Positions 1 to 64,000 of a DNA stretch of 64,000 nt are shown here, piece after piece; position 1 is the stretch's first letter; every line of letters begins with the position of its first letter. Source of the stretch: Candidatus Nanohalobium sp. GTDB lineage: Archaea > Nanohalarchaeota > Nanosalinia > Nanosalinales > Nanosalinaceae. A program made the translations under genes and the position numbers. The DNA is taken from assembly GCA_042217555.1 (NCBI GenBank), contig JBDGSL010000002.1, forward strand, positions 32,001 through 96,000, read 5' to 3'. The notes under the pieces were generated by a model. It ran no database searches. It saw only the letters and a list, made by a program, of their open reading frames with translations, and had not been told where the DNA came from.

Positions 1-1
1 C

Positions 2-244
2 ATCGAAGAATACCCAGAAGATGAATCGGATCTTCCAGAAGGACTATCCAAAGACGATGTACCTATCAGTCCTAAGTACTGGGCAGGATTCAGAAGCCTG
101 GGATCAGAAGTATCAACCGATAAGTCCGACGAGATACCGGCCTGGCTACAGGACGTAGAGAACACAAAGGAGAGAGCGGGTAGAGCTCAGAACAAGGATG
201 ATGAGGAGATCATGAACCGTTTGAGAGAACTCGGGTATATGTAG
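2..244 (+). CDS. 3' end of a probable sulfatase/alkaline-phosphatase-superfamily protein (partial)
   Basis: Open frame from window edge ending ...DEEIMNRLRELGYM*; the RLxxLGY tail is typical of sulfatase-like proteins. Confidence 0.55.
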   Translation: MEEYPEDESDLPEGLSKDDVPISPKYWAGFRSLGSEVSTDKSDEIPAWLQDVENTKERAGRAQNKDDEEIMNRLRELGYM

Positions 245-268
245 AGTTTTAAGCTCTTTAAAGCTTTC

Positions 269-1106
269 TTAGTCCTTGTTACTATTCTTTCTTATCTCTT
301 GTATGTTTTCCTCAAGTTCTGGGAGTGTATCTTTGACTTTATTCCATACTATGTCCAGATCTACTCCGAAGTACTGATGTATCAGTATATCTCTCATGCC
401 TGCTGCGCCTTCCCAGAGGTCTTCCCTGTTCTCTTCTCTGAAGTCTTCTGGCAGTTTCTTTATCTTCTTGTTGAGAAGACTCTGTCCTCAAATCTGTGAT
501 TTAAGGTTAGGGATGAATCGACAGATTTTAAAGTTCCACGGTCTATAACCATAGTATTCACGGCAGTTTGGTTAGGGCTTACTGCTACTCGAAACTCCTT
601 TGGAGTTTCTGTGTCACATCGTTCTCCAAGAACGATGCTCGAACAGATTCCTGTAAGGAATCTGTGGTTCGCAGAAAATCCGCTGGATTTTCGAGGAATC
701 AACAAACAGCAATCCTGAACTCAAAGGTAAGCCAAATGTTTCCATTTCGGAAACGGATGGTGTAGTGAGTTGCGTGGAACAACCACTGAGCGAATAAGGA
801 AACCGTCTTTGACGGTTAAGATATGGGAACGGGTTTCCCCTAATTCAGACTTCCTCAAAGCGTAAGTTCCGAGATGACGATATGACTTAGACAAGTATCG
901 TGGAAAGAAGTTCCGTAAGGAATCTTCCGCTCGGAAGCCCCTTCCAAATCTTCTGATTTGGTAACGGGTCATTTCACTGCTTCTCCGACTATTTCGAGTC
1001 TTCTTATTACGGCGTCCTGTGTTTTGACATCTGACTTAAACTCTTCTCGAGAGATGTCTTCTGTATACTCCTCTATCATTAGAAGCGTTTCGCTGTCTTT
1101 CGTCAT
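269..1106 (-). pseudogene. HEPN/DUF86 (HepT-like) toxin interrupted by an insertion at 464-977
   Basis: 5' part 1106-978 reads MTKDSE...DAVIRRLEIVGEA; 3' part 463-269 reads IKKLPEDFREE...GMRDILIHQYFGVD...KD* (RX4H motif); the two parts join in frame; start overlaps the MNT stop (ATGA). Confidence 0.88.
464..977 (+). mobile_element. Non-autonomous IS200/IS605-type element, 514 bp, hairpin-rich, no transposase
   Basis: Inserted directly after TTTAT with no target duplication; ends GGAAGCCCC...CGGGTCATTTCAC; removal restores the HEPN frame. Confidence 0.75.
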
Positions 1107-1396
1107 ATTTCCACTGCTTCCTCTTCAACCCTTTTCCTGATGTTGGGGTGCACAGAATTGTACGTCAGAACATCTACATCCTTGCCGAGAGAGTTTTCCA
1201 GTTCCTTTCTCAGCCTGGAGATATCGACGAGGGTTTTCTCCCCCTCGAACTCCACTACGAGATCCACATCGCTTTCCTCATCCTGCTCTCCGCGGGCGTA
1301 AGAGCCGAACAGCTCTGCCCGAGATACATCGTGGCGCCTCAGTATAGGCCTGACTCTGCTACGCAACTCCTCTAACTCAAGTTTTTCATCTGGCAT
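1103..1396 (-). CDS. Minimal nucleotidyltransferase (MNT antitoxin of an MNT-HEPN pair)
   Basis: LFGSYARGE...SDVDL motif; directly upstream of the DUF86 gene. Confidence 0.92.
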   Translation of the reverse strand: MPDEKLELEELRSRVRPILRRHDVSRAELFGSYARGEQDEESDVDLVVEFEGEKTLVDISRLRKELENSLGKDVDVLTYNSVHPNIRKRVEEEAVEI

Positions 1397-1429
1397 AATT
1401 TCTGTTTAGACCTCGAAGGTTTAATTCAT

Positions 1430-1555
1430 TTAGGTGTTGTTCAATTTCTGATCTGCCATCATGTTGAGAAGATCGTCCATCGACTCGACGTCTTTATCCT
1501 CTTTCATCTTCTCCAGTTTCCGGTACGTTTCCTCATCTATATCTAAGTCTATCAT
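1430..1555 (-). CDS. Small antitoxin-like protein, 41 aa (MIDLDIDEETYRKLEKMKEDKDVESMDDLLNMM...)
   Basis: Read manually; resembles the antitoxin at 2098-2307 (RHH/VapB-like pattern). Confidence 0.4.
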   Translation of the reverse strand: MIDLDIDEETYRKLEKMKEDKDVESMDDLLNMMADQKLNNT

Positions 1556-1588
1556 GTTGTTTGCCTCTGTCCAAAACCCTTTCGCTTC

Positions 1589-1798
1589 ATGCCTACGGAG
1601 AAAATCGATGAAGATGGGAAGCTGTTTATTCCGGAGAGAGTCCGACAGGGGTTCGGCGAAGAGTTCAGTATAGTTGAGCTTGAAGGCAGCATAAGTTTAT
1701 TCTCCGTTATTCTAGTTTTTCTACTTTTTCTTTATCTTTCAGATGTTTATCTCCGGTTATTACTTTCAGATTTTTCTCTCTTGCTGTGGCTAGTATGA
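1589..1798 (+). pseudogene. AbrB/MazE-like antitoxin fragment
   Basis: N-terminus KIDEDGKLFIPERVR is AbrB-like; the C-terminal part is only antisense read-through of vapC. Confidence 0.5.
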
Positions 1799-2105
1799 TG
1801 GCGTCCATTAAGCCGAAATTCGGGAACTTTTCTCTTTCTTCCTGTTTGATTTTTCCGGCTTTGCTGCATATATGAGGGTTCAGCCCTACTAATTCTGTTT
1901 TGGTCTCTACGAAGTTTCTGATTTCTTCCCATCTGTTGTCTGATTTCAGGTTTCCTGATTCGTAGTTGTCGGACATCTCTGCCAGTGAGATTATCGAAGT
2001 ATAGCATTTTTGCCTGGATTCCAGCTTCTGGTATATCTTCTTTCCTTTTTCGCTGCCTATGTAGAACTCTATCCAGGCCCAGGTATCGAGCAGATATTCA
2101 GTCAT
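1707..2105 (-). CDS. vapC: PIN-domain toxin (VapC family)
   Basis: YLLDTWAWIEF, GLMDAIILATA and ITGDKH PIN motifs; start taken at MTEYLLD. Confidence 0.9.
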   Translation of the reverse strand: MTEYLLDTWAWIEFYIGSEKGKKIYQKLESRQKCYTSIISLAEMSDNYESGNLKSDNRWEEIRNFVETKTELVGLNPHICSKAGKIKQEEREKFPNFGLMDAIILATAREKNLKVITGDKHLKDKEKVEKLE

Positions 2106-2307
2106 ACCTGTCAGCTCTGTCATTTCTGTCTCTGATCTCTTCTCTGTCTTCTATCTCCATGGAGCCAAACATCTCCTCTGAAGAAGGAGTCCCCATCCTC
2201 TCTTTGGCTATCTCTTTCAACAGTTCATCGAAAGAACTGGCTCCTTCCTTCTTCTTCAGCTTCTTCACCATGCGATGTGTGCTTTCCGATATAGTAACAG
2301 TAGTCAT
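2098..2307 (-). CDS. VapB-type antitoxin
   Basis: MTTVTISESTHRMVKKLK...SSFDELL; overlaps the vapC start. Confidence 0.8.
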   Translation of the reverse strand: MTTVTISESTHRMVKKLKKKEGASSFDELLKEIAKERMGTPSSEEMFGSMEIEDREEIRDRNDRADRYD

Positions 2308-2380
2308 AACTATTAATTGGTAATTAGTAATTATAACTCTTTGGTCTGAATAACTTGAGCCTTCGTGATAAAAATTAATC

Positions 2381-2748
2381 ATGCCTGTCCGCGCAGTCTT
2401 CCTAGGAACAAACCCGGCTGGGAAAAGTATACGATTGGCTGAAACGTAGAGATGATGTAGGGGTCCTCGTGCTTCTCACGGAGAAATACCAGTTCTCCCT
2501 ATCGAGGACTTGGAGCCGGAGATAGTCATCGCGTCAGGTTTTGAGTACAAAGTTCCGGAAGAGATTATCGTGGTTCCGGAGAAGGGCATCGTCAACCTGC
2601 ATCCGTCCTTCCTGCCGTACAACCGTGGTGCGCATCCGTACATCTGGCCGATCGTCGAGGACACGCCAGCAGGAGTCTCAATCCTGCCTACCTGGAGAGG
2701 GACGGCGAGAAGTACTTCGTGGATGTGGATATCCGAGAAGGAGACTAG
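2381..2748 (+). pseudogene. Degraded paralogue of the formyltransferase at 4201-4869
   Basis: AVFLGTNPAG...VNLHPSFLPYNRGAHPYIWP...AGVSI jumps to LAYLERDGEKYFV; two frameshifts plus a large internal deletion. Confidence 0.85.
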
Positions 2749-2768
2749 TTCTGGATTACTTCTTTTAC

Positions 2769-3154
2769 CTTTTGTTGCTCGGTAAGGCTCTGTCCTTTAG
2801 ACCGAGCTATTTCAGGGTTTGGGTTCAAACTTTGTGTTGTCGAGTCTGTGGAAAGAGCCGAGTTTCCTGTGTAGCCGTGAATACGGAAGCGTTAGGCGGG
2901 AACAGAATGAATACCTGTTCTATACATCATCCGCTTCTACAGACATTAGGGTGGCGTGACACCGCTCTAATCCAGCATTGTTGAATCCAGTCCTCTGTAT
3001 ATCAAGTTGGTTATAGGTGGCTGGAAACCTGCAAGTACTACTGGCAAGAGATGTTCTCTTTGCCTTTTCCGAAATCGTTTTCGTGTAGCATCCTGTGAAT
3101 CACGGATGGATGTGAATGGGAAAAGTCCGTCCTTCAGGTCGGAGAGGATGTCAC
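2769..3154 (+). mobile_element. Second non-autonomous IS200/IS605-type element, 386 bp
   Basis: Follows TTTAC; left end resembles that of 464-977; right end GTCCGTCCTTCAGGTCGGAGAGGATGTCAC matches the usual IS605/IS1341 right-end pattern. Confidence 0.7.
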
Positions 3155-3188
3155 GATAAATTATTCAGAAATCGATAAATTGTGGTTT

Positions 3189-4088
3189 TTATTGAAGAAG
3201 TTCCTGGGCTGTTTTCCTGACTGATTCGGCTGAGTTCCTTTTCGGCTGCCATCCTGTGTCTTTCAGTTTTTTGATGCTCAACCGCATCTCGGGTACGTCG
3301 CCTTCCCAGCCTTTCTCGCCGCCGGTGTACTCGTATTCTGGGTTAAGATCCATCTCATCGGCTACAATATCAGCTATGCTGTTAACGTCGATGGAGTCTT
3401 CCGAGCCAATGTTGAAAACTGTTTTGTCTGATTTCCATGCTTTTATGGTGCCGTCTATAGTGTCTTTGATGTGAAGGTAGCTTTTACGCTGTTTTCCGTT
3501 GCCGAGTATGACGAGCTTTTCCGGGTTGTCTTTCAGTTTGTGGATGAAGTCGTAGATTACTCCTTTCTGGTTTCTGCCGCCGACAATGTTTGCGAATCTG
3601 AGGATTGTCATGTCTATGTCGAATATCTGCTGATAGACCTGGCACATGTGTTCGTCTCCGCACTTTGTAGCGCCGTACATGGAGATAGGTTCCATATTTG
3701 CCTCTTCCGGCGTAGGTATCTCTGTTTCTTCACCGTAGACTACGGAAGAGGAGGCAAAAATAAAGTCATTAATGTTTGCATTTTCACAGGCCTCTAAAAC
3801 GTTTTTAGTACCTTTCAGGTTCTCATTAAAGTCCTTGTCTCTGTCTTCAGGGAATGTGTTGACTTTGGGGTTGGCTGCGAAGTGGAACATGGTATCGATA
3901 TCTTTCAGTTCCTTCTCAAGACCTTCCTGCTTGATGTCGTGCTGTAAGAACTCTGCTTCTTCTGGTATGTTTTCTTTCTGTCCTGAGGACAGGTTGTCGA
4001 TCACGGTCACCTCGTGACCTTCTTCTATCAGTCTTTCCACAAGTCTTGAACCGATGAATCCTGCGCCTCCTGTGACTGCTGCTCTCAT
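3189..4088 (-). CDS. NAD-dependent epimerase/dehydratase (extended SDR)
   Basis: VTGGAGFIGS and YGATK motifs. Confidence 0.93.
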   Translation of the reverse strand: MRAAVTGGAGFIGSRLVERLIEEGHEVTVIDNLSSGQKENIPEEAEFLQHDIKQEGLEKELKDIDTMFHFAANPKVNTFPEDRDKDFNENLKGTKNVLEACENANINDFIFASSSVVYGEETEIPTPEEANMEPISMYGATKCGDEHMCQVYQQIFDIDMTILRFANIVGGRNQKGVIYDFIHKLKDNPEKLVILGNGKQRKSYLHIKDTIDGTIKAWKSDKTVFNIGSEDSIDVNSIADIVADEMDLNPEYEYTGGEKGWEGDVPEMRLSIKKLKDTGWQPKRNSAESVRKTAQELLQ

Positions 4089-4200
4089 AATCTATGCTTC
4101 TGTGGTGAAAACAGTTAAATCCAAGTGATCTGTAGAACTGAAAAGGGCTTAGAGGTTTTTCCACCGGTACTGATTTCAACTTTGCTGATTGAACCCTGTT

Positions 4201-4869
4201 ATGGTTTTACAGGCTGTCTTTCTGGGTACAAACCCTGCCGGTGAAAAAGTGTATAAGTGGCTTAATCAGAGAAGTGATGTCGAAGTGGTGGCGTTGCTGA
4301 CTGAAAGAGAGCAGCTCTCTCTAATCACAGAATTGAGGCCTGATCTGGTGATATCATCAGGTTTCAGGCATAAAGTACCGGAGAAAGTGCTGGAGACGCC
4401 TGATAAAGGAGTAGTTAACCTTCATCCGTCGTTTCTACCTTACAACCGTGGAGCACATCCTTATATCTGGCCTCTGGTAGAAGACACACCTGCAGGTGTG
4501 TCCATACACTACATGGACTCCGGACTGGATGAAGGCCCTGTTATAGACAGGAGAGAGGTCGAGGTCCGGCCAGAGGATACTGCCAGGTCTCTTTACGACC
4601 GGCTTCAGGAAGAACAGTTCAGGCAGTTCAGGGAGAACTGGGAGGAGATAAAAAACGGTGCCGAAGCCAGGGAGCAGGATCTTAAGAGAGGTGAAACTCA
4701 TCTTCCGGAGGATCTGGATGAGGTATGTAGTATAGATCTTGACAGAGAGGTGAGGATGGAGGAGGCTATCGACAGGCTTCGAGCGCTCAGCTTTGACTCC
4801 AGAAAACTTGCTTACTTCGAGAAAAACGGTGAGAAGTACTACATCCGGATACAGATAGAGAAGGATTAA
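4201..4869 (+). CDS. Formyltransferase family protein (probable sugar N-formyltransferase)
   Basis: NLHPSFLPYNRG, GVSIHYMDSGLDEG; glycan gene context. Confidence 0.88.
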   Translation: MVLQAVFLGTNPAGEKVYKWLNQRSDVEVVALLTEREQLSLITELRPDLVISSGFRHKVPEKVLETPDKGVVNLHPSFLPYNRGAHPYIWPLVEDTPAGVSIHYMDSGLDEGPVIDRREVEVRPEDTARSLYDRLQEEQFRQFRENWEEIKNGAEAREQDLKRGETHLPEDLDEVCSIDLDREVRMEEAIDRLRALSFDSRKLAYFEKNGEKYYIRIQIEKD

Positions 4870-4916
4870 CTTCTTGGTGAGCGAATGATTAAAACAATGC
4901 GGAGAAAGGTTAATAC

Positions 4917-5662
4917 ATGTCGAAGAGACGTATCTCACTGACACTGGATGAAGGTATGGTGGAGAGGATCGACACGGAGAGGGAGAACCGTGACCTTAAC
5001 CGGTCTCAGATGGTGGAGGAGATAGTTGAAGAGTACTTCAGGCAGAGAGGTATCGAAACAGCGGTTATATTCTGCGGTGATCCTGAACTGAAGACTCTAG
5101 AACTTTTCAATGGAAAACCTGTTCTAAGCCATATAATAGAACATCTCTCAGAGGAAAACATAAGCAGAGCTATACTTTTAGCCGGACAGAACAGTGAGAT
5201 AGAGGAAAACTTTGGTTCGGAGTACAGCGGGTTGCTCTTGAGTACGTCTCCGAGGAAGAGCCTGAAGGAACAGCTGCAGCTCTTCAAAATGTTGAAGACA
5301 AGGTAGATGGACCTTTTGTAGCCCTGAATGGACATGTTATAGCGGATGTAGACTTTAAGGATATGCTGAGGGTTCACGAGGAGGAGAACCCGGCAGCCAC
5401 TATGGCACTGACAGCTGTGGAGAACCCTTCTGACTATGGAGTGGCCGAGCTTAAAGGACGCAGGATACTTGGTTTCAAGGAGAAACCGGAGCCAGGCAGC
5501 GAGCCGTCAAGACTGATCAACGCAGGAACATACATCCTGGACCCTCGGATATTCGACCGCCTTGACCATCGAAGCCTGGAAAACGTGTTCGAAAACCTTG
5601 CCGAGAAGGGAAAACTATCCGGATACATCTACGGAGGAGAATGGAGAGAGATACAGGACTAA
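4917..5662 (+). pseudogene. RHH/CopG domain fused to an NDP-sugar nucleotidyltransferase-like domain, with one frameshift near 5230
   Basis: 4917-5306 and 5363-5662 join into one protein (...EYSG/VALEYVSEEEPEGTAAAL...DYGVAEL...FKEKP...LINAGTY) if one G is added in AGCGGGTTG. Confidence 0.7.
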
Positions 5663-6084
5663 ATCTTTTCCACAAATACATCCTCCAGCTCTCTGGCCTT
5701 CTCTGAAAGTGCTTCCTCCGCCAGCATGCCAAGGTTGTAAACTGTAGAAGCTGCAAAACCGGCAGAAAGAAAACTCCATGGAGAGGGAAGCCCTGCAAGG
5801 TAATAGGAAAGTATAACAGGGAATAAAGCCGCGAAATAATGGACCATGCCCAGTATCATCACCTGGCTCTCCTCAAAATCAACAGGGCTTAAAGTCCTGC
5901 GATAAGCTAAAATCGTTAAAGCGCCAAAACCTACAACTGCGCCACCGCCATAAGATAAAGCCTCGAAAAGACCTGGCAGCCCGCTCTCAGATATAAGCAT
6001 CGCTCCTGAACCCCAGAAAGCAATAGTGAAGCCGTAGGCTCGAGATTCCTTCGCCAGCGCCGACCTTAGGAAGTTCTGGTTCAT
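5659..6084 (-). CDS. Small membrane protein with about 4 TM segments
   Basis: Hydrophobic segments; ATG start; abuts its neighbour. Confidence 0.7.
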   Translation of the reverse strand: MNQNFLRSALAKESRAYGFTIAFWGSGAMLISESGLPGLFEALSYGGGAVVGFGALTILAYRRTLSPVDFEESQVMILGMVHYFAALFPVILSYYLAGLPSPWSFLSAGFAASTVYNLGMLAEEALSEKARELEDVFVEKI

Positions 6085-6172
6085 CCTGTATACTGGAGTT
6101 TGAACCGGTTCAAGTTAAATCTAATGCATCCTCCCAAGGAGTTAAAAATAAGAGGTAATACATCGTAATACT

Positions 6173-7351
6173 ATGGCTTCGTCAAGAGATATCAGGGCCC
6201 GGGAGATGTTCCTGGAGAAGGAGGAAAACAGTGTTGAAAGCTTGCTGGAGGAGAATAAGGTTGATATATCCTCCGAGAACTTATTCGTAGTTTACGATAA
6301 GGATGGGCCTCTGGAGGATCCCTCGGTCTCTACAGCCGAGACATGGGGGGGTGTTGAGGAGGTTGTGGGTTCGCTGGAAAGCAGCGATGGACTGGAGTTT
6401 GGAGTTGTATCCGGCTGGGATGTAGATACGTTGAGAAGGAGGAGACAGGAATACCTGGACGATAGCTTCCTTCTGGGCGGCTCCATGGGTACAGTTGTTG
6501 AAAAAGACGGTGAGAAGAAGCTTGTCCATGAGGAAGTATCAAAGGATGATATATACGAATCCTTCAGGAACGTCTTCCAGCAAGCTGCAGAGTACGGAGA
6601 GGGCAGAGAAGGATTGAAGATACTGCCACAGGGCAACTCATCTAATCTTGTAGCAAGTATAAAGTTCGAGGCGGAAAACGACAGAGCAGATGTAGGCCGT
6701 ATATCAGATCAGCCCTCAACAGAAGAGATATACGAAGCTATACTTGACAGGGAAGCTGAAGGATTTGAAAAAGTCGAGGAAAACGGAGTTGAAAAGATAC
6801 TGTTCTCAAACAGTTCGGAAGACTCGAGGGTGCTGGCCGAAGTATTTACTGAGGACTTCATATACCCCGGTGTAAGATTCGAGGAAAGAGATGACGAAAG
6901 AATAGCGTTTTACAGGGATGAAAGAGATCTTGAAGAGTTTGAGAAAGAGGAAGGCTACAGTCTGCTCATGCAGGCAGCACCTCAGGACATCAAGGTTAAA
7001 CCTTACGAGGACTGGGGAGCCGACCTGATAAAAGAAGTTGACCACGAGTTCGGTAAACCGGCAGGAGTAGAAAAACTGGGTGAAGAAGCTTACGGAGAAG
7101 AAGACTACACCGGGATAATGATAGGGGACAGCACCACAGACCTGGAGGTAGCTCAGGAACACGATAACTTCTACTTCGCTGCCATATCAGGTTCTGAAGC
7201 CGAGAAAGAAGCAAGGAGAGAAGGAAACTGGAAAGAAGGAGAAGATTACATAGTAGTGCAGAACGGAGTAGATTTCACAGTGATGTTCTCTGAAGCCATG
7301 GAAAATCACAGAGAAGACTGGGAACATGAATACGACTCGGAGAGGATATAA
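6173..7351 (+). CDS. HAD-superfamily hydrolase-like protein
   Basis: YDKDGPL (DxDG-like) and MIGDSTTD motifs. Confidence 0.6.
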   Translation: MASSRDIRAREMFLEKEENSVESLLEENKVDISSENLFVVYDKDGPLEDPSVSTAETWGGVEEVVGSLESSDGLEFGVVSGWDVDTLRRRRQEYLDDSFLLGGSMGTVVEKDGEKKLVHEEVSKDDIYESFRNVFQQAAEYGEGREGLKILPQGNSSNLVASIKFEAENDRADVGRISDQPSTEEIYEAILDREAEGFEKVEENGVEKILFSNSSEDSRVLAEVFTEDFIYPGVRFEERDDERIAFYRDERDLEEFEKEEGYSLLMQAAPQDIKVKPYEDWGADLIKEVDHEFGKPAGVEKLGEEAYGEEDYTGIMIGDSTTDLEVAQEHDNFYFAAISGSEAEKEARREGNWKEGEDYIVVQNGVDFTVMFSEAMENHREDWEHEYDSERI

Positions 7352-8256
7352 TGCAGTTCGACATGGCAGTAGTAGGTGACATAAACATCGACGTAGTACC
7401 TGAACCGCTGGAAAAAGACCTGGAGATGAAGGAAGACGGCCAAATTTTCGTGGATAAACTTGTTCACCGGAGAGGCGGACAGGCCGCAAACTTCGCTGTA
7501 AAAACATCCGAACTCGGATCTGAAACAGTTTTCCAGGGAAAAGTTGGAGACGACAGACACGCAGACTTCCTTGAACAACACCTGAAAGACAAAGGAGTAA
7601 AGCCAAGACTTGCACGCAGCAAAGACGTTGACACAGGGACAACAACAGTTATACCAAGGGAGAACGGTGAGAGATTCTACATCACTTACGCAGACAACAA
7701 TTCAAAACTTGAATACGGCGATCTGCATAGAGAAACACTTTACAACTCCCGTCACCTGGCAAGAAGAGGCGTATGGTTCTCCACACCCATGCTGAACGAA
7801 GGGAACAAGAAACTGCTGAAAGAAGCGAAGAAACAGGGAGTTGAAACATCTATCGACCTTCACTGGGATCCATACTGGGATGAAAACAGGTCATCAGGAA
7901 ACAGGAGAAAAAAATTTATGGAAACCCTGGAACATGTGGATTTCCTGATGGGAAACAGCGAGGAACTGAAAATGCTGACAGAAAAAAAGGAACTGGACAA
8001 AGCAGTAGAAAAACTGCAGAGATTCGGAGAGTTTAAAACCATAGCTCATTGCGGCCCGGAGGGATCAAAGATTTACAGAGGAAACGAAAGCATCAACATC
8101 CCGGTAGAAGATATCCAAAACCCTGAAAACCCGACAGGAACAGGAGATGTATACGATGCAGCATTCATCAACGCCTGGCAGAAAGGAAAAAGCCTGGAAG
8201 AAGCAGGCCAGAAAGCAACTGAAGAAGCAGTAAAACACCTCAAAGGACTAAACTAA
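7351..8256 (+). CDS. PfkB-family carbohydrate kinase
   Basis: GGQAANFA, GKVGDD and NPTGTGDVY motifs. Confidence 0.92.
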   Translation: MQFDMAVVGDINIDVVPEPLEKDLEMKEDGQIFVDKLVHRRGGQAANFAVKTSELGSETVFQGKVGDDRHADFLEQHLKDKGVKPRLARSKDVDTGTTTVIPRENGERFYITYADNNSKLEYGDLHRETLYNSRHLARRGVWFSTPMLNEGNKKLLKEAKKQGVETSIDLHWDPYWDENRSSGNRRKKFMETLEHVDFLMGNSEELKMLTEKKELDKAVEKLQRFGEFKTIAHCGPEGSKIYRGNESINIPVEDIQNPENPTGTGDVYDAAFINAWQKGKSLEEAGQKATEEAVKHLKGLN

Positions 8257-8282
8257 AAAGACTGTACTAAGGAGATTTAATC

Positions 8283-9215
8283 ATGGATAAAGCATTGGTA
8301 ACCGGCGGAGCAGGATTTATAGGTTCAAACCTTGTAGAAAAGCTTGTAGAACAGGATATCAAAGTAGTGGTCCTGGACGACCTCTATCTTGGAGATGAAA
8401 GTAATCTATCAGAGGTTGAGGATGAAATAGAGTTCGTGAAAGGATCAGTACTGGATGATCAAGCAGTTGAAGAAGCAGTTGAAGGATGTGATACTGTTTT
8501 CCATCTCGCAGCAAGATCTTCAAGCCCTATGCATAAGGAAAACCCTGAGGAAGGAGCACGTGTCAACGTCGAAGGTTTTGTCAACACGGTTGAAGCCGCT
8601 AAACAGGAAGGAGTTGAAAAAATAGTTTACGCATCCACAAGTTCCATGTACGGAACTGTAAAACCACCACACCGTGAAAGCCAGGATCCTATGCCGGCCA
8701 ACCTTTATACTGCGTCGAAGATGTCACGTGAAAAATACGCAGAGTCATACAGTTACAACGAACAGATAGAGACTACAGGCATCCGATTCTTCTCGATCTA
8801 CGGACCTCACGAGAAAGCTAAAGGCAAGTACGCCAACGTGGTAACTCAGTTCCTGTGGAAGATGATGGATGACGAGCAACCTGTCATATGGGGGGACGGA
8901 GAACAGGAGAGAGACTTCGTATTCGTCAAAGATGCCGTAGACGCCGTCGTGAAAGCTGCAGAAAGAGACGAATCACTTGATGGAGAAGTAATCAATGTCG
9001 GACGGGGAGATCCTGTAACGTTCAACGACGTAGTTGAAAAACTGAACGATGAACTCGGGAAGGATATCGAAGCCGAACACATTGAGAACCCTAGAGACAA
9101 GTACGTGAGAGAACACTGCGCAGATATCTCCAAAGCCAGAGAACTTCTGGACTGGGAGCCAGAACACAGTTTCGAGGAAGGACTCAAGAAGACAGCTGAA
9201 TACTACAGAGAGTGA
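8283..9215 (+). CDS. NAD-dependent epimerase/dehydratase
   Basis: VTGGAGFIGS, YTASK and GDGEQERDF motifs. Confidence 0.93.
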   Translation: MDKALVTGGAGFIGSNLVEKLVEQDIKVVVLDDLYLGDESNLSEVEDEIEFVKGSVLDDQAVEEAVEGCDTVFHLAARSSSPMHKENPEEGARVNVEGFVNTVEAAKQEGVEKIVYASTSSMYGTVKPPHRESQDPMPANLYTASKMSREKYAESYSYNEQIETTGIRFFSIYGPHEKAKGKYANVVTQFLWKMMDDEQPVIWGDGEQERDFVFVKDAVDAVVKAAERDESLDGEVINVGRGDPVTFNDVVEKLNDELGKDIEAEHIENPRDKYVREHCADISKARELLDWEPEHSFEEGLKKTAEYYRE

Positions 9216-9502
9216 TCAACGTGAGGGACAGCGTAAAGGAAGGCGCTATCTACGGAATGCTTGTCTCTGGAGCGGCCTATACACTTGTACAGTTCCTGGG
9301 ATACAGCTCCCGGAGCCTTGCCGTCATCCTCTACCTGTTCCTCATATCAGCTATACTCATCAACGTCAAGTCCGAGATGTCAGAACCTCTCAAACCCTAC
9401 CTGGACAGACTTGTCCTTGTAGCCGAGGGAGAAGAACTCAAGATGAAAAAACTGCTTACAGGCGAAAAGTACAGGGTAAGAGGAGATGTAGAAAAACTCT
9501 AG
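9212..9502 (+). CDS. Small membrane protein
   Basis: Two TM segments; GTGA overlap with the upstream gene. Confidence 0.65.
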   Translation: MINVRDSVKEGAIYGMLVSGAAYTLVQFLGYSSRSLAVILYLFLISAILINVKSEMSEPLKPYLDRLVLVAEGEELKMKKLLTGEKYRVRGDVEKL

Positions 9503-10305
9503 TAAGAATAGGAATCCACAAGCCTGTCGTTCTCATTGTACAACCTGACTTCTCCACCGCCGTTGAGAATATTCAGCCCGGACTCCACAACGGCACTACT
9601 TTCCGGTTCTATACCCACACTCTCAAGCTCTTCCCTGCTACTGGAATAGAATACAGTCTCCTCACCTGTACCAATACTTCTTTCAAGCTTCAACACCTCC
9701 TTTATCACTCCTTCCGAATCCACAGTCTTTACCTTCCACTCATCCATATCCACCTTCTTATCTCCGGTATTGGACAGTGTGAAATGCTCCACAGTGTCAT
9801 TCCTTGCAACAACGTCAAGCTCCACATCCGGCAACATACTGCTGACTACCATCTGTTTCCTCTTTCGGGCCTCCGACATCCTGGACCTGAACTTCTTCCT
9901 CAGAATCTTTCTCACCTCTTCCGCCTTCTCCTTGGCTTCGCCTTCAAAACCAGAGATATTCTCACCGTCCCTGAAACCTGTCTTGAACCTTCCATAAGGT
10001 GTCTGAACTACAGTTATGGAATAATTACTGGTTCTTTTCTTCTTGATAAATCCCTGTGGAGTCCTCAGAACTGAAATGTTCCTCCTGTAACTTACGTTAG
10101 AGCTAAGCTTTGAACTGCTTCCCAGAATTGACATCACTACTTTTCCAGGTTCAAACTCTACTTCAAACCGGTCTGAAAACCTTGAATCTATAACACCATG
10201 TAAATCAGATCTTTCCTTGATCTCAACACTTTGAGAAGCCGCAGGTATAGAAATCAGAACCACTGCAAGCAGTGCAAAAACGACAGAGTCCCGGGCTCCA
10301 TCCAT
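9499..10305 (-). CDS. Secreted protein with a lamin-tail-like C-terminal domain
   Basis: Signal peptide; EHFTLSNTGDKKVDMDEWKV...LNGGGEVRLYNENDRLVDSYSY pattern. Confidence 0.6.
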   Translation of the reverse strand: MDGARDSVVFALLAVVLISIPAASQSVEIKERSDLHGVIDSRFSDRFEVEFEPGKVVMSILGSSSKLSSNVSYRRNISVLRTPQGFIKKKRTSNYSITVVQTPYGRFKTGFRDGENISGFEGEAKEKAEEVRKILRKKFRSRMSEARKRKQMVVSSMLPDVELDVVARNDTVEHFTLSNTGDKKVDMDEWKVKTVDSEGVIKEVLKLERSIGTGEETVFYSSSREELESVGIEPESSAVVESGLNILNGGGEVRLYNENDRLVDSYSY

Positions 10306-10398
10306 GCAGAACCTGTGCCCGGGAAAAGTTAAATACTTACCTTTGTTGCGGTCAAAGTCTCTGTCCTTCAGATCCGGAGAGAGGGAGATTTTACTTGA

Positions 10399-11556
10399 TC
10401 ACAGTGCTACGAGTACAGGTATCAGAAGTACTGCCATGCAGCAGGCCCTGCAGTTATTTATCATGCTGTAAAACCCGATGCCGGAGGCTGTGATCAGTGT
10501 TACAAGGCCAAACCACCCGCTCAGGACATAGGAAAGAATCAGTAGAAGCAAGAGTATTGAGAAGCCTGTTAAACGGAAGTTTATAGACCTGACTATTCTG
10601 AGAAACAGTTTATGTGTTCTCAGCGCCAGTAACGCTGAGAACCCGGCGCAAAACACTGAAAGCCCGATAAGTGTGAACATCTCGTAAGGCATTATATTGC
10701 CCAGGCTTTTGAGTGCTACGGAAGCACCTGAACGTGATTTATCCAGCGTGAGCAGCGCCAGGAAGGATACTACTATGTCTGTAGTGTTGACTCCTCCCAT
10801 GCCGGCAAGAAAGTCGTACTCGTCGTCCATAACAGGTGAGAGGAAAGTCGTGGCTCCTGCAGCGCCTACTCCGGGAACAGTACCTGCTATCAGTCCTGCA
10901 GCCATGCCTGTCATACTTCCTCTGAAACCGTTGAAATCTCCTTCCTCCTGTTCCGGCAGTTCAAAGTCACGCTTCAGAGAAGAACTTACTGCAGGAACGG
11001 CGAAAAGCCCGGAGAATACAGGCATAAGTATAAAGCTTCCTGAAAGACTGCTGTTGAGGGACAGGATTCCAAGCAAGCCGCTTACTGCCGCTGTTACAAC
11101 TGCCTCCAACGAGAAGTTCTCGAAGACAAGAAAGAACAGGAAGAAAGCGACAAGGTAAGCCATCAAAGGCTGAACCAGTGAGTAGACATCCTCCAGGAAA
11201 ACCACAAGAAACGGCAGAGCCAGGGTAACAGTGATGACAGATACCAGGCCGCCAAGAAGTGTGGCATTAAACGCTTCAGGCCCTCTTCCTTCAGCAGCTT
11301 TCTCTGCTCCTGGCATTGACGAAAGTGCTGTGCTTGCTTCCGGAGCCTGAAGGTAAATCGAAGGAATGAAGTCGTGGAAAGTATGTGATATGGAGATACC
11401 GGAGACGAACGCAGCGTAGCTCACCAGTTCAAGACCTGAGGAAAGGTAGAACGGTATAGAACTGAATATAACTGTGTTGGGATGTATACCCGGTGTTACG
11501 CCGGTGAGGGCTCCTGCAAGAACTCCTGCAAGTCCGAGTGACAGAAGATCTATCAT
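10399..11556 (-). CDS. TctA/DUF112-family membrane protein
   Basis: TGVTPGIHPN and HTFHDFIPSIY motifs; many TM segments; start trimmed to MIDLLS. Confidence 0.85.
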   Translation of the reverse strand: MIDLLSLGLAGVLAGALTGVTPGIHPNTVIFSSIPFYLSSGLELVSYAAFVSGISISHTFHDFIPSIYLQAPEASTALSSMPGAEKAAEGRGPEAFNATLLGGLVSVITVTLALPFLVVFLEDVYSLVQPLMAYLVAFFLFFLVFENFSLEAVVTAAVSGLLGILSLNSSLSGSFILMPVFSGLFAVPAVSSSLKRDFELPEQEEGDFNGFRGSMTGMAAGLIAGTVPGVGAAGATTFLSPVMDDEYDFLAGMGGVNTTDIVVSFLALLTLDKSRSGASVALKSLGNIMPYEMFTLIGLSVFCAGFSALLALRTHKLFLRIVRSINFRLTGFSILLLLLILSYVLSGWFGLVTLITASGIGFYSMINNCRACCMAVLLIPVLVAL

Positions 11557-11617
11557 CCGGTGTCTACACCTGTTTCCTGGCCGCAGTAATTTAAAGAACA
11601 CGACGTAACTAAAGGCT

Positions 11618-11926
11618 ATGTTTGGAGGAAACATGCAGCAGATGATGAAGCAGATGGGCGTTGACATGGAAGAAATCGACGCTGACAAAGTAGAAGTACA
11701 CGTAGGAGACAGGAAAATGGTTTTCAGCAATCCTCAGTTATCTAAGATAAACGCTCAGGGACAGGAAATGTTCCAGCTACAGGGAGATTACTCGGAGCAG
11801 GAGAAAGGCCCTTCTCAGGACGACATCGACCTTGTACAGGAGAAAACAGGTTGCAGCGAGGAAGAAGCTCGTGAAGCACTGAAGGAAGCTGAAGACGTAG
11901 CTGAAGCAGTTATGGAAGTACAGTAA
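11618..11926 (+). CDS. nac: Nascent polypeptide-associated complex protein
   Basis: MQQMMKQMGVDMEEI plus C-terminal UBA-like DIDLVQEKTG...AREAL. Confidence 0.95.
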   Translation: MFGGNMQQMMKQMGVDMEEIDADKVEVHVGDRKMVFSNPQLSKINAQGQEMFQLQGDYSEQEKGPSQDDIDLVQEKTGCSEEEAREALKEAEDVAEAVMEVQ

Positions 11927-11965
11927 ACCATTTTCTCTCCTTATTCTCCTCTACAATCTGCCCTA

Positions 11966-13654
11966 CTATTCTTTTATCTGTTCTATGGTCTTCGCGAATG
12001 CTGGTCTGGTTATCAGGATACCTATCAGGATTCCGAGTATAGTTGTCTTGGCAAACTCGTGGATAGTGGAAAGTGCAGCACCTGACGGCCCGAGACCTGA
12101 TGTGAAGGCTGATACGAGTAAAACGAATACTCCTATCGCAATGAAGTGCCGGTTCGTATCCCTGCTGTACAGACTGTAACCGACAAGCCCTGCACCAGCA
12201 ATACCTATCAACGCTGATATAGGGCCTGGAGAAAGTATAGGCATCATGGCGCCTGCTGTTGACGCAGCAGATGTGAAGATAACGAAGAAAGCTCTTTTCA
12301 TCTTCTTCTGCCATCCTCCCAGGTCCTGCTTCCCTGATTCGTCCGTTATTATTATCTGGTCATCTACTCCTGTACCTACCGCAGCTATTATACCGGCCAC
12401 GGCCGAAAGACTGAGTGTCCCGGCAGTGGTGAAGTACGTACCCAGCAGAATGTAAACTTCCGAAGCACCTGTAAGAACCATAGGTACTACGACACGTGGA
12501 TCTCTGTAACGTGCGAACACAAGAAGTCCAACAGCCAGCAGAGAACCTACAATCGACAGGACGGCAGCTGACATAAACTGCGATCCAAGAGAAGAACTCA
12601 AAGTACTTGAACTTACCGTCTTGACCGATACAGGCAGTCTACCGGACTTCAAGATAGACATCATCCGGTCTCTGGCCTCAACCGCTTTTTCATGCGTCTC
12701 TCCCGGCCCTGAGATCGTGGACTTTGTGACCTCCTTTCTCGAGAAGACTTCCGCCATCAGCAAACCGCTCTCACGGTTACCGTCGACGTAGAGACCGGAG
12801 CGAGCCCACTCACCGTTCTCCATAACAAGGTATCTCTGGCTTCCAATACCGGAGTAAGGCCTGCTACCGTAGTTCTCTGCGATCTGAAGCTGGTTTTCAG
12901 CTGCGTCCTGAGATATTATCACAGGGAAGGTGAACTCGTATCGCGATCCCTGCGGCCTTATCTGGGAGTCGCTCTCCACAACAGACTTTATATCTCTGCC
13001 TGTGTAGACCACGACCTCAAGGTTGGCAGAGCCCGCAGACTCATTGAAACCGCTGTATACAAATGAAGTATTGTATCCTTCTATCCCGTTACGAGGTACT
13101 GAGAAACGTTTTCCTTCCTGAACTGTCTTTGAAAAGTTTTCCAGGCCTGAAACCTTTATAGAATGATTATTTAAAACTGTGAAACTGTATGTGTATTCTC
13201 CAAGGGAGAACTCTCTTTCATCTGCGAGATGGATAGGCATACGTGTCTCGAAGCTTCCCTCCCGCTCTACTATACTCTTCAGCTTTTCAGTGTCGCTCGT
13301 AGCTGACTCGACCTGCACCCGGTACTTTCCATCTCCTATATCTACTGTTCTTACGCTTGGATCAGGGATGTTCGAGTTGGAAAGCCGTATCTCCAAGGTG
13401 TTACGGACCTCCTCGGCCAGTTTACGCAGATCACTGCCTGTCTTGTTGGTCTCAGGCTTCAGCAATATCCTTGTACCGCCGGAGAACTCTATACTGGTCC
13501 TGTTTTCAAGATTGGTTGTGAATCCGACATCGTCTCCACTCATGTCAAAGAACAGTGTAGGACTGTTCCAGGGCACAAGCAGCACTGTTGAAAGCGTAAG
13601 CGCAAGCACAAGCACCCATATCCTCCATTCCTTTGCAAGTTCTCTGAACTCCAT
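11966..13654 (-). CDS. secD: Protein translocase subunit SecD
   Basis: EFSGGT, LKSGRLPV, GTGVDDQIII; paired with secF. Confidence 0.9.
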   Translation of the reverse strand: MEFRELAKEWRIWVLVLALTLSTVLLVPWNSPTLFFDMSGDDVGFTTNLENRTSIEFSGGTRILLKPETNKTGSDLRKLAEEVRNTLEIRLSNSNIPDPSVRTVDIGDGKYRVQVESATSDTEKLKSIVEREGSFETRMPIHLADEREFSLGEYTYSFTVLNNHSIKVSGLENFSKTVQEGKRFSVPRNGIEGYNTSFVYSGFNESAGSANLEVVVYTGRDIKSVVESDSQIRPQGSRYEFTFPVIISQDAAENQLQIAENYGSRPYSGIGSQRYLVMENGEWARSGLYVDGNRESGLLMAEVFSRKEVTKSTISGPGETHEKAVEARDRMMSILKSGRLPVSVKTVSSSTLSSSLGSQFMSAAVLSIVGSLLAVGLLVFARYRDPRVVVPMVLTGASEVYILLGTYFTTAGTLSLSAVAGIIAAVGTGVDDQIIITDESGKQDLGGWQKKMKRAFFVIFTSAASTAGAMMPILSPGPISALIGIAGAGLVGYSLYSRDTNRHFIAIGVFVLLVSAFTSGLGPSGAALSTIHEFAKTTILGILIGILITRPAFAKTIEQIKE

Positions 13655-14572
13655 CTATTCGCCACCTCTGTAGATCAATTTTTCATCCTCTATGTAAGAT
13701 TTCAGTATCGCCGTGTTACCTAGCCATGTCAAAGGCATATCTGCCAGCAAACCTATTATCATTACTGCTGCGATGTTTGAAAGCTCTGAAGGCCCGACAA
13801 TCATGTAAGATATTATGTAAAGCAGTGTGAAACCGGCTATACCTCCGGAACTCATCGTAACACCGGTTTTAAGAGATTCCCACATCCTGTTCTTCAGGCT
13901 TGATCTCTCACGTTTAAGAGATCTTGTGGACAGAACGATGTCGGTGTCAACCGAGTAACCTATAAGCATCAGTAAAGCTGCCAGAGAACCCAGCGTCAGA
14001 GGAATACCCAGGACGGCCATCCCTGCTGAGGCAATGATTATGTCGCCTGCAGCCGCAAATATAACTGCCATCGAAGGAGTGATGTCCTTGAAAGCCACGA
14101 AGATGACAAGACTCATGAAAGTGAAGGCCAGGACGAAAGCTATCTGCGCCTGAAGAAAGAACTGTTCCGAAACCGCAGCAGACATAGTCCTGAAACTCAA
14201 GACTTCCGCGGTGTAGCCGGAGTCCGAAAGTATCTCTTCAACTTTTACCTGTTCTATATCAGGCGGCGGTATCTGAACCAGAAGACTTTCTCCTGTCGTC
14301 GTCTCCTGCCTTATAGCATCTACATCGGTTCTACCGGCTTCCGAGAAAGCACTTTCCACTTCGGAAGGAGTGTAGGAGCCATTGATGTTCAACTGGGCCT
14401 CTGTACCGCCCGCAAAATCAGTTCCCTTCTCAAGGAAAGAACCCGTCTGAGCGTACTGCACTCCAAGTATCGCCACCCCGATCAGAACAAGTACCAGGGG
14501 AACAAGAAAGAACTTCTGATGCTCGTCGTATACTCTGCTGTATTTCTCCTCAAGTTTTTCTTCCAGCTTCAC
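13655..14572 (-). CDS. secF: Protein translocase subunit SecF
   Basis: GTDFAGGT and LMLIGYSVDTDI motifs. Confidence 0.93.
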   Translation of the reverse strand: MKLEEKLEEKYSRVYDEHQKFFLVPLVLVLIGVAILGVQYAQTGSFLEKGTDFAGGTEAQLNINGSYTPSEVESAFSEAGRTDVDAIRQETTTGESLLVQIPPPDIEQVKVEEILSDSGYTAEVLSFRTMSAAVSEQFFLQAQIAFVLAFTFMSLVIFVAFKDITPSMAVIFAAAGDIIIASAGMAVLGIPLTLGSLAALLMLIGYSVDTDIVLSTRSLKRERSSLKNRMWESLKTGVTMSSGGIAGFTLLYIISYMIVGPSELSNIAAVMIIGLLADMPLTWLGNTAILKSYIEDEKLIYRGGE

Positions 14573-14681
14573 AGAAAAACTTCCTATCTTGGAATACTTT
14601 TAAACCTGTCTCGAAGGCAGGGGAAGGGGGGGGAAGGAGGTAAGCTCATAAAAAACATGTAACACTAAATTCAATTCAAGC

Positions 14682-17345
14682 ATGGACCTGTCCGAAAAAC
14701 TTGAAGAGTACGGCGGCAGCCTGGAAAGAGATAATTTCACAAGTAAAATACGGAAGCACTGGCAGATTCCTTCCCTCGCAGCGGTTTTTCTACTGGCTCT
14801 TACAGTTCGATACATGCCTGCAAACGGCATGAAGCACCTTCAGGCAGTAGACCCTTACTTCATCTTCAGGAACGCACAGCACCTTGCACTGGAAGGAAAC
14901 CTGCCTCGGATAGACTTCCACCGGTACTTCCCGTACACCTCTCCCACTTACCTGTACAACAACGGTGAATTTGTTATACCGGCTGTTCTGCACAGTGCAG
15001 GTTTCGGACTGTTTTTCGACACGTTCCTTGAATGGGCGCAGTTCTACCCTGCGATGATGGGAGCACTGTCAGTCCTTACCATGTACTTCCTCGGTAAAGA
15101 ACTTTACGGCAGGAAAACAGGTATATCAGCTGCTTTCTTCCTCGCAGTTATAGCCGGAGCGCTCAGAAGGACGTCAGCAGGATTCTTCGACAAGGAGCCG
15201 AGTGGAACGTTCTTCATGATGACATCACTCCTGTTCTTCACCCGGGCCTGGAAACAGGAAAGCTGGCCTAACGGTTTACTATCCGGGCTTTCACTTGGAC
15301 TCTTCACGGTTTCCTGGGGAGGAAGCCAGATGCTGTGGCTGCTATACCCTGTTGTAACTGGCGCAGTGCTTTTCATAGACCAGGATATAAAATCTCTGGT
15401 CTCTTCGTACACTCCTACAGTACTTTTGGCAGGTTTCACAGCCTCCATACTTAACCCGGGTAACTTCTGGTTCACGGACACGCTCTTCCTTGCTAACCTT
15501 GCGGTCCTGACAGGTCTATGGGCCCGGTACCTGGTCGAGAAACTGAATATCATAGAGAGGTCCCGGCTACCTTACTTCGTTCCCGGGATGGCGGTCTTCG
15601 GAGGCGTAATGGCGGTTCTTTCCCCTCTTTACTCCGATTTCGTAGCCAGCAACATAATCAAAGTGTTCAAGATCGCGGATGCAGCTTCAGGAGGAGTGAT
15701 CGGAGGAACCGTCGCTGAAAACGCACCGCCAGGAGCTGACAGCCTGATGAGAAGCCTGGGCTCAGGTCTATTATCAGGTATCGGCCAAGGAACAGAACTT
15801 GTAGGTATGATGGTAAGTCCCTGGACCCTGATGCTTTTCTCAGTCTCCTTCACTCTGACCGCAGGAGTCCTGATGGCCGCAAGAAAATACGGTCTGACAG
15901 GAGAAACCGTTCCCGGAAGGAAGAAGGCAGCATACATACAGGCATCCTTTGTAGCAGTCATGATAGCGCTCATGGGCCTGTTACAGACATACGTCTTCAT
16001 AACTGCAGTTATGGCTCTCCTGATGGGATCATTCCTGTACATAGTCTTATACATGCTTGAGGAGGACTCAGCATACAGTATCGGTACCATGCTGATGACC
16101 GGCCTGGCACTGGGAGCAGCAATGTACTCGTACAGGTTCTCAGGCGGTTTATTTACTTCTCTTAGCCTGCTAACCTTTTTACCAGCTTTCCTTGCAGCTG
16201 TGTCATCTATAGTACTGCATTACACGTACAGCTTCCCGGAGAAAGAACTGGAGTACCGCTGGCATCTTATCATTCCTCTTACATGGATAGTTTCGAACGT
16301 AGCAGTTACAACTGTACGTTCACGTCTCGTGTTCCTTTCAACGTTTGCTGTATCTCTTGGCGCCGGCCATGCACTTGCAAGGATAGTTGAGAAGCTGAAG
16401 GTGCTTGACTACAGCCATGTATACATGGTTGAACAGGAAAGACTGGAACAGTTCGTACCGGCACTGCTAGTCGTGCTGACGGTTGCTGCAACACTTTTCT
16501 CCGGTCTTACCATGGCTCAAAGCATCAGAGGATCTCCATCACCTTCACCACAGATATGGGAGCCAAGTCTGGACTATATGAGCAACGAAACACCCGAGGG
16601 ATCGGTTGTAATGTCCTGGTGGGACTACGGCTACTACTTCGAGGAACTGGGAAGAAGGCCTGCAGTGGCAGACGGTATGAACGCAGGTTACTACACCAGT
16701 GAGACCCGGGCAGTTAACATGCCGCTGGCAGACTACCTTAACTCCACAGCCTCCAACCCTCAGGACAGAGAGTTCCTGAAGAAACACTCTGTGGACTACC
16801 TGTGGCTTGACTACAGCATGATAGGAAAGTTCGCCGCTGTAAGCCAGATATCCAACAGGGATAACTCGAAGTATGAGGTTATAGCCCGTGCATACACTCC
16901 TGAAACACTGCCTAACTCGATCAGCAGGGATGGCAACCAGACCGTGGCTACGTTCCAGGGAAGGATGGGGAGAAGAACAGTGGAAATATACGCACCTGTC
17001 GGTTTCTCCAACACAACGGCTGAGTTAACAGGGCCGCCTACAGTCCGGTTTTCAAACGGTTTAACAGCGAAGATCGGCTGCGTCCTCACAGAAAATGGAA
17101 GAAAGACCTACGACGTTGACAACAATCTAGGGTTCTGTGCCTCTGAAGATCCTTTCTACAGCCTGGAGAGAGGAATGGCAGGAGCAAGGTCGCGCATGGT
17201 GCTCGTACCGAAGAAGATAGCCAACTCGACTTTCGTAAAGCTGTACATACAGGACGGTCACGGCGTGGAATACGCTGAAAAGATCCCGGAAGCATCTAAT
17301 GGCTACATAAAGATGTGGAAGGTTGATCTGAGGGAAGAGAAGTGA
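14682..17345 (+). CDS. aglB: Oligosaccharyltransferase AglB (STT3 family)
   Basis: DPY, GFFDKE, TVAEN and SWWDYG motifs; multi-TM. Confidence 0.95.
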   Translation: MDLSEKLEEYGGSLERDNFTSKIRKHWQIPSLAAVFLLALTVRYMPANGMKHLQAVDPYFIFRNAQHLALEGNLPRIDFHRYFPYTSPTYLYNNGEFVIPAVLHSAGFGLFFDTFLEWAQFYPAMMGALSVLTMYFLGKELYGRKTGISAAFFLAVIAGALRRTSAGFFDKEPSGTFFMMTSLLFFTRAWKQESWPNGLLSGLSLGLFTVSWGGSQMLWLLYPVVTGAVLFIDQDIKSLVSSYTPTVLLAGFTASILNPGNFWFTDTLFLANLAVLTGLWARYLVEKLNIIERSRLPYFVPGMAVFGGVMAVLSPLYSDFVASNIIKVFKIADAASGGVIGGTVAENAPPGADSLMRSLGSGLLSGIGQGTELVGMMVSPWTLMLFSVSFTLTAGVLMAARKYGLTGETVPGRKKAAYIQASFVAVMIALMGLLQTYVFITAVMALLMGSFLYIVLYMLEEDSAYSIGTMLMTGLALGAAMYSYRFSGGLFTSLSLLTFLPAFLAAVSSIVLHYTYSFPEKELEYRWHLIIPLTWIVSNVAVTTVRSRLVFLSTFAVSLGAGHALARIVEKLKVLDYSHVYMVEQERLEQFVPALLVVLTVAATLFSGLTMAQSIRGSPSPSPQIWEPSLDYMSNETPEGSVVMSWWDYGYYFEELGRRPAVADGMNAGYYTSETRAVNMPLADYLNSTASNPQDREFLKKHSVDYLWLDYSMIGKFAAVSQISNRDNSKYEVIARAYTPETLPNSISRDGNQTVATFQGRMGRRTVEIYAPVGFSNTTAELTGPPTVRFSNGLTAKIGCVLTENGRKTYDVDNNLGFCASEDPFYSLERGMAGARSRMVLVPKKIANSTFVKLYIQDGHGVEYAEKIPEASNGYIKMWKVDLREEK

Positions 17346-18463
17346 TGATCGCGCTTCTACTCTCTCTTCTGACCGGTTTCCTTGCAGTTTTATTCGGCGT
17401 GCCTTACGCGAGAAACTTTCTTCTGTCCTCAGGGATATACGGGATCGACCAGCAGAAGAAGGAGAAACCCAGGCTGCCTACATCAGGAGGGGTAGTGGTT
17501 CTGTTCGGCTTCCTGTTATCCATAACATTCTACACCGGTATCTCATCTCTTCTACGGCCTCAGGGCATAGACAACGCCCTCATGTTTGCAGGTCTTTCAT
17601 CAGTCAACATAATAGCACTTATAGGGCTGCTTGACGACATACACATCGACCTTGAATCCCTGATACATGAACACACGGGAGAGGAAGTAGAGATCGACCT
17701 CGTGGAAGAGGTACAGGTACCAGGCGCCAGATTCTTCACCAGGATAACAGGAGACTTCACAGACTCCACCAACTCAGATGTACATCGGGAGGGCCTAAGC
17801 CAGATACCTAAAATGCTCTTCGTGCTTCCCGCAGCCTTCCCTCTAATGGCTGTAGGAGCGGGCTCATGGACAATGACACTGCCTGTGATCCAGTACACAG
17901 TCAACTGGGGGCTGATATATCCTCTCGTGATCCTCCCATTGATGCTGCTGTTCGTCGCCAACGTAGTAAACCTGCTGGCAGGAACAAACGGGCTCTCAAC
18001 GGGCATGAGCGCAGTAGCAGCCGCAGCAATGACAGTATTTGCCGCACTAAACGGCAGGACCGAAGCCATGGTGCTCTCAGCATCACTTGCCTCAACACTC
18101 ACAGCTTTCTACATCTACAACCGTTACCCAGCCTCTATACTCCCAGGAGACTCACTTCCATATCTTTCAGGAGCAGTACTCTTCACTACAGCAGTTATAG
18201 GCAACATGGAAAAGTTCGCAGTCTTCATCTTCATACCCTGGTTCCTTGAGTTCGTTTTGAAGCTCAGAAGCAGGATGAGCGCCCACTCATGGGGAATACT
18301 TCAGGAAGACGGCACACTAAAACCACAGCACGAGAAAACCTACTCCCTTACACATCCACTTATGAGGCATGGAATGAACGAAAAACAGATAACACAGACG
18401 CTCGTAACTTTCCAGGCGATCATCTCCGTGACAGGCCTCATACTCTTTCACACAGTACTATGA
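17342..18463 (+). CDS. MraY/GPT-family polyprenyl-phosphate GlcNAc-1-phosphate transferase (AglH-like)
   Basis: PTSGG, GLLDD, NLLAGTNG and YPASILPGDS motifs. Confidence 0.88.
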   Translation: MMIALLLSLLTGFLAVLFGVPYARNFLLSSGIYGIDQQKKEKPRLPTSGGVVVLFGFLLSITFYTGISSLLRPQGIDNALMFAGLSSVNIIALIGLLDDIHIDLESLIHEHTGEEVEIDLVEEVQVPGARFFTRITGDFTDSTNSDVHREGLSQIPKMLFVLPAAFPLMAVGAGSWTMTLPVIQYTVNWGLIYPLVILPLMLLFVANVVNLLAGTNGLSTGMSAVAAAAMTVFAALNGRTEAMVLSASLASTLTAFYIYNRYPASILPGDSLPYLSGAVLFTTAVIGNMEKFAVFIFIPWFLEFVLKLRSRMSAHSWGILQEDGTLKPQHEKTYSLTHPLMRHGMNEKQITQTLVTFQAIISVTGLILFHTVL

Positions 18464-18654
18464 CATACTACCAGTGCCCTGACTGCGGCTACAGGCAGAG
18501 AAGCGAAGCAGAAAAAAGAGTTAAATGCCACAGATGCGGCCGCAGCTACCTCAAGAAAGACGCCAAGAAGTTCTCATCGAAAACTGACGACATGGACGAA
18601 GAAGACAGGAAAAAAGCCGGATTCCACAACTACTCCAAAGACAGTGAAGACTAA
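18460..18654 (+). CDS. Small zinc-ribbon (CPxCG) protein
   Basis: MTYYQCPDCGY...KCHRCGRSY; ATGA overlap. Confidence 0.8.
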   Translation: MTYYQCPDCGYRQRSEAEKRVKCHRCGRSYLKKDAKKFSSKTDDMDEEDRKKAGFHNYSKDSED

Positions 18655-18674
18655 TCTCCATCTCCATATAACTC

Positions 18675-19580
18675 TTGAAGACTGCAGACACAACCGTGAA
18701 AACAAAAACACTGGAAGCACCGAACTTCGACCTTGAAGAAACCATGACCTGTGGCCAGACCTTCTGCTGGCACAGAACACAGGGAAAACTCTACAGGAAC
18801 AAAGACCGGACATCGTCCAGAGAAGTATCGGACAGGTTCTACACCTTCAGAAAACAGAGACCACTGATAGTAGAACAGGAGGACGAAAAACTCCACGTCC
18901 AGACAGAACTTGATAAAGATGAAGTTGAAGAAGCACTGGGACTTCACCACGACCTGGAAGATATATTTGAAAGGTTTCCTGAAGACTCAAGACTGGAAAA
19001 AGCCCGGCAAGAACTCTGGGGATTGAGAATAGTCCAGGACGAGTTCTTCCCCTGCCTCATCTCATATCTCTGCTCACCTCAGATGAGGATCCCACGGATC
19101 AAAAAGATGCACAACCAGATAGCCCGGAAATACGGCGAACTCCATGAGACAGACGGAGAGAAACTTCTCAGGTTCCCGACACAAAAAGAACTCTCTCAGG
19201 CTTCAGAAGATGAGCTGAGAGAACTGGGTATCGGCTACAGGGCAAAGTACATATCCGAGACGCTGGATATTCTGGAAGATGGCTTCAACCACTCCGAGAT
19301 GGACAAAATGGAGTACATCGAAGCTCGTAGACACCTCAAACAGCTCTACGGCGTCGGCGACAAGGTAGCTGACTGCATCCTCCTCTTCTCCAAAGGATTC
19401 TACCAGGCATATCCTCTTGACACATGGGCTTTACAGGCGGTCGAAAAACACTACCCTGAGCATCATTCGGATGACTACGATGAAACTTCCGAAAACCTGA
19501 GAAATCACTTCGGAGACTACTCCGGATACGCACAAGAATATATCTTTCACGCCGCAAGAAAAGGAATTATAGAGGTGTAG
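18675..19580 (+). CDS. 8-oxoguanine DNA glycosylase (OGG1-like, HhH-GPD)
   Basis: CGQTFCW, LGIGYRAKYI, GVGDKVADCILLF, YPLD. Confidence 0.9.
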   Translation: MKTADTTVKTKTLEAPNFDLEETMTCGQTFCWHRTQGKLYRNKDRTSSREVSDRFYTFRKQRPLIVEQEDEKLHVQTELDKDEVEEALGLHHDLEDIFERFPEDSRLEKARQELWGLRIVQDEFFPCLISYLCSPQMRIPRIKKMHNQIARKYGELHETDGEKLLRFPTQKELSQASEDELRELGIGYRAKYISETLDILEDGFNHSEMDKMEYIEARRHLKQLYGVGDKVADCILLFSKGFYQAYPLDTWALQAVEKHYPEHHSDDYDETSENLRNHFGDYSGYAQEYIFHAARKGIIEV

Positions 19581-19583
19581 AAA

Positions 19584-19895
19584 ATGTCTCTGAGTGAAGA
19601 ACAGAAGAAGATCGAGGAATTCATGCAAAGATACGACATGAGGGGTACTCCGGAGTTCCAGATAATAGATTTAATGGCTGAAGTAGGTGAAGTCGCTGGT
19701 GATGTGACAAAGTCATCTGAATACGGTTTAGAGAAAAACAAAATGGATGTGAAGAAGGATGAACTCGGTGACGTGTTTTTCTCGCTTTTTGCAGTATGTA
19801 GTTCTTTAGGTATAGATTCAGAAGAAGCTCTTGAAACCGCTTTGGAGAAGTACGAGGATAGGATAATTGAGAAGGGTGATCCGGGATCGAAGTAA
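19584..19895 (+). CDS. MazG-like nucleotide pyrophosphohydrolase
   Basis: AEVGEVA...DELGDV. Confidence 0.88.
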   Translation: MSLSEEQKKIEEFMQRYDMRGTPEFQIIDLMAEVGEVAGDVTKSSEYGLEKNKMDVKKDELGDVFFSLFAVCSSLGIDSEEALETALEKYEDRIIEKGDPGSK

Positions 19896-19897
19896 CC

Positions 19898-20098
19898 TTG
19901 ATCAGAGATGACCTTGAAGATAAGCAGGAGAAGGTTCTGGAGGTAGAAGACGGATTAAGTGTTTCGGAGTTCCTTGAAAAACAGGGTATTGAAAGACAGG
20001 AGGTTTTAGTTTCCCGTAACAGCACTATAATCTCTGGTAGTCATACCTTGGAGGATGGAGACACTGTAGAAGTGTTTGATGTCATCGCAGGCGGTTGA
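19898..20098 (+). CDS. Ubiquitin-like ThiS/MoaD/SAMP protein
   Basis: Beta-grasp size; LEDGDTVEVFDVIAGG with C-terminal GG. Confidence 0.85.
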   Translation: MIRDDLEDKQEKVLEVEDGLSVSEFLEKQGIERQEVLVSRNSTIISGSHTLEDGDTVEVFDVIAGG

Positions 20099-20134
20099 TA
20101 CCCTTTTATTGTTTCACGTACATACCATGAAGTA

Positions 20135-20461
20135 ATGAACTTCCTGGAGATGGAAGACAAGGATGACCGGGATATAATATACGATGTCTTCGATCTAAAC
20201 GACCTCCAATGCAGCATATTCCAGGAACTACAGGACGACAAGAAGACAGTCCAGGAGATAGCCGAGGAAGTAGACAGAAACCGGTCCACAGTACAGAGAG
20301 CACTGCAGGAGATGATGGACAAAGAACTTCTAATGAGAGAAGGCCGGACGGAAAAAACAGTTTACTACGTCTACACCACTCTACCGATCGAAGAACTCAG
20401 GGAACTTACCTGCGAAGTCGTCGAGACATGGGCCTCCGAAGTAGAAGAAAAACTATCGTAA
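20135..20461 (+). CDS. TrmB-like HTH transcriptional regulator
   Basis: TVQEIAEEVDRNRSTVQRAL HTH. Confidence 0.85.
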   Translation: MNFLEMEDKDDRDIIYDVFDLNDLQCSIFQELQDDKKTVQEIAEEVDRNRSTVQRALQEMMDKELLMREGRTEKTVYYVYTTLPIEELRELTCEVVETWASEVEEKLS

Positions 20462-20474
20462 AAAATTCTTCACC

Positions 20475-20771
20475 TCAGTACTTCCAGAACAGAAAACCCA
20501 GGTACGTCAGTGCAACCAGTTCACTGAAAACCCTGAACAAAGGAGAAAAACTGACGTCAACAACATAGAAAACAGCACCAAGCACTACAAAACCGGTTAA
20601 AACCAGTCTGCTCTCAGTTACAAACAGTTCAGCCAGTCGCTTCCTGGTCAAACCCTTGCCCCTGTAAAGCCGGACCAGAGAATAAACCAGGTAATACTTC
20701 ACAGCCACGGACGCCACCATCCACGTACTGGAAACAACTTCGTAAACCACACCGGTCAACGCCTGGATCAT
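20475..20771 (-). CDS. Small membrane protein
   Basis: Three hydrophobic segments. Confidence 0.6.
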   Translation of the reverse strand: MIQALTGVVYEVVSSTWMVASVAVKYYLVYSLVRLYRGKGLTRKRLAELFVTESRLVLTGFVVLGAVFYVVDVSFSPLFRVFSELVALTYLGFLFWKY

Positions 20772-20879
20772 AAGAAACCCTTAACTCCTACAGACTTAAA
20801 ACCTGACCGGCAGAAAAAAACTGTAGAAAAAGAAAACCGGAACAAAACTTCCAGAAAAGACATACAGAGAACTCAGAGT

Positions 20880-21155
20880 TCACTCCTCGTTCTCCTCAAC
20901 CTCACTCGTCTGGAAATCGTTGATTATAATTATATCATCGATGCTCTGAACCATCCTGTAAGGAATAACAACGTTCTTGGAACCTCCGACCTTCTGAGCA
21001 AGGTAAGAACCTTTCTCCGCACCTACAACTACTGCACGGACAGCAAACTTCCCCAGGTTAAGCTCAACATCCTTAACTTTTCCACAGTAAGACCCGTTAC
21101 TCGTAAAAACATCTTTCTGCTTGATATCCGAGAAATCAAGAATATTCTCCGGCAC
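20880..21155 (-). CDS. PRC-barrel domain protein
   Basis: DVFTSNGSYCGKVKDV...VIPYRMVQSIDDIIII. Confidence 0.88.
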   Translation of the reverse strand: MPENILDFSDIKQKDVFTSNGSYCGKVKDVELNLGKFAVRAVVVGAEKGSYLAQKVGGSKNVVIPYRMVQSIDDIIIINDFQTSEVEENEE

Positions 21156-21278
21156 TTTTTATCACTCCACACACAAACAACAACAGTCAGAAACTTAAAT
21201 ACCTTTCTCCAACCTCTACCCCTATCAGTGCCTGTGAGATTTTAAGTCTTGCCCGACACAAAACATTTACACCTGGAA

Positions 21279-21369
21279 GTCGGGGTGGCAGAGTATGGTC
21301 TAATGCGGTGGCTTGCTAAGCCATTGAGGGCGCAACGCTCTCACCCGGGTTCAAATCCCGGCCCCGGCG
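21279..21369 (+). tRNA. tRNA-Ser (GCT)
   Basis: GTCGGGG/CCCCGGC acceptor stem, GTGGC-TTGCTAA-GCCAT anticodon arm, long variable arm, GGTTCAAATCC T arm; TTTAAG box upstream. Confidence 0.95.
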
Positions 21370-21677
21370 CACTTTAATCTGATATGGCGGCATTTGATGT
21401 AAGAAGCAGCATTTCTGCCTGCTTCGGGTTCAAATCCCTGCCTCCCGGGGCGTTTAGCCGTTCTATTAACAGAACTGTTCGTTAATTTGGCCTTCTTCAA
21501 GTCAGATGGATTTGAAGAGGCGGTGAAGGAAGCTCAATGATATTTTCAAAGGAGAGGCTGATACTGGCCTGGTGCTCTCAAAAGCCTCTAACTACTGACC
21601 AGTATTTCCCTTCCAGTCCCTGAAATTACTGTTCAGTTACTTCTCCGGTTAAATAGCATGAGGCTTCAATCCAGGTT

Positions 21678-22265
21678 ATGAAAGAGATTCGTTCTGACGT
21701 GGAAGGTTTTCGTGAGCCTGGAAAAAACATTGACCCTCTCTTTGTCAACCGGTGGTCGCCCCGTGCACTTGGCAGAGAAATGGAGAAAGAAGACCTTGAG
21801 GCGCTTTTCGAGGCGGCGAGGTGGGCGCCAAGCAGCTATAACAATCAGAGCTGGCGTTTTATCTATGCCACGCATGAAGACGAGGAATGGGAGGACTTCT
21901 GCAATCTTTTAAGCGATTTTAACAGGGAGTGGGCGGAGAAAGGTTACGCTTTGATTGTTATCGTCTCAAAAACTAGTTTTGACCATAACGGCGAGTTTTC
22001 CAGGACGCACAGCTTCGACGTTGGCGCGGCCTGGGAGAACCTGGCGTTAGAGGCCGCGAGAAGAGACCTGATCGCCCATGGAATGCAGGGATTTGACTAC
22101 GAAGAAGCTGAGGAAGAACTCGGCGTGCCGGAAGGGTTTGAGGTTGAGGCTATGGTTGCCGTCGGAAGCAAAGAAGACGAATCCAAACTGGACGAGGACT
22201 TCCGGGTAGAGCCAAACGGCAGAAAAGACCTAGATGAAATCGTATTCCAGGGAAGCTTCCCGTAA
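21678..22265 (+). CDS. Nitroreductase family protein
   Basis: RWSPR and AARWAPSSYNNQSWRF motifs. Confidence 0.93.
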   Translation: MKEIRSDVEGFREPGKNIDPLFVNRWSPRALGREMEKEDLEALFEAARWAPSSYNNQSWRFIYATHEDEEWEDFCNLLSDFNREWAEKGYALIVIVSKTSFDHNGEFSRTHSFDVGAAWENLALEAARRDLIAHGMQGFDYEEAEEELGVPEGFEVEAMVAVGSKEDESKLDEDFRVEPNGRKDLDEIVFQGSFP

Positions 22266-22326
22266 CCTTCTCTTCTCCTTTCCGCTCTTTTTCTTAGGTT
22301 TCCAACGCAGATGAAGTCATTTCAGT

Positions 22327-22770
22327 CTATTTTTTGACGTTTGCTACGTCTCCCAGTGTTGCTTTTCTGGAGTCGCTGTCTGAGGTGTCGTCGTAGTTGG
22401 TTACTTCGGGGTTGACGTAGAGTGTGATGTCGAGTTCTTTGGAGAGTTTGCCTGCAAGGCTTTTGTCTGGTTTGAGTTCTTCTCTCTCCACTTTCTTTAT
22501 TACTGATGTTTTTTCATTGAGTGAGTCGGCGAGTTCCTTGATGGATAGTTCTCTGTCTTCTCTTGCGTTTCTAACCCTGCTGCCGTAGTCGTTGGCCAGG
22601 GTCTTGCTTTTATTGTTTCTTCTCTTTTTCCTCTTCTTTTTCTTTCTGGACTTGGTGTCTATCTTTTCTCCCATTTCTGCGCAGGAGTCACATACCTGCA
22701 TCACTGCTCCTTCGATTTTAGCCTTTGTAGTTGATTCAACTTCTTCTCCGCATAGCTGGCATTTAGGCAT
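22327..22770 (-). CDS. Multiprotein bridging factor aMBF1
   Basis: CQLCG...VCDSC zinc ribbon plus Cro-like HTH; TLGDV tail. Confidence 0.92.
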   Translation of the reverse strand: MPKCQLCGEEVESTTKAKIEGAVMQVCDSCAEMGEKIDTKSRKKKKRKKRRNNKSKTLANDYGSRVRNAREDRELSIKELADSLNEKTSVIKKVEREELKPDKSLAGKLSKELDITLYVNPEVTNYDDTSDSDSRKATLGDVANVKK

Positions 22771-22857
22771 TATGTCTCACAGTCATTTCGGAATTCTTTT
22801 GGTGGTAGTTTTTTCTCCTCTACTTTAAACAGGGTTTTCACAAGTTTAATAATCTGA

Positions 22858-23337
22858 TCAATTTTTCACCCTGGAAACCAGTAAGCCGTAAACTACGCCG
22901 CTTACAGCCACGAAGAGGAAGAAGGCACCTGCAGCCAGCAACAGGTTTTCCGGGCCTGAACTGCTGGAGGCTGCATCCATGGCGGTGAAACCGGTCTTCT
23001 CTTTCTCTTTCACTGCACCTGCCAGGAAAGCAGAACCGATCCAGCCGGTTGAAAGACTTGAAAGTATGGAGAACTTTACCTTCCGGCTTCTACCCTCAAG
23101 TATTGCTTCTGTCTTTTCCGTAGGGTGGTAGACCACTCTCCTCCTCCCCTCTTCCGAGTCTTTCTCCAGTAGTTCTGCCTCACACAGCTGCTGGAGATGT
23201 GAGGACACGGTCGACTTGCTCCTACCCACCTTCTCACTCAGGTCTGTAGGAGTCATTTCACCGTCTATAGTTTCGTTAAGTATCTCTATACGCTTGGGAG
23301 AGGAAAGAGCCTTCACTGTTTTGAAGTCAAGTTCCAT
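22858..23337 (-). CDS. ArsR-like wHTH regulator with C-terminal TM segments
   Basis: KALSSPKRIEIL...SKSTVSSHL; hydrophobic C-terminus. Confidence 0.85.
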   Translation of the reverse strand: MELDFKTVKALSSPKRIEILNETIDGEMTPTDLSEKVGRSKSTVSSHLQQLCEAELLEKDSEEGRRRVVYHPTEKTEAILEGRSRKVKFSILSSLSTGWIGSAFLAGAVKEKEKTGFTAMDAASSSSGPENLLLAAGAFFLFVAVSGVVYGLLVSRVKN

Positions 23338-23517
23338 AACCTGTTTTCCAGCACTGGATATTTTTAAACTCTCCTTTATTTTGTTCGATAGAAATCAAAC
23401 TATCTGGCAGAAGGAGGCCAAAAACAGGGTTGAAAAGGTGTTTTGAACCAGGTTTTGACGGTGAAACCCCAGTACCTATAAAAAAGAGGCCTGACAATAC
23501 GTTTTTGGTGAATTAAC

Positions 23518-23685
23518 ATGGTAGACGTACTTAAGAAGTCTGGAGTCCGTGACGCAGCTGACGGCGTCAACGTCGGAAGCGATTTCTATGATGCACTCGA
23601 CGAGAGAGTAAAGGAAATGGTAGAAAGAGCAGTCGAGAGAGCACAGGATAACGGACGAAAGACCGTCAAGGCAAGAGACGTTTAA
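23518..23685 (+). CDS. Small histone-fold protein, 55 aa
   Basis: MVDVLKKSGVRDAADGVNVGSDFYDALDERVKEMVERAVERAQDNGRKTVKARDV; RKTV..RD motif; GGTGA SD, TATAAAA box near 23477, T-tract after stop. Confidence 0.9.
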   Translation: MVDVLKKSGVRDAADGVNVGSDFYDALDERVKEMVERAVERAQDNGRKTVKARDV

Positions 23686-23753
23686 AAACGTCTTTTTTAT
23701 CCTGTATTCTTCATTTTAACTTCTCTTTTTACTCTTGTTTTTCCCGTAAGGGT

Positions 23754-23969
23754 TTAGAATTCTTCCCGGTGTCTGTTCTTCTCCTCAAGCATCTCTTCTA
23801 TCCTGTCAAGTGCGTTCCTAAGTTCTTCAACTGTTTCAAGGTCTTCTACCGGCAGTCTTCCAAGCCCGCCGTCGTTTATCTCTATAACTGCTTTTCCATC
23901 TCTTTCCTCTACTGTAAAGTCAAGGACGCTGTAGGGTCCTTCGCTGAATTCATAGAGTATCTCGGACAT
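23754..23969 (-). CDS. Hypothetical acidic protein
   Basis: ORF from MSEILYEF with host-like composition. Confidence 0.6.
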   Translation of the reverse strand: MSEILYEFSEGPYSVLDFTVEERDGKAVIEINDGGLGRLPVEDLETVEELRNALDRIEEMLEEKNRHREEF

Positions 23970-24008
23970 AAGAAGTAGTGACGTGGAGAAGGTTAAATCA
24001 GTTTCCAC

Positions 24009-25109
24009 TCACTTGCAGATCTCGCCGATGTCTGTCCGGGCCTCAGGGACAAACTTGGTTCCAAGAACAGTATTATTGGATTCGACAAAGCTTTCAGCTC
24101 CTATAAGCGATTCTCTTATAACTGTACCGGGCTTGACGTCACAGTCCTCGGCTATAACAGCGTCTTCAACCGCTGTAAAGGCATCCAGTATGTTTCCGTG
24201 GAACAGGAGGCTGTCCTGCACGCTGCACTGATCTAACTGTGTCTGGCCCATCACTGTAGAATCCTTTACAACTGTCCCTGACTTTATACGGCATCCGTCT
24301 CCTATGTAACACCTGCCCTTGATACATGCACCGGGTTCCACAACTGCTTCCTGGCCTATAACTACTTCACCTTCTATAAATGCTTCTTCACTGACTTCTG
24401 CAGTCTCGTGTATACTGGTGCTGTCTATCGAAGAGTTTCTCTTCACTCTGTCAGCTTCCCAGAGCTTTTCCCCTGAGCCTATATCTATCCAGTAGTCTTC
24501 AGCTATCACGAAGTAAGCTCCATCTTCTTCTGCCATCTTCTGCACTGCGTCAGTTATGCTTTTCTGGTCTTCCTCAAGATCTTCTATCCTGTCGAAGATA
24601 CGGGAGGTGAAAGCATAGATACCGGTGTTTATCAACGGGTTCTCAGGTTCCTCAGGCTTCTCCTCTATCGACTTAACCTCGTCGTTCTCAATGCTGAGCA
24701 CTCCAAACTTCTCCGGTCGGTTCTCATACGTCGCCAGCATACTGGCTCTTCCCGTCTCCCGAAACTTGTCGATCAACCGGTTCAGATCCTGTCCCGAAGC
24801 GATAACGTCTCCGTTTACAACTATGAAGTCGTCCTCGATGAAGTTACAGGTCTTGACCGCAGAGGCCGTTCCCTCAAGGTTTTCCTGGTGCACAATGTTC
24901 ACATCGGTCCGTTCACCGAACTCGGTTTCAAACAACTCTTCAAGGTGATTGGTCACGAGATAGACTTCGTCGATACCGTTATCCCTTAACGCCTCTATAA
25001 CATGTTTTACAACTGCTTTACCTGCTACAGGCATCAGAGGGGTCGGCAGGGTTTCGGAAAATGGAAACATACCTTCTTTCTTCCTGGCACAAGGGATAAC
25101 AGCTTTCAC
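24009..25109 (-). CDS. Sugar-phosphate nucleotidyltransferase with left-handed beta-helix (GlmU-like)
   Basis: MKAVIP...PLMPVAGK, VVNGD, EEKP, hexapeptide repeats. Confidence 0.88.
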   Translation of the reverse strand: MKAVIPCARKKEGMFPFSETLPTPLMPVAGKAVVKHVIEALRDNGIDEVYLVTNHLEELFETEFGERTDVNIVHQENLEGTASAVKTCNFIEDDFIVVNGDVIASGQDLNRLIDKFRETGRASMLATYENRPEKFGVLSIENDEVKSIEEKPEEPENPLINTGIYAFTSRIFDRIEDLEEDQKSITDAVQKMAEEDGAYFVIAEDYWIDIGSGEKLWEADRVKRNSSIDSTSIHETAEVSEEAFIEGEVVIGQEAVVEPGACIKGRCYIGDGCRIKSGTVVKDSTVMGQTQLDQCSVQDSLLFHGNILDAFTAVEDAVIAEDCDVKPGTVIRESLIGAESFVESNNTVLGTKFVPEARTDIGEICK

Positions 25110-26350
25110 CTGGCAACACCACTGTTATCCGGACTGTCTGAAATCTTTTTATCATCTACGAAGGAACGAATCCTCTCACTTGCGTCGTCTACGGCCTCGA
25201 AAACATCGCCGCTGTAACCTGATTCCTGTATATCGAACAGGCCGTCCATAAACCTCTCCACTTCTTCGGCGTCAACTTCTCTGCTCTCTACGCCTGCAGC
25301 TTCCAGAACTGACTTCTCAAGAACCCTGTAGAGCTGGCCACGTAGAAGAGAAGGAGTACTTAACTCTTCTCTGTCCTCCATATCGTAAAGCCGGTTGTTC
25401 ATCAGGTCGCCTATCAACGTTCTGGAACCTTCGATACGGAAGAAACGGCACTCAACATCCCGGAAACCTTTGCCCCCCAGCTCTCTGTAACCAGCACGGA
25501 ACAGATCACTGCCGAACAACTCGTTAACCCTGCTTGAAAGCAGCCCCGCACGTTCACTCAAGCCCATCCAGGAACCATACATATCGACACAGGTCTCCCC
25601 GCTGCTGAAAACACCTTTACACTTTCCAACTGCCGAACAGTCCGAAACACTTCTTGAACTGCTTCCATCAGTCTCCAGCAGTCTCTCACCTCCAAGATTC
25701 TTTGGCACAAGGTACTCTATGTCTGCCTCCGTGAAACTGAACTCTTCAGACTCCAGGAAATCCATTACATAGATGCAGCTGGAAAGCCTGTCCAGAACAC
25801 ATCCTCCACGCACATGTGAAAACCTGACAGGCTGCAAGACTTTCTGAACGCCGAAAGAGGACTCGCTGAAAACCTCGACCTGTTCAACGGTTTCATCTTC
25901 CAGCAACTCCCTGGTCTTCATAACCACAGGGTTCTCCCTCTCCAGAGAATCAACCTTGTAGCTGACCGGGCTGCTGGCCGCCAGTTTCCTCTCAGAGACA
26001 TGCTCATCTCGTGTAACCGACGGCGGCTTCTCCGTCAAGTGGTGGAACCCATGTGTCAGCGACTCCGATATATTCCTGCTGTGAAGATGCGGAGGCCCTG
26101 CATCATAGATCAAAACCGTTCCATCAACCTCTTCTGCCGCAGAATACAGGTCATCTAACCTGTCAAACACCTCGATATCCCTGCCAAGACATTCCGCAAA
26201 CCTCTCAACACGTTCCTCGACATCAAAATCCCTGCAGTGAACACCTTCAAAACTTACATCAGCAGGGAAAAACTCCTCGAAATCCAGAAAGTACTCGAAA
26301 CCTTTCCTGCCTACATCCCGACAGCCGGTCTGAAATATATGAACTGCCAC
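25106..26350 (-). CDS. Gfo/Idh/MocA-like oxidoreductase, divergent
   Basis: PPHLH...LTEKPP...ERENPVV...GGCVLD. Confidence 0.55.
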   Translation of the reverse strand: MAVHIFQTGCRDVGRKGFEYFLDFEEFFPADVSFEGVHCRDFDVEERVERFAECLGRDIEVFDRLDDLYSAAEEVDGTVLIYDAGPPHLHSRNISESLTHGFHHLTEKPPSVTRDEHVSERKLAASSPVSYKVDSLERENPVVMKTRELLEDETVEQVEVFSESSFGVQKVLQPVRFSHVRGGCVLDRLSSCIYVMDFLESEEFSFTEADIEYLVPKNLGGERLLETDGSSSRSVSDCSAVGKCKGVFSSGETCVDMYGSWMGLSERAGLLSSRVNELFGSDLFRAGYRELGGKGFRDVECRFFRIEGSRTLIGDLMNNRLYDMEDREELSTPSLLRGQLYRVLEKSVLEAAGVESREVDAEEVERFMDGLFDIQESGYSGDVFEAVDDASERIRSFVDDKKISDSPDNSGVAR

Positions 26351-26454
26351 ACCAACAAGTTCTATCCCTCCGGATTTAACTCTTTGGTGAGGAGTCTCCT
26401 TGAGGAAGTCACAATCTCCACCAGGATAAAAAACTTGAGAGCTGTTACTATCTC

Positions 26455-26895
26455 ATGGTTAGGATGGGTGCGAGAGTTCCAGAGAAGCTCAAGCAGTACG
26501 TGAAGGAGACCGTAGAGGAAGACGTCTTTGATAATGAATCCGAGTTCCTCCGTTTTGCCATCCAGGACACCCTGAAGAGGTATCAGGATGATTTAGGTGT
26601 TGATGACAAGGATGTTTTTGACTCAGATTATCATGTGAAAAAAGAACTGCTTGAAGAAGCAGATGAAGAATTTTATGAAGATGTACGTGAAGTTCTTGAG
26701 CCTTCAGGTAGTGGAGAGGTGAGAACTGCTGTAGATATGATCTATGGAGGGTATATCATGGAGAATGAAAGGATGGTGGAGGAAGGGGTTTACCGCCTAG
26801 CTTCACAGATCGATTCTGATATAGAGGAACAGGACTCTGATATATGTGAGTACGTTGAAACTGCCTTGGATGATGTGCGTAAGAGGCTGGAGTAA
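26455..26895 (+). CDS. RHH-domain protein
   Basis: RVPEKLKQYV...FDNESEFLRFAI. Confidence 0.7.
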   Translation: MVRMGARVPEKLKQYVKETVEEDVFDNESEFLRFAIQDTLKRYQDDLGVDDKDVFDSDYHVKKELLEEADEEFYEDVREVLEPSGSGEVRTAVDMIYGGYIMENERMVEEGVYRLASQIDSDIEEQDSDICEYVETALDDVRKRLE

Positions 26896-26979
26896 TTCCT
26901 TATTTAAAATTTTATCCGGCTTTTTTCTCCTACGAGGTATCAAAAAGTTATGATTGGAAATGTAGGAGGCGGTTTTTGA

Positions 26980-27501
26980 ATGGGAGATAGACCTGCAAGT
27001 ATCTACAGGGAGCAGCCGAATCAGCCGTATACCCGGCAGAGTCAGAAGAAGAGCGACAACTTCATCAAGGGGGCGCCGGCTCCAAGGATCACCCAGTACG
27101 AACAGGGTGCGAAGGATGAAGAGTTCGGTAAAACAGTGAAGATGATTGTTGAGGAGGACTGTTCTATCCGTTCCGAAGCCCTGGAAGCAGGAAGGGTAGC
27201 TATAAACTCATACCTGTCAAAGGAACTGGATCCGGAGGAGGATTACTTCTTCAAGATACTACCTTACCCTCACCATGTGCTGCGTTACCACCCGCTGGCC
27301 GGAGTAGCTCAGGCAGACCGTTACTACGAAGGAATGCGCAAACCTTTCGGACGTCCTATCGGACGTGCAGCTATCATAGACAACGGTCAGAAAGTCTACG
27401 AGGTTTACGTGGATGAAGGCGATGTTCAGGAGGCAAGGAAGGCCCTGGAACGTGCCAACCACAAGATGCCTGTGAAATGCAGGGTTAAACTTGAGCAGTA
27501 A
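26980..27501 (+). CDS. rpl10e: 50S ribosomal protein uL16 (L10e)
   Basis: RPASIYR, EALEAGRV, YPHHVLR, ADRYYEGMRKPFGRPIG. Confidence 0.96.
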   Translation: MGDRPASIYREQPNQPYTRQSQKKSDNFIKGAPAPRITQYEQGAKDEEFGKTVKMIVEEDCSIRSEALEAGRVAINSYLSKELDPEEDYFFKILPYPHHVLRYHPLAGVAQADRYYEGMRKPFGRPIGRAAIIDNGQKVYEVYVDEGDVQEARKALERANHKMPVKCRVKLEQ

Positions 27502-27575
27502 ACACTGCTTCTACCCACTTTCTCCCTGTCTTCACTCCATCAGTTATTAATTCTCTGAGTGTCCAAACTGTTTCC

Positions 27576-28988
27576 ATGGTTCAGTGGAAGGGAAGTATCG
27601 AAAGATCTGAGGTTGGTGACAAGGCGGTCAAACTGGATTCAGTGGAAGGCCTTGACGTACCTAACTTTTTCGTCCTCACACGGTCGGAGGTAGACAGTTT
27701 TGTAGACTCTGAAGATCCGAGAAGAGTGGCTAACGTAAACATCCCTGACGAGGTCATGGAGGAAGTAAGAGATGCGTACGGAGATATAGGCATGAGTTCA
27801 GAGGTCAGAAATGCTTCAGGAGAGGCACGTAACCTTGTAGGCAACCAGAGGGAAAGCCAGAGAGTCTCGGTCCGGATCGCATCTACAGCCAACAGAGCAG
27901 AATACAGTTTAAACATCGGGGCTTCAGGCCTTGAAGAGGCTTTAAGAACTGTTCTAAGCTCTTACTATCGACATAACTCCAATACTCCGTCCGTAATATT
28001 CCAGAAGATGATAGAGCCTGAGTACACCGGAGCAGTAGTAAAGGACTACACCCGGCGTCACACTCTTGTAGAACTGGTTGAAGGCCTGGGCCATTCCCTG
28101 GAAGAAGGAACTACCGTGCCCGAGTTCTACCTGGAAAGAAACGGCTCTGTCACCGACAGAAGAGTACCGGAAAAACAGGTGAAGATCTCACGCAACCCGA
28201 TGAACGGCAACAGAAGAACAAGAAAGATCTCAAAAGACGGCCAATCATTTAAAGACAGCAAAATAGAGAGTATAACGCGGAAAGCATCCCGTGAAGACCT
28301 ATCTCTCAAGTTCGCATACAAGAGAGGAACTTTCTACATAGTCGACGCCTTCAGAACACGTCCACTCAACACAGAGCCCGACCTGGAAGCACTGAAGGTC
28401 TCACAGGGAGAGATAGAAGGCAGAGAAGGAGAAGATTACAGGATAGTTGACGAACCAGAGGAAACAGAAAAACCTTTCATCTCACGTAAAGGAGGATTCA
28501 CCTCCACAGCATCCCAGATCAAACGCATGGAAAACACTCCGGCCGTTGTATCACTTCTCAACAGAGAAAAGATACAGGGACAGGAAGTACAGGAACAAAA
28601 AGAACAGACAATGGACAAAAAAAGACAGGAAGACATGGGAGTACAGAGCGTGGCCGCAACAAAAGTCAGAGACAGGAAACAGTTCCCACAGCTCTCCGAC
28701 AACCCTTTCGGCAGGAGAGAAGAACCGGCCAAAACCTGCGAAGAACTTCTCGTGGACAGACCCGAGATACTGGACGCGTCAGAGATAGATCCGGAGGCAC
28801 TGAATACCTGCCTGGAACACGTCAAGCCACGTGTAATAGCATCTGACCGGCCATCAGAACAGCTAATACAGTCAATAGTTGAACACGGCATACCTGTCCT
28901 TGCCGTTCCCGGGGAAGAAGTTGACAGAGCCAGGAAAGAAGTGATGAGATGGGAGAAAAGATTCATGATGGATAAACTCAGGGACTAA
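27576..28988 (+). CDS. Degenerate PEP-synthase-like protein (PEP/pyruvate-binding domain)
   Basis: VGDKA, VPNFFV, QKMIEPEYTG, VEGLGHSLEEG; truncated; phospho-His motif altered. Confidence 0.7.
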   Translation: MVQWKGSIERSEVGDKAVKLDSVEGLDVPNFFVLTRSEVDSFVDSEDPRRVANVNIPDEVMEEVRDAYGDIGMSSEVRNASGEARNLVGNQRESQRVSVRIASTANRAEYSLNIGASGLEEALRTVLSSYYRHNSNTPSVIFQKMIEPEYTGAVVKDYTRRHTLVELVEGLGHSLEEGTTVPEFYLERNGSVTDRRVPEKQVKISRNPMNGNRRTRKISKDGQSFKDSKIESITRKASREDLSLKFAYKRGTFYIVDAFRTRPLNTEPDLEALKVSQGEIEGREGEDYRIVDEPEETEKPFISRKGGFTSTASQIKRMENTPAVVSLLNREKIQGQEVQEQKEQTMDKKRQEDMGVQSVAATKVRDRKQFPQLSDNPFGRREEPAKTCEELLVDRPEILDASEIDPEALNTCLEHVKPRVIASDRPSEQLIQSIVEHGIPVLAVPGEEVDRARKEVMRWEKRFMMDKLRD

Positions 28989-29014
28989 AAAGAATTCCTG
29001 AGTCATCAAAATCC

Positions 29015-30013
29015 ATGACACAACAGGAAACCCGGGACACGTGGAACTACGAAGAGTTCGACGAAGTCCTCGAAGAGATAAAAGACAAAGACTACGAAAC
29101 CATTGGTCTTCAGGGCCCTGACGGTATCAAGCCGCAGATAGTTGACTATGCGGACCAGCTGGAAGAACACGGTTTTGACACGGTTATAATAGGAGCCTCC
29201 ACGTTTGGAGCTTGCGGTATCGCCGATGAAAAAGCTGAGAGAATGGGTGCAGATGCTCTGATACATGTAGGACATACCAGGTTTCTGCATCCGGAAGGAA
29301 AGGACATGGACGACCTGAACGTCTACTACCTTCCGTACAGAGAGGACAGAGACCTGATGAGTGTTCTGAAAGAGCACTATGAGGAGATCGAGGCAGACAC
29401 TGTCGGTCTTGTAGGTGTGACGCAGTACATGGACCGTGCGGAGAAGGCTCGCGAGTTCCTGGAAGACAAGGGATATGATGTGGTCGAGGGTAAGACCGGT
29501 CTCAGGACGACCGAGCCTGGGCAGGTGCTCGGTTGTGACGCCGGGGCCGCACACAACATCGCTGAGAAAGTCGACGCGTTCGTCTTCTTAGGTTCAGGGC
29601 ACTTCCATCCTTCGCAGGTTTCCGAGACCGGGAAGAAGGTTTACGTGGTGGATCCTTACGAGGAGCATATCTGGGTTGAACCTGCTAACAGTCTTGGAGA
29701 CGAGAAACAGGCTGAGCACGCACGTGTCATCAAGCACAAGGACAAGAAGAAGTGGGGTATCGTCACCTCGAGCAAGAAAGGACAGAACTACATGAGAGCA
29801 GTCCAGATAGCCAAGGAAAAACTGGAGAGGCACGGTAAAGACGTGTACGTCTTCGTCGAGGACCGTATCTTCGAGTCGGATTACAAAGGCTACGGTATTG
29901 ACATCTACGTCAACTGTGCCTGCCCAAGAATGACCAAGGACTGGCAGGACCTTTCTTTCGTCTCTCCCGGCGCACTGGACGTCCTGGACGAGGTAGAGAT
30001 AGAACACGGATAG
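29015..30013 (+). CDS. dph2: Diphthamide biosynthesis enzyme Dph2
   Basis: GLQGPDG, FGACGI, GQVLGCD, ACPR (three Fe-S cysteines). Confidence 0.93.
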   Translation: MTQQETRDTWNYEEFDEVLEEIKDKDYETIGLQGPDGIKPQIVDYADQLEEHGFDTVIIGASTFGACGIADEKAERMGADALIHVGHTRFLHPEGKDMDDLNVYYLPYREDRDLMSVLKEHYEEIEADTVGLVGVTQYMDRAEKAREFLEDKGYDVVEGKTGLRTTEPGQVLGCDAGAAHNIAEKVDAFVFLGSGHFHPSQVSETGKKVYVVDPYEEHIWVEPANSLGDEKQAEHARVIKHKDKKKWGIVTSSKKGQNYMRAVQIAKEKLERHGKDVYVFVEDRIFESDYKGYGIDIYVNCACPRMTKDWQDLSFVSPGALDVLDEVEIEHG

Positions 30014-30200
30014 ATATTCTGGTACAATAGCCTGTAGGACATGGTTTTTCTGGATGGAAACCTTGTACCGGTGTGGAATGTCAAGAGCTACTTGAAACCG
30101 GTTTTTCCCTGCTGTTTCCCAGCTCTCGGCTTTTTCCTATAGTTGCTGCGCTCTCGGCCGGATTATTCTGCTAAGTATGACGATAGTGCAGAACAGATGA

Positions 30201-31406
30201 CTAATTCCAGTAACTTTTCTCCAGAAGCTTCTTCCGGTCCTCAAACTCTTCCTTGTTCTTTATCATCTTCTTGAGTTCTTCCTGGCCTTTCGTGTAGCCT
30301 ATCATCACCGCGCCGACAAGTCTGTCTCCGTCGAAGAACAGTCTGCGGTACTCTTCATCGCTGTACTTCTCTGAGACAGGTTCTCCGTTCCAGTTGCCTA
30401 TGGCCAGGAACTGGACGTCGAAGTGGCCTACACCGTAGGTATTCACGTAGTCAAAAACCTTTTTCTCATCCTGTTCTGCAGTCAGCATGTTTTTCGCTGC
30501 ACATTCTCCCATCGCCTCGCTGTTGTCCCAGGAGCCGTTGACGGTACGACGCTCGAAGACGGGTGAATAGTACTCTACCATGTTCCCGGCGGCGTACACA
30601 TCCTTTTCAGATGTCTGGAGATGCTCGTCGGTTTTTATCATGTCTTTATCGTTTTTTTCCACGTCAATAAACCTTGAGTTAGGAGTCTGGCCAATCGCGG
30701 CCGCTACAGCGTCACATTCTACCTCCTCTCCGGAGTCAAGTACGGCTGCAGAAACTTTTCCATCTTCTACCTGGAAATCAACTGCTTCAGACTCAGTCAT
30801 GACTTCGACACCTTTCTCCTCAAGCTTCCTGTGGATTATCTCCGCTCCTTCCCTGTCAAGGCCGCGTCTCCACCAGTTCTCTCCTCTGATCAGGTAGTAT
30901 GTCTCACAGTCATGCTCGGCGTACGCAACTGCCAAATCAATTCCCAGCAGACCCCCGCCGATAACAACAGCCCTCTCAGAGCTTTCTGCAGACTTCTGTA
31001 CTTCTTCGGCGTCCTCCATAGTCCACATGTAGTTAACGTTGCCGTAACCTTCATCGAACGGAAGTTCACGTGGAGAACCTCCTGTAGCCACCAGTAAACG
31101 GCTGTAAGAAAACGTTTCGCCCTCACCTGTCTCCATACTTTTTTCCTCTGTATCCACGTCCACGACCCGGGTCTCCAGGTACAGGTCAATATCCCTTTTA
31201 TCGTACCAGTCCCTGTCGTGAACACGGGTAAACTTCTTCGGCAGATTTCCCTTCATAAAGTTCTTCAACATGATACGGTTGTACAGAGGCTCTGACTCAT
31301 CCGTCAAAACAACAACCTCTGCATCCTCATCTTCCTCCCTGATCTCTTGAGCTGCCGTCGCCCCGGCCACACCATCACCGATAACCACAAATTTCTCCTC
31401 AGACAT
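30201..31406 (-). CDS. FAD/NAD(P)-dependent oxidoreductase (ferredoxin-reductase-like)
   Basis: IGDGVAG, LLVATGG, IGGGLLG, VYAAG. Confidence 0.9.
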   Translation of the reverse strand: MSEEKFVVIGDGVAGATAAQEIREEDEDAEVVVLTDESEPLYNRIMLKNFMKGNLPKKFTRVHDRDWYDKRDIDLYLETRVVDVDTEEKSMETGEGETFSYSRLLVATGGSPRELPFDEGYGNVNYMWTMEDAEEVQKSAESSERAVVIGGGLLGIDLAVAYAEHDCETYYLIRGENWWRRGLDREGAEIIHRKLEEKGVEVMTESEAVDFQVEDGKVSAAVLDSGEEVECDAVAAAIGQTPNSRFIDVEKNDKDMIKTDEHLQTSEKDVYAAGNMVEYYSPVFERRTVNGSWDNSEAMGECAAKNMLTAEQDEKKVFDYVNTYGVGHFDVQFLAIGNWNGEPVSEKYSDEEYRRLFFDGDRLVGAVMIGYTKGQEELKKMIKNKEEFEDRKKLLEKSYWN

Positions 31407-31539
31407 GTAAAACACAACAGAAACCCAGCTTTAAACAATCTACAGACATGTACAAAAAACCATCACTCGCCAACAAAAACCCCTCCCTTTTGGTTTAAAA
31501 AAATTCCTGGGCAACCCAGTTCATACCGGAGATACCAAA

Positions 31540-31647
31540 GCGGAGCTGGTGTAGTCTGGCCCATCATTTCACCCTGTCAACCACATTAACTTTCGGGTTT
31601 TGTGGGCGGCATCGGTGAAGACCCGGGTTCAAATCCCGGGCTCCGCG
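31540..31647 (+). tRNA. tRNA-Asp (GTC) with a 33-nt intron at 37/38 (31580-31612)
   Basis: GCGGAGC/GCTCCGC acceptor stem, TCACC-CTGTCA[intron]C-GGTGA anticodon arm, BHB-like pairing, GGTTCAAATCC. Confidence 0.93.
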
Positions 31648-31697
31648 CTCTTTCGTTGCTTTTGGATTCATAAATTCAACTCACTAAATCTTCTTTT

Positions 31698-32297
31698 ATG
31701 AACAGTTATATCGAAGAGTTCGAAGAAAAGGATAGGGAGAAGAACTCGGATCTGATTGTATCTATCTGTGGTCCTTCTGGTGCGGGAAAAGGAACTCTTG
31801 GAAGGTTTGTTGCTGATGAACTGGAGGTGTCTTTTTACTCTGCAGGTGATTTTTTCAGGCAGATTGCCGATGAGAAAGGCATGAGTGTTGAAGAGCTTTC
31901 TGAAGAGGCCGACAGGGAGACTGATGTGGAAGTGGATCGGAGGACGCTTGAGAAAGGCCTGAACCAAAACTGTGTGATCGAGTCACGTATATCTGCATGG
32001 GTTCTCGGCGACTACGCCGATCTAAGTATCTATGTCACTGCTGAACTCGAGGAAAGAGCCAGAAGAGTTTTAGATGACCTTGAGAACAGAGATACTGAGG
32101 AAGGAGGAGAAAACCTGGATGAAGTCAAGAAAAGAGTCCGTAAGCGAGACAGGGATAACCGTGAACGGTACAGAAAGTACTACGGGATAGACACAGGTAA
32201 CACAGAGATATTCGATCTTTTCATCGACAACACCGATCTAGGGATAGAGGAGCAGGAAAGACTGGTGAAGAAAGCTCTCAGGAGAACCGGTCTTTGA
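31698..32297 (+). CDS. cmk: Cytidylate kinase, archaeal type
   Basis: GPSGAGKGT, SAGDFFR, IESRIS, RYRKYYGID. Confidence 0.92.
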   Translation: MNSYIEEFEEKDREKNSDLIVSICGPSGAGKGTLGRFVADELEVSFYSAGDFFRQIADEKGMSVEELSEEADRETDVEVDRRTLEKGLNQNCVIESRISAWVLGDYADLSIYVTAELEERARRVLDDLENRDTEEGGENLDEVKKRVRKRDRDNRERYRKYYGIDTGNTEIFDLFIDNTDLGIEEQERLVKKALRRTGL

Positions 32298-32332
32298 TTA
32301 ATAATATAACCGGCGGACTGTAAAACTGTGAC

Positions 32333-32761
32333 ATGAAAGGCCAGTCATCTGTAGAGTTTACTATGATCATGGGCATGGCCCTGGTGCTGGCCTCTCCTTT
32401 TGTCCTGTCTGCTCAGACTTCCGTCGTAGATATGAAGGATGCCTCAGACTATCTCCAGTTGAAGAGATCTATGGATGAGTTAAAAATAGCTGCACAGGAA
32501 CTGAACCAGAGTATGTATCCTGCGAGAAGAAATCTAGATTTTACAACGCCTGAAGATGTTACAGGTGTCTACAGCAAGGATCTGCCTGATGGTTCGGCCC
32601 TGATATTTGAAACGTATTCCCAGGGCGCATACGAGAACCGTTCTATGGTCTTTCGGTTTGATCTTGAGGTGAACAGTTTTGGAAACATAACCCGGGTAGG
32701 TATACACAGGGTACGTCTCAGGACTGCTTCTAACGCTGTCAACATGTCGGTGGTATCGTGA
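32333..32761 (+). CDS. Class III signal peptide pilin-like protein
   Basis: MKG/QSSVEF followed by hydrophobic helix. Confidence 0.85.
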   Translation: MKGQSSVEFTMIMGMALVLASPFVLSAQTSVVDMKDASDYLQLKRSMDELKIAAQELNQSMYPARRNLDFTTPEDVTGVYSKDLPDGSALIFETYSQGAYENRSMVFRFDLEVNSFGNITRVGIHRVRLRTASNAVNMSVVS

Positions 32762-33141
32762 ACAAGGGACAGGTCAGTGTAGAGTTTGTTTCACTGCTTT
32801 CGATCGCACTCCTGGCTTCTTCAGTGCTTTTAGGCCTGCTTAACTACAGGGTTGCAGCGGCTGATGAACGCCACGGATACGTGAAGGCTGAGGAGATCGC
32901 TCAGAGAACAGCTTACCATGTAGAGTACCTCTCAGCCAATCCTGATTCAAAGGTAGATATCAGCTACTCTCCCAGGTTGGACCGTAACTACACAGTGAAA
33001 ATACAATCTAACCAGGTTACTGCAGCTTTTGAAGACGGTAACGCAAGCTACCCGGTCAACTACAACGGGCCTTCCGCTAACTTCACTACATCTCAGAAAA
33101 CGACATTAATATACAGTGATGGAGGTGTAAAAGTTGAGTAA
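32758..33141 (+). CDS. Class III signal peptide pilin-like protein
   Basis: KG/QVSVEF followed by hydrophobic helix. Confidence 0.85.
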   Translation: MNKGQVSVEFVSLLSIALLASSVLLGLLNYRVAAADERHGYVKAEEIAQRTAYHVEYLSANPDSKVDISYSPRLDRNYTVKIQSNQVTAAFEDGNASYPVNYNGPSANFTTSQKTTLIYSDGGVKVE

Positions 33142-33619
33142 GGGCCAGTTGTTTGCTGCTGATTTCTCTGCAAGCGTAATGATCTTTTCATTCTTCATAC
33201 TCTTCTTTGGACTGGCATGGAACAGCTCGTTGGATCTCTTTGCCTCTGAAAGAAATATTTTACATGATCAAGGAGAGTACACATTCAACATTCTGAAAAC
33301 CTCTGGCAGCCCGGAGAACTGGGATTCATCTGACGTCAAAGTACCGGGCCTCTACATAGAAGGCCGTCTTTCTGAAAGAAAAGTCCTGGAACTGAAGAAT
33401 CTCTCTGAGTCCGTGCAGAGAAGGCTGCTGAAAACCCAAGAGTTCATGCTGGAGGTCAACTACCTGAACGGATCTACAGTTATGGAGAATGGCGAAAACC
33501 TGACAGTTCAGACCTCTGCACTGCCTGTGAACCGATCCGTGTATGTACACCAGGCGACCGCCGTACTCAGGGAAGATAGAAAAAGGGCCGAACTCAACTA
33601 TTACACATGGCAGAACTGA
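33134..33619 (+). CDS. Minor pilin-like protein
   Basis: KG/QLFAADF; GSPENW motif. Confidence 0.8.
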   Translation: MSKGQLFAADFSASVMIFSFFILFFGLAWNSSLDLFASERNILHDQGEYTFNILKTSGSPENWDSSDVKVPGLYIEGRLSERKVLELKNLSESVQRRLLKTQEFMLEVNYLNGSTVMENGENLTVQTSALPVNRSVYVHQATAVLREDRKRAELNYYTWQN

Positions 33620-34053
33620 AAGGATTCTACTTCTCACTTGACGCCATACTTGCAACCTCAGTTCTGATGGGAGTGATAATGCTTCTAACAGGTTACACAT
33701 CCGGCGAACCCGCGGAGAAAAGGATACCTGACCTAGACCAGATACATAACTCGGCGGTTCAGAAAGTATCGAACTGGAACAGCAGCATAGACTCCTCAAA
33801 AACCGTCCTCGGACACATCTACTACCAGTACTACTCCGGAAATATTTCCAGAGCAGAACAGACATGCCTCAGCTACTTCCGGATAGAAAAACCTTACGCC
33901 CTCTACATGATAAACTCCACACACAGACAGAAGATATGTGGCAGCATCCAGAAAGACGCAGAACTGGCAACAGAAAGCGTAATAACACCAGACATACCTG
34001 TAAACCAAAACTTTCAAGGCCCTAAAAAAGCAGTCCTGGTGGTAGAAGATTAA
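33607..34053 (+). CDS. Minor pilin-like protein
   Basis: KG/FYFSLDAIL. Confidence 0.8.
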   Translation: MAELKGFYFSLDAILATSVLMGVIMLLTGYTSGEPAEKRIPDLDQIHNSAVQKVSNWNSSIDSSKTVLGHIYYQYYSGNISRAEQTCLSYFRIEKPYALYMINSTHRQKICGSIQKDAELATESVITPDIPVNQNFQGPKKAVLVVED

Positions 34054-34078
34054 AGGAACAGCATACACTCCGTTCGCC

Positions 34079-35164
34079 TTGCTTGCAGCCACAGTAATAC
34101 TTTCAATGGCTACAGCCACTCATGCATCGATACAGCCTGAAACACAGGACGTATACGCTCGGTACTCGCTGCAGGAATCCTGGCAACACACACAGGAAGA
34201 GTACACACTCCGATCGCTTCAGAAACTGGCAGATATATCCGCAGATAAACAGGTTGAAAGCCTTGAAACAGGGGTAGAAAACCTGACAGAAAACGGAAAC
34301 CTCAACGGAACACACCAACTTGACATAAACCACAGGAACTGGAGCAAACATGCCACAGAGCTATCCTCTGAAATCCAGGAAACCCGTCTTGAAGTCACAT
34401 CAGTAGAGGCCTACAACTTTACACTGAACACTTCCTCCAACTTGACTGTCGACACAGAAAAAGGAGGGTTCACAGCAAGGATAGAATCATCAACAGAGAT
34501 AAAACAAGTAAAAGATCCTCTGCTTGACGAAATCTCCTACCAGACTGAAATAGAAGCCTGCAACTTCAATAAACTGGCTGAAAGAGTCTCTACAGCTGAA
34601 TGGAACGGAACAGCAAGAGGAAAACCTGTAAAAAAAGCTCCAGGAAATATAGATTCGCCTTACGGAGAGAAAATACTTGTAACAACTGATATAACACAGT
34701 ACGACAACGATACTACCCGGCAGCTGGCAGGATACGTGTCCGAAACAGATCCGACACGGCCAGGAAAGTACAACGACAACTATGTTGTCGGCGTATCCTC
34801 CACGCCAGACTTTGAAAACAGACAGAACGCACTGATAAACGACGGTCTGTGGAAAACAAACTTTGAAAGAGTTATAGAGGCCCGGTGCTACCTTTCAACT
34901 TCACTGGATGCTGCGCCCTCCGTAAAAAACAGGATAGAAGACAGGTCGCGGGGAGAAAACAGTCAGGGAATTTTCACAGTTTTGAACGCCTCAGAAGTTG
35001 GAGAAACCACGGACTCTGACATCGGATATGAGAGAGTGAACTCCACAGGACTCAACCTTGAACAGATAGAAGGCATTTCCACAGGAGAAGGACTCACATG
35101 GCCATACTTCCGGATGAGTCAAAAACTTGCAGAACAACACGGACTGGGAGATCTTATAGATTAA
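34079..35164 (+). CDS. Pilus-associated secreted protein (true start probably near 34049)
   Basis: Last gene of the pilin cluster; an in-frame KGTAYTPFALL segment precedes the listed start. Confidence 0.7.
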   Translation: MLAATVILSMATATHASIQPETQDVYARYSLQESWQHTQEEYTLRSLQKLADISADKQVESLETGVENLTENGNLNGTHQLDINHRNWSKHATELSSEIQETRLEVTSVEAYNFTLNTSSNLTVDTEKGGFTARIESSTEIKQVKDPLLDEISYQTEIEACNFNKLAERVSTAEWNGTARGKPVKKAPGNIDSPYGEKILVTTDITQYDNDTTRQLAGYVSETDPTRPGKYNDNYVVGVSSTPDFENRQNALINDGLWKTNFERVIEARCYLSTSLDAAPSVKNRIEDRSRGENSQGIFTVLNASEVGETTDSDIGYERVNSTGLNLEQIEGISTGEGLTWPYFRMSQKLAEQHGLGDLID

Positions 35165-35215
35165 TTAGAAAAAAAGATGAGGAAAAAGAGGTTAAATGCG
35201 GTTTTTCTACGGAAC

Positions 35216-35695
35216 CTAGTTCATAGGTGTCTGGATCTTCATTTCTCCGCTGATCGTTCCTGTTTCCTGCAGGCCTGTCAACTGTCCTTCGTTGTAAGTG
35301 ACAGTGAGATCAAGTTCTTTTCTGTCGCCTGACGTTATGTTAGGTAATATAACAGTTCCTGTGTCTGTGCTTGGAATGGATGGAAGTCCACTTGTGTCGT
35401 TCCAGAGCATGTCTCCGGTGTTGGTGTTCTCAACTGAGACGTTTACTATATCTACTGTCTCGGTAGTTGATGCTCTGATCTCCATCTGCAGACCGTTGTC
35501 GGATACTCCGAAGTTTTCTATCCTTAAATCGGAACTCCCACTGAATCCGGAAATCGCTGAGGGACTTGATGACTGGCTCTGGATTGTTGTGAAGATTGCT
35601 CCTCCTACGATAGCGATTACTAGAAGCATCCATCCGTATGTGGTTAGGTATTCGATTGCGGACTGACCTTTCCTGTGACTCGAAATTTTTGCCAT
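35216..35695 (-). CDS. Type IV pilin
   Basis: RKG/QSAIEYLTTYGWMLLVIAIVGG. Confidence 0.88.
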   Translation of the reverse strand: MAKISSHRKGQSAIEYLTTYGWMLLVIAIVGGAIFTTIQSQSSSPSAISGFSGSSDLRIENFGVSDNGLQMEIRASTTETVDIVNVSVENTNTGDMLWNDTSGLPSIPSTDTGTVILPNITSGDRKELDLTVTYNEGQLTGLQETGTISGEMKIQTPMN

Positions 35696-35729
35696 AGTTA
35701 AGTATTCTCCTCCCTGTTTAAAAGTTTTT

Positions 35730-36698
35730 TTAGAGGAGTCCTGCGAGCAAAGTTTTTATCCCCAGGAACAGTGATACTGCTATAGACACGGTAAACGGTA
35801 TGTACTTAGTTCCTTCCTTTATGTTGCCGTTCTTTATCTGTGAAATTATCAGGGAGGAGAAGAAGTTTGAGATGATGAGTGCGGCTATTGAGAACTGGAC
35901 GAGGAAGTCGGTGTTGACATCAGGTTTCTGGAAGGAAAGCCCTGTGGATCCTCCGGTTGCGAACTCTCCTCCCTGCTGGAGGTTGGTTTGCTCCCACATC
36001 TGTGTTGTGGTCTCTGCCATGTAGGTCGTGATGCCGAAGAGGGCCGGTGCGCCGAAGACTGCGGCCATCAGGATGAAGATGATGTACATCCTTATACTGG
36101 ATTTTATCTCGTCTCTCAGCTCCAGTGAACTTCTTATATCGTCTGCACTTGACTCCAGGAGTTCTGCAGTGTTTCCGCCTGCCTCTATGGCATTTGACAG
36201 CACCTTCAACGTGTCTTTGAAAAGTCCGGAGTTGACACGGCCTCTCAGGTTGTCCAGTGCGTCGTCCACGGGTCTGCCGCCGGATATCTCTATTGCAGTG
36301 GTCCTGAGTTCGTCTTCCAAAGGGCCGAACTCTTCTCTTGCAGAGGCGAGGAAAGCACGGTTGATGCTGGCCCCGGATTTGATGTTCGTACTTATCAGCA
36401 GGAGTGCGTCAGGCAGCATTCTCTCCATTTCCTTTCTTCTTCTCTCCGCAGCCACTGATATAACCATGTAAGGCGTTACGAAGTACGCGGCAGCACCTAT
36501 AAACGAGAAGAAGGCTGTGCGGACTGCAACAGAATAGGGCAGTATGTAAGCAATGATACCGGTCAAGACTACCCCCATCAGTCCAAGGCTTATCGTGGCT
36601 TTCTCGTAGTTGTCTATCTTTGCGTAAAGACTTTCACTCTCTATCCTGTCGGTGAATACATCAGGGTGAAGCTCGAACAGGAACTCTGTCTTGCTCAT
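35730..36698 (-). CDS. Type II secretion system F domain protein (TadC-like)
   Basis: LPDALLLISTNIKSG, FGPL, TM segments. Confidence 0.9.
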   Translation of the reverse strand: MSKTEFLFELHPDVFTDRIESESLYAKIDNYEKATISLGLMGVVLTGIIAYILPYSVAVRTAFFSFIGAAAYFVTPYMVISVAAERRRKEMERMLPDALLLISTNIKSGASINRAFLASAREEFGPLEDELRTTAIEISGGRPVDDALDNLRGRVNSGLFKDTLKVLSNAIEAGGNTAELLESSADDIRSSLELRDEIKSSIRMYIIFILMAAVFGAPALFGITTYMAETTTQMWEQTNLQQGGEFATGGSTGLSFQKPDVNTDFLVQFSIAALIISNFFSSLIISQIKNGNIKEGTKYIPFTVSIAVSLFLGIKTLLAGLL

Positions 36699-37531
36699 GC
36701 CTTCACCTCCGGCCTCTTGGACTTGACAAGGTTAAGGAAGAAGACCTGTGCGACTATCAACATGAAAAGGATAGCCAGATACATCTGCTGGTTGACAGCA
36801 GTCCCTGTAAAACTGGAGATAACTATCAAACCTGTTATGCCCAGGCTAGGCCCTATCACAGCGATTAAAAGGTAGACAAGTATGTAAGGATTAAGCTCTT
36901 TCCCGTACTTCTCTATAGCAAGCTTCTGCTCTGTAATTATAGAGTCAACTATCGATTCAAGTGTTACAGAGATATCTGTACCTGATTTTATGGAGTTAGC
37001 CAGTTGCCACATAGCTCTTCTGTACTGTTCGCTGGGGTTACGGACTATTGACTCTTCCAGTGCAGTTGCAAGAGATTTACCTCCTTCCACGTCCTTTACT
37101 ATGATCTTGAGTTCTTCAGAAGCTTCTCCGTAACCTTCTGTAGCTGTCTTCATCGCCTGATGCAGTGAGATACCGGACTTTATCTGTATAAGTATATCTC
37201 TGAGTGCGTACGGCAGGTCTTTTTCCAGCTTCCTGGTTCTCTTCTTCGTCCTTATACGTGGCAGATTGGCCATGGTAAGAAATGTCATCCCGGTGAGGAG
37301 AGGAAGTGCAGCGATACCTAGCTTTGTGGTAGCAGGTTGCTCAAGTATCACGCCCATAGAAATAAGAGATATTCCGGCAGGAAAACCTGCTTTCAAGGCC
37401 TTGAATATACACTCCGCAAGGTACTCCTCCGGCTCCTTATCCATTCTTGCATTATCCAGCTGCCGGTTCATCTTTGGAAACAACTTGGACGCTCTCTGCC
37501 CAAGCGAAAGAAAAACATCTTCTCTAATCAT
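36695..37531 (-). CDS. Type II secretion system F domain protein (TadB-like)
   Basis: LPYALRDI...SG, YGEASEE, RNPS. Confidence 0.9.
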   Translation of the reverse strand: MIREDVFLSLGQRASKLFPKMNRQLDNARMDKEPEEYLAECIFKALKAGFPAGISLISMGVILEQPATTKLGIAALPLLTGMTFLTMANLPRIRTKKRTRKLEKDLPYALRDILIQIKSGISLHQAMKTATEGYGEASEELKIIVKDVEGGKSLATALEESIVRNPSEQYRRAMWQLANSIKSGTDISVTLESIVDSIITEQKLAIEKYGKELNPYILVYLLIAVIGPSLGITGLIVISSFTGTAVNQQMYLAILFMLIVAQVFFLNLVKSKRPEVKA

Positions 37532-39032
37532 GTCTACCCGTTACTTCCTCAACACTGGCCTCGTCACGGATTTTACCAAGAACTTCCTCTTTACCTGAGT
37601 AGTACTCCGCGACAACCCTTCCAACATCCTCAAGCTCATCGACCTCGTTATCAACCATCCAGTGAAGGATCTCCCGCTTCTCCTCAATGTTATCCCGGAT
37701 CTCCTCATCCGTCAGACCGGTAAGAGTCTTCAACTTATCCAAGACCTCCCTGGAGTTACCGTCCTTGTAGAAACTGTCCTCCTGAGAGTTCCAGTCATAG
37801 ATAGTATGAGGAGATATATCATCTCCGTCATCAATGACCTCGGCAATCTCCATAACACGCCTGAAGTTCCTCCTCCTGTCACGGAACATAACAACGTTCA
37901 GATCCACCGCCCCAACAACCGTCTCCGAAACATCAATAGGAGGATTAGTCATACGCTTCAAAGTCGTCTCAGCAGTATCAGCATGCAACGTAGAGTAAAC
38001 CGAGTGCCCTGTCTGCATAGCCTCGAAAAGCACCTCGGCCTGACGCTTCCTACGGATCTCACCCACCAGAATCCTGTCAGGACGCATACGCAGAGAGTTA
38101 ACCAAGAGATCCTGCATAGAAACCTCTCCCTGACCATCAGGATTCGCCTCACGTGTAGTCATAGGCACCCAGTGAAGAAACTCCGGTAGAGACACCTCAC
38201 GCGTATCCTCAATCGAAATAATCCTCTGATTAGGAGGCATAAACGGAGTAAGCACATTTAAAAGAGAGGTCTTGCCTGTACCTGTCCCTCCACTTATAAT
38301 CACGTTCATCTCGTACTGTATGCAGAGCCAGAGAAAAGCAGCCATTTCAGGGCTGATAGTACCTATCTCAATGAAATCTGTAATAGTCCAGGGATCTCTG
38401 GCGAACTTTCTGATTGTTATAGTATTTCCCTGTGTTGATATAGGGCTTAAAGTTGCGTTAGTACGGTCTCCGCTTGGGAGGTGTGCGTCAAGCAACGGGT
38501 GAAGTGAGGAAATATTCTTTCCGACACCACGGCCTATCTCGGAGGCGTAGTTGTATACTTCATCCTCGTCGTCGAACGTGATATCGGTCTTCAGCCAGCC
38601 GTGTTCCTTGTGGTAGGCCCAGGCAGGTTCATCTGAACTGTTGATAACTATCTCCTCAAGGCCGTTATCGTTCAACAGTATCTCCACATCTCCCAGTCCC
38701 AGCATCTCGTGGATAAGGTTTCCTATCAACGTGTTCAGTTTTTCCTCTTCAACACTTGGAAGCTGGTTCTCAAGTATTTCTTTCGCAGTCTCACGGAATA
38801 TCCTCCGGGACTCCTCCATCTCGTTACTGTCCTCAAAGTTTTCAGTGGTGATATCTGCCTCTGCGATCGTCCTATCCCTGATCTCGTCCAGTATAGCCTC
38901 TGTTGCAGCACTCGGCTGAGGCCTCTTCACCCTGTAACGCTTGACGTAATCATCTTCATCCCTGATCTCGATCTCGGCAGGTACCTTATCTGCGTGAACC
39001 ACGTAATCCTCTATAACCTCTTCCTCACTCAT
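37524..39032 (-). CDS. Type II/IV secretion ATPase (CpaF/TadA/FlaI-like)
   Basis: GGTGTGKTS, IEDTRE, LRMRPDRILVGEIR, TGHS. Confidence 0.95.
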   Translation of the reverse strand: MSEEEVIEDYVVHADKVPAEIEIRDEDDYVKRYRVKRPQPSAATEAILDEIRDRTIAEADITTENFEDSNEMEESRRIFRETAKEILENQLPSVEEEKLNTLIGNLIHEMLGLGDVEILLNDNGLEEIVINSSDEPAWAYHKEHGWLKTDITFDDEDEVYNYASEIGRGVGKNISSLHPLLDAHLPSGDRTNATLSPISTQGNTITIRKFARDPWTITDFIEIGTISPEMAAFLWLCIQYEMNVIISGGTGTGKTSLLNVLTPFMPPNQRIISIEDTREVSLPEFLHWVPMTTREANPDGQGEVSMQDLLVNSLRMRPDRILVGEIRRKRQAEVLFEAMQTGHSVYSTLHADTAETTLKRMTNPPIDVSETVVGAVDLNVVMFRDRRRNFRRVMEIAEVIDDGDDISPHTIYDWNSQEDSFYKDGNSREVLDKLKTLTGLTDEEIRDNIEEKREILHWMVDNEVDELEDVGRVVAEYYSGKEEVLGKIRDEASVEEVTGRHD

Positions 39033-40639
39033 ACAGCATCCACACCTCTAAAATGAGAAATCCAGTCTCTGATTTTACCTATGAAACCACTGGAAGGTTC
39101 CTCAGCGTTCTCCAGATCATTCTCAAGCTTGTCAATAGTACTGGCGATCTCCATCCTCTCCATCTCACCTACCTCAGTGTTCTTCAACTCTTTCTTCAAC
39201 TTCATCATCCTTTCATTCAACTCGCTGTACACCTCATCGTTACGGACCTCTTCATCCCTCAACTTCTCACCGAAAGAACTTAACTCGCTCACAGTACTCT
39301 CAAAATTACTGCCGCCGCGTGCCACGCCTACCGACTCACCTGTACCACTGGTTTCTACACTATCTGACTCGGCCCGGGTTTCAAACTTCTCTCCGGTTTC
39401 AGTGTCGGTATCAACTTTTTCACCGGAGCCCTGAGACCCACTGCTCTTCACAGCAGAATCACCCGCTGTTTCACTCCCTTTCTCCGGCTTCACCTTCTTC
39501 CTTCTTTCATCTTCGGAAGCGTCAAACCTGGCTCCCTCACCGCTATTCCCGGACTCCGGGACATCATCTTCAACCTGAGAACCTTCTTCCATCTTTTCAG
39601 CAGGCTCGCTGCGTTTCACAGTCTTCTTCTTGGCAGGCTTCACCTTCTTGACCTTCTTACCGGTCTTCTTTATCTTCGCCTTATCAGCCTTCAACTTGCT
39701 CTTCTTTTCCCCTTCCTCTTCTTTCTCTTTCTGCTTGCGCTCCAGCTCCTGTTTAAGCTTCTTCTTACCTTCCTCCTTCGACAAATCGGAAGGATCCTTC
39801 TCATCAAGGCTTTTACCGCCTTCATCCTCTTCACTGCTGTTTTCACGCTCCTCTTCTTCACTTTCTTCTTCCTTCCTTTCCTCGGCTTTTTGCTTTACTT
39901 TATCCTCTTCTTCGTCTTCTTTCTCTTCCGGCTTACTGTCTTCCGCCTCTTCCCCGGTTTCTGAGTCTTCTTCAGACTTGTCCTCCTCCCCCGGTTCTTC
40001 TGCTGTCTCTTTTTCCTCTCCGGCCTCTTCACCACTTTCCCCGTTATCTTTCTCTGAAGGCCTCTCACTCTCTTCACTGTCATCCTCCTTTCTCTGTATA
40101 TGTTCCTCACTGCTTTCTTCCCCGCCTTCCACCTGCGAGATATCAGTATCACTCCGGCCCTTACTCCTGCCAGGCCGTCGGATACCCGTACCACCTATCT
40201 CCTCACGTATATCAGTCCTGTCAACATCAGCACTCGGCTCACGGTGAATAGTCGTCGGCACCTCCTCAACCGTCTCCACCTCCTCAACCTCCTCAGTCTC
40301 ATCCGCCTCAATCTCAATCACATCAGCATCAAGAGGAAGCTCGGAACGGCCAACATTCAACTCCTCATAAGGCTGATCCGCATCATACTCAAGCACCATA
40401 CCCTTCACAGCAGAATAAGTAATCTCAATATAACCACTCTCCTCCAAAGCCTTCGCCCACGTCTTAACAGTATCCTCAGGCACACCAAGATCATCCGCAA
40501 TATCACTCACAGGAAACTTCGTCTTCTCCTCCAGAAAACTCAACAAAGTATCAGCACCCGTCTCAATATCCGGAGAATCACCCTCAGAACCACCATCCTC
40601 TTCCAGGCCCTCACCCTGCTGCACCTCTTCCTCAGTCAT
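39029..40639 (-). CDS. Acidic low-complexity protein with N-terminal wHTH
   Basis: IETGADTLL...IADDLGVPEDTVKTWAKALEESG; long E/K/S-rich linker; ATGA overlap with the ATPase. Confidence 0.75.
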   Translation of the reverse strand: MTEEEVQQGEGLEEDGGSEGDSPDIETGADTLLSFLEEKTKFPVSDIADDLGVPEDTVKTWAKALEESGYIEITYSAVKGMVLEYDADQPYEELNVGRSELPLDADVIEIEADETEEVEEVETVEEVPTTIHREPSADVDRTDIREEIGGTGIRRPGRSKGRSDTDISQVEGGEESSEEHIQRKEDDSEESERPSEKDNGESGEEAGEEKETAEEPGEEDKSEEDSETGEEAEDSKPEEKEDEEEDKVKQKAEERKEEESEEEERENSSEEDEGGKSLDEKDPSDLSKEEGKKKLKQELERKQKEKEEEGEKKSKLKADKAKIKKTGKKVKKVKPAKKKTVKRSEPAEKMEEGSQVEDDVPESGNSGEGARFDASEDERRKKVKPEKGSETAGDSAVKSSGSQGSGEKVDTDTETGEKFETRAESDSVETSGTGESVGVARGGSNFESTVSELSSFGEKLRDEEVRNDEVYSELNERMMKLKKELKNTEVGEMERMEIASTIDKLENDLENAEEPSSGFIGKIRDWISHFRGVDAV

Positions 40640-40690
40640 TGCACCTGCAGAAAACTTCCCATCCCAGCAACTTAAACCCTTCCCACAGTT

Positions 40691-43600
40691 TCAACTCTTC
40701 AAACCATCAGTATCAATACAAGTCTCCACAGGAGGAGACTCACCCGCCGAATTATACGCCCGAACCCTGTAACACACATACCTCCCAGGCCCAAGCTCCG
40801 AACCAGAGTCAAGGAAAGACTCACTGTTCGCAGGAACCTGGCCAATCCTCTCAAAACTCCCCGACAAATTACTGTAAACACGGAAACCAGACTCCATACT
40901 CGAATTATCCGTCCACGTCAAATTCACATCATACGTAGAAAAGTTGTAACTCTCACTCGTAGTCGAAACACCATCACTAACAACCACCCTCCACCGATAC
41001 ACCGCATCCCGAACCAAGTCATTCCACACAGCACTCACAGAACCATTACCATCCAAACTAAACGAATCAATAACACCGCCACTAGAAGCATTCAAAAACC
41101 TACCGCTCAAAGACTGACCATCCGCATCACCAACACGCACAGACAACTCACCATCCCTGTAGTAAACATTAGTATCATCAGGACTACCCTCACTCACCAC
41201 AGGCCTAGAATTCAAAGACACAGGCTCACGAGGCACACCAAACCCAAACGACTCCAAAACAGGAGTACTCCTCGCATCACCACTACTCAAATTAAACTGA
41301 GCCTGCACATACTGATTATTTTGCATATCAAGACCCACGTCACTCTGAGAAGTCCAAGCACTCCAACCACTAACATTCGCCAACGAAACACTCTCAACCT
41401 CCGGAACACCACCACTGGAACCAGTCAAGGAGTTGAGCTTGAACTGGTAATACTCGCCGGAATTATTGACGCTGAGACTTGAACCTGTGAAGTCTCTGGT
41501 TGTGGAGGAGAATTTGGATATTCGATAAATATCCTTGATTTTAGACTTAGATAAGCCTTCTGAGTAGACTCTGACTTCGTCTATACTTCCATTGAAGTAG
41601 TCTGCCCATCCGGAACCCATGTATAAGGCGTTGCTTGAATCGTCAATATTGCCTGTTGCCGATTTATTGGAAGCTACAATTTTTCCATTGACATAAAGCC
41701 TCATAACACTCCCATTGTATGTACCTGTATAGTGCTTCCATCTACTAGACAGTTCAGGCCCTATTAGAGTGTCTACTCCTTGGATGTGGAATAAAACGTT
41801 ATCTGTCCAACTACCGCCGCCTGTTTCTAATCCATAGTCTGCATAGTTGTAGTATGCTTCCTTGCCTCCTTTTGCTATCAGTTTAGTGTGCTCAAGGTCA
41901 TTCTCTTTGAATTGAATCCAGCCAGATACTGTAACCTCGTCAGTAGGGCTAATTGAAGAGCTATCTTCTATCTCTACAAATTTCTGCGACTTGTCGAAAT
42001 CTAGCGCCTGACCGCTGTAACCACTTACTCTCTGAGGATCACTGCTTGAATCAGAAGCATTAGGCCCGAGAGTACCGCTGTTACCGTTACCACTGGCATC
42101 CATCACTGTCTGCCCCACACCTTCAAAGCTGTAACTCGCCACCAGGGAATCGCTCTCCGGATCCGACTCCCGGCTCCTAACCTGAAGACTGGTAGAGGCC
42201 CAGCTCTGCGAAGGAGCATTATAGAGGGCCTTGATAGAGCTAGTAGACAGGGACTGGTTGTAGATGCGGATGTCGTCGATTTGGCCGTCTGTCCAATCAT
42301 TTTGGTGTGCTCCTATGACTAGATCGGAAGTTGTTGAATCGATTCTAACACTGGAAGATTCTGTCCCTACGTTTTCTCCATCTCTATAGAAAGTTGCCGT
42401 GGCTGAGTTGTTTTGGAAGCTTACTGCAACGTGATACCATGTATTGTTTTTCCAATTTAATGTGTTTGATGTGTATGCATTTCCATATAACCCTAGCCAG
42501 AGCGCATCATCCTTTTTTACCCCTCCTAGATCTGGTGCAAATGTGTAACCGTTGTTCTTATCGAGAATATAATGTGTTGTTGTAGTTTTGTTGGGTTTAA
42601 ACCAAGCGGAAAAAGTGACATCCTGGCCACTTAGGTCTAAGGTGTCCCCTACGTTAATATAATCACCCTTATCAAATTCAAGACAACCCTTGTACCGGCA
42701 GTCTTCCTTCCATGTCGGATCGCTGCTCTCGCTGCTGGTGGAGCCTCCAAGTGTCCCGTTCTGATTCTTTCCTGCTGAGTCAACTGCTACCTGGCCTGAA
42801 CCTGAGTCGAACCGCCACTGCGCCATCGGCTTCAAATCAGTGCCTTTCTGCGTCTGCTTCCACTGCGCCCAGTTCACGTTCGAGGCCTTGATCCATTCAC
42901 TGGTGTAAGAACCAGAGGTGTAGAGAGATTTGATTTCTTGTGTGGATAGGGAGCGACTATACAGCCTCACTTCATCAATTACCCCTTCAAATAGATTCCT
43001 ATTACTTCCAATTGCTTGAACTCCTACAGTTTTATCTGCATTGGCGGTGCTCATTGATGATGACTCATTTAGTGTACCAATCATGCGGCCGTTTAAGTAA
43101 GCTTTATGTAGCGATCCGTTAAAGGTCAAACTTGCATGATACCACGTTTTGGTCTTTCCATCATGACTCGCGATATATCCTCCGTTCCCTCCTCGCTCCG
43201 AATAGAATCCAATTTTGCCAGTATTATCGTCAATAAATATCTCTATTCTGTTGTTGCCGTCTACACCATAGGAATAGATTATTTGATTGTTTTTGGGGTT
43301 CTCCACCTTAAACCAGGTGCTCATTGTGTAGGGGCTGTTCCCTTCTGCATAGTCGGAAACCTGTAGGTCTATCTTATCATCTTTTCCATCGAAGCTGTAT
43401 GCGTTGCTCTGAGGCCTGAATCCTTCTGCGTAGGTGTCGACTCCGCCGTTCAGTGTTCCTGTGTTGCCGTTGCCGCTCCAGTCCCTTACCCCGTTTGGAT
43501 TGGTGTTTTCGAACCGCCAGTACCCGACCAGGCCTTCTGTCGGCCCGGAGAAGCTGGAGCTTCCTTCAACCCATTCACTGTATTCACTGGTTTTCTTGAC

Positions 43601-46600
43601 TTCTGAAGCGGTCTGCACCCGGCCCTCGATGTTGCCGGAGTTTAAGTCTTCGCTCCATGAGAAGCTGTCCCAGGAAATCTTCTTACCAGCATCGAAGAAG
43701 CTGGATGTGAAAAGGCCTGGTGAAGGATTGTATATACTTCTTATTCTCTTGAGGTCCAGTGCATCATAATATATACGGAACTCGTCTAATTTACCGTTGA
43801 AGCTTGCACCTGCGTGCGTCGCATCTCTAAGAGAACCGAATTCCTGGCTGAAACTTGCCTCTGATCCTCCTCCTACCATTCCATATCTCGTAATCCCTGT
43901 TCCTACTTTTCCAAAGTTTGAGAGGTTCTTTTTTGCTTTCACCTCTCCATCAACTATAATTTTCTGCTTGGAACCGGTAGAGTCGTAGAGACCGCAAATA
44001 TGATGCCAGCTTCCATAACTATAATTCTTCGCAGTGAATAAATCGCTTGTAGTGCCACTACTGTTTGTCAGATCCCAGCCCACCGTATTATTCGAACTGG
44101 AAAATTCGCTATTTAATGATAATCTCCAGTATTCACTGCGATCGAATGAAGCAATAAACTGCCCTTCCTTACCCTTTTCAGGTCCTTTTGATTTTACCCA
44201 CGAACAGACTGTTATTTCGTCTATTTGTCCTTTCTGGCTGTATTTTATTCCAGATATTTGCACGTAATCGTCTGATCCATCAAACCTGTATGATTTGGTT
44301 TGCCTAATGCCTTTTTTACCCGTCATTTGTGTGGCTTCTCCGGTTTCGTGGCTCCACCCGCTTCCTGATCGGTTGTAAGTATTTAATTCAAAGTTCCGAG
44401 GAGTACCATTAATCTTGTTACCTGTCTCGCCTTTTAGACAACCATTTCCTGAGGATGAGATATTTATTTTACATTCTCCAGGACCTTCGCGGAAGCTCTG
44501 ATGCATTACTAGGCCTTCGTCTTCTCCGGGTACTGATTCTCCTTGGTAGATGTCTTTGATTTCGAATTTGGAGAGTGAGGTGTTGTAGAGTCTTGGTTCG
44601 TCGATGTGGCCTTTGAAGTACCAGTCTCCGGAGTCTAGGCCTTTGCTTCCGATCAGTGTTTCTCCGCCGGTCTGTGGTGATACTTCTCTGTTGTTGGTGT
44701 CTACGAGTTTGCCGTCGATGTAGAGCTTGAGTGCTTCGCTGGATAGTTTTCCGGTCACCATGTGCCATCTTCCTGCGTCAAGGTTTGCGTTCGCTACCGC
44801 TACCTCGTCTTTGCTTCCATCGGAGATATGCAGTTTGAGATCTCCGTTCTCGGTGTACAATGCGTAGGCAAGGTTTTCGGTGACAGTGCCTGACTGGTTC
44901 TTGCCATGCCACAGAACTGTGTTGATGCCGTTGCCGTTTGACTTCACCCATGCATTTATCGTGAACTCAAGGCTCTGATCGAATACCGGGCTTTCAGAGA
45001 GATTGATCGTGTCGTTCACTCCGTCGAACTCGATGCTGGAACCGCTCAAAACTCCGGTGTTGCCGTTACCCGACCTGTCCTCCACTGTCCTGTCCTCGCC
45101 GTTGAAGTTGTAGTAGGCGACCAAGCTGCCTCCCGGCTGGTAACCTGAGCCAAGCTTCACTTCATCCGCAGTGTCGGCCTCTGTCGAGGAGAAAACGCCG
45201 TCCCGGAACTGCCGGGTAAAGCTTTCAACGTAACGCGAGATGTTCACGGCGAAACCTTTCACAGTACCGGCCGAAGTCGACACGTTATCATTATTGAAGA
45301 CGATGGAAGTGTCGAAGACGCTGTGTGTCCGGTTCCAGTCAAAAGTAAACACCTCCTTACCTCCCGAAAGCTCCGCCGTATTCAACTCGGAGAAACCACC
45401 TATGGCATCCGGACTACCCACCATCCTCGCAGAAATCGAACCATTAGCAGGACTGAAAACCCCTCCACGAATACCCGCCCGCGTAGGATCCCTGAAATTG
45501 CTCCTAGTCGTCAACTCTCCTCTCTGAGAAGTAGAGTAAAGAGACTGGACCTCAGAAGGCGTGAGAGAGCGGTTGTAGATGCGGACCTCGTCAAGAGATC
45601 CAACGAGTGATCCTACTATTCCACTACCATTATTATTGTGTCTTGCTCCAATTACTGGCTTTAAGCTGCTCATATGGAAATCTGTGTTGCTTTCGCCTAC
45701 TTTCTCGCCATCTATGAAGAGAGTAGTTGTATTGTTTCTATTATGAGTTGCACTTATCATGTGCCACTCGTTATCCAAAAGGTTCCTGTTGGAGAGATTA
45801 ATCGCCACTTTATCGCCACCAAACTCTGGTCCTGTAAACAAGAGGTGGTTATAATTGCCGGTGTTTGGAATTCCGTTTGTGTCAAGAGTTAGTACCCACC
45901 CTCTATTATTGTCCCAATAGTCATGACCAAAGATGTTATTCCATCCTAAATCTCTGTCTCTTTTTTTAATCCAAGTGGAGAATGTAAAGCTTCCGCTGTA
46001 AGGCCTTGAATTATTGATTTTTACATAAGTGTTATTGGTTTCAAAATCATATCCACTGGTCCCCAGAACCCCGTCAACTCCCTGAGTCGGATCGCTGGAG
46101 TCGCTGGAATTGCTTGAACCCAGTGTTCCATGGTTGCCGTGGCCGGAGAGATCGTAGGCCTTCTGTCCTGAGTCCTCGTCCAGGCTCCAGTACCCGACCA
46201 GGCCTTCATCTCTAGTTAACTGCCGCATATCGCGGCCGAACGTCCCGTGCTGGTAGAGTTCGTGGATTTCCTGAGAGTTTAATTCCCTACTATAGATTTT
46301 TACTTCGTCTAGAGTACCATTCATTAAGGCCTTTCGATTATTAGACCCTCCTATAACTAGTTTGTCGTTGTTATTGATGTCTCCCTTCTGGAATTTGCTC
46401 TTATTATCTAATCTTCCGTTGATATAAATGCTTCCAGTACTCTCAGATACGTCTCTTTTAACTGTAATGTGGGTCCAAACATGCTTCGAGATGTTTGATT
46501 CACTTGTGAAGCTTTGCCACTCGCTGCACTGGCTACATTTAGATCCCCACCGAATATTTTTGTTGCCAAAGTGATTGTACATAACTAAAAATCTAGCATG

Positions 46601-48442
46601 TGGTGCCAGTTCCTTACTACTAATAAACCACTGGGACTGGTTGGATTCAAATTTAGCCCATATTGATATTGAAATGTCTCCTTCCCCGTTCCAAACATCT
46701 TCTACATTTACTGTTTGGTTAGCATCAAATTCCAAGGCCTTACCTATCTTCCCATCAGTATAACTTGGCTGCGTAAAGTCGCTGGTGTTGCCCAGTACTC
46801 CGTCGTGGTTGCCCCATTCATCTTCTACTACGCGGTCGCCGTCGTTGTTGTCAAAGCTCCAGTACGCGACACCGCCTTCCTTGTCGCCCGGCGGCGTGGC
46901 GTAGCGGCCTGCTCCTTGCTCGTATAATCTTGTGATAGCTGATTTGGATAAAGGTCTGCCATACACCCTCACATCTTGCAGTTTCCCATTGAAAGCATTG
47001 TAATTTTCTCCAGTTTTCCATTCTCCACCTATTGTTTCGGGTCCTGTATCAATACCCCATGTCCCATTATCATCCGCTAAGTGTGCTTCGAGCTTACCAT
47101 TGACGTATATAGACCGGGTATCTTCTTTAAGATTTGCTACTGCTGCTACATGATACCATTTATCCTCTTCTATCACTCCCTTGTCTGTGTCTAAGCTTAC
47201 TTGAGACATATTACGGGAATAGAAACGTAGAGCTCCCGTCCCGGGATCACCATAGGATAGGGCATACCCTCCCGTGTTATTGGCGTCGTCAGCGAAAATT
47301 CTCTGTCCAGACATTGAATCATTATGTGTTTTCATCCATGCAGAGATCGTAAAGCTGCTCTGTATATTTTTAAAGTTTTTAACTTTTATTGTAGTATTTC
47401 TACCATTAAATAAAGCGCTTTTGCTTCCTCCCACTCCGGCATATCCTAGTTTAGGATCATACTCATCGCTTGAGGTGTTTGTGCCCAATATACCGTCTCT
47501 ATTTTTGGAAGAAAGATCCTCTACTATTTGACCTGAGGTTTCGTGCAGCGGCCACCATCCGACCAGGCCTGATTGAAGGGTGTCGCCTGGCCCGATTCTT
47601 TGCTCGGTGTTGCGCTGGTAAAGTTTCTGGACTTCTTTGGTGGAGAGGGCGCGGTCGTAGATGCGTACAGAGTCGATGGAGCCGTTGAAGTTGTAACTGT
47701 TGTCTTTTAGTGCTCCAATTGTTAAGGGGGTGTCATTCGGTTTCAGATCAAGAGATACTTGATTGTTTTGACTGTCTTTGTTTCCGTCTACGTATACTGT
47801 TGTTGTGTTTGTGGCATCGTTGTGTGTCATGGAGATGTGGTGCCATGTGCCGTCAGTTACGTCTGTATCTCCATCTGCTGCTTGGGAAGCGCTCCATGTT
47901 GTTCCGTCTCCGATCAGCCCTCTTACTGTTCCATTGGATAGTATAATCAGCTGGTACGTGAATGTCTTTCTAACTATTTTCATATTGGAGTCTTCTTCGC
48001 TTTTCACCCATGCACTGATGCTCACTTCATTTTTAGCATCCAGTGCACTAGTATCGTTTACTTCAACCAAATCATCTGCGCCATCAAAACTAAGTGAGTG
48101 ACTCCCAATTCTGGAGCTTGTGTTCCATGCCGGGTCGCTGGTTCCGGTAGAGGTGTTGCTTCCTAGTATTCCGTTGTTGTTTAGTGCTGAGTCGTTGGCG
48201 TACTGTCCGCGTCCCTCATCAAATTTGTAGTATGCGATTAGGCCTTGTGTTATGCTGCCGTATTTGTAGCCCTGTGTTAGTTTGTTGTCGGGGTGGTCTT
48301 GTATGCCGTCCCATGTTACTCCTGAGTGGTCGGCGGCGTTTCTCCAGCCGTAGCTCTGTCGGTATTCCTGGTTGAGTGCTGTTGCTGTTCCGGTGAGTAG
48401 GAGTAGTGCTAGGATTGCTGAGAATGTTTTTCCTTTATTCAT
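40691..48442 (-). CDS. Giant secreted multi-LamG (ConA-like) surface protein, 2583 aa
   Basis: Signal peptide; about 9 repeats of GLV(G/A)YW.FD...WHH...YVDG...FNG.IDEVRIYNRAL; FN3-like C-terminus. Confidence 0.92.
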   Translation of the reverse strand: MNKGKTFSAILALLLLTGTATALNQEYRQSYGWRNAADHSGVTWDGIQDHPDNKLTQGYKYGSITQGLIAYYKFDEGRGQYANDSALNNNGILGSNTSTGTSDPAWNTSSRIGSHSLSFDGADDLVEVNDTSALDAKNEVSISAWVKSEEDSNMKIVRKTFTYQLIILSNGTVRGLIGDGTTWSASQAADGDTDVTDGTWHHISMTHNDATNTTTVYVDGNKDSQNNQVSLDLKPNDTPLTIGALKDNSYNFNGSIDSVRIYDRALSTKEVQKLYQRNTEQRIGPGDTLQSGLVGWWPLHETSGQIVEDLSSKNRDGILGTNTSSDEYDPKLGYAGVGGSKSALFNGRNTTIKVKNFKNIQSSFTISAWMKTHNDSMSGQRIFADDANNTGGYALSYGDPGTGALRFYSRNMSQVSLDTDKGVIEEDKWYHVAAVANLKEDTRSIYVNGKLEAHLADDNGTWGIDTGPETIGGEWKTGENYNAFNGKLQDVRVYGRPLSKSAITRLYEQGAGRYATPPGDKEGGVAYWSFDNNDGDRVVEDEWGNHDGVLGNTSDFTQPSYTDGKIGKALEFDANQTVNVEDVWNGEGDISISIWAKFESNQSQWFISSKELAPHARFLVMYNHFGNKNIRWGSKCSQCSEWQSFTSESNISKHVWTHITVKRDVSESTGSIYINGRLDNKSKFQKGDINNNDKLVIGGSNNRKALMNGTLDEVKIYSRELNSQEIHELYQHGTFGRDMRQLTRDEGLVGYWSLDEDSGQKAYDLSGHGNHGTLGSSNSSDSSDPTQGVDGVLGTSGYDFETNNTYVKINNSRPYSGSFTFSTWIKKRDRDLGWNNIFGHDYWDNNRGWVLTLDTNGIPNTGNYNHLLFTGPEFGGDKVAINLSNRNLLDNEWHMISATHNRNNTTTLFIDGEKVGESNTDFHMSSLKPVIGARHNNNGSGIVGSLVGSLDEVRIYNRSLTPSEVQSLYSTSQRGELTTRSNFRDPTRAGIRGGVFSPANGSISARMVGSPDAIGGFSELNTAELSGGKEVFTFDWNRTHSVFDTSIVFNNDNVSTSAGTVKGFAVNISRYVESFTRQFRDGVFSSTEADTADEVKLGSGYQPGGSLVAYYNFNGEDRTVEDRSGNGNTGVLSGSSIEFDGVNDTINLSESPVFDQSLEFTINAWVKSNGNGINTVLWHGKNQSGTVTENLAYALYTENGDLKLHISDGSKDEVAVANANLDAGRWHMVTGKLSSEALKLYIDGKLVDTNNREVSPQTGGETLIGSKGLDSGDWYFKGHIDEPRLYNTSLSKFEIKDIYQGESVPGEDEGLVMHQSFREGPGECKINISSSGNGCLKGETGNKINGTPRNFELNTYNRSGSGWSHETGEATQMTGKKGIRQTKSYRFDGSDDYVQISGIKYSQKGQIDEITVCSWVKSKGPEKGKEGQFIASFDRSEYWRLSLNSEFSSSNNTVGWDLTNSSGTTSDLFTAKNYSYGSWHHICGLYDSTGSKQKIIVDGEVKAKKNLSNFGKVGTGITRYGMVGGGSEASFSQEFGSLRDATHAGASFNGKLDEFRIYYDALDLKRIRSIYNPSPGLFTSSFFDAGKKISWDSFSWSEDLNSGNIEGRVQTASEVKKTSEYSEWVEGSSSFSGPTEGLVGYWRFENTNPNGVRDWSGNGNTGTLNGGVDTYAEGFRPQSNAYSFDGKDDKIDLQVSDYAEGNSPYTMSTWFKVENPKNNQIIYSYGVDGNNRIEIFIDDNTGKIGFYSERGGNGGYIASHDGKTKTWYHASLTFNGSLHKAYLNGRMIGTLNESSSMSTANADKTVGVQAIGSNRNLFEGVIDEVRLYSRSLSTQEIKSLYTSGSYTSEWIKASNVNWAQWKQTQKGTDLKPMAQWRFDSGSGQVAVDSAGKNQNGTLGGSTSSESSDPTWKEDCRYKGCLEFDKGDYINVGDTLDLSGQDVTFSAWFKPNKTTTTHYILDKNNGYTFAPDLGGVKKDDALWLGLYGNAYTSNTLNWKNNTWYHVAVSFQNNSATATFYRDGENVGTESSSVRIDSTTSDLVIGAHQNDWTDGQIDDIRIYNQSLSTSSIKALYNAPSQSWASTSLQVRSRESDPESDSLVASYSFEGVGQTVMDASGNGNSGTLGPNASDSSSDPQRVSGYSGQALDFDKSQKFVEIEDSSSISPTDEVTVSGWIQFKENDLEHTKLIAKGGKEAYYNYADYGLETGGGSWTDNVLFHIQGVDTLIGPELSSRWKHYTGTYNGSVMRLYVNGKIVASNKSATGNIDDSSNALYMGSGWADYFNGSIDEVRVYSEGLSKSKIKDIYRISKFSSTTRDFTGSSLSVNNSGEYYQFKLNSLTGSSGGVPEVESVSLANVSGWSAWTSQSDVGLDMQNNQYVQAQFNLSSGDARSTPVLESFGFGVPREPVSLNSRPVVSEGSPDDTNVYYRDGELSVRVGDADGQSLSGRFLNASSGGVIDSFSLDGNGSVSAVWNDLVRDAVYRWRVVVSDGVSTTSESYNFSTYDVNLTWTDNSSMESGFRVYSNLSGSFERIGQVPANSESFLDSGSELGPGRYVCYRVRAYNSAGESPPVETCIDTDGLKS

Positions 48443-48724
48443 GTATTGAAGTCCTTGTGTTGTTCTACGGTTTCTTTGTTTTTTATCTGGTGTGGTTGAG
48501 GGAGAGAGGGTTAGAACTTGTTCACAGGCCGGTGTTTCTTGATGTGTTTATGTGTTCTGTCTTGTTTCTTTTTAGTTTTCGGCCCTGAGGTTGCATGTTT
48601 TCATTTGGAAGGTGTTCTGGAGTTAGTGTTTCTTGTTAGTTTGATTTTGGTGCTAAGTGTTCAACCGCTGATAAGTCTTTTGGCTGTTAGCACTAAAACA
48701 GCCCTGTTTTGGTGCTTATTTTTT

Positions 48725-48952
48725 ATGGCTAAAGATATGTCGGAGGAAACTAATGGAATGAGCTACAACACTTCCAATAGAGCTGTCCGACAGCTTATTG
48801 AGGACGGTATTATAGATCAGGTAGGGTCTAGGCAGAGAAATAAGAGGTACAAGTGTCAGGAGCTTCTTGATATACTTGAGGAGGAAGACATGAGGTTTGA
48901 GGAAGAAGAGAAAAGACAGATAAGTCTTACCGAGACAGAGGAAGAGCTTTAA
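48725..48952 (+). pseudogene. HTH fragment resembling the C-terminus of Fic-family proteins
   Basis: SYNTSNRAVRQLIEDGII...RQRNKRY; no Fic core upstream. Confidence 0.4.
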
Positions 48953-48956
48953 GCAT

Positions 48957-49385
48957 TTATCGTGTGATCTTGATCGGTTGTGATGGGAAGATGTATTCTC
49001 CGTTGGTTGTCATGTAGAGGTTCATGTTTTTCCGGGTTTTGGTCTGGTTGCCGGGTACTTCGTAGGTTGGGCCGTTGAAGGGGTTGGCTTCGACTGTGTA
49101 TGTGATGGTCCAGTTGTACATTTGGGTGTTTCCTATCTGTACTGTCTGAATGTTTTCTGTTGAAAGGTTGTAGGTGAATGGGTAGCTGAGTGGTCCGTTT
49201 TGAAGGTAGTTTTTACCGTTTTCTATGGCTGTTTCCCTGTCTACCTTGTCTGTTGGGGTTTCCGGTTTCTGGATGTTCTGTTCCTGTGGTTGGAGTGTCT
49301 GTGAGGTTATGAAGCCTGTTGCGAAGAAGGCTGCGAGCAGTGTGCCGATGATTATCTGTTGCAGGGGTAGTTGTTCGGTTTCCAT
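48957..49385 (-). CDS. Membrane-anchored hypothetical protein
   Basis: N-terminal TM segment; ends YMTTNGEYIFP. Confidence 0.65.
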   Translation of the reverse strand: METEQLPLQQIIIGTLLAAFFATGFITSQTLQPQEQNIQKPETPTDKVDRETAIENGKNYLQNGPLSYPFTYNLSTENIQTVQIGNTQMYNWTITYTVEANPFNGPTYEVPGNQTKTRKNMNLYMTTNGEYIFPSQPIKITR

Positions 49386-49440
49386 GTCTGGTTTTTTGTT
49401 GGGTATGGTTTTTATTTTGTCCGTGTCTAATTTCTGTGTG

Positions 49441-49923
49441 ATGGTCGGGAAGGGGCAGTCTTCTATAGAGTATCTTACGACGTATGGATGGATGATACTG
49501 GCTGTAGCGGTTGTGGGAGGTGTAGCTTACGATAATATAGGTTCTAGCTGTACGCGTTCTTTTTCCGGTTTTTACAGTGGTGATGTTGAGGTGAAGAATT
49601 TTGGTGTGGATGGGGATGGAAGTTTCAAGGTCTCTCTTGAGAACGAGAAGTATTATACCCTGGAGGTGAAAAGGTTTAACGTGAGTTCTGAGGATTCCTC
49701 GCGTTACAAGGATTTAAGCGTGTCTATCAGTCCTGGAGGTGTGGCGCAGTTGAGTGTTCCTGGTTATTCGCATGCTGAGACGTGTAAAACCCTGGATGTT
49801 GAGATGGTGTATGATAAAGGGCCTTTGAAGGGTCAGGTGTTGAGGGGTACTGTACGTGCGCCTATAAGTATTGATGCGGTTGCTGTTCCGGCGGCTCCTT
49901 ACTCGCTGGGGGCGGAGGCCTGA
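49441..49923 (+). CDS. Type IV pilin
   Basis: MVGKG/QSSIEYLTTYGWMILAVAVVGG; start trimmed. Confidence 0.85.
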   Translation: MVGKGQSSIEYLTTYGWMILAVAVVGGVAYDNIGSSCTRSFSGFYSGDVEVKNFGVDGDGSFKVSLENEKYYTLEVKRFNVSSEDSSRYKDLSVSISPGGVAQLSVPGYSHAETCKTLDVEMVYDKGPLKGQVLRGTVRAPISIDAVAVPAAPYSLGAEA

Positions 49924-49929
49924 GAAGCT

Positions 49930-50337
49930 ATGTACGAGTTGCTTGGTCATACGGCGGATGAGAAGTTTAGGGTGAGGGCTGGTTCTCTGGAGGAGGCTTT
50001 TTCTGAGGTTACGAGGGCTTTCTCTGAAGTTGTCAAGGGTGATAGGGGGAGTGGTGTTCACAGTGTTTCGGTTGAGTCGGAGAGCTTGGAGGCGTTGCTG
50101 TTTGATTTTCTGGATCGGCTTATCTTTCTGCAGGATACTGAGGGTGTTGCTGTTTCACATGCTGAGAGCTTGGATGTGGAGGAGACGGAGAATGGTTACA
50201 GGCTTGAGGCGGATGTGGCTGTGGATTCGATCACTTCTGGTATGAACTTCACTGATGTTAAGGCTCCTACCTACAACGAGATGAGGGTTGATTATGAGGA
50301 CGGTCAGTGGGTGCTTGAAGCAGTCCTCGATGTGTAG
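49930..50337 (+). CDS. Archease
   Basis: YELLGHTAD...VKAPTY...VLDV; directly upstream of rtcB. Confidence 0.93.
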   Translation: MYELLGHTADEKFRVRAGSLEEAFSEVTRAFSEVVKGDRGSGVHSVSVESESLEALLFDFLDRLIFLQDTEGVAVSHAESLDVEETENGYRLEADVAVDSITSGMNFTDVKAPTYNEMRVDYEDGQWVLEAVLDV

Positions 50338-50379
50338 TCCGAACCAAACTTAACCGTTCCGCCCGCCTAGAAACAATAT

Positions 50380-53226
50380 ATGGAGCTCAACAAAGTATCC
50401 GAAAACATCTACGAAATACCTCAAAAAGGAGATATGAACAAGCCAGGAAGGGTTTACGCAAACGAAGAACTCCTGGAAGAAATCAAACAGGACGACACAC
50501 TACAACAAGTCAAAAACATGGCTACACTGCCCGGACTGGAAAAATACTCAATCGTCATGCCAGACGGCCACCAGGGCTACGGATTCCCCATCGGGGGAGT
50601 CGCAGCAGTAAACAAGGAAAACGGAGTTATAAGCCCGGGAGGAATCGGCTACGATATAAATTGCTTAACGGAAGATTCGGAAGTTTTACTGGATAATGGG
50701 AGGCGAAAAAGCATTTCAGAACTTAAAGACAGTTTTGATGGTGAGAAAGCAGTGGTAGCTGCGGATAAAACAGTTAAGTCAGATATAATGCTGTTTACAG
50801 AGAATGAGGATAAGAAAGTATTTGAAGTGGAGACTGAGACAGGAGAAACTATCGAGGCTACTGCTGATCATCCTTTTATGACTGAAGAAGGAATGGTTGA
50901 ACTGGAAGATCTCTCTGAAGGATCACAAATCTTCGTCCGTCCCTTTAAAGGCGTCCAAGATTCTGAACCTGAAGAGTTCACTATCTTAGATGAAGAAGAT
51001 TTCCAAGACGAAAACCACCAACTGGTGGCGGCACTAAAGGAAAGGAATCTACTTCCATTGAAATCAACTGATGAAAAACTAAATACTTTGCTCAAACTAG
51101 TCGGATTCCATACGGGCGACGGGTCTTTCAACAACCACGGTGAGACAACTTTCTATGCTGAAAAAGAAGACTTAGAAGTAATTCAGAAAGATATAAAGAG
51201 ACTAGGTTTCAAGCCTTCAAAGATTTACTTCAGAGACAGAGACCACTCGGTTAAAGACCACGAGTTTTCAAGAACAGAACATTCAGTGAAGTCAACTTCT
51301 AGAGCCTTTCAGAAGCTTATGATTAAACTCGGGGCGCCTAAAGGAAGGAAGACGCAGCAAGAGTTTACTACTCCAAACTATCTGCAAAGACTGGAGAAAT
51401 GGCAGAAAGCGCTCTACCTATCAGCCTTCTTTGGAGCAGAAATGAGTTCTCCTTCAGCGAGCCAACGGAAAAACCTTTACTGTCCGAAAATCTCTCAGAA
51501 CAAGTCGATTGAAGCACAGGATTCGGGTAGAAAGTTCATGAAGGAAGTAAAGGAGATGCTGAATGAACTTGATATCAAAACCAATAGCATGGAAGAGTTT
51601 GAGACAGAGGAAAATAGCTACGGAAAAGTCAAAAGATTCAGACTGGGCATCAAAAATGATTCTGAGAATCTGCTTAACTTCTTCCAGAAGATAGGGTATA
51701 GATATAATTTGGAGAAGAGTAAGAAGTCTATCAAAGCCGTTCAGTATCTCAAAAAGAAGCATAAAGCAATCCAGCGAAGAGAAAAGATAGCACAAGAGAG
51801 TATAGAACTCTATGAGTCCGGAGAACAACCCAAGAAAATCAAGCAAAAATTCGATATCAATGAAAGGTTCATAGAAAGAAGCATCTACAGCGGGCGAAAA
51901 ACTGTTTCTAGGCCTCCAAAAAGTTTCCCGGATTATGACGAATACGTCAAACAGATAGGAGTTCACGACAATCTAGCTGTCAAGACATCAATCAAAAGCA
52001 TCGAAGAAAAAGGAAGGGAAACTGTCTACGACATAGGAGTAAAACACGAAGCACACAACTTCATAGCAAACCAATTTATTGTATCTAACTGCGGCGTACG
52101 TGTCCTAAAAACAGATTTAAGCTATGAAGAGATAAGAGGAAAGGAGCAACAGCTCGCAAATATACTATTCAATAAGGTACCGTGTGGTCTTGGGAAAGGA
52201 GGGTATATCGACCTTGAAGAAGAGGAACTGGACGAGATACTGGATAAGGGCATGGAATGGATGCTGGAGAACGGCCATGCAACGGAAGAAGACCTGAAGC
52301 ACTGCGAGGAGAACGGAAGACTGGAATGTGACGCTTCCAAGGTTCCTGAAGACGCCAAAAAGAGAGGGATTAAACAGGTAGGCTCTCTAGGTTCAGGAAA
52401 TCACTTCCTGGAAGTGCAGAGAGTGGAAAACGTGTTTAACGAGGAGAAAGCAGAGGCCTATGGCCTGGAAGAAGGCCAGATCCTAGTCATGATCCACTCT
52501 GGCTCCCGTGGACTCGGACATCAGACATGTACAGAGTACCTGAGAAAGTTCGAGAAAAACTACCCGGAGATAGTAGAGTCTCTTCCGGAAAAAGAACTTA
52601 TCTACGCACCGCTCGGCGACGAACTCGCACAGGACTACAAGAACGCGATGTTCGCAGCAGCAAACTATGCCTGGGCCAATCGACAGGGCATAACTGAAGC
52701 GGTCAGAGAAAGCCTGGACACACTGTTCGGCGATACTGAAACAGAGCTGGTCTACGACGTCTGCCATAACATCGCCAAGGAAGAAAAGCATGAAGTCGAC
52801 GGAGAAGAGAAAGAATTGCTGGTTCATCGAAAAGGAGCGACCAGAGCCATGCCTTCGGGACGACCAGAAGTACCGGAAGCATACAGCGAGGCAGGGCAAC
52901 CAGTACTACTTCCTGGAAGCATGGGAACCAGCAGCTACATACTCTCAGGCGGACAAAACTCACTGGAACTATCCTTCGGCTCAACTGCTCACGGCGCAGG
53001 ACGGCTCAAATCAAGGACACAGTCCAAAAAAGACTACAGGGCAGCCGACGTACAGAGAGAACTCAAAAGAGACCAGATCTTCGTCAAAGCAGCCTCGGGA
53101 GAAACCATAGAAGAAGAAGCGCCCGGCAGCTACAAAGACGTCGACGAAGTAATCAAAGTCTCAGACGAACTTGGAATTGGGGAGAAAGTAGTCCAGATGA
53201 AGCCGATAGTGAATGTTAAGGGCTGA
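50380..53226 (+). CDS. rtcB: RNA ligase RtcB containing an intein
   Basis: MPDGHQGYGFPIGG, GYDIN^CGVR, GSGNHF, HSGSRG, HRKGAT, HGAGR. Confidence 0.96.
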   Translation: MELNKVSENIYEIPQKGDMNKPGRVYANEELLEEIKQDDTLQQVKNMATLPGLEKYSIVMPDGHQGYGFPIGGVAAVNKENGVISPGGIGYDINCLTEDSEVLLDNGRRKSISELKDSFDGEKAVVAADKTVKSDIMLFTENEDKKVFEVETETGETIEATADHPFMTEEGMVELEDLSEGSQIFVRPFKGVQDSEPEEFTILDEEDFQDENHQLVAALKERNLLPLKSTDEKLNTLLKLVGFHTGDGSFNNHGETTFYAEKEDLEVIQKDIKRLGFKPSKIYFRDRDHSVKDHEFSRTEHSVKSTSRAFQKLMIKLGAPKGRKTQQEFTTPNYLQRLEKWQKALYLSAFFGAEMSSPSASQRKNLYCPKISQNKSIEAQDSGRKFMKEVKEMLNELDIKTNSMEEFETEENSYGKVKRFRLGIKNDSENLLNFFQKIGYRYNLEKSKKSIKAVQYLKKKHKAIQRREKIAQESIELYESGEQPKKIKQKFDINERFIERSIYSGRKTVSRPPKSFPDYDEYVKQIGVHDNLAVKTSIKSIEEKGRETVYDIGVKHEAHNFIANQFIVSNCGVRVLKTDLSYEEIRGKEQQLANILFNKVPCGLGKGGYIDLEEEELDEILDKGMEWMLENGHATEEDLKHCEENGRLECDASKVPEDAKKRGIKQVGSLGSGNHFLEVQRVENVFNEEKAEAYGLEEGQILVMIHSGSRGLGHQTCTEYLRKFEKNYPEIVESLPEKELIYAPLGDELAQDYKNAMFAAANYAWANRQGITEAVRESLDTLFGDTETELVYDVCHNIAKEEKHEVDGEEKELLVHRKGATRAMPSGRPEVPEAYSEAGQPVLLPGSMGTSSYILSGGQNSLELSFGSTAHGAGRLKSRTQSKKDYRAADVQRELKRDQIFVKAASGETIEEEAPGSYKDVDEVIKVSDELGIGEKVVQMKPIVNVKG
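50662..52089 (+). mobile_element. Intein with LAGLIDADG homing endonuclease, 476 aa
   Basis: CLTEDS start, ATADHPF block B, LVGFHTGDG and YLSAFFGAE, VYDIGV...HNFIANQFIVSN/C end. Confidence 0.95.
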
Positions 53227-53706
53227 AGGCAAAGTAATAAACATCTGGAAGTTTTTTACTCTTGGAAGATTAATTCTACTGTATGTCCAACATTGACAAT
53301 CCTCTCCAGAATCTGAAGAAATTGAGGAGTGAAATTACTTTTTCCTCAGAAGAAATTAATCGTATGATTGAAAATTCAAAGAAGGATTGGGGCAGGTAAA
53401 TCAGTGTTAGAATTTATGATTTGGGGTAGATAACAGCTGTACAGAATATACTTCATTAATACGCCTTTCAAGGAGAGTAGGACAAATAGCAATTTGTTTC
53501 AGCAGTTTCCGATGGCTTTATGAGGAAACTGAGCTTGTAGAAAATGAATTGGGTCTCTGAAACTATTATGATCTTCAGATTCTCTATCAGTAATTTCACA
53601 TTACTATAATGAGATTAACGGAAATTGGTCGAAAATCGTATACAATCAATCTATAACTCAATCTAAACTTGAGAGACTGAATATCATGAGGGGTGAGGAT
53701 TGGACG

Positions 53707-53733
53707 GTTAGTGGTTGTAAGTTGACAGGGTAG
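53707..53733 (+). repeat. Copy A of the pilin-LamG gene 3' end (VSGCKLTG*)
   Basis: GTTAGTGGTTGTAAGTTGACAGGGTAG; near-identical to 54830-54856 and 56778-56804. Confidence 0.9.
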
Positions 53734-53777
53734 TGGGAAAGGTTAGTTTTTAGAAAATTGAATTATAACAAGGTAAC

Positions 53778-53972
53778 ATGGCTACTGATACTTTGAGTGA
53801 TAGAATCTCGAATATTGAGATGGAGTTGGAGGCTGTGAAGCGGAAGATTTCTGGCAATAGGAAACGCTTCTTGGAATCTGCTGGTTCTTGGAGTGATTTT
53901 GATGCGGAAGAGTTCAAAGAAAGAGTTAGGAAGGAAAGAAACAGGTCTGTAAGCGACAAGGTTGAGCTTTAA
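53778..53972 (+). CDS. VapB-type antitoxin
   Basis: FLESAGSWSD motif; directly upstream of a PIN gene. Confidence 0.75.
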   Translation: MATDTLSDRISNIEMELEAVKRKISGNRKRFLESAGSWSDFDAEEFKERVRKERNRSVSDKVEL

Positions 53973-54359
53973 ATGGGTTATTTGATTGATACTGATTGGG
54001 CTGTAGATTACCTGAAAGGAGTCGATGAAAAAGTAAAGTTCCTTCAGAGTCATGAAGAACTTTACATCTCCACATTAACAGTTGGAGAGCTTGTCGAAGG
54101 GATCGAAGACTCTAGCAGTAGAGAACAGAGAATGAATAGTCTGGAAGACTTTCTATCAGGAATAACGGTTTTAGCATTTACAAAACAGATTGGAGTAGAG
54201 TTCGGAAAGATTAGAAACAAACTACGGAAAGAAGGCGAAATGATTGGTGATATAGACACCATGATAGGGGCGACAGGAAAGACACATGACCTTGAAATAC
54301 TGACCGACAACAAACAACACTTCCAGAAAATAAACGGAATCCAAATACACGAAGAATGA
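53973..54359 (+). CDS. vapC: PIN-domain toxin (VapC family)
   Basis: YLIDTD, TVGEL, IGDIDTMIGAT, LTDNKQHF. Confidence 0.92.
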   Translation: MGYLIDTDWAVDYLKGVDEKVKFLQSHEELYISTLTVGELVEGIEDSSSREQRMNSLEDFLSGITVLAFTKQIGVEFGKIRNKLRKEGEMIGDIDTMIGATGKTHDLEILTDNKQHFQKINGIQIHEE

Positions 54360-54673
54360 CATATTTTGAATACCACGAAGAAGACGACATAGCAGTATTT
54401 GAGTGTGGCGACTACGATAATTATGAGAGAAGTATTGATATCGCTAACTTCGTGGTAGATTTATCTCAAAGTGAAGAATTTCTTGGTCTAGAGGTAATTG
54501 GGGCGAGTGAAAGACTACCTCTCACGAAGAAACAGTTATCTCAGATCGAAGAAGTAAAGATAAACGTTCAGAAAGATGAAGGAAGCAAAATGATAACCAT
54601 AGTAATGAAGCAAGGTAAGGAGAAAACTTCCCTAAATCTGCCTGTTACGGGTTTGATGAGCCAACCTGCTTAG
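54356..54673 (+). CDS. DUF2283-like protein
   Basis: YHEEDDI...VVDLSQSEEFLGLEVIGAS. Confidence 0.75.
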   Translation: MTYFEYHEEDDIAVFECGDYDNYERSIDIANFVVDLSQSEEFLGLEVIGASERLPLTKKQLSQIEEVKINVQKDEGSKMITIVMKQGKEKTSLNLPVTGLMSQPA

Positions 54674-54829
54674 AACTTTTCAGTTTAGGTATTCTACCTG
54701 AGTGCAGTGACTGTATCCGAAGAATTAATTTCGATAGAACTTCAGACTAAGTTCGAATGCCTCAGCCTCAGCCTATTTTTCTCCAAAGACGTTCAAGGCC
54801 TCTAAGAAGTTCGAAGTGAGGATTGGGCG

Positions 54830-54856
54830 GTTAGTGGTTGTAAGTTGACAGGATAG
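54830..54856 (+). repeat. Copy B of the pilin-LamG gene 3' end
   Basis: GTTAGTGGTTGTAAGTTGACAGGATAG. Confidence 0.9.
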
Positions 54857-54894
54857 AGAAAGATTTTTTGTAGTTGCTGCCGTCAAATTGAGGT

Positions 54895-54990
54895 ATGAGT
54901 GATGAGTTTTTCAGTAAAATTGTTTTGGATGAAGATGTTCGGATTCAGATAGGATATAAGCTGGAAGGTTCCGAGATATTGAAGAAGTAG
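54895..54990 (+). pseudogene. Truncated copy of the DUF5615-like gene
   Basis: MSDEFFSKIVLDEDV versus MASDEFFDSLILDENV at 56841. Confidence 0.7.
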
Positions 54991-55017
54991 AGACAGAGAT
55001 AGTCTGATTATTACAAG

Positions 55018-55281
55018 CTAGCTACTTCTCTCCTCAGCTTCTTCCAGCATTTTTCTTCCGTAGTCTGTTATTTGGTAGAATCTCCATTTTCTGTCTTCCG
55101 GATTCACTACGTTAACCATTTCTCGCTCTTTCAGTTCACCGAGCTTCGTGCTTACATTCGACTTGTCGATTTCTGTTTCTTCTGCTATCTGGACTGGGGC
55201 CATAGGTTCATCCAGCAATGCGTTCAAAATTTTTCTTCGGAGAGGGCTCCGCAACAAAAAACTCAAATCTTCCCAATCCAT
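55018..55281 (-). CDS. Winged-helix (ArsR-like) regulator
   Basis: LRSPLRRKIL...KSNVSTKLGEL...YQITDYG. Confidence 0.85.
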   Translation of the reverse strand: MDWEDLSFLLRSPLRRKILNALLDEPMAPVQIAEETEIDKSNVSTKLGELKEREMVNVVNPEDRKWRFYQITDYGRKMLEEAEERSS

Positions 55282-55430
55282 CAGTCAAGAATTAGACATC
55301 TACCCAACACATGCATTGCAGTAAGCTCAAAGGTAAGTTATACATACGCTTTAAAAATAAGGCTGGTTTTACAACAAACTGTGAACGCCAAAATCCGCCA
55401 ACAATTTAAGCCAAAAAAAAAGAACAAGTT

Positions 55431-56804
55431 ATGGTGTCTTGGAAGGGACAGTCGGCAATCGAGTATCTGACTACCTACGGCTGGATGTTGCTGGTTATCG
55501 CTATTGTCGGAGGCAGTATTTTTACGACTGTTATGGGTTCTACCGGCATCCAAAGTGTCTCCGGTTTAACTAATGCTGATGTTCGGGTCTCAGACTTTGG
55601 GCTGAATCAAAATGGGTTACAACTGAGCTTGAGGAGTGCTGCAGTAGAACAAGTAGAAATACAGAAAGTAACAATAACCGACCCAAGAACAGGAATATCA
55701 GCTGACATACAAGTCTCCAAAACAGTTCCAATAGGTGAAACAACAACCGTTAATTTACAAGATGTTCAAACCACAGATACTTCCGACACTTATGACTTGG
55801 ATATAACCTACAACACTGGCAGTTTGAATGGGTTAGTAGCAGAAGGTAAAATAACAGGAAACTTCGGAGTATTCAACCGGATTTCACTGGAAAACGCCAA
55901 ATTCAACCGTTCCACCAACACACTACAGATAGATGTGAAGAATACGGGTGACAACACAACAAACTCAATTTCTTACACTGTTGAAGCCAACAATACTGAC
56001 TACACAGGCAGTTTACCCAACCTAGACGCAGGAGAAACCAGTCAGATAAACATTACAACAGACAGAACATACCCGCTACAATCAGTCTCTCTAAATACAG
56101 AAGGAACACAGTTCGTCGACTCCAGTTCAGGGCTCAAATGCACACCAACAAAAGGACTAGTCGGATACTGGACATTCAACCAAGAACAAACCCAGAATGG
56201 TTGGTTAGAGGACTTGTCAGATTTAGGTGTTAACGGAAGTTTAAATGGAAATCCTGAATTAGTCGAAGGAGAAGTTGGAGAGGCATATAATTTTGATGGA
56301 AGTGATGATTTCTTGGATAATTTTAACTCTGTAGAGGCTCATAAGTGGGGAGGAGAGGATGAATGGGCAATATATACTAAAGCAGAATTTGAATCAACTG
56401 GTTCTAATGAAAGATTAATTGACTTCGGAGGCTACCAAATAGAAATATGGATTAGAAATGGAGATATTAAAGGAGGTTATTATAATGATGCCGGTAATTG
56501 GAAATGGACAACCACTTCCAGTTCAAAGAAAGGACTTATAGATTTAGTTTATTGGAGAAAGGGAGACACTCAAAGACTGTATATTGATGGAGAGAAAGTA
56601 GCAGAAAGTAGTTATACCTCGACTCCGAACACTTCCCGAGACGGAGGGCTAAAGCGTATAGGTATGCAGAATAATGATTATTGGACTGGGAAAGTAGACG
56701 AAATCAGGGTTTACAACAATTCCATTAGTGAAAGTGCCATCAAAAACTTAGACTCTATAAAAAGCGAGAAAGTAGCAGTTAGTGGTTGCAAGTTGACAGG
56801 GTAG
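55431..56804 (+). CDS. Type IV pilin fused to CARDB-like and LamG domains
   Basis: KG/QSAIEYLTTYGW; VKNTG; GLVGYWTF...GKVDEIRVYN. Confidence 0.88.
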   Translation: MVSWKGQSAIEYLTTYGWMLLVIAIVGGSIFTTVMGSTGIQSVSGLTNADVRVSDFGLNQNGLQLSLRSAAVEQVEIQKVTITDPRTGISADIQVSKTVPIGETTTVNLQDVQTTDTSDTYDLDITYNTGSLNGLVAEGKITGNFGVFNRISLENAKFNRSTNTLQIDVKNTGDNTTNSISYTVEANNTDYTGSLPNLDAGETSQINITTDRTYPLQSVSLNTEGTQFVDSSSGLKCTPTKGLVGYWTFNQEQTQNGWLEDLSDLGVNGSLNGNPELVEGEVGEAYNFDGSDDFLDNFNSVEAHKWGGEDEWAIYTKAEFESTGSNERLIDFGGYQIEIWIRNGDIKGGYYNDAGNWKWTTTSSSKKGLIDLVYWRKGDTQRLYIDGEKVAESSYTSTPNTSRDGGLKRIGMQNNDYWTGKVDEIRVYNNSISESAIKNLDSIKSEKVAVSGCKLTG

Positions 56805-56840
56805 GAAGGATTTTTGTAGTTGCTGTTCTCAAGTTTTAGC

Positions 56841-57200
56841 ATGGCGAGTGATGAGTTTTTCGATAGTTTGATTTTGGATGAGAATGTTGATTATTTGGTT
56901 GAGAAGAAGCTGGAGAACAACGGTTTTGAGTGTATCCGCTTCTTAGAAGGTGCTGAGGACAGGGATTTGATGGATTTCTGTATCGAGAAGGAGTTGCCTT
57001 TACTGACTGAGGATGATGATTTCAAGACAGATATTATTACGATAGAACATTCAGGTATCTTGTTTGACCGTTACCTGTCGAGAAGAGATACTGACATGGT
57101 TGTTGATACTTTGGAAGAAGTTCTCTCAACTTATAACAAGGAAACTTTAAGCAACGAAATATGGCATTTATCCGACTTTTATGGCAGAGATAGTTTTTAA
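56841..57200 (+). CDS. DUF5615/PIN-like protein
   Basis: ILDENV, GAEDRDL, LLTEDDDF, HSGI. Confidence 0.82.
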   Translation: MASDEFFDSLILDENVDYLVEKKLENNGFECIRFLEGAEDRDLMDFCIEKELPLLTEDDDFKTDIITIEHSGILFDRYLSRRDTDMVVDTLEEVLSTYNKETLSNEIWHLSDFYGRDSF

Positions 57201-57412
57201 GCGGTGACGCCTGTTTCGTTTTCTTCCTGTTTCTGTCTGTATCGGATTGCTTCTTCTACATCTTCTGTGTCGATTGAAGGGTATCTACTGGCAATTTCTT
57301 CCGGTTCAACTCCATCCTTGTAGAGTCCGTAGAGTGTTCTGACAGGTATCCGTGTGCCTTCGACTCGTGGTTTGCCGTGAAGCGTATCCTCTGTTTTGAC
57401 AATCTTTGACAT
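57197..57412 (-). CDS. DUF433 protein
   Basis: HGKPRVEGTRIPV...EEIASRYPSI..EDVEEAIRY. Confidence 0.9.
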   Translation of the reverse strand: MSKIVKTEDTLHGKPRVEGTRIPVRTLYGLYKDGVEPEEIASRYPSIDTEDVEEAIRYRQKQEENETGVTA

Positions 57413-57706
57413 GAACAAGTGAGATTCCTGAATTGTTTTATCAGTTATGGTTGTTGGAAGGGTGTTAGTTCGAAGTCTCTGTATGAGAGGATTCTCCTGA
57501 AGACTATTTCAACCCATTTATAAAGTTTTCTTCCCTTTTCCAGTAATACCCGACACGAGTTTTCTCGGTTGGGACAAGCCGGCTCTTGTGGAGTGGGCCT
57601 CTGGTGATTGAATTCAGCGGCTAGACAAAGTTACGTCGTTGAATTATACTTAAACTGGCTATGCCTCTGACTTCAGTTGGAGGCCTATAGGAGTTGAATC
57701 AACACA

Positions 57707-58678
57707 ATGGCAGACAAGAATAGATCAAGAAGCGGTTCACTGGCGTACAAGCCCAAGACACGGGCTGAAAGAATCTACCCAGACGTAAGTACGTGGGAAG
57801 ACACAGACAAACAAAAACCATTAGGATACGCAGGATACAAGGTCGGAATGACCCGGGTACTGCGAATAGATGATACAGAAGGAGCAACACAGGGACAGGA
57901 AATCGCAACACCTGTAACAATTCTCGAAGCTCCGCCACTGAGAGTTTACGGAGCACGTTTCTACGTTGAAGATATCAACTCTGGAAAACAGGTCTTCACA
58001 GAGGCCTGGACAGAAAGCCCTTCGAAGGAACTCCAGAGAGCAACAGACATCCCGAAAGAAGGAAACATGGACAACCTGGAGAAAGCAAAGGAAAACTCAG
58101 GGAATATTACGGATGTCAAGCTGTTGGTTCACACTCAGCCTTCTCGTGCAGGAATCAGTAAGAAGAAACCTGCCAACTTTGAACTCGGCCTAGGTGGCTC
58201 AGTTGAAGATCAGCTTGAGTACGCAGAAGAGATGATCGGAAAAGAAATCGAGTTCTCGGACGTATTCGAGGAAGGAGAGTACTCGGACGTTATCGGTGTT
58301 ACGAAAGGAAAGGGAATGGAAGGTCCTGTACAGCGTTACGGAATCAAGAAGCTGGACCACAAGACGCAGAAGAAAAGAAGAAAGGCTGGAAACGTCGGTC
58401 CATGGCATCCGGACCAGCTTTCATGGAGAATTCCTCTTCCAGGACAGCAGGGTTACAACAACAGGACAGAGGAAAACAAGAGGATCCTCGCACATGGTGA
58501 AGACCCAGAGGAAGTTCAGAGGGATGGAGGATTCAAGAACTACGGAGAAGTCAAGTCCAACTACATTTTAGTTAAGGGAAGCGTACCAGGACCGGCAGAA
58601 AGACTGGTCCGACTTAGAACAGCACTGAGAAAGGATGAAAAACCAGGAAATCCAGAGATCACGCACATCGAAAAATAA
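57707..58678 (+). CDS. rpl3: 50S ribosomal protein uL3
   Basis: RSGSLAY, GYKVGMT, TKGKG, GPWHP, KGSVPG. Confidence 0.97.
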   Translation: MADKNRSRSGSLAYKPKTRAERIYPDVSTWEDTDKQKPLGYAGYKVGMTRVLRIDDTEGATQGQEIATPVTILEAPPLRVYGARFYVEDINSGKQVFTEAWTESPSKELQRATDIPKEGNMDNLEKAKENSGNITDVKLLVHTQPSRAGISKKKPANFELGLGGSVEDQLEYAEEMIGKEIEFSDVFEEGEYSDVIGVTKGKGMEGPVQRYGIKKLDHKTQKKRRKAGNVGPWHPDQLSWRIPLPGQQGYNNRTEENKRILAHGEDPEEVQRDGGFKNYGEVKSNYILVKGSVPGPAERLVRLRTALRKDEKPGNPEITHIEK

Positions 58679-58689
58679 GGTGAATTAAA

Positions 58690-59445
58690 ATGGAGCTACC
58701 AAACCAGTTCGACGAGAGGATAAGGCCAGACATCATCAAGAGAGCCAACCTTTCAATCAAGAGCAAGAAAAGACAGGACTACGGGTCAGACCCGGAAGCA
58801 GGACTGCGACACGTAGTATACTGGAAAAAACAGCAAAACGCATACAGAGGGCAGAAAGGAAAGGGAATGTCTCGTACTCCTCGAAAGATCCGTGTCAGAA
58901 GAGGAAGTCAGATCTATGGAGACGGAGCAGAAGCACCGAACACGATCGGTGGCAGAACCGCCCATCCTCCAAAAGCAGAGAAAAACTTTGAAGAAGAGAT
59001 CAACGACAAGGAAAGAAGAAAGGCAATCAGGTCAGCAATCGCAGCAACAGCAGACCGGGAACTTGTCTCAGAGAAACATGAGTATGAAGGAGAAGTCCCG
59101 ATTATCGAGGAAGGAATCTCAGGGATTGAAAAGACACAGGAACTCAAGGAGAAGCTCGAAGACCTTGGACTTGAAGACGAACTTGACAGAGTGTCCGAGA
59201 AGAAAGTTAGAGGAGGTAAAGGAGCCAATCGTGGAAGAAAGTACGTTAGAAAGGTTGGCCCGCTTGTAGTAACAGCGGAAGACGAAGGAATCTCAGATGC
59301 GGCAAGCAACCTGGCAGGTGTAGACCACTCCCAGGTAGATCAGCTGAACGCCGAAAAACTTGCTCCAGGAGCAGAACCAGGAAGACTGGTTGTATGGAGC
59401 AAAAAAGCAGTAGAGAAACTTGAAGAAGACGGTATGTACCAATGA
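58690..59445 (+). CDS. rpl4: 50S ribosomal protein uL4
   Basis: IRPDIIKRA, GGRTAHPPK, LAPGAEPGRL. Confidence 0.97.
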   Translation: MELPNQFDERIRPDIIKRANLSIKSKKRQDYGSDPEAGLRHVVYWKKQQNAYRGQKGKGMSRTPRKIRVRRGSQIYGDGAEAPNTIGGRTAHPPKAEKNFEEEINDKERRKAIRSAIAATADRELVSEKHEYEGEVPIIEEGISGIEKTQELKEKLEDLGLEDELDRVSEKKVRGGKGANRGRKYVRKVGPLVVTAEDEGISDAASNLAGVDHSQVDQLNAEKLAPGAEPGRLVVWSKKAVEKLEEDGMYQ

Positions 59446-59501
59446 AAACGAAAACACAAGGTTTTCTAAGATTCAGCAACACGCGAGGTGTAACTGAATA
59501 A
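59442..59501 (+). other. Hairpin mini-ORF 1 (MKTKTQGFLRFSNTRGVTE)
   Basis: ATGA overlap with the rpl4 stop; TAATG overlap with the rpl23 start. Confidence 0.6.
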
Positions 59502-59770
59502 TGGAAGTTGACAGAGCATGGGAAGTTATCGAAAATCCACACATGACAGAACAGGCGATGGACATGATCGACGAAGAAAACAAACTCGTCCTCATGGTGG
59601 ATCTGGAAGCAGACAAAGGCCAGGTAGAGGACGCAGTAGAGACTCTGTTCGATGTGGATGTTGAGAAGGTCAATACTAACATCACGTCTTCCGCAAAGAA
59701 AAAAGCATACGTAAGACTAAGTCCAAGTGACAGCGCGATGGACGTCGCGACTGAGCTTGGCATGATGTGA
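59501..59770 (+). CDS. rpl23: 50S ribosomal protein uL23
   Basis: PHMTEQA, VEKVNT, KKAYVRL. Confidence 0.96.
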   Translation: MEVDRAWEVIENPHMTEQAMDMIDEENKLVLMVDLEADKGQVEDAVETLFDVDVEKVNTNITSSAKKKAYVRLSPSDSAMDVATELGMM

Positions 59771-59780
59771 GGTAGGTAAT

Positions 59781-59834
59781 ATGACTAAAATCGAAGATTT
59801 TATGGGTTACCAGAAACTCGGTGAGTTTCGATAA
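59781..59834 (+). other. Hairpin mini-ORF 2 (MTKIEDFMGYQKLGEFR)
   Basis: GAGGT upstream; TAATG overlap with rpl2; two palindromes. Confidence 0.65.
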
Positions 59835-60535
59835 TGGGATCGCCACTAAAACAGCAGAGAAGAGGAAAGGGAAGTCCAAACTTCCAGGCCAATAAGAAAG
59901 GCAAGGGAGTAACGGATCACAAAAACGCAGAAGTAACGGGAACAGTAGTAGACCTGGTCCACGACCCGGCCAGGACAGCACCGGTAGCAAAAGTAGAGTT
60001 CGAAGACGGAGAAGTCAGAAACATTCTTGCACCGGAAGGCCTACAGACAGGAGACGAAATTCAGGTCGGAGTATCAGCACCTGTAGAACCCGGAAACGTA
60101 CTTCCACTAGGAGAAATCCCGGAAGGAGTACCAATCAACAACATCGAACTACAGCCAAACGACGGAGGAAAAATGGTTAAGGCATCAGGAACATACGCAT
60201 TCGTCGTAACACAGGAGCAGGACGGAGTAAGAATCAAGCTTCCAAGCGGTGACTTCAAGAAACTCGATACTGAATGCAGAGCAACAGTTGGAAAGGTTGC
60301 AGCCGGCGGAAGAAAAGACAAGCCGCTTGTCAAGGCCGGAAACGCATCCAAGGCTGCAAAGGCTCGTGGAAAACAGTACCCAACTGTCTCCGCAGTAGCC
60401 ATGAACGCAGTCGACCACCCATTCGGTGGATCAGCAAAACCAGGACAGCCAAAGACAGTTTCCAAGCACGCTTCACCAGGAAGCAAGGTTGGAAACATCG
60501 GAGCCAAACGCTCCGGAAAGAAGAACAACGACTAG
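59834..60535 (+). CDS. rpl2: 50S ribosomal protein uL2
   Basis: QRRGKG, HDPARTAP, AMNAVDHPFGG. Confidence 0.97.
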   Translation: MGSPLKQQRRGKGSPNFQANKKGKGVTDHKNAEVTGTVVDLVHDPARTAPVAKVEFEDGEVRNILAPEGLQTGDEIQVGVSAPVEPGNVLPLGEIPEGVPINNIELQPNDGGKMVKASGTYAFVVTQEQDGVRIKLPSGDFKKLDTECRATVGKVAAGGRKDKPLVKAGNASKAAKARGKQYPTVSAVAMNAVDHPFGGSAKPGQPKTVSKHASPGSKVGNIGAKRSGKKNND

Positions 60536-60545
60536 GTGAACCCGC

Positions 60546-60605
60546 ATGACTAAAATCAAAGATTTTATGGCATTGCAGAAAACCACTGAGGTGGTTTTCG
60601 AATGA
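60546..60605 (+). other. Hairpin mini-ORF 3 (MTKIKDFMALQKTTEVVFE)
   Basis: AGGTGA upstream; ATGA overlap with rps19; first 25 nt match mini-ORF 2 with one mismatch. Confidence 0.65.
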
Positions 60606-60979
60606 CAGAAGAATTCACTTACAGAGGAAAAACACTCGAAGAACTCCAGGACATGAGCCACGACGAACTAGCACCGCTTATGGATGCCCGGGCTCGCAGA
60701 AAACTGGAGAGAGGTCTTCGAGAAAACGAGGAAAAACTACTGGAAAAACTGGAGGACAAGGACCGTGTCCAGACACATCTCAGAGGAATGATCGTCCTTC
60801 CAGAAATGGTAGGAAAGACTATCGAGATCTACAACGGGCAAGGATTCGAAGAGGTTGATATTGAAGAAGAGATGATTGGCCACTACCTAGGAGAGTTCGC
60901 AAAAACCAGGAAAGAAGTATCACACAGCGCACCAGGACTCGGTGCTACAAGATCTTCAAAGCACGTACCGCTTAAGTGA
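60602..60979 (+). CDS. rps19: 30S ribosomal protein uS19
   Basis: FTYRGKTLEEL, THLR, MIGHYLGEF, GATRSS. Confidence 0.97.
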   Translation: MTEEFTYRGKTLEELQDMSHDELAPLMDARARRKLERGLRENEEKLLEKLEDKDRVQTHLRGMIVLPEMVGKTIEIYNGQGFEEVDIEEEMIGHYLGEFAKTRKEVSHSAPGLGATRSSKHVPLK

Positions 60980-60984
60980 TTCAA

Positions 60985-61092
60985 ATGCGAAAATCAGAGA
61001 TTCGAAAATTCGGAGAATTTTCTCCAAGAAATTCCTCACGGAATTTCGTTTTCAGCCTTCCCAGAAACTCACAAGGTGAGTTTCGGCAATGA
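60985..61092 (+). other. Hairpin mini-ORF 4 (35 aa, MRKSEIRKFGEFS...GEFRQ)
   Basis: ATGA overlap with rpl22; three palindromes. Confidence 0.6.
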
Positions 61093-61511
61093 ACAAGATC
61101 GAAACAGAACCACATCAGGCAAGAGCACTCGGCAAGAACATGCCGATCTCCTGGAAAGACGCAACAGAAATCGGCCGCTTCATCAAGGGAGACACGGTCG
61201 AAAAAGCAGAGAGAAAACTGGAAAAGGTAACGGAAGAAGAACTCGCCGTACCGTACACAAAGTTCGACAGCGACGCAGGCCACCGAAGCGGAGACGGAGA
61301 CTCAGGAAAATATCCTGTCAAAGCAGCAGAACACATGCTTGAAGTCGTACAGGAAGCAGCAAGCAACGCAGAACACCAGGGACTTAACCCGGGATCACTG
61401 CATGTAGAAAACGTCATCACAAACAAAGGAAACGAGTACGCAACCCCTGGACGGTTTAGGGGAGAGAAAACCAAGGCAGCACATGTCAACGTAATCGTAG
61501 GTGAAAAGTAA
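61089..61511 (+). CDS. rpl22: 50S ribosomal protein uL22
   Basis: ISWKDATEI, GKYPVKAA, NAEHQGL. Confidence 0.95.
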   Translation: MNKIETEPHQARALGKNMPISWKDATEIGRFIKGDTVEKAERKLEKVTEEELAVPYTKFDSDAGHRSGDGDSGKYPVKAAEHMLEVVQEAASNAEHQGLNPGSLHVENVITNKGNEYATPGRFRGEKTKAAHVNVIVGEK

Positions 61512-61615
61512 TGAATCGAAAACGAAAATTCAGTGAATTTTCTCAGAGAAAATCCTCAGGGATTTTCGGATCAGAGATTTTCTCAGTGATTTACACGCAA
61601 GGTGAAAATCAATAA
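61511..61615 (+). other. Hairpin mini-ORF 5 (34 aa, MNRKRKFSEFS...QGENQ)
   Basis: TAATG overlaps at both ends (rpl22 stop, rps3 start). Confidence 0.65.
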
Positions 61616-62769
61616 TGCAAGAGAAACAGTTTATTGAGAAGGGAGCAAGGAAGGTAAGGCTTGATGAGTTCTTCTCGGATGAGCTTGCAGGAGCAGGTTA
61701 TTCCAACTGTGAAATTGAGAGGACTCCTACAAGTACCAAAATCGTAGTACATGCACAGAAACCAGGACTGGTTATAGGACGTGGTGGAAGCAGGATTCAG
61801 GAACTGACTGAAGATCTTGAAAGCGAGTTCGATTTCGAGAACCCGCAGATCGAGGTCAGCGAGATCGATGAACCGGATGCAGACGCAAAGGTCGTGGCGA
61901 AGAGTATTGCAGACTGGCTTGAGAAAGGAGGCCACGCCAAACGTGTAGGATACACATACGTCCGCAGGATGAAAGAAGCAGGTGTTATCGGAGCAGAGAT
62001 AGAGATTACAGGAAAACTCTCCGGTAACAGAGGAAGAACAGAGAAGTTCTCCTTCGGATACGTCAAGAGATGTGGAGACACCTCAAAGAAAAACGTTCAG
62101 AAAGGATACGAGCTAGCCCGTACCAAACCAGGTGCTATCGGTGTCAAAGTAAGGATCATGAAGGACATGCCAGGTTTCCTTCACAGAGACGTCGATGTAA
62201 GCGGTGAAGTCCTCCATGAAGTCCAGGAAACTGAGGAAGCAAGAGATAAATCCACGAGGATTGAGGAAGTCGTCAGAGAAGCAGAGAATATGACTTCGGC
62301 AGAGCTTGAAAGAGCTATCGAGGAGAAGACAGAGGAAGTCAAGACAGACGACATCTCCAAGGAGGAAATCAGGGAAGCCTTCGACTCCGCTGACGCAGTA
62401 GAGAAACTGGAGGAAGAAGCTGAAGAAGTCGAAGAAGAAGCAGAGGAAATCATCGAGGAAGAAACAGGTGAAGAACAGGAAGAAGACGTTGAAGCAACTG
62501 AAAAGGAAGCTGAAGAAGTCAAAGAAGAGGCAGAGAAAGTTGCTGAAGAGACAGAGGATGAAGACGTAGAAGAAAAGGCTGAAGAAGTTGAGGAGGAAAT
62601 GGAAGAAGTAGAAAAAGACCTTGAGGAAATCGTCTCAGGTACGATAAGCGATGCCAAAGAGATGATCAACGAACTGGAGAATCCTGACTTCACAGCCCTG
62701 CTCGAGGCAGAGAAAGAGAACAAGGACCGTAAAACCTTCAAGGACTGGCTTGAAACCCGGAAGGATTAA
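61615..62769 (+). CDS. rps3: 30S ribosomal protein uS3 with long acidic C-terminal extension
   Basis: KPGLVIGRGG KH domain, GAEIEITGKL, GVKVRI. Confidence 0.96.
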   Translation: MQEKQFIEKGARKVRLDEFFSDELAGAGYSNCEIERTPTSTKIVVHAQKPGLVIGRGGSRIQELTEDLESEFDFENPQIEVSEIDEPDADAKVVAKSIADWLEKGGHAKRVGYTYVRRMKEAGVIGAEIEITGKLSGNRGRTEKFSFGYVKRCGDTSKKNVQKGYELARTKPGAIGVKVRIMKDMPGFLHRDVDVSGEVLHEVQETEEARDKSTRIEEVVREAENMTSAELERAIEEKTEEVKTDDISKEEIREAFDSADAVEKLEEEAEEVEEEAEEIIEEETGEEQEEDVEATEKEAEEVKEEAEKVAEETEDEDVEEKAEEVEEEMEEVEKDLEEIVSGTISDAKEMINELENPDFTALLEAEKENKDRKTFKDWLETRKD

Positions 62770-62794
62770 AAGAGCTGAGAGGTGAAACCAAACC

Positions 62795-62983
62795 GTGAAA
62801 GCAGAAGAACTAAGAGAGAAGAGCGTATCCGAACTGAAGGAAGAACTTGGAAACCTTCAGAAAGAACTCGTACAGCAGAGAGGACAGATCGAGGCCGGAG
62901 GATTCGCTGACAGCCCGGGAGAGATCAAAGAGATGAAGAAAACCATTGCAAGAATCAAAACAGTTCTCAACGAACGCAACTAG
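62795..62983 (+). CDS. rpl29: 50S ribosomal protein uL29
   Basis: ELREKS...KKTIARIKTVLNE; GAGGTGA SD; GTG start. Confidence 0.95.
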   Translation: MKAEELREKSVSELKEELGNLQKELVQQRGQIEAGGFADSPGEIKEMKKTIARIKTVLNERN

Positions 62984-62989
62984 ATACTA

Positions 62990-63097
62990 ATGAACGAAAT
63001 TCACAGAATTTCTGGAATCAAAGGCCTTTCAGGCCTTCTGCAACCTAGAAACCTGAAAGGTTTCGGAACTGCAGAAAATCGGGAGGCCGATTTTTGA
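62990..63097 (+). other. Hairpin mini-ORF 6 (35 aa, MNEIHRISG...NREADF)
   Basis: TGA immediately followed by the SUI1 ATG; four palindromes. Confidence 0.6.
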
Positions 63098-63403
63098 ATG
63101 TCAGAGACCTGTCCAAAGTGCGGAATGCCTGAAGATCTTTGCGTCTGCGACAGCATCGCACGTGAAGATCAACAGATTACAGTAAAACTCGACTCAAGAA
63201 GCTACAATAAAGAGATGACAGTAGTTGAAGGCCTTGAAGAAGGATCAGAAATAGACGAACTGGCCTCGACACTGAAATCCCAACTTGCCTGCGGAGGAAC
63301 AGCCAAGGAAGGCCACATAGAACTTCAGGGCGACCACAGAAGAAGAATCGTCGACATACTGGAAGACGAAGGCTTCTCACGAGAAAACATCGAAGTCAAA
63401 TAA
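63098..63403 (+). CDS. Translation initiation factor aIF1/SUI1
   Basis: CPKCGMPEDLCVC, LACGGT, IELQGDH. Confidence 0.95.
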   Translation: MSETCPKCGMPEDLCVCDSIAREDQQITVKLDSRSYNKEMTVVEGLEEGSEIDELASTLKSQLACGGTAKEGHIELQGDHRRRIVDILEDEGFSRENIEVK

Positions 63404-63596
63404 ATCTTCGACACATTTTTACTTCTCCATTTTCTCCGTATTGAGTCTCAGTAGCATGACTTACTGATTGGGGGCAGCGATTTTTAGCTTTTCTAAAATT
63501 GGAATATAAGGTTTGAGGACAGGCTTGAGGGAATATTTGATTATGTTGAGGTAGTAGATGAAGATAACTTCCTTGTTGTCAGGGCTGTGAAGTAGT

Positions 63597-63989
63597 TTAC
63601 CTGTTTCTCTCGTGTTTTCTGGCAAACTCTTGCCAGTTGTCTACAATTTTCTGGTATGCCGACCAGTAGTCCAGATGCTCTAGAGGAACTTTGTCGTCCT
63701 TGAAGGGGTGATCCTGGAACTTTAGGTCGATGTGTACAAATCCGTGTGCTGTGTCTAAAGTCACTACTTCCTCGTTTTCCTCTGTCTCAGGATTCCTGCA
63801 GACAAGAGTTATGCAGAAGTCTTCTTTTTCTTCAACGTCTTCTAGTTTATAGTCTGGCCTGTAGACGACCTCATATGCTTTGCCTTTAAACTGTCCCAGA
63901 GATAAGGAGTCGCTGGTCATTGCCGATTTTCCCTCTAAATGTTGTTTGTAATACATCATTGATAAAGTGTTGAGGTCAGACATCATCAC
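63597..63989 (-). CDS. Hypothetical protein
   Basis: Open 130-codon frame with an LDTAHGFVHID motif; start uncertain. Confidence 0.55.
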   Translation of the reverse strand: MMMSDLNTLSMMYYKQHLEGKSAMTSDSLSLGQFKGKAYEVVYRPDYKLEDVEEKEDFCITLVCRNPETEENEEVVTLDTAHGFVHIDLKFQDHPFKDDKVPLEHLDYWSAYQKIVDNWQEFARKHERNR

Positions 63990-64000
63990 TTATTTAAGCT

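Follow-up and report, generated by a model that had tools for sequence, protein, structure and literature searches.

Mini-ORF cassettes in a nanohaloarchaeal ribosomal protein operon are probably copies of a mobile double-hairpin repeat

Introduction

The window examined here, a 64,000-nt stretch of DNA, carries an S10-type operon (rpl3-rpl4-rpl23-rpl2-rps19-rpl22-rps3-rpl29-SUI1; 57707..63403, + strand) of a nanohaloarchaeal host whose closest named S19 relative was Ca. Nanohalobium sp. (97%). L3 and SUI1/YciH were identified in this operon; the genes between them are presumably rpl4, rpl23, rpl2, rps19, rpl22, rps3, and rpl29. From rpl3 to SUI1, the spacers measured 11, 55, 63, 66, 109, 103, 25, and 114 nt, in order, and six of them were spanned by mini-ORFs built from hairpins. 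What are these mini-ORFs, and how did they come to lie between the genes? An earlier note on this DNA had offered two readings: a dedicated translational relay or regulatory system, or a selfish palindromic element that is tolerated only when it preserves ribosome passage.

Results

Six mini-ORF cassettes bridge the spacers of the operon

The earlier note had reported six ATG-initiated, stop-free mini-ORFs of 19, 17, 19, 35, 34, and 35 aa, and their coordinates and lengths were all correct. As it had described, three of the mini-ORFs ended in TAATG, two ended in ATGA, and one abutted the next start. Two of the six starts overlapped the previous stop and four were located 5 to 10 nt after it, and the palindromes that had been quoted were found in the sequence.

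All six cassettes were on the + strand. The rpl4-to-rpl23 cassette (59442..59501, 19 aa) had an ATGA entry and a TAATG exit; its hairpin 1 (59450..59466) had GAAA...TTTC arms with one mismatch, and its predicted hairpin 2 (59471..59499) enclosed the Shine-Dalgarno (SD) sequence for rpl23 (59485-59490). The rpl23-to-rpl2 cassette (59781..59834, 17 aa, TAATG exit) contained hairpins at 59786-59802 and 59813-59829 and an SD at 59820-59824, and the rpl2-to-rps19 cassette (60546..60605, 19 aa, ATGA exit) contained hairpins at 60551-60567 and 60578-60599 and an SD at 60588-60593. The last hairpin of the rps19-to-rpl22 cassette (60985..61092, 35 aa, ATGA exit) was at 61064-61084, with an SD at 61074-61079. 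The rpl22-to-rps3 cassette (61511..61615, 34 aa) had TAATG at both entry and exit and an SD at 61600-61605. Finally, the rpl29-to-SUI1/YciH cassette (62990..63097, 35 aa), whose stop abutted the ATG, contained hairpins at 62996-63012, 63048-63064, and 63075-63094 and an SD at 63082-63086. In each case, the SD was located inside the last hairpin.

The mini-ORF start was the former start of the host gene in four of the six cassettes. At the rpl2-to-rps19 junction, comparison with two other genomes (G001 and G003) indicated that the original host SD and spacer still precede the mini-ORF ATG. Eight further spacers of the mini-ORF type were found in the spc operon just outside the window.

Hairpin spacers are bridged by ORFs more often than expected by chance

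The bridging was compared with a chance rate obtained by dinucleotide shuffling of each spacer with its flanks fixed. The joint bridging probability was 1.4e-6 when any start codon was allowed and 4e-9 when only ATG was allowed, values that overstate significance because the six cassettes are related copies chosen post hoc. In a cleaner test, 32 of 33 hairpin spacers in 31 genomes were bridged by an ORF, versus 8.3 expected. At held-out loci, 19 of 23 hairpin spacers were bridged. Among 42 long methanogen spacers, none contained such a hairpin and one was bridged.

Filled and empty sites, shared copies, and nested copies

Eighteen same-genus orthologous sites were compared, of which 12 were empty, 5 contained a cassette, and 1 contained a 115-aa ORF; the compared genomes share ancestry, and counts made across them are therefore not independent. 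The rpl4-to-rpl23 site was empty (10-12 nt) in all three same-genus genomes. At rpl22-to-rps3, all three had versions of 52-55 nt, and we take this cassette to have been inherited within the genus because it was filled in all four genus members. Similar copies occurred at different junctions and in different genera. The rpl23-to-rpl2 cassette was 89% identical to the rpl4-to-rpl23 cassette of G009, a member of another genus, and the rps19-to-rpl22 cassette was 96% identical to a G009 cassette, whereas the flanking genes were 75-77% identical. Among the 16 best pairs, cassettes from different junctions and genera showed 77-89% identity. In four DNA sequencing runs (85% likeness), we observed joints that skip spacers, in most cases with different nucleotides at the joint. 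Such joints may derive from relatives in the same community, and the best runs may be the source sample; we therefore base no conclusion on them. The runs listed included none of RNA.

Two of the long cassettes contained a nested 46-nt double-hairpin unit (both + strand). The unit in the rps19-to-rpl22 cassette (61003..61048) lay within hairpin 1, on its 3' arm, and accounted for 48 additional nt, including a 2-nt duplication. The unit in the rpl22-to-rps3 cassette (61523..61568) lay on the 5' arm instead, again within hairpin 1, and this spacer was 103 nt in the window versus 55 nt in G001. All five nested units that we found (four of 46 nt and one of 49 nt) were at one arm position, and a 46-nt unit with its apparent 2-nt duplication lengthened the ORF by exactly 16 codons. 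L260 and L262 differed by one nested unit. The ends of the element were short (CGAAA...TTTCG).

The repeat is dispersed in the genome and favors highly expressed operons

A profile built from 21 foreign cassettes matched 38 loci in the genome under study (G000) and none in the reversed genome. Eighteen of the 38 loci ended at a start codon, and all of these were on the gene's strand and had a mini-ORF. The genome contained 116 perfect hairpins. The repeat was also present in 11 tRNA introns, and of 14 orthologues of an endonuclease III-like gene, 2 carried a copy in frame. A further copy was located at a broken DGR (C75) without avd and the template repeat; a DGR origin or a role as a DGR cis-acting hairpin was rejected, as the hairpins were absent at the intact DGRs of G003 and G058. 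Looser hairpins followed the C86 repeat. Viral sequences contained at least 121 scattered matches to a 14-base pattern, which are probably due to chance.

Cassettes occupied 14 of 22 S10/spc junctions in this genome versus 19 of 153 other SD-led junctions, and they were enriched ahead of ribosomal, RNA polymerase, ATP synthase, and EF-2 genes (codon-bias test, p ~1e-5). A pure filter does not explain this strong bias. It is one of several observations that would fit a domesticated coupling device, that is, a repeat of mobile origin that is now kept or spread for its SD-hiding hairpin and leader ORF and that would tighten coupling, tune subunit stoichiometry, or protect mRNA in highly expressed operons.

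The unit itself was a double hairpin of ~46-50 bp with GAAA...TTTC arms and usually a purine-N-A triloop in hairpin 1. In 43 of 45 cassettes, an SD-like motif came before the start of the host gene; it agreed with the 16S tail, for which the anti-SD was taken from relatives because the 16S 3' end of G000 was unassembled. RNA folding predicted that the SD is paired and hence occluded (unpaired, 0.25 versus 0.52), with a program that has no special triloop term and by a method that does not separate RNA from DNA hairpins. The ORF and SD outlasted the hairpins in 15 of 28 (initial set) and 8 of 15 (held-out set) long spacers without hairpins, and a second, unrelated-looking type of insert had the same design; like the occluded SD, these observations would fit a domesticated device. 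However, no junction was consistently filled across the genomes compared, and some near-complete genomes (G018, G019, and G022) lacked a hairpin cassette in the operon, with 0 exact palindromes; G065 was likewise free of the repeat, and G000, G007, G020, G053, and G067 were rich in it. The SD-bearing hairpin was not better kept: the two hairpins decayed alike (retained in 34 versus 33 of 54), and one-sided losses affected the SD-bearing hairpin and hairpin 1 about equally often (10 versus 9). In addition, the stems were almost purely Watson-Crick, unlike those of RNA regulators, with G-U pairing in 0 of 154 pairs of hairpin 1 (a figure that the pattern itself partly dictates) and in 3 of 165 of hairpin 2. 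We regard domestication as unlikely.

Candidate mobilizers and target duplication

HUH transposases recognize subterminal hairpins with small loops, and the single TnpA element of G000 has hairpins inside its ends. These points suggested a PATE/MITE-type element mobilized in trans by an IS200/IS605 TnpA or another IS transposase. When IS605-type elements at C11 and C1 were read by eye, hairpins were found within their ends, but the repeat interrupted these end hairpins rather than forming them. Moreover, the palindrome was present in 49 of 70 genomes versus 4 of 70 for TnpA; PF01797 (TnpA) had no match in the other 66, including repeat-rich single-contig genomes such as G009 and G020, which contained 7 and 11 exact palindromes, respectively. 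We regard a PATE/MITE-type element as highly improbable. The lack of PF01797 matches in these 66 genomes also spoke against RAYT-associated REP/REPIN elements, with the proviso that a divergent RAYT could lie below detection. The occurrence of TnpB (over the cutoff in 14 of 70 genomes), RT (7 of 70), Cas1 (1 of 5), and DDE_Tnp_1 (the sole DDE family searched; over the cutoff in 1 of 5) did not track the repeat, and tyrosine recombinases were found in 5 of 5 genomes and were thus uninformative.

Evidence of target duplication was weak: repeats of at least 7 nt that included the ATG were found in 11 of 70 cassettes versus 4.2 by permutation (p=0.0014). The shared ATG context was 3 nt in 21, 4-5 nt in 33, and at least 6 nt in 16 of the 70 cassettes. 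A general long target-site duplication, as hinted by cases of 21 and 16 nt, was rejected (downstream extension, p=0.11; 5 nt or less in 54 of 70), and the 16-nt case may be the scar of an earlier copy.

Mini-ORF lengths, frames, and exits

We consider it very improbable that the mini-ORFs encode regulators of ribosomal protein synthesis, whether as attenuator-like leader peptides or as functional microproteins. Translational attenuation does use a leader ORF with a hairpin that sequesters the SD, and the lengths were concentrated at 17-19 aa (43 of 70 cassettes), but hairpin 1 was read in all three frames (11, 7, and 4 of 22), there was no junction-specific conservation, the length modes followed from element size and the 16-codon nesting, and a search for Rfam cis-regulatory RNAs or r-protein leaders yielded four weak matches, none near the gathering threshold. 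In the 70 cassettes, a set chosen for bridging, the exit was at -4 or -1 in 46 and at 0 in 13.

Discussion

The results suggest that the six mini-ORFs are probably copies of a mobile repeat with two hairpins, which belongs to Nanohaloarchaeota and is tolerated via translational coupling in a MIRU-like manner. Several points count against this reading: no candidate mobilizer examined tracks the repeat, target duplication is weak, a pure filter leaves the bias toward highly expressed operons unexplained, and the rpl22-to-rps3 cassette is inherited within the genus. Of the two readings in the earlier note, the selfish palindromic element that preserves ribosome passage was supported by the filled and empty sites, by the copies common to junctions and genera, and by the occurrence of the repeat within tRNA introns, the ends of IS elements, and one coding gene. 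A dedicated relay or regulatory system was not supported, in view of the inconsistent filling of junctions, the use of three frames, and the equal decay of the SD-bearing hairpin.

The filled and empty sites show that the repeat inserts immediately after the ATG of operon genes with an SD, and the former SD and ATG of the host gene then serve as the beginning of an ORF of 17-19 codons. Rescue would depend on an anatomy that we observed, namely, an SD in hairpin 2 and an ORF stop that overlaps or abuts the new ATG. Ribosomes from the old start would open up hairpin 2, finish at the stop of the mini-ORF, and then begin again at the host gene. The bridging statistics suggest that frame-breaking inserts are purged from essential operons, and nested copies (46 + 2 = 48 nt) would preserve the frame. 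The fate of a cassette can be read as a series in which the hairpins decay, the ORF and SD remain, and the cassette becomes shorter or is lost. The repeat most likely moves as DNA, through hairpin-triggered breakage and templated repair or through a factor in trans, and the mini-ORF peptides would have no function.

A bolder version of the mobile repeat seems doubtful at present. It holds that the repeat is a transposase-free mobile translation-initiation cassette that targets start codons via host machinery, moves between genera, nests in itself, and is partly domesticated as a bicistronic coupler. Access would be gained via transcription-exposed or cruciform DNA and templated repair, and the most highly expressed operons would be targeted. 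Site-specific self-insertion of 46+2 nt would keep the frame by construction, and the hidden new SD would make essential genes depend on the mini-ORF.

MIRUs reportedly go back to Supply et al. in 1997. According to the accessible text of two papers (PMC12548453, PMC3184786), they are 40-100 bp long, occur in tens of copies with internal inverted repeats and at filled and empty sites, insert at start codons, and have an internal ORF overlapping the neighboring genes that is thought to render insertion harmless; the mobilizing enzyme is not named there. The earlier note knew of no description of such an arrangement, which was wrong in kind, as MIRUs are inserted at start codons and have an internal ORF that is coupled to the host gene (PMC12548453). 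Both repeats belong to the 40-100 bp class, have tens of copies, start-codon inserts in operons, and filled and empty sites, and contain an internal ORF coupled downstream, in our case as indicated by anatomy. The nanohaloarchaeal repeat differs from the MIRU, as far as these texts describe it, in being an archaeal, AT-rich double hairpin rather than a mycobacterial element with G+C-rich inverted repeats; in its exits, which span -4, -1, 0, and up to +4 rather than -4 only; in apparently lacking a constant tetranucleotide duplication; in placing the SD in the last hairpin; in growing through nested rather than tandem copies; and in having also invaded tRNA introns, the ends of IS elements, and one CDS. 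It thus appears to work like a MIRU without being one, and its AT-rich arms argue against homology.

Tiny hairpin repeats are known elsewhere. Rickettsia palindromic elements are bacterial examples that are patchy, tolerated in genes, and retained in the transcript. Organellar double-hairpin elements and yeast GC clusters are likewise patchy among relatives, tolerated inside genes, and kept in the transcript like the nanohaloarchaeal repeat, but the available part of the source reports no rescue by translation reinitiation for them (PMC2800124). SMR-A of Haloquadratum walsbyi, also from a halophilic archaeon, is a non-coding element with inverted ends that inserts in the near-terminal palindromes of IS605 elements, as the repeat does, and its mobilization is called "enigmatic" in the text at hand (PMC3119063). 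It is ~110 bp with no target duplication, whereas our unit is 46-49 nt with an apparent 2-nt duplication when nested, and the same text reports no start-codon targeting or mini-ORF; some SMR sequences may nevertheless be related to the repeat. In the synthetic bicistronic design, as outlined in PMC12548453, ribosomes reach a coupled start by way of a short leader ORF, and structure around the second ribosome-binding site is thereby overcome; that design is engineered, whereas the nanohaloarchaeal cassette is natural, mobile, and polymorphic. We found no account of such an arrangement in Nanohaloarchaeota in the literature searched, and the cassettes described here appear to be an archaeal variant, new in this respect, of an arrangement known from mycobacterial MIRUs.

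How palindromes without an enzyme of their own (MIRU, SMR, and double-hairpin elements) move is a long-standing question. Mobility is testable with this repeat, which offers a 46-nt unit, a recurrent hairpin-arm target, near-identical filled and empty pairs, and cultured relatives in which no matching transposase was found. The 70 collected cassettes are, in addition, a set of natural alleles in which archaeal termination-reinitiation can be compared. For the organism, the mobile-repeat reading would mean that a selfish microelement, because it brings its own translation restart, can persist even in the most essential operons of an archaeon with a reduced genome.

Mini-ORFs bridge spacers in ribosomal protein operons

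The earlier note had described six mini-ORFs filling spacers of the ribosomal protein operon (59442-63097), and their lengths and start/stop overlaps matched that description when the window sequence was re-read. Dinucleotide shuffles put the joint chance of all six spacers being bridged (i.e., spanned by a mini-ORF that runs from beside the preceding stop codon to overlap or abut the next gene's start) at 1.4e-6, a value that overstates significance because the six copies are related and were selected post hoc. No Rfam family fitting the mini-ORF spacers was found. The closest named relative of the S19 protein was Candidatus Nanohalobium sp. (97%), and the host is therefore a nanohaloarchaeon. 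Elsewhere in the window, two further family hairpins were intergenic (591-609 and 674-692), and a 948-aa ORF (50380-53226, plus strand) presumably resembles RtcB carrying a large intein.

Each mini-ORF lay in a cassette, a double-hairpin repeat (~46-50 bp, GAAA...TTTC arms) located behind a host start codon. We compared the S10 and spc junctions of the source genome and 30 relatives (40 genomes searched). The six sites were examined in three genomes of the same genus: of these 18 junctions, 12 were empty (6-13 nt), 5 held a cassette, and 1 held a 115-aa ORF. In the source genome, cassettes occupied 14/22 S10/spc junctions; eight were in the spc operon beyond the window (contig C12, 99229-105526), and several of these had decayed hairpins with the ORF and SD intact.

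The bridging set consisted of 61 spacers of 30-170 nt, excluding longer gaps as well as the junctions at SUI1 and rnp1. Bridging was observed in 32 of 33 hairpin spacers (8.3 expected; 10 of the 33 were the source genome's own) and in 15 of 28 hairpin-less spacers. The single unbridged hairpin spacer, rpl30-rpl15, had a coupled 17-aa ORF with a late start. For 29 held-out nanohaloarchaeal loci (20 + 9; 152 distinct junctions), 19/23 hairpin spacers and 8/15 other spacers were bridged; visual inspection of the four misses showed that three stopped 5 nt short of the start, leaving one true miss. The outgroup comprised 52 loci, chiefly from methanogens; among its 42 long spacers, 0 had a hairpin and 1 was bridged.

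Other insert types were observed at ribosomal junctions. Longer inserts (84-159 nt; L035 in G010, at rpl22-rps3; L263, L335, L339, and L340; L028 in G039; L050 in G035) began at the old ATG and often stopped near the new start; one was two tandem ORFs, and tRNA introns of the source genome (C27 tRNA-Arg) held similar sequence. Acidic ORFs of 102-115 aa were inserted at rpl2-rps19 or rpl23-rpl2 (L031, 3221-3565; L039, 3981-4286, minus strand; L337, 1848-2162 and 2881-3189). Every one ended in a TAATG overlap, two were 85% identical to each other, and none matched the source genome's called proteins. At rpl15-secY of G009 (L034/L061), a 128-nt insert lay just within secY, and a 21-nt duplication rebuilt the entire stop-spacer-start junction.

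Cassettes behave as mobile units

Across junctions and genera, identity between copies was 77-89% (16 best-matching pairs). The rps19-rpl22 cassette was 96% identical between the source genome and G009, compared to 75-77% for the flanking genes, and was missing in same-genus genomes whose flanking genes were 79-90% identical. Judged from these sequence comparisons, the cassette is mobile as a single unit. When 21 foreign cassettes were used to build a profile, it matched 38 loci in the source genome and 0 in the reversed control. Of the 38, 18 ended at a start codon; each of these lay on the gene strand and had a mini-ORF whose stop fell at -8 to +7 nt. The genes behind cassettes (23/26 proteins could be named) mostly encoded ribosomal proteins, subunits B and D of ATP synthase, subunits A' and B of RNA polymerase, Spt4, EF-2, PheT, Rrp41, and PyrH. 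Beyond S10/spc, 19 hand-listed cassettes compared to 134 SD-led tight junctions without one.

The old host SD-like motif was kept ahead of the mini-ORF ATG in 34/45 cassettes (258/341 in empty junctions), and a new one, in agreement with the 16S tail of four relatives, preceded the host start in 43/45. The cassette SD was predicted to be paired (median unpaired, 0.25 versus 0.52). Among 70 pooled cassettes, exits were at -4 in 22, -1 in 24, and 0 in 13, and mini-ORFs were 17-19 aa in 43 and 33-36 aa in 10, the second mode arising because of nested units. Five distinct nested units, four 46 nt long and one 49 nt long, shared a single position in a hairpin arm; they occurred on both strands and apparently duplicated 2 nt. 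Two lay within the window, and one such unit was the difference between loci L260 and L262. The start-codon duplication varied (at least 7 nt in 11/70, with 4.2 expected by permutation; 5 nt or less in 54/70). Cassette-like ends in 6/341 empty junctions are possibly scars.

The hairpin family extends beyond start codons

The source genome contained 116 perfect GAAA...TTTC-type hairpins, 102 of them outside genes as called by a simple purpose-made gene finder. One exact palindrome pattern occurred in 49/70 genomes of the order (reversed control, 0 in every genome), and a loop-restricted version occurred in 36/52. In the source genome, family hairpins also sat in 11 tRNA introns and interrupted the terminal hairpins of IS605-type elements. 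ARAGORN called introns of 33-268 nt in 35/42 tRNAs, some calls being mis-assigned; excerpts of PMC10266531 give 15/39 and 4/38 for cultured relatives. Many introns were packed with several types of hairpin repeat. One tRNA-Ser (C12, 110803-111235) had an intron containing a hairpin; after it, the 3' part of the tRNA recurred as a second copy, broken up by hairpins. An endonuclease III-like gene carried an in-frame 60-66 nt double-hairpin insert in 2/14 orthologues, at the same site in two genera (source genome C44, 5240-6022; G023 C12, 22941-23723) and with different types of hairpin 1, the first hairpin.

No mobiliser tracked the repeat among TnpA (4/70 genomes), TnpB (over cut-off in 14/70), RT (7/70), Cas1 (1/5), and DDE_Tnp_1 (over cut-off in 1/5). 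TnpA, RT, and over-cut-off TnpB were all absent from single-contig genomes G009 and G020, which had 7 and 11 exact palindromes, respectively. The source genome had two DGR-type reverse transcriptases (C75, 51923-54482; C38, 1-2293; C86, near 2700-2830); a double hairpin at the junction of the C75 DGR, which lacked avd and a template repeat, supplied the target gene's stop codon.

Proposed mechanism and possible regulatory role

The repeat unit, its targets, its polymorphism, its SD placement, and its nesting can be read directly from the genomes, and the bridging statistics suggest a frame filter on inserts. In the proposed mechanism, cassettes would move at the DNA level, ribosomes would translate the mini-ORF and thereby melt hairpin 2 (the last hairpin, enclosing the new SD), and reinitiation on the host gene would follow. 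According to excerpts of PMC10666635, coupling in Haloferax depends on genes overlapping or lying very close together and is almost gone at ~20 nt; therefore, genes separated by an insert of 50-110 nt would lose coupling unless an ORF bridged it.

Cassettes might instead have a regulatory role, given that they were skewed towards highly expressed operons and that the ORF and SD outlasted hairpin decay. However, all three reading frames were used over hairpin 1 (11, 7, and 4; n = 22), and the SD hairpin was kept no better than hairpin 1 (intact in 33 and 34 of 54 simple cassettes, respectively). In addition, 20/22 loops were purine-N-A triloops and stems were nearly all Watson-Crick, features that suit DNA hairpins, in which GNA triloops are highly stable. 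The expression bias and the ORF/SD persistence are also compatible with cassettes entering transcription-exposed DNA and a one-way dependence arising afterwards.

Relationship to known elements

The earlier note knew of no description of this arrangement. For Nanohaloarchaeota, none was found in the literature searched, which included portions of PMC10266531 and PMC10969869 and lay outside subscription journals and some supplements. A comparable arrangement exists in MIRUs, which, in the available parts of PMC12548453 and PMC3184786, insert at start codons and contain an internal ORF coupled at -4. The nanohaloarchaeal cassette appears to work alike, but its host and composition place it outside the MIRUs. 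As in SMR-A repeats, for which IS605 palindromes are targets (PMC3119063, in part), the repeat sits in IS605-type end hairpins; organellar hairpin elements, as excerpted from PMC2800124, are a looser analogue. Start-codon hairpin cassettes are real, and their archaeal form is new, while the MIRU-like arrangement was already known.

Follow-up and report, generated by a model that had tools for sequence, protein, structure and literature searches.

The window, i.e., the whole stretch of 64,000 nucleotides analysed here, belongs to a nanohaloarchaeon (Candidatus Nanohalobium sp.) and carries an S10-type operon in which six genes are preceded by a hairpin holding a Shine-Dalgarno (SD) motif (Table 1). 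A sequence-only reading had pointed out perfect hairpins before rpl2, rps19, rpl22 and SUI1 as well as an imperfect one before rps3, and all five were recovered in place; a sixth, before rpl23, had been overlooked. An assembly artefact can be excluded: contigs from run X1, possibly the source sample, are identical over positions 59300–60211, 61200–61959 and 62043–63300 (the insert before rps19 lies outside these listed pieces), and a near-identical copy of the insert before rpl22 in another genus (genome G040, see below) is a further argument. At gathering score, Rfam returned no match in the operon region and a single tRNA elsewhere in the window. The anti-SD sequence GGAUCACCUCC was taken from four relatives; the 3′ end of the organism's own 16S rRNA is not assembled.

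Each hairpin forms the 3′ end of what we term a cassette, 50–111 nt long from start to start, that is located between the original start codon of the gene and a replacement SD, stop and start codon. From the native SD and ATG, a frame of 16–36 codons (mini-ORF) now runs through the cassette; it covers the stem in all six cassettes of the window and stops on or beside the host start.

Table 1. Features of the S10-type operon and its cassettes (positions in the window; energies in kcal/mol)
Feature	Position	Strand	Remarks
Host S10-type operon rpl3, rpl4, rpl23, rpl2, rps19, rpl22, rps3, rpl29, SUI1	57707..63403	+	gene names confirmed by Pfam
SD AGGTGA of rpl4	58678..58683	+	plain 11-nt spacer, control; opening 4.1
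rpl23 cassette	59442..59503	+	19-codon mini-ORF (59442-59501), starts in ATGA overlap with rpl4 stop, ends TAATG
Last hairpin before rpl23	59469..59498	+	internal loop; SD GAGGTG at 59485-59490; energy -9.8
Native SD of rpl23-rpl2 junction	59769..59777	+	now used by mini-ORF
rpl2 cassette	59781..59836	+	17-codon mini-ORF (59781-59834), first hairpin 59786-59802, ends TAATG
Last hairpin before rpl2	59813..59829	+	SD GGTGA at 59820-59824, 3 bases in loop; weak lock; energy -6.9, opening 4.1
Native SD AGGTGA of rpl2-rps19 junction	60534..60539	+	now used by mini-ORF; opening 1.7
rps19 cassette	60546..60605	+	19-codon mini-ORF, first hairpin 60551-60567, ends in ATGA overlap
Last hairpin before rps19	60578..60599	+	SD duplex at 60588-60596; energy -11.7, opening 11.3
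rpl22 long cassette	60985..61092	+	35-codon mini-ORF, core hairpins 61004-61022 and 61028-61047, ATGA overlap
Last hairpin before rpl22	61064..61084	+	SD AGGTGA at 61074-61079; energy -11.2, opening 8.8
Native SD within rpl22 3′ end	61499..61504	+	serves rps3 mini-ORF; opening 0.9
rps3 cassette	61511..61617	+	34-codon mini-ORF (61511-61615), TAATG at each end
Last hairpin before rps3	61587..61611	+	imperfect; SD AGGTGA at 61600-61605; energy -7.5, opening 5.2
SD GAGGTGA of rpl29	62779..62785	+	plain 25-nt spacer, control; opening 5.8
SUI1 (aIF1) cassette	62990..63100	+	35-codon mini-ORF (62990-63097), four hairpins, stop immediately before ATG
Last hairpin before SUI1	63075..63094	+	GGAGG at 63082-63086, 4/5 bases in loop; energy -9.3, opening 8.6

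Among 55 cassettes across the relatives, 49 mini-ORFs reach the host start, compared with 15.8 ± 2.8 (maximum 23) after shuffling and with 1 and 7 of 55 after frame shifts, and none runs on in frame into the host gene. The stop codon falls in whichever frame the mini-ORF uses; stop and start are arranged as ATGA in 17 cases, as TAATG-type overlap in 17, abutting in seven and one base apart in five. Strong selection keeps the end of the mini-ORF at the host start, and hand-over of ribosomes from the mini-ORF to the host gene is therefore likely. That the cassettes are archaeal introns, removed from the mRNA by the splicing endonuclease so that the hairpins never reach the ribosome, is hardly credible, since a spliced insert needs neither an open frame nor a frame-matched stop nor a replacement SD, even though the tRNA introns of this genome contain hairpin modules of a similar kind. 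The first hairpin is read in all three frames (22/10/12) and the peptide sequence therefore does not matter; a functional peptide was rejected on account of this variation and of the lack of a Pfam match for all three mini-ORFs tested. The SD at which the mini-ORF is entered (present in 43/49) equals that of empty junctions in strength and openness (−8.3 and 2.5 kcal/mol in both). With this native site still open, ribosomes gain access to each gene as before, so that the stem does not strengthen the link to the gene upstream and ties the gene to its own mini-ORF only. Outside the operon, 4 of 15 matches in this genome (EF-2, ATP synthase B, RpoK and one unclear case) lack a bridging ORF ending at −6 to +16.

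All folding was performed in silico at 37 °C and standard salt. The six hairpins have energies between −6.9 and −11.7 kcal/mol, and shuffling yielded z-scores of −2.8, −0.65, −2.9, −3.0, −1.7 and −3.8 for the six cassettes and of 0.0 and −1.4 for the two plain spacers. The SD had been described as locked in the hairpin, which holds for its 3′ part, while its 5′ bases lie in the loop, leaving it half locked: in 48 cassettes, pairing probability is 0.10–0.38 for the first G of the GG(U/C) core and the three bases that precede it, and 0.79–0.93 beyond. Likewise, the contrast with the unpaired SD motifs of the plain spacers is weak within the window, where opening costs as much for rpl2 as for rpl4 (4.1 kcal/mol) and less than for rpl29 (5.8 kcal/mol), with 5.2–11.3 kcal/mol for the other five cassettes, but it is clear across the relatives, with a median of 7.1 kcal/mol for 49 cassettes against 2.5 kcal/mol for 688 short junctions. 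To call de novo initiation blocked is too strong, since SD pairing and stem opening together are net favourable in 40/49 cassettes.

Covariation of the stems was counted after anchoring the cassettes at their outer ends (44/59 anchored, 38 of them distinct) and in a whole-cassette alignment of 32; a blind MAFFT alignment of the last 40 nt (52/59 cassettes, the seven long or differently built ones being omitted) misaligned stems of unequal length and was excluded from the counts. Related genomes are not independent, so that the p-values given here overstate significance. The stems covary: of 152 inner pairs of the SD stem, 137 are Watson–Crick, compared with 78 ± 6 after shuffling. The first hairpin, which is free of SD, covaries at least as well, with 95.5% pairing against 80.2%. 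The stems are A/U-rich and GAAAA/TTTTC-based; both hairpins open with GAAA and close with TTTC, the ends are variable, and the data contain no empty site from the same species.

These results bear directly on the proposal of the sequence-only reading that the stems evolved to stop de novo initiation, such that ribosomal proteins are made by coupling only and in fixed ratios. One part of it, coupled translation upon melting of the stem by a ribosome, agrees with the covarying stems, the predicted lower accessibility of the SD and the selection on the mini-ORF to end at the host start. The compensatory changes in the SD stem, the difference in opening cost and the selected mini-ORFs could all be claimed for stoichiometric control as well, and SD-occluding structures are known from coupled gene pairs (described in PMC12548453 and PMC6728339). 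Such control of the operon is nevertheless unsupported and we consider it improbable: entry into the mini-ORF is native and open, 457/532 junctions manage without a cassette, the better paired hairpin is the one without SD, and 13 of 22 newly found loci are not ribosomal at all. Moreover, eroded cassettes retain SD strength (−9.3 vs. −9.7 kcal/mol) yet lose opening cost (5.2 vs. 7.2 kcal/mol, p = 0.006), and in Haloferax, albeit a different lineage, the SD is reported in PMC6728339 not to drive de novo initiation at 5′-UTRs.

The general picture that emerged from the distribution of the cassettes is one of scattered insertion. A strict pattern detected cassettes in only 4/70 genomes and a covariance model was used instead, which matches 48/70 genomes and yields 26 matches at E ≤ 0.01 in this genome. 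Within family f1, cassettes occupy 75/532 junctions, the remaining 457 having no bridged insert; 13/20 junctions are filled in this genome against 2/17, 2/19 and 3/20 in congeners. Per junction, 0–6 of 18–41 genomes carry a cassette, i.e., the arrangement is not conserved at the same junction; the exception is rps3 with 18/39. The rpl23 cassette is missing from all three congeners compared (L102–L104), which have no long spacer at that junction. All 22 loci that had not been used for training lie at start codons, three without an upstream ORF ending close by, and the non-ribosomal hosts include genes for DnaJ, thioredoxin, tRNA synthetases and a PAPS reductase-domain protein. In 33/49 cases the closest look-alike of a cassette sits at another junction. 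Similar cassettes at the same genes in different genera (S24e, RNase PH and Spt4) could be old inherited copies. Overlapping junctions are not preferred, the mini-ORF start overlapping the upstream stop in 12/49 cases compared with 103/442 empty junctions. GTG host starts are more frequent at filled (7/49) than at empty junctions (16/442, p = 0.005), which fits a start codon supplied by the cassette.

The rpl22 cassette is 96% identical to that of G040, with one substitution and one 3-nt indel and bounds running exactly from ATG to ATG, while the flanking genes are only 75–77% identical; the cassette is missing in three congeners. In addition, the cassette core, including that of rpl22, is shared with inserts that adjoin tRNA genes with duplicated tRNA ends. 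SD cores are present in 7/8 hairpin doublets at start sites compared with 3/28 other doublets, and the last hairpin (−9.6 kcal/mol) compares with −9.65 kcal/mol elsewhere when the stronger hairpin per doublet is taken, or −8.05 kcal/mol for all hairpins. An exact empty/filled pair from the same species was not seen, and the cassette boundaries thus rest on congeners. Taken together, we consider it probable that the SD hairpin is simply the terminal part of a two- or multi-hairpin cassette and that this cassette is a non-autonomous mobile element of nanohaloarchaea. A purely local origin, by duplication of the start region and palindrome-building template switching filtered for an open frame, appears very improbable. 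Other inserts at these junctions are indeed flanked by 21–45-nt direct copies of the start region (five junctions), and some similarity to the native SD region of the same junction is seen in a few canonical tails, but tails match their own junction scarcely better than others (p = 0.06), near-identical cassettes occur at different genes and in different genera, and the core recurs at tRNA genes; such sharing of sequence between unrelated sites largely refutes a local origin. The 5′ arm of the last hairpin does not match the SD of its own junction either (p = 0.98), and the idea that it serves as a guide by pairing with its target SD is unsupported by the same test.

An IS200/IS605 TnpA was considered as general mobiliser and rejected: this genome has one, some 60 nt downstream of a hairpin doublet, but Y1 transposases (PF01797) occur in 4/70 genomes and cassettes in 48/70. 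Viral contigs gave no match with the strict pattern and a single loose one that is not a clear cassette, none was found in phages, and a search of metagenome contigs for the exact rpl22 core was negative.

For the mobile cassette we envisage that ribosomes load at the native site and unfold both hairpins in the course of translating the mini-ORF; after termination they would re-initiate on the host gene, helped by the freed SD. The mini-ORF would rescue the host gene from the insertion, and the stem would not have been built for operon control; the position of the SD within the last stem may simply follow from the stem directly adjoining the start codon. Stems might be retained since the element needs them or since its copying restores them, and the mobiliser might be a trans-acting enzyme that reads single-stranded hairpins. 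We tentatively regard it as possible that the cassettes represent a minimal and previously undescribed class of mobile elements, consisting of one hairpin core and an exchangeable repair tail, that land on start codons or tRNA ends and cross genera to the same ATG with neither an enzyme of their own nor a linked transposase. The stem over the SD would make the host gene depend on an intact cassette frame, so that nothing short of exact excision or erosion in frame would remove the element, which would persist by holding translation hostage.

A mobile origin might have been followed by domestication at some sites, the half-locked SD now being selected because it tunes output or averts collisions between initiating and exiting ribosomes. 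Opening still costs more than 5 kcal/mol in 13/25 eroded cassettes and the SD stem often outlasts the first hairpin, so that some selection for the lock as such is conceivable, and the frequently filled rps3 junction carries a cassette common to all four genomes of the genus (48–51 nt longer here, in multiples of three). It is precisely this shared cassette, however, that has mismatches in the last stem in two of the four genomes (opening 3.0 and 4.0 kcal/mol), yet none of the four has lost the frame, the SD or TAATG. In genome G065, compared with its congener G066, the 5′ arm has been lost through a deletion that keeps the frame. Domestication therefore seems unlikely.

A literature search in mainly open-access journals returned no account of such elements in nanohaloarchaea. 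The closest counterparts are mycobacterial interspersed repetitive units (MIRUs), reportedly described by Supply et al. in 1997. MIRUs are presented as dispersed, apparently mobile repeats of 40–100 bp that insert at start codons, with an internal ORF that couples to the gene at the site such that expression is little harmed, and with filled and empty sites among relatives (PMC12548453, PMC3184786); an account of the coupling was found only in a review. Compared by description, the cassettes resemble MIRUs in length, in their tens of copies, in start-codon insertion and in empty sites among relatives. They differ in their archaeal host, in A/U-rich instead of G-C-rich stems, in ends that repeat only the 3-nt start codon instead of tetranucleotide direct repeats, and in four stop/start geometries (17/55 with ATGA) where the −4 spacing alone is described for MIRUs. 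No tetranucleotide repeat was found at the cassette ends: 29/49 share no base after the start codon and the mean shared prefix is 0.65 compared with 0.62 in shuffled sequences. Unlike MIRUs, they also hold a replacement SD inside the last hairpin and share their core with tRNA-linked inserts. In their mode of action the cassettes are probably similar to MIRUs.

Translational coupling by RNA unfolding (UTNI) and by termination–reinitiation is treated in PMC6728339, PMC10666635 and PMC12548453, and for Haloferax volcanii it is reported that stop/start overlaps couple strictly and a spacing of about 20 nt nearly abolishes coupling. As in UTNI, the downstream SD of the cassettes lies, with its 3′ half only, in a predicted stem covered by the upstream frame, and stop/start overlaps are of the coupling type. 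In contrast to UTNI as outlined there, the upstream frame is no partner gene: it belongs to an inserted repeat and is disposable, and at no junction is the arrangement conserved. The Neisseria REP2 repeat carries a promoter and precedes co-regulated genes (PMC3184786); the cassettes mostly lie inside operons and depend on a bridging mini-ORF. They also resemble REP doublets, which are described with their RAYT transposase in PMC3184786, in being dispersed, paired short hairpins without a coding gene, and differ from REP/RAYT and IS200/IS605 derivatives in the absence of a linked Y1 transposase and in insertion at start codons and tRNA ends. REPINs, PATEs and IS200/IS605-derived palindromic elements are likewise genome-dispersed paired short hairpins without a coding gene. 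In the synthetic bicistronic design for bacteria, a short leader cistron is said to hold the second SD, the ribosome's helicase activity clearing structure at the next start; the cassettes are natural, occur as dozens of repeats and bring their own inhibitory stem.

The cassettes suggest a MIRU-like strategy in archaea, and one at work in the operon that a streamlined symbiont genome can least do without; 60-nt sequences lacking an enzyme would here reach start codons and pass from one genus to another. At the same time, the cassettes offer a natural test set for coupling by RNA unfolding versus re-initiation, in which a single design comes with varied stems, with four stop/start geometries and with both empty and filled alleles. 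On the practical side, mini-ORFs of this type confuse the annotation of start codons, and the stems, which covary, may wrongly be taken for regulatory RNAs.

The mini-ORF hairpins lie in an S10-type ribosomal protein operon (rpl3, rpl4, rpl23, rpl2, rps19, rpl22, rps3, rpl29, SUI1; Pfam) of a nanohaloarchaeon whose S19 shares 97% identity with the one in a Candidatus Nanohalobium sp. record and whose genome, G000, comprises 88 contigs and 1.31 Mb. Four hairpins that the sequence-only reading had placed over Shine-Dalgarno (SD) motifs, and the imperfect one before rps3, were confirmed in position and form, and a sixth of the same kind precedes rpl23. All six surrounding mini-ORFs, 17-35 codons long, end in TAATG, ATGA or directly before ATG. 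Each belongs to a cassette, an insert of 50-110 nt between the native start codon and a replacement SD, stop and start. In silico, opening the SD costs 4.1-11.3 kcal/mol in these cassettes; the contrast that had been drawn with plain spacers holds for most of them but not for rpl2, where the cost is 4.1, just as in the plain rpl4 spacer (plain rpl29 spacer, 5.8). The anti-SD was taken from the 16S 3' end of four relatives, GGAUCACCUCC, that of G000 itself being unassembled.

We fetched the operon from 60 genomes, cut out 1005 junctions (spacers between adjacent operon genes) and retained 816 after dropping L29, RNP1, S17 and SecY, which have naturally long or uncertain spacers, as well as pairs of genes that are not neighbours, uncertain starts and masked sequence. 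Among these, 688 are short, 115 span 26-200 nt and 13 are longer. Cassettes were picked by an intact upstream hairpin, so that the set was not defined by the feature counted; this yielded 59 of the 115, from 26 genomes, and an SD is present in 58. A start codon precedes the first hairpin in 55, and in 49 of these 55 the mini-ORF stops between positions -2 and +11 relative to the host start, against 15.8 ± 2.8 after shuffling. Frame-shifted mini-ORFs reach the host start in just 1 or 7 of 55, and none of the mini-ORFs runs on in frame into the host gene, against 7.2 expected. Stop position matches the frame: it lies directly before ATG in 7/11 frame-0 cassettes versus 1/44 others, and one base earlier in 5/8 frame-2 cassettes versus 1/47 others. 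The first hairpin is read in any of the three frames (22/10/12; 44 located). The frame of the mini-ORF is selected; its peptide is not.

The mini-ORF start is the inherited native site. It carries an SD in 43/49 cases, with the same strength (-8.3) and openness (2.5) as at empty junctions, and the gap between it and the upstream stop correlates with empty spacer length (rho 0.47, n=48). Since the native entry site is kept, the link between a gene and the preceding gene is unchanged, and the stem ties the gene to its own mini-ORF only. The proposal that locked SDs enforce coupled, stoichiometric translation of the operon is thus not supported, and the earlier interpretation is partly supported: what survives is that SDs in stems are predicted to be costlier to open, that the stems are kept through sequence change and that mini-ORFs are selected to end at the host start.

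The lock itself appears to be partly real. Median predicted SD opening is 7.1 kcal/mol in the 49 bridged cassettes versus 2.5 in the 688 short junctions, and net SD binding is -1.6 versus -5.6, being unfavourable in just 9/49 cassettes. Pairing probabilities over 48 cassettes (0.1-0.4 for 5' bases, 0.8-0.9 for 3' bases) point to an SD that is half exposed rather than fully buried. The SD stem is kept through sequence change: its inner positions are Watson-Crick in 137/152 cases versus 78 ± 6 shuffled, though this shuffle, like that of the mini-ORFs, ignores kinship. The first hairpin, which contains no SD, is as well kept (95.5% paired, two-sided change in 4/7 pairs) as the SD stem (80.2%, a figure lowered by misalignment; 3/8 pairs), and covariation is therefore no proof that the SD is the reason for the stem. 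In 25 cassettes with an eroded first hairpin, compared with 50 intact ones, SD strength is unchanged and the opening cost drops from 7.2 to 5.2; 13 of the 25 still require >5 kcal/mol, and the last stem itself may thus be under some selection.

We propose that a ribosome would initiate at the native site, unwind the cassette hairpins while translating, terminate on the host start and re-initiate, aided by the freed SD. In Haloferax volcanii (PMC6728339; PMC10666635), stop/start overlaps couple strictly, an SD promotes re-initiation without helping de novo initiation, and a spacing of ~20 nt nearly abolishes coupling. If these rules apply by analogy to a different lineage, they would explain why the mini-ORF stop has to sit at the host start, stem or no stem. 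MIRUs are likewise described (PMC12548453; PMC3184786) as inserting at start codons with an internal ORF coupled to the host gene. The nanohaloarchaeal cassettes would work in the same way, but they have another host, another stem composition and other end repeats, and are not MIRUs. In the literature searched, which took in few subscription journals, there was no account of such cassettes in nanohaloarchaea.

A covariance model trained on 32 cassettes matches 48/70 genomes of the class, with 26 matches in G000. Eight of the 30 returned loci were copies from the training set; every one of the remaining 22 lies at a start codon, which is partly built in because the model contains start codons. 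In 18/22 the mini-ORF ends at 0, +1 or +4, in 21/22 opening exceeds 5 kcal/mol, and 13/22 concern non-ribosomal genes (RNase PH, Spt4, RNA polymerase, ATP synthase c, GatB, eIF2-gamma, DnaJ, tRNA synthetase, thioredoxin). Five metagenome matches, two of them identical, are also at starts. Cassette-type hairpin doublets in G000, placed with a simple purpose-made gene caller, number 39, of which 8 lie at starts, 3 close to tRNAs, 3 inside genes and 25 in intergenic DNA; SD cores occur in 7/8 start doublets versus 3/28 others, at similar stem energies.

The cassettes are probably mobile. They are patchily spread: junctions are filled in 75/532 cases in the family of G000, in 13/20 in G000 itself, in 2/17, 2/19 and 3/20 in its three congeners, and in several genomes not at all. 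Between G000 and G040, which belong to different genera and have genes 75-77% identical, the rpl22 cassettes show just one substitution and one 3-nt indel, identity being bounded by the two ATGs; the G000 cassette is absent from the three congeners at 79-90% identity, and G042, a congener of G040, has a more diverged copy. In 33/49 cases, the cassette most similar to a given one sits at a different junction. Host starts are GTG in 7/49 filled versus 16/442 empty junctions, as expected if the start comes in with the cassette. A 702-nt contig from a sequencing run, possibly of the source sample, is 99% identical in rps19 and appears to carry ~350 bases of different sequence between rpl2 and rps19, the rpl2 side being anchored by just 30 bases, at most a hint of strain-level turnover. 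Against mobile cassettes count the rps3 junction, filled in 18/39 genomes, the strong last stem kept in many eroded cassettes, and 4/15 own-genome matches outside the operon that lack a bridging ORF by the rule used. No mobiliser of the cassettes was found, which also counts against mobility: a Y1 transposase occurs in just 4/70 genomes, and viral contigs and phages gave no clear cassette. The hairpins might conceivably be recognition structures for a trans-acting enzyme.

The rpl22 cassette has a core of 70 nt that is also present at other starts and next to tRNA genes; at the tRNA genes, an inverted and a direct copy of the tRNA end make up the tail. Both forms share one layout: host sequence, core, and a hairpin whose 3' arm replaces the displaced sequence. 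In antisense, the T-arm motif (GGGATTTGAA) is similar to the tail found at start sites (GGTGATTTCGAA), possibly reflecting a common target.

Relatives carry orphan ORFs in the same junctions. These too terminate in SD-TAATG at the host start and might represent the same insertion route with cargo added; the L001 protein had no Pfam match and no homologue but itself at 63-202 aa. Inserts flanked by direct copies of the start region are possibly founder events of cassettes. A hairpin doublet lies ~60 nt upstream of tnpA in an IS200/IS605 element, whose downstream ORF we take to be TnpB-like. Of the small ORFs flanking the operon, one is presumably PIN/VapC-like and one DUF433-like.

Positions of features in the window, in G000 contigs (C) and in fetched loci (L)
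Location	Coordinates	Feature
Window	53973-54359; 56820-57418; 63597-63989	Small ORFs flanking the operon
Window	60535-60602	rpl2-rps19 junction
Window	61615-62769	Rps3, ~200-aa acidic, repetitive C-terminal extension beyond Pfam domains
G000:C12 (L101), past window	95400-104900	Seven further bridged cassettes, downstream spc part (L14, L24, S8, L32e, L19e, L18, S5)
G000:C12 (L101)		L15 cassette in the same stretch, mini-ORF start 48 nt beyond upstream stop
L236; L238	1460-1650; 1010-1200	rpl22 cassette core beside tRNA-Lys and tRNA-Arg, between two tRNA 3'-end copies
L001	4654-4998	Orphan ORF (102-115 aa class), rpl2-rps19
L118, L119		Orphan ORFs (same class), rpl23-rpl2, rpl2-rps19
L170 (G000:C11)	1357-1408; 1468-2808	IS200/IS605 element (tnpA and partly masked downstream ORF) with its hairpin doublet
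L106; L140, L154; L142		Other insert types with 21-45-nt direct copies of start region, at SecY; L32e; S3 and S5 junctions
L136, L138-L141, L144, L146, L148, L150, L152-L155		Conserved protein of 53-60 aa, containing two CxxC pairs, between rpl32e and rpl19e (families f2, f4, f5)
L131		rpl22-rps3 junction (414 nt), second rpl22-like ORF in tandem
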